A stretch of 1,192 nucleotides of DNA, from NCBI GenBank assembly GCA_000004985.1, contig GG739510.1. One strand, 5' to 3'. A program made the position numbers and the translations under genes. Each line of letters starts with the position of its first letter. Positions within the stretch are counted from its first letter, which is position 1. The DNA comes from Naegleria gruberi. Taxonomy: Eukaryota. The notes beneath the pieces are model-generated. The model saw nothing but the letters and a program-made list of their open reading frames with translations. It did not search any database and was not told where the DNA came from. This document shows, one piece after another, positions 1-1,192 of this stretch.

Positions 1-191
1 GAATGGTTTGGTTTCTCTGTTTTTCCTGTTAAATTATAATATTTGCCTATCACATCAAAAAATTCTTGCATTGAAAGAGAAACTTTATGGTCCTTACATC
101 CATATCTTACATATTCCTGTATTTCTTCGTTGTTGGATGTTTGGAGAGCACTGGCTAGCTCCCGCAAATTAATATTGATCAGTTTTTCCAT
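1..191 (-). CDS. 5'-partial view of a minus-strand CDS: N-terminal 63 codons starting at ATG (complement of 189-191) and running off the left edge; product unknown
   Basis: My reverse-complement translation from 191 downward gives MEKLININLRELASALQTSNNEEIQEYVRYGCKDHKVSLSMQEFFDVIGKYYNLTGKTEKPNH with no stop to position 1. The same frame is open upstream to a stop at 282-284 with no earlier ATG, so 191 is the first ATG. Sixty-three open codons in ~67% AT DNA is about p 0.01 by chance. The composition is balanced and charged (E,K,R,D,Q,Y,G,C,H), unlike the F/I/L-rich product of the overlapping + ORF. The divergent arrangement with the + gene leaves a ~380 bp shared promoter, typical for yeast. 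Caveats: -3 position is T (weak initiation context), several rare Leu/Arg codons (CTG, CTA, CTC, CGG), and only 63 codons are visible. Confidence 0.5.
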   Translation of the reverse strand, partial: MEKLININLRELASALQTSNNEEIQEYVRYGCKDHKVSLSMQEFFDVIGKYYNLTGKTEKPNH

Positions 192-210
192 GAAGAAAGC
201 AGTTTCAATA

Positions 211-231
211 TTTTTTTCGATAAATTTTTTT
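211..231. promoter_or_regulatory. Two T7 homopolymer tracts (211-217, 225-231) = poly(dA:dT) nucleosome-excluding elements typical of yeast promoters
   Basis: tttttttcgataaattttttt seen directly. Further T5 tracts at 424-428 and 431-435. Poly(dA:dT) tracts are an established feature of yeast nucleosome-depleted promoter regions. They also explain the Phe-rich translation of the spurious + ORF 43..372. Confidence 0.4.
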
Positions 232-266
232 GCTGTTATTATGTCTAACAATTTGATTTTAATTAC

Positions 267-275
267 CCGCTCCGG
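267..275. promoter_or_regulatory. CCGCTCCGG: everted CCG-N3-CGG motif, candidate Zn(II)2Cys6 zinc-cluster transcription factor site
   Basis: This is the only GC-rich island (cccgctccggcac, 266-278) in an otherwise AT-rich intergenic stretch. Fungal zinc-cluster factors bind paired CGG/CCG triplets with factor-specific spacing. It sits ~76 bp upstream of the minus-strand ATG. Motif match only; no spacing-specific factor can be assigned. Confidence 0.2.
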
Positions 276-326
276 CACAAGTCAATACGAAATTATTCGT
301 CAAAAACCAATCGTACACTTGTTGGG

Positions 327-341
327 TTTTATTTATAAAAA
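327..341. promoter_or_regulatory. Bidirectional TATA-like element (ttttatttataaaaa: TATAAAAA on +, TATAAATAAAA on -)
   Basis: Sequence 327-341 is ttttatttataaaaa. It reads TATAAAA on + (334-340) and TATAAAT on the reverse strand (337->331). It lies ~235 bp upstream of the + ATG and ~140 bp upstream of the - ATG, within the range of yeast TATA-to-ATG spacing. AT-rich background means chance occurrence is not negligible. Confidence 0.35.
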
Positions 342-375
342 CGAAACTGTTTTACTCCCCGTAAATAACTAGAAC

Positions 376-417
376 ATGACAATTCACATTCATACCTCCT
401 TCTTAGAAACTTACTAA
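376..417 (+). other. Possible upstream ORF (ATG 376-378 ... TAA 415-417; MTIHIHTSFLETY*), conditional on the transcription start lying upstream of 376
   Basis: An ATG with A at -3 (aacATGa) followed by 12 codons and TAA. It lies ~40 bp downstream of the TATA-like element, so it may or may not be inside the transcript. Confidence 0.15.
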
Positions 418-485
418 GGCCAGTTTTTCTTTTTCAACACCAAGTTTTGAATTAATAGAGTATTGTAACCGCCAAATTAAGGTGA

Positions 486-505
486 AATACAGTATTTACT
501 GTATT
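486..505. repeat. 20-bp near-perfect palindrome aatacagta-tt-tactgtatt (9-bp arms, 2-bp centre)
   Basis: The reverse complement of 486-505 is identical except for the central TT/AA. Located 66-85 bp upstream of the + strand ATG, in the likely 5' leader or core promoter. Confidence 0.9.
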
Positions 506-570
506 AATGAAACAAACACAAAAGAAATAGGCCCTCCAATAGCTCACTTCTTCAAAAAAGCTTCATTCAC

Positions 571-1192
571 ATGACGAATCAAGCTGCATCAACTTCCCTT
601 AATAAGTCTGCAATGTTGAACACAAATTCCATCATGTCAATAATGAATCAAACACAACATTATCATTCCTTGGCCGATCAGACTCTTGCTGGGAATGCTG
701 CTTCTGAATTATTGACCAATAATAATAATATTCAACATTCCCAACAACAGAATGAAATCATGTCCGATGATGAATATAAACTCTTCATGTTGGAAATGAA
801 GGATCTTCATCATATCATGAAGGATATGAATAACATTGGTGATGAGAGGGAGAATGCTAGTGAAGAGTGGTGGAATTCATTGGCTCTTAATATACCTGGA
901 CCTTCCGAATCATCAATATCTTCATCTCCTAAGCAATCTTCCAATACTAATAATAATACAAGTATTAGTAGCAATAATAGTAATACTAATGAGGGTTTAA
1001 AGATAAATATGAGCCTAATTAAAGCCTTTAACGATAGTGGCACTAGTGAAAACCTTAATTTAAATAATAGCAATGATAATATTAATAATAGTAGTAAACG
1101 TGATGACGATTCCGATGATGAAGATGATGAAGAGAACGAGGATGAATTATTAACTTTATCATCATTGGCAAAATTAAGGAAATTAATTCCCA
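571..1192 (+). CDS. 3'-partial CDS (207 codons, continues past window end); N/S-rich low-complexity protein with a more complex island (aa ~60-110: SDDEYKLFMLEMKDLHHIMKDMNNIGDERENASEEWWNSLALNIPGP) and an acidic D/E/S tract (aa ~177-191); product unknown
   Basis: ATG at 571 is the first in-frame ATG after an in-frame TGA at 508-510. I hand-translated 571..1191 in frame 1 and found 207 sense codons and no stop: MTNQAASTSLNKSAMLNTNSIMSIMNQTQHYHSLADQTLAGNAASELLTNNNNIQHSQQQNEIMSDDEYKLFMLEMKDLHHIMKDMNNIGDERENASEEWWNSLALNIPGPSESSISSSPKQSSNTNNNTSISSNNSNTNEGLKINMSLIKAFNDSGTSENLNLNNSNDNINNSSKRDDDSDDEDDEENEDELLTLSSLAKLRKLIP. At roughly 0.07 stop probability per random codon in this composition, 207 open codons is about 1e-7 by chance. 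Codon choice (TTG/TTA Leu, AAT Asn, GGT, GCT, no in-frame CTG) fits yeast. It is missing from the ORF track only because it has no stop inside the window. Confidence 0.85.
   Translation, partial: MTNQAASTSLNKSAMLNTNSIMSIMNQTQHYHSLADQTLAGNAASELLTNNNNIQHSQQQNEIMSDDEYKLFMLEMKDLHHIMKDMNNIGDERENASEEWWNSLALNIPGPSESSISSSPKQSSNTNNNTSISSNNSNTNEGLKINMSLIKAFNDSGTSENLNLNNSNDNINNSSKRDDDSDDEDDEENEDELLTLSSLAKLRKLIP
718..732 (+). repeat. (AAT)5 trinucleotide repeat encoding Asn5 inside the + CDS; further (AAT)3 at 949-957 and AAT/AGT-rich runs at 961-990 and 1060-1095
   Basis: aataataataataat seen directly. In-frame AAT codons give NNNNN. The other runs give NNN and SISSNNSNTN / NLNNSNDNINNSS low-complexity segments. 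Confidence 0.9.
1099..1146 (+). other. Acidic Ser/Asp/Glu cluster RDDDSDDEDDEENEDE within the + CDS (CK2-type phospho-acceptor context)
   Basis: Translation of 1099-1146. The Ser at 1111-1113 is followed by D-D-E, which matches the established S/T-x-x-D/E casein kinase 2 consensus. Such tracts are typical of nuclear/chromatin-associated yeast proteins, but that association is an inference here. Confidence 0.4.

What the first reader, a model, noticed from the sequence alone, without database searches (positions are those of the whole stretch)
571..1192. Strongest coding signal in the window is a 3'-truncated ORF absent from the ORF track
A 207-codon stop-free frame starting at the first available ATG accounts for more than half the window. 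It encodes an N/S-rich protein with one compositionally complex island (DDEYKLFMLEMKDLHHIMKDMNNIGDERENASEEWWNSLALNIPGP) flanked by poly-Asn/Ser and an acidic tract, then a hydrophobic/basic segment (LLTLSSLAKLRKLIP) that may begin a folded domain. The track omits it because there is no in-window stop. I cannot assign a family from memory.
Basis: seen in the sequence. Interest (0 to 1): 0.5.

Follow-up and report, generated by a model that had tools for sequence, protein, structure and literature searches.

The report
Naegleria gruberi orphan gene, 5' part
The open frame is real: it is the first 207 of about 364 codons of an intronless, already deposited but uncharacterised gene of the amoeboflagellate Naegleria gruberi (not a yeast), encoding a mostly disordered protein with no detectable relatives outside that species.

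Summary
Window 571-1192 (+) is a 207-codon ATG-started frame with no stop, and no shuffled sequence reached that length (0 of 2000).

It is a real coding sequence. Its translation is 100% identical from Met76 onward to N. gruberi predicted protein NAEGRDRAFT_54897 (289 aa, on a 3793-bp scaffold). It is 96% identical over all 207 residues to NAEGRDRAFT_46302 (358 aa), which has the same MTNQAAS start.

A third copy lies on an ENA metagenome contig (L001). Against it, 6 of 8 substitutions in the ORF are synonymous (pN/pS about 0.08, p = 8e-4) and the only indel is 3 nt. The 152 nt upstream carry indels of 4, 35, 10 and 11 nt.

The guess of a fungal origin is wrong. The idea that a folded domain begins at the window's end is not supported: AlphaFold mean pLDDT is 36 and Pfam and PDB give nothing.

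HMMER against 1.84 billion cluster representatives found only the protein itself.

The full protein has these features:
- an N/Q/S-rich N-terminus
- a short acidic-aromatic helical island
- a D/E tract
- five SPK[K/Q] motifs
- a four-heptad C-terminal leucine zipper

Function is inferred only, and weakly: a dimeric, phospho-regulated nuclear regulator or adaptor.

The finding is ordinary and already in databases. One small correction: the deposited 289-aa model appears to lack its first 75 codons.

The parts
571..1192 (+). Codons 1-207 of an intronless CDS of about 364 codons (the 75 N-terminal codons seen here plus the 289-aa deposited model). It runs off the right edge of the window.
   Evidence: Purifying selection in this frame only.
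796..1192 (+). The part covered by the deposited model NAEGRDRAFT_54897 / XP_002668212.1, which starts at Met76 (MKDLHH...) and is 100% identical to the window.
571..795 (+). Codons 1-75, missing from the deposited model for this copy. They are identical to the N-terminus of NAEGRDRAFT_46302. Against L001 they show 4 synonymous and 0 non-synonymous changes.
508..510 (+). In-frame TGA that closes the frame upstream, making ATG 571 the first possible start.
419..570 (+). 5' flank (promoter and/or 5' UTR) shared with the metagenome copy L001. It is conserved in blocks but broken by indels of 4, 35, 10 and 11 nt. It contains a 7-codon uORF (ATG 507) and a perfect 9+2+9 palindrome at 486-505.
763..903 (+). 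Residues 65-111, the compositionally complex acidic-aromatic island (SDDEYKLFMLEMKDLHHIMKDMNNIGDERENASEEWWNSLALNIPGP). It is predicted helical at low confidence and contains a 21-nt tandem duplication (796-816 / 817-837, MKDLHHI / MKDMNNI).
925..936 (+). SPKQ, the first of five SPK[K/Q] motifs in the full protein. The other four lie beyond the window.
1102..1146 (+). Acidic tract DDDSDDEDDEENEDE (residues 178-192).
1147..1191 (+). LLTLSSLAKLRKLIP (residues 193-207), a short amphipathic helix. It is followed outside the window by RIPKLIPPDE and low-complexity sequence, not by a folded domain.

Best explanation
Shown:
- Window 571-1192 is the 5' 57% of a single-exon protein-coding gene of Naegleria gruberi (Heterolobosea).
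- The window matches the copy deposited as NAEGRDRAFT_54897 on a 3793-bp scaffold.
- A 96%-identical copy, NAEGRDRAFT_46302, sits on a 707-kb scaffold. It is probably the other allele of a heterozygous diploid, less likely a very recent paralogue.
- Translation starts at ATG 571, so the deposited 289-aa model lacks 75 N-terminal codons.
- The frame is under purifying selection.
- The protein has no detectable relative outside N. gruberi-like genomes, no known domain and no predicted fold.

Inferred from sequence only:
- The product is an intrinsically disordered protein that dimerises through a four-heptad C-terminal leucine zipper (d = L, L, M, L; a = Y, N, L, H, I).
- It carries five dispersed SPK[K/Q] motifs, which could be proline-directed kinase sites and/or SPKK-type contacts with AT-rich DNA.
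- Its N-terminal half, the part in the window, presents acidic-aromatic helices (DDEYKLFML, EEWWNSLAL) and a D/E tract of the kind used as activation or partner-binding motifs.

My best functional guess is a phospho-regulated dimeric nuclear regulator or adaptor. I put that functional guess at about 0.2. The 0.9 confidence given for this explanation applies to the identity and coding status.
For: Identity:
- Only three database proteins match. They are two N. gruberi predicted proteins and one ENA metagenome ORF, at 96-100% identity.

Coding status:
- 0 of 2000 shuffles reach 207 open codons.
- Against L001 the ORF has 8 substitutions, of which 6 are synonymous third-position changes. pN/pS is 0.076 and binomial p = 8e-4.
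- No other frame or strand has more than 4 of the 8 substitutions synonymous.
- The one ORF indel against L001 is 3 nt, and all indels among the three full-length proteins keep the frame to the same C-terminus.
- The adjacent 152-nt upstream stretch has four indels, none a multiple of 3.

Start codon:
- An in-frame TGA lies at 508-510.
- P0001 has the same MTNQAAS start.
- Codons 1-75 show 4 synonymous and 0 non-synonymous changes.

Single exon:
- The L001 genomic ORF (644-1732, 362 codons) is colinear with both deposited proteins.

Orphan status:
- phmmer against 1.84 billion representatives finds only the query itself.
- Pfam gives nothing at or above threshold and PDB sequences give nothing.
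- Scans of JGI metagenome, IMG/VR and GTDB contigs find nothing.

Disorder and helices:
- AlphaFold2 mean pLDDT is 36 and pTM 0.17, with helices at 66-105, 189-196, 295-304 and 321-356.

Motifs:
- There are five SPK[K/Q] motifs, against 0.01 expected, and 0 of 20000 shuffles reach five. The zipper register is from the same analysis.

Background:
- Naegleria is described as mainly a heterozygous diploid (PMC9928731).
Against: - There is no direct evidence of expression. The expression table I could reach is cut off before these gene ids, and no paper in the library mentions the accessions.
- The functional reading rests on short motifs in a low-complexity protein. Only 2 of the 5 SPK motifs meet the full CDK consensus [ST]-P-x-[KR]. 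There is no basic region next to the zipper and no clear nuclear localisation signal.
- The structural model is too poor to support or reject anything beyond 'no confident fold'.
- Allele versus paralogue is unresolved. The sequence upstream of window 419 is unrelated to what lies upstream in L001, and I could not obtain the DNA of the 707-kb scaffold.
Confidence: 0.9

Rival explanations
1. The frame is open by chance in AT-rich, trinucleotide-repeat-rich non-coding DNA, and the deposited gene models are annotation artefacts.
For: - The sequence is 33% GC with AAT/AGT-rich tracts.
- There is no homologue outside the species.
- The structural model has low confidence.
- The antisense strand also has a 126-codon open run over 813-1190.
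Against: - 0 of 2000 shuffles reach 207 open codons.
- 6 of 8 substitutions against an independent genome are synonymous in this frame only.
- All indels in the ORF preserve the frame, while the adjacent upstream indels do not.
- The frame stays open for 362-364 codons in three independent copies.
Confidence: 0.03
2. The window copy is a recent segmental duplicate (paralogue) in a different genomic neighbourhood. It is not the allele of NAEGRDRAFT_46302, and it may be drifting towards a pseudogene.
For: - Homology with the metagenome copy stops abruptly at window 418|419.
- Upstream, L001 has the end of a mitochondrial-carrier gene on the + strand. The window instead has unrelated sequence with an unannotated minus-strand ORF.
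- Seven residues of in-frame indels separate the window's 207-aa translation from P0001.
- The deposited model for this copy is shorter, at 289 aa.
Against: - The window copy is intact over all 207 codons and P0002 continues to the same C-terminus.
- The window and L001 share the KI, SGTS and N insertions relative to P0001, so the window form is not a degenerate derivative.
- In draft assemblies of heterozygous diploids, scaffolds of 3.8 kb are usually unmerged haplotypes. This is my own background knowledge, supported in part by PMC9928731.
- L001 comes from another strain, so the difference in synteny may lie between strains.
Confidence: 0.2
3. It is a fungal (CTG-clade yeast) N/S-rich protein.
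For: Only composition supports this: AT-rich DNA with poly-Asn/Ser tracts.
Against: There are no fungal hits at all. The named hits are N. gruberi proteins at 96-100% identity.
Confidence: 0.01
4. The protein is a divergent bZIP-type transcription factor.
For: It has a C-terminal four-heptad zipper with Asn at an a position, as in many bZIPs, plus acidic and Q/N-rich regions typical of activators.
Against: - There is no basic region. The sequence N-terminal to the zipper is NINLETITIPKKEYED.
- No bZIP_1, bZIP_2 or bZIP_Maf hit appears even at E <= 10.
- There are no homologues among 1.84 billion representatives.
Confidence: 0.04

Closest known systems
Naegleria gruberi predicted proteins NAEGRDRAFT_54897 (XP_002668212.1, D2W635) and NAEGRDRAFT_46302 (XP_002681301.1, D2V325)
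   Same: This is the same gene. The window is 100% identical to NAEGRDRAFT_54897 over the 132 residues they share. It is 96% identical to NAEGRDRAFT_46302 over all 207 residues, with the same start.
   Different: The deposited 54897 model starts at Met76 (window 796). The window, the 46302 copy and the metagenome copy all support ATG 571. Neither entry has a name, a domain or a mention in the literature I could search.
ENA metagenome contig ERZ929261 k127_114360 (L001), ORF 644-1732
   Same: It carries an orthologous full-length copy. The ORF DNA is about 98.7% identical, with the same insertions as the window relative to 46302 and the same stop position relative to the deposited proteins.
   Different: The 5' flank carries four frame-breaking indels. 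The sequence upstream of window 419 is unrelated. The metagenome gene caller extended the ORF to an upstream ATG, giving 402 aa.
Leucine-zipper / bZIP dimerisation helices
   Same: There is a heptad register over about 4 heptads with L, L, M, L at d positions and an Asn at an a position. The region is predicted helical, 321-356.
   Different: There is no adjacent basic DNA-binding region and no Pfam bZIP match. So it may work like a zipper, but it is not a bZIP family member.
SPKK-motif proteins (sea-urchin sperm histone H1/H2B tails; Suzuki 1989, from memory) and proline-directed kinase substrates
   Same: The S-P-K-[K/Q] motif recurs five times, and every SP dipeptide in the protein is followed by K.
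   Different: The motifs are dispersed 24-108 residues apart in a net-acidic or neutral protein, not arranged in tandem in a basic tail. Only two are SPKK or meet the full CDK consensus. Nothing was tested biochemically.

Membership tests
N. gruberi gene NAEGRDRAFT_54897/46302 (species-restricted, unnamed) | Near-identical protein sequence over the whole translated stretch | tested here: met
   100% identity to P0002 from Met76 onward. 96% identity (199 of 207) to P0001 with full coverage.
N. gruberi gene NAEGRDRAFT_54897/46302 (species-restricted, unnamed) | Same start codon and the frame continues uninterrupted to a stop | tested here: met
   The start MTNQAAS is shared with P0001, and TGA lies in frame at 508-510. 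Continuation to the stop is seen in P0002 and in L001 genomic DNA (stop at L001 1730-1732), not in the window itself.
N. gruberi gene NAEGRDRAFT_54897/46302 (species-restricted, unnamed) | Evolves as a coding sequence (excess of synonymous changes, indels in multiples of three) | tested here: met
   6 synonymous and 2 non-synonymous changes, pN/pS 0.076, p = 8e-4. The one ORF indel is 3 nt, against upstream indels of 4, 35, 10 and 11 nt.
   No fungal hit at E <= 10 in the 5.8-billion-protein word-indexed search, nor at E <= 0.001 in the full HMMER scan of 1.84 billion representatives.
bZIP transcription factors | Basic region directly N-terminal to the zipper, and a match to Pfam bZIP models | tested here: not met
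   The sequence before the zipper is ...NINLETITIPKKEYEDLKTEN. No bZIP family was reported at E <= 10.
bZIP transcription factors | Heptad leucine repeat of at least 4 heptads | tested here: met
   The best register gives d = L, L, M, L and a = Y, N, L, H, I. The region is helical in the AF2 model, but at pLDDT below 50.
SPKK-motif minor-groove DNA binders | Tandem or closely clustered SPKK/SPRK repeats in a basic tail | tested here: not met
   There are two SPKK and three SPKQ motifs, at residues 119, 227, 251, 283 and 306 of P0001. They are dispersed, and local net charge ranges from -3 to +4 per 20 residues.
CDK / proline-directed kinase substrates | A cluster of [ST]-P-x-[KR] sites in a disordered region | tested here: inconclusive
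   Two full-consensus sites against 0.25 expected (P = 0.025), and five minimal SP sites against 2.65 expected (P = 0.10), all in low-pLDDT sequence. Phosphorylation cannot be tested here.
Any curated protein family or solved structure | A match above the curated threshold | tested here: not met
   Pfam returned nothing at or above the gathering score; the best hit was DUF2703 at 12.8-13.3 bits against a cutoff of 23.6. PDB sequences returned 0 hits at E <= 1.

The most novel reading that the evidence does not exclude
The gene is a young, Naegleria gruberi-restricted invention. It would encode a dimeric regulator that lacks any classical DNA-binding domain. It would combine a minimal leucine zipper, dispersed SPK[K/Q] motifs that contact AT-rich DNA or receive cell-cycle phosphorylation, and acidic-aromatic activation-type helices. 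That would be a lineage-specific transcription or chromatin regulator, possibly tied to the amoeba-to-flagellate switch or to mitosis.
Probability: 0.1. Interest if true: 0.35.

Novelty: already known. Interest (0 to 1): 0.13.

Why it matters
The window comes from Naegleria gruberi, not a yeast, and the ORF is an already deposited hypothetical gene.
- The deposited 289-aa model (NAEGRDRAFT_54897) probably lacks 75 N-terminal codons.
- The gene is a clean example of a species-restricted, disordered protein that is nonetheless under clear purifying selection.
- Nothing here opens a long-standing question.

Tried and rejected
- **Protein families and structures.** Pfam on the 207-aa fragment, both deposited proteins and the minus-strand ORF gave nothing at or above threshold. 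The weak DUF2703, Cwf15 and NOA36 hits are compositional noise below their cutoffs. PDB sequence search gave nothing.
- **Distant homologues.** Full HMMER against 1.84 billion representatives found only the query.
- **Genomic context.** Exact-protein contig look-up for P0001 and P0002 was not on record, so I could not read the DNA of either N. gruberi scaffold.
- **Collection scans.** These all found nothing: JGI metagenome contigs (protein patterns), IMG/VR and GTDB genomes for the protein, plus a degenerate DNA pattern on JGI metagenome contigs and an IMG/VR scan for the neighbouring ORF.
- **Neighbouring minus-strand ORF.** No candidate protein shares even three 5-residue words with it.
- **Structure.** The AlphaFold2 model was too poor (mean pLDDT 36) to justify any fold search, so I ran none.
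- **RNA families.** Rfam gave only sub-threshold noise.
- **Bacterial signals.** Bacterial promoter and terminator scans are irrelevant for a eukaryote and were at background level.
- **Literature.** No paper mentions the accessions. The expression table of bioRxiv 10.1101/2024.01.08.573270 is truncated before these ids. The supplements of PMC11772885 and PMC9928731 do not list them.
- **Degradation motifs.** There is one D-box match (RTDLSILL) and no KEN box, which is no more than chance.
- **CK2 sites.** S/T-x-x-D/E sites are not enriched.

Full report
**1. The observation**

Window 571-1192 on the + strand translates to 207 codons without a stop. The stop-free frame begins at 511, just after an in-frame TGA at 508-510, and ATG 571 is the first in-frame ATG. 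It is the longest open frame in the window.

In 2000 dinucleotide-preserving shuffles, the longest open run over all six frames averaged 76 codons with a maximum of 174. None reached 207. The mechanical ORF list omits it only because ORFs that run off an end are not listed. Codon-position composition is asymmetric: 67% purine at position 1 and 46% T at position 3.

**2. What it is**

A search of 5.8 billion proteins with the 207-aa translation returned two hits, both 'predicted protein [Naegleria gruberi]'.
- P0002 is 289 aa, from a 3793-bp scaffold (XP_002668212.1, NAEGRDRAFT_54897). It is 100% identical to the window from Met76 onward.
- P0001 is 358 aa, from a 707,703-bp scaffold (XP_002681301.1, NAEGRDRAFT_46302). 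It is 96% identical over all 207 residues and begins with the same MTNQAAS.

The window therefore matches the small N. gruberi scaffold, not a yeast genome.

Searching with the full-length protein added one more sequence, P0003. It is a 402-aa bacterial-style gene call on an 1840-bp ENA metagenome contig (L001). In that contig the real ATG is at 644 and the stop at 1730-1732, giving 362 codons. This uninterrupted genomic ORF is colinear with both deposited proteins, so the gene has no intron. The window therefore holds the first 207 of about 364 codons (75 + 289).

**3. Is it really coding?**

L001 gives an independent DNA copy. Window 419-1192 aligns to L001 432-1268.
- Inside the ORF there are 8 substitutions. 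Six are synonymous third-position changes and two are conservative replacements (N88T, I116L).
- pN/pS is 0.076, with binomial p = 8e-4.
- In the other five frames at most 4 of the 8 changes would be synonymous.
- The only ORF indel is one Asn codon.
- The 152 nt directly upstream (419-570) carry 4 substitutions and indels of 4, 35, 10 and 11 nt, none a multiple of three.

Among the three full-length proteins every indel (KI, SGTS, N, S, N, TE) keeps the frame, and all end in the same ...LLQMILNNKSN.

Codons 1-75 show 4 synonymous and 0 non-synonymous differences. This agrees with P0001 that translation starts at 571. The deposited 54897 model, which starts at window 796, is probably truncated at its 5' end. 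The upstream ATG that the metagenome caller used for P0003 is out of frame in the window, where ATG 507 opens a 7-codon uORF.

**4. What kind of protein**

No curated family matches any of the sequences (Pfam). No solved structure matches by sequence. A full HMMER pass of P0001 over 1.84 billion cluster representatives found only itself. Scans of JGI metagenome contigs, IMG/VR and GTDB genomes found no relative. On present evidence the gene is restricted to N. gruberi and very close relatives.

AlphaFold2, run on an alignment of only four near-identical rows, gives mean pLDDT 36 and pTM 0.17, with no residue at 70 or above. The only secondary-structure elements are helices at 4-59, 66-94, 99-105, 189-196, 295-304 and 321-356. 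I ran no fold search because the model is too poor. The LLTLSSLAKLRKLIP segment at the window's end is followed by RIPKLIPPDE and S/P/K/N-rich sequence, not a domain.

Composition is 14% N, 14% S and 12% L. Features above chance:
- Five S-P-K-[K/Q] motifs, with 0.01 expected and 0 of 20000 shuffles reaching five. Every SP dipeptide in the protein is followed by K. One of the five lies in the window at 925-936.
- A C-terminal heptad register with L, L, M, L at d positions and Y, N, L, H, I at a positions.

Features not above chance: one D-box-like match, CK2-type sites, and the minimal SP count. Only two of the SPK motifs meet the full CDK consensus.

**5. How it most likely works**

Shown: this is a real, selected, intronless gene for a lineage-restricted protein with no confidently predicted fold.

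Inferred: the protein dimerises through the terminal zipper. The SPK[K/Q] sites are regulatory phosphorylation sites and/or weak contacts with AT-rich DNA. The N-terminal half, which the window encodes, supplies partner-binding or activation-type motifs: the acidic-aromatic helices DDEYKLFML and EEWWNSLAL, and then DDDSDDEDDEENEDE.

I therefore favour a phospho-regulated dimeric nuclear regulator or adaptor, at about 0.2 confidence. It is not a bZIP: there is no basic region and no Pfam match.

**6. Allele or paralogue**

Naegleria is described as mainly a heterozygous diploid (PMC9928731). A 3.8-kb scaffold 96% identical to part of a large scaffold is what an unmerged haplotype looks like; that reading is my own background knowledge.

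However, homology to L001 stops sharply at window 418|419. Upstream, L001 has the 3' end of a mitochondrial-carrier gene on the + strand (Pfam Mito_carr, E = 1.2e-6). The window instead has unrelated sequence. Because L001 comes from another strain, and I could not obtain the DNA of the 707-kb scaffold, I leave a recent paralogue at about 0.2.

**7. Novelty and verdict**

The ORF is already in GenBank, RefSeq and UniProt as an uncharacterised predicted protein. No paper in the searchable library mentions it.

The residual value is small: a probable correction to the 5' end of a gene model, and a tidy case of a disordered orphan protein under purifying selection. Interest is low.

Noticed in passing
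window 1-191 (- strand), overlapping a + strand open frame at 40-369: A minus-strand ORF starts at ATG 191 and runs off the left edge (MEKLININLRELASALQTSNNEEIQEYVRYGCKDHKVSLSMQEFFDVIGKYYNLTGKTEKPNH, 63 codons). It has no Pfam hit. No protein in the 5.8-billion set shares even three 5-residue words with it, so it is unannotated in N. gruberi too. At 93 open codons it is not beyond chance for this composition, so it may be spurious or an unannotated exon.
   Followed up: partly
window 418|419 versus L001 431|432: Similarity to the metagenome copy breaks off abruptly here. L001 has the end of a mitochondrial-carrier gene 84 nt upstream, while the window has unrelated sequence. This could be a rearrangement or insertion breakpoint, or a strain difference.
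   Followed up: partly
window 486-505: A perfect 9+2+9 palindrome, AATACAGTA-TT-TACTGTATT, lies 66-85 nt upstream of the start codon. It is 100% conserved in L001 (499-518) even though the surrounding 5' flank carries four indels. It is a candidate binding site for a dimeric factor, or a 5' UTR hairpin.
   Followed up: no
window 507-530: A short uORF (ATG 507, MKQTQKK, stop at 528-530) lies out of frame with the main ORF. In L001, indels totalling 56 extra nt between this ATG and the main start put it in frame, which is why the metagenome gene caller produced a 402-aa protein.
   Followed up: yes
window 796-837: A 21-nt tandem duplication (71% identical) encodes MKDLHHI / MKDMNNI inside the helical island. 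The start of the deposited 289-aa model coincides with the first copy.
   Followed up: no
window 813-1190 (- strand): A 126-codon stop-free run lies antisense to the ORF. Against L001 only 4 of 8 substitutions are synonymous in that frame, compared with 6 of 8 in the sense frame. It is best read as a by-product of codon bias in the sense frame.
   Followed up: yes
L001 1797-1840: The contig ends in GCGGTCTACAGGACTCGAACCTGTGCGGGTCTCC..., which looks like the 3' half (T-arm) of a tRNA gene on the minus strand, cut by the contig end. ARAGORN and Rfam report nothing.
   Followed up: partly
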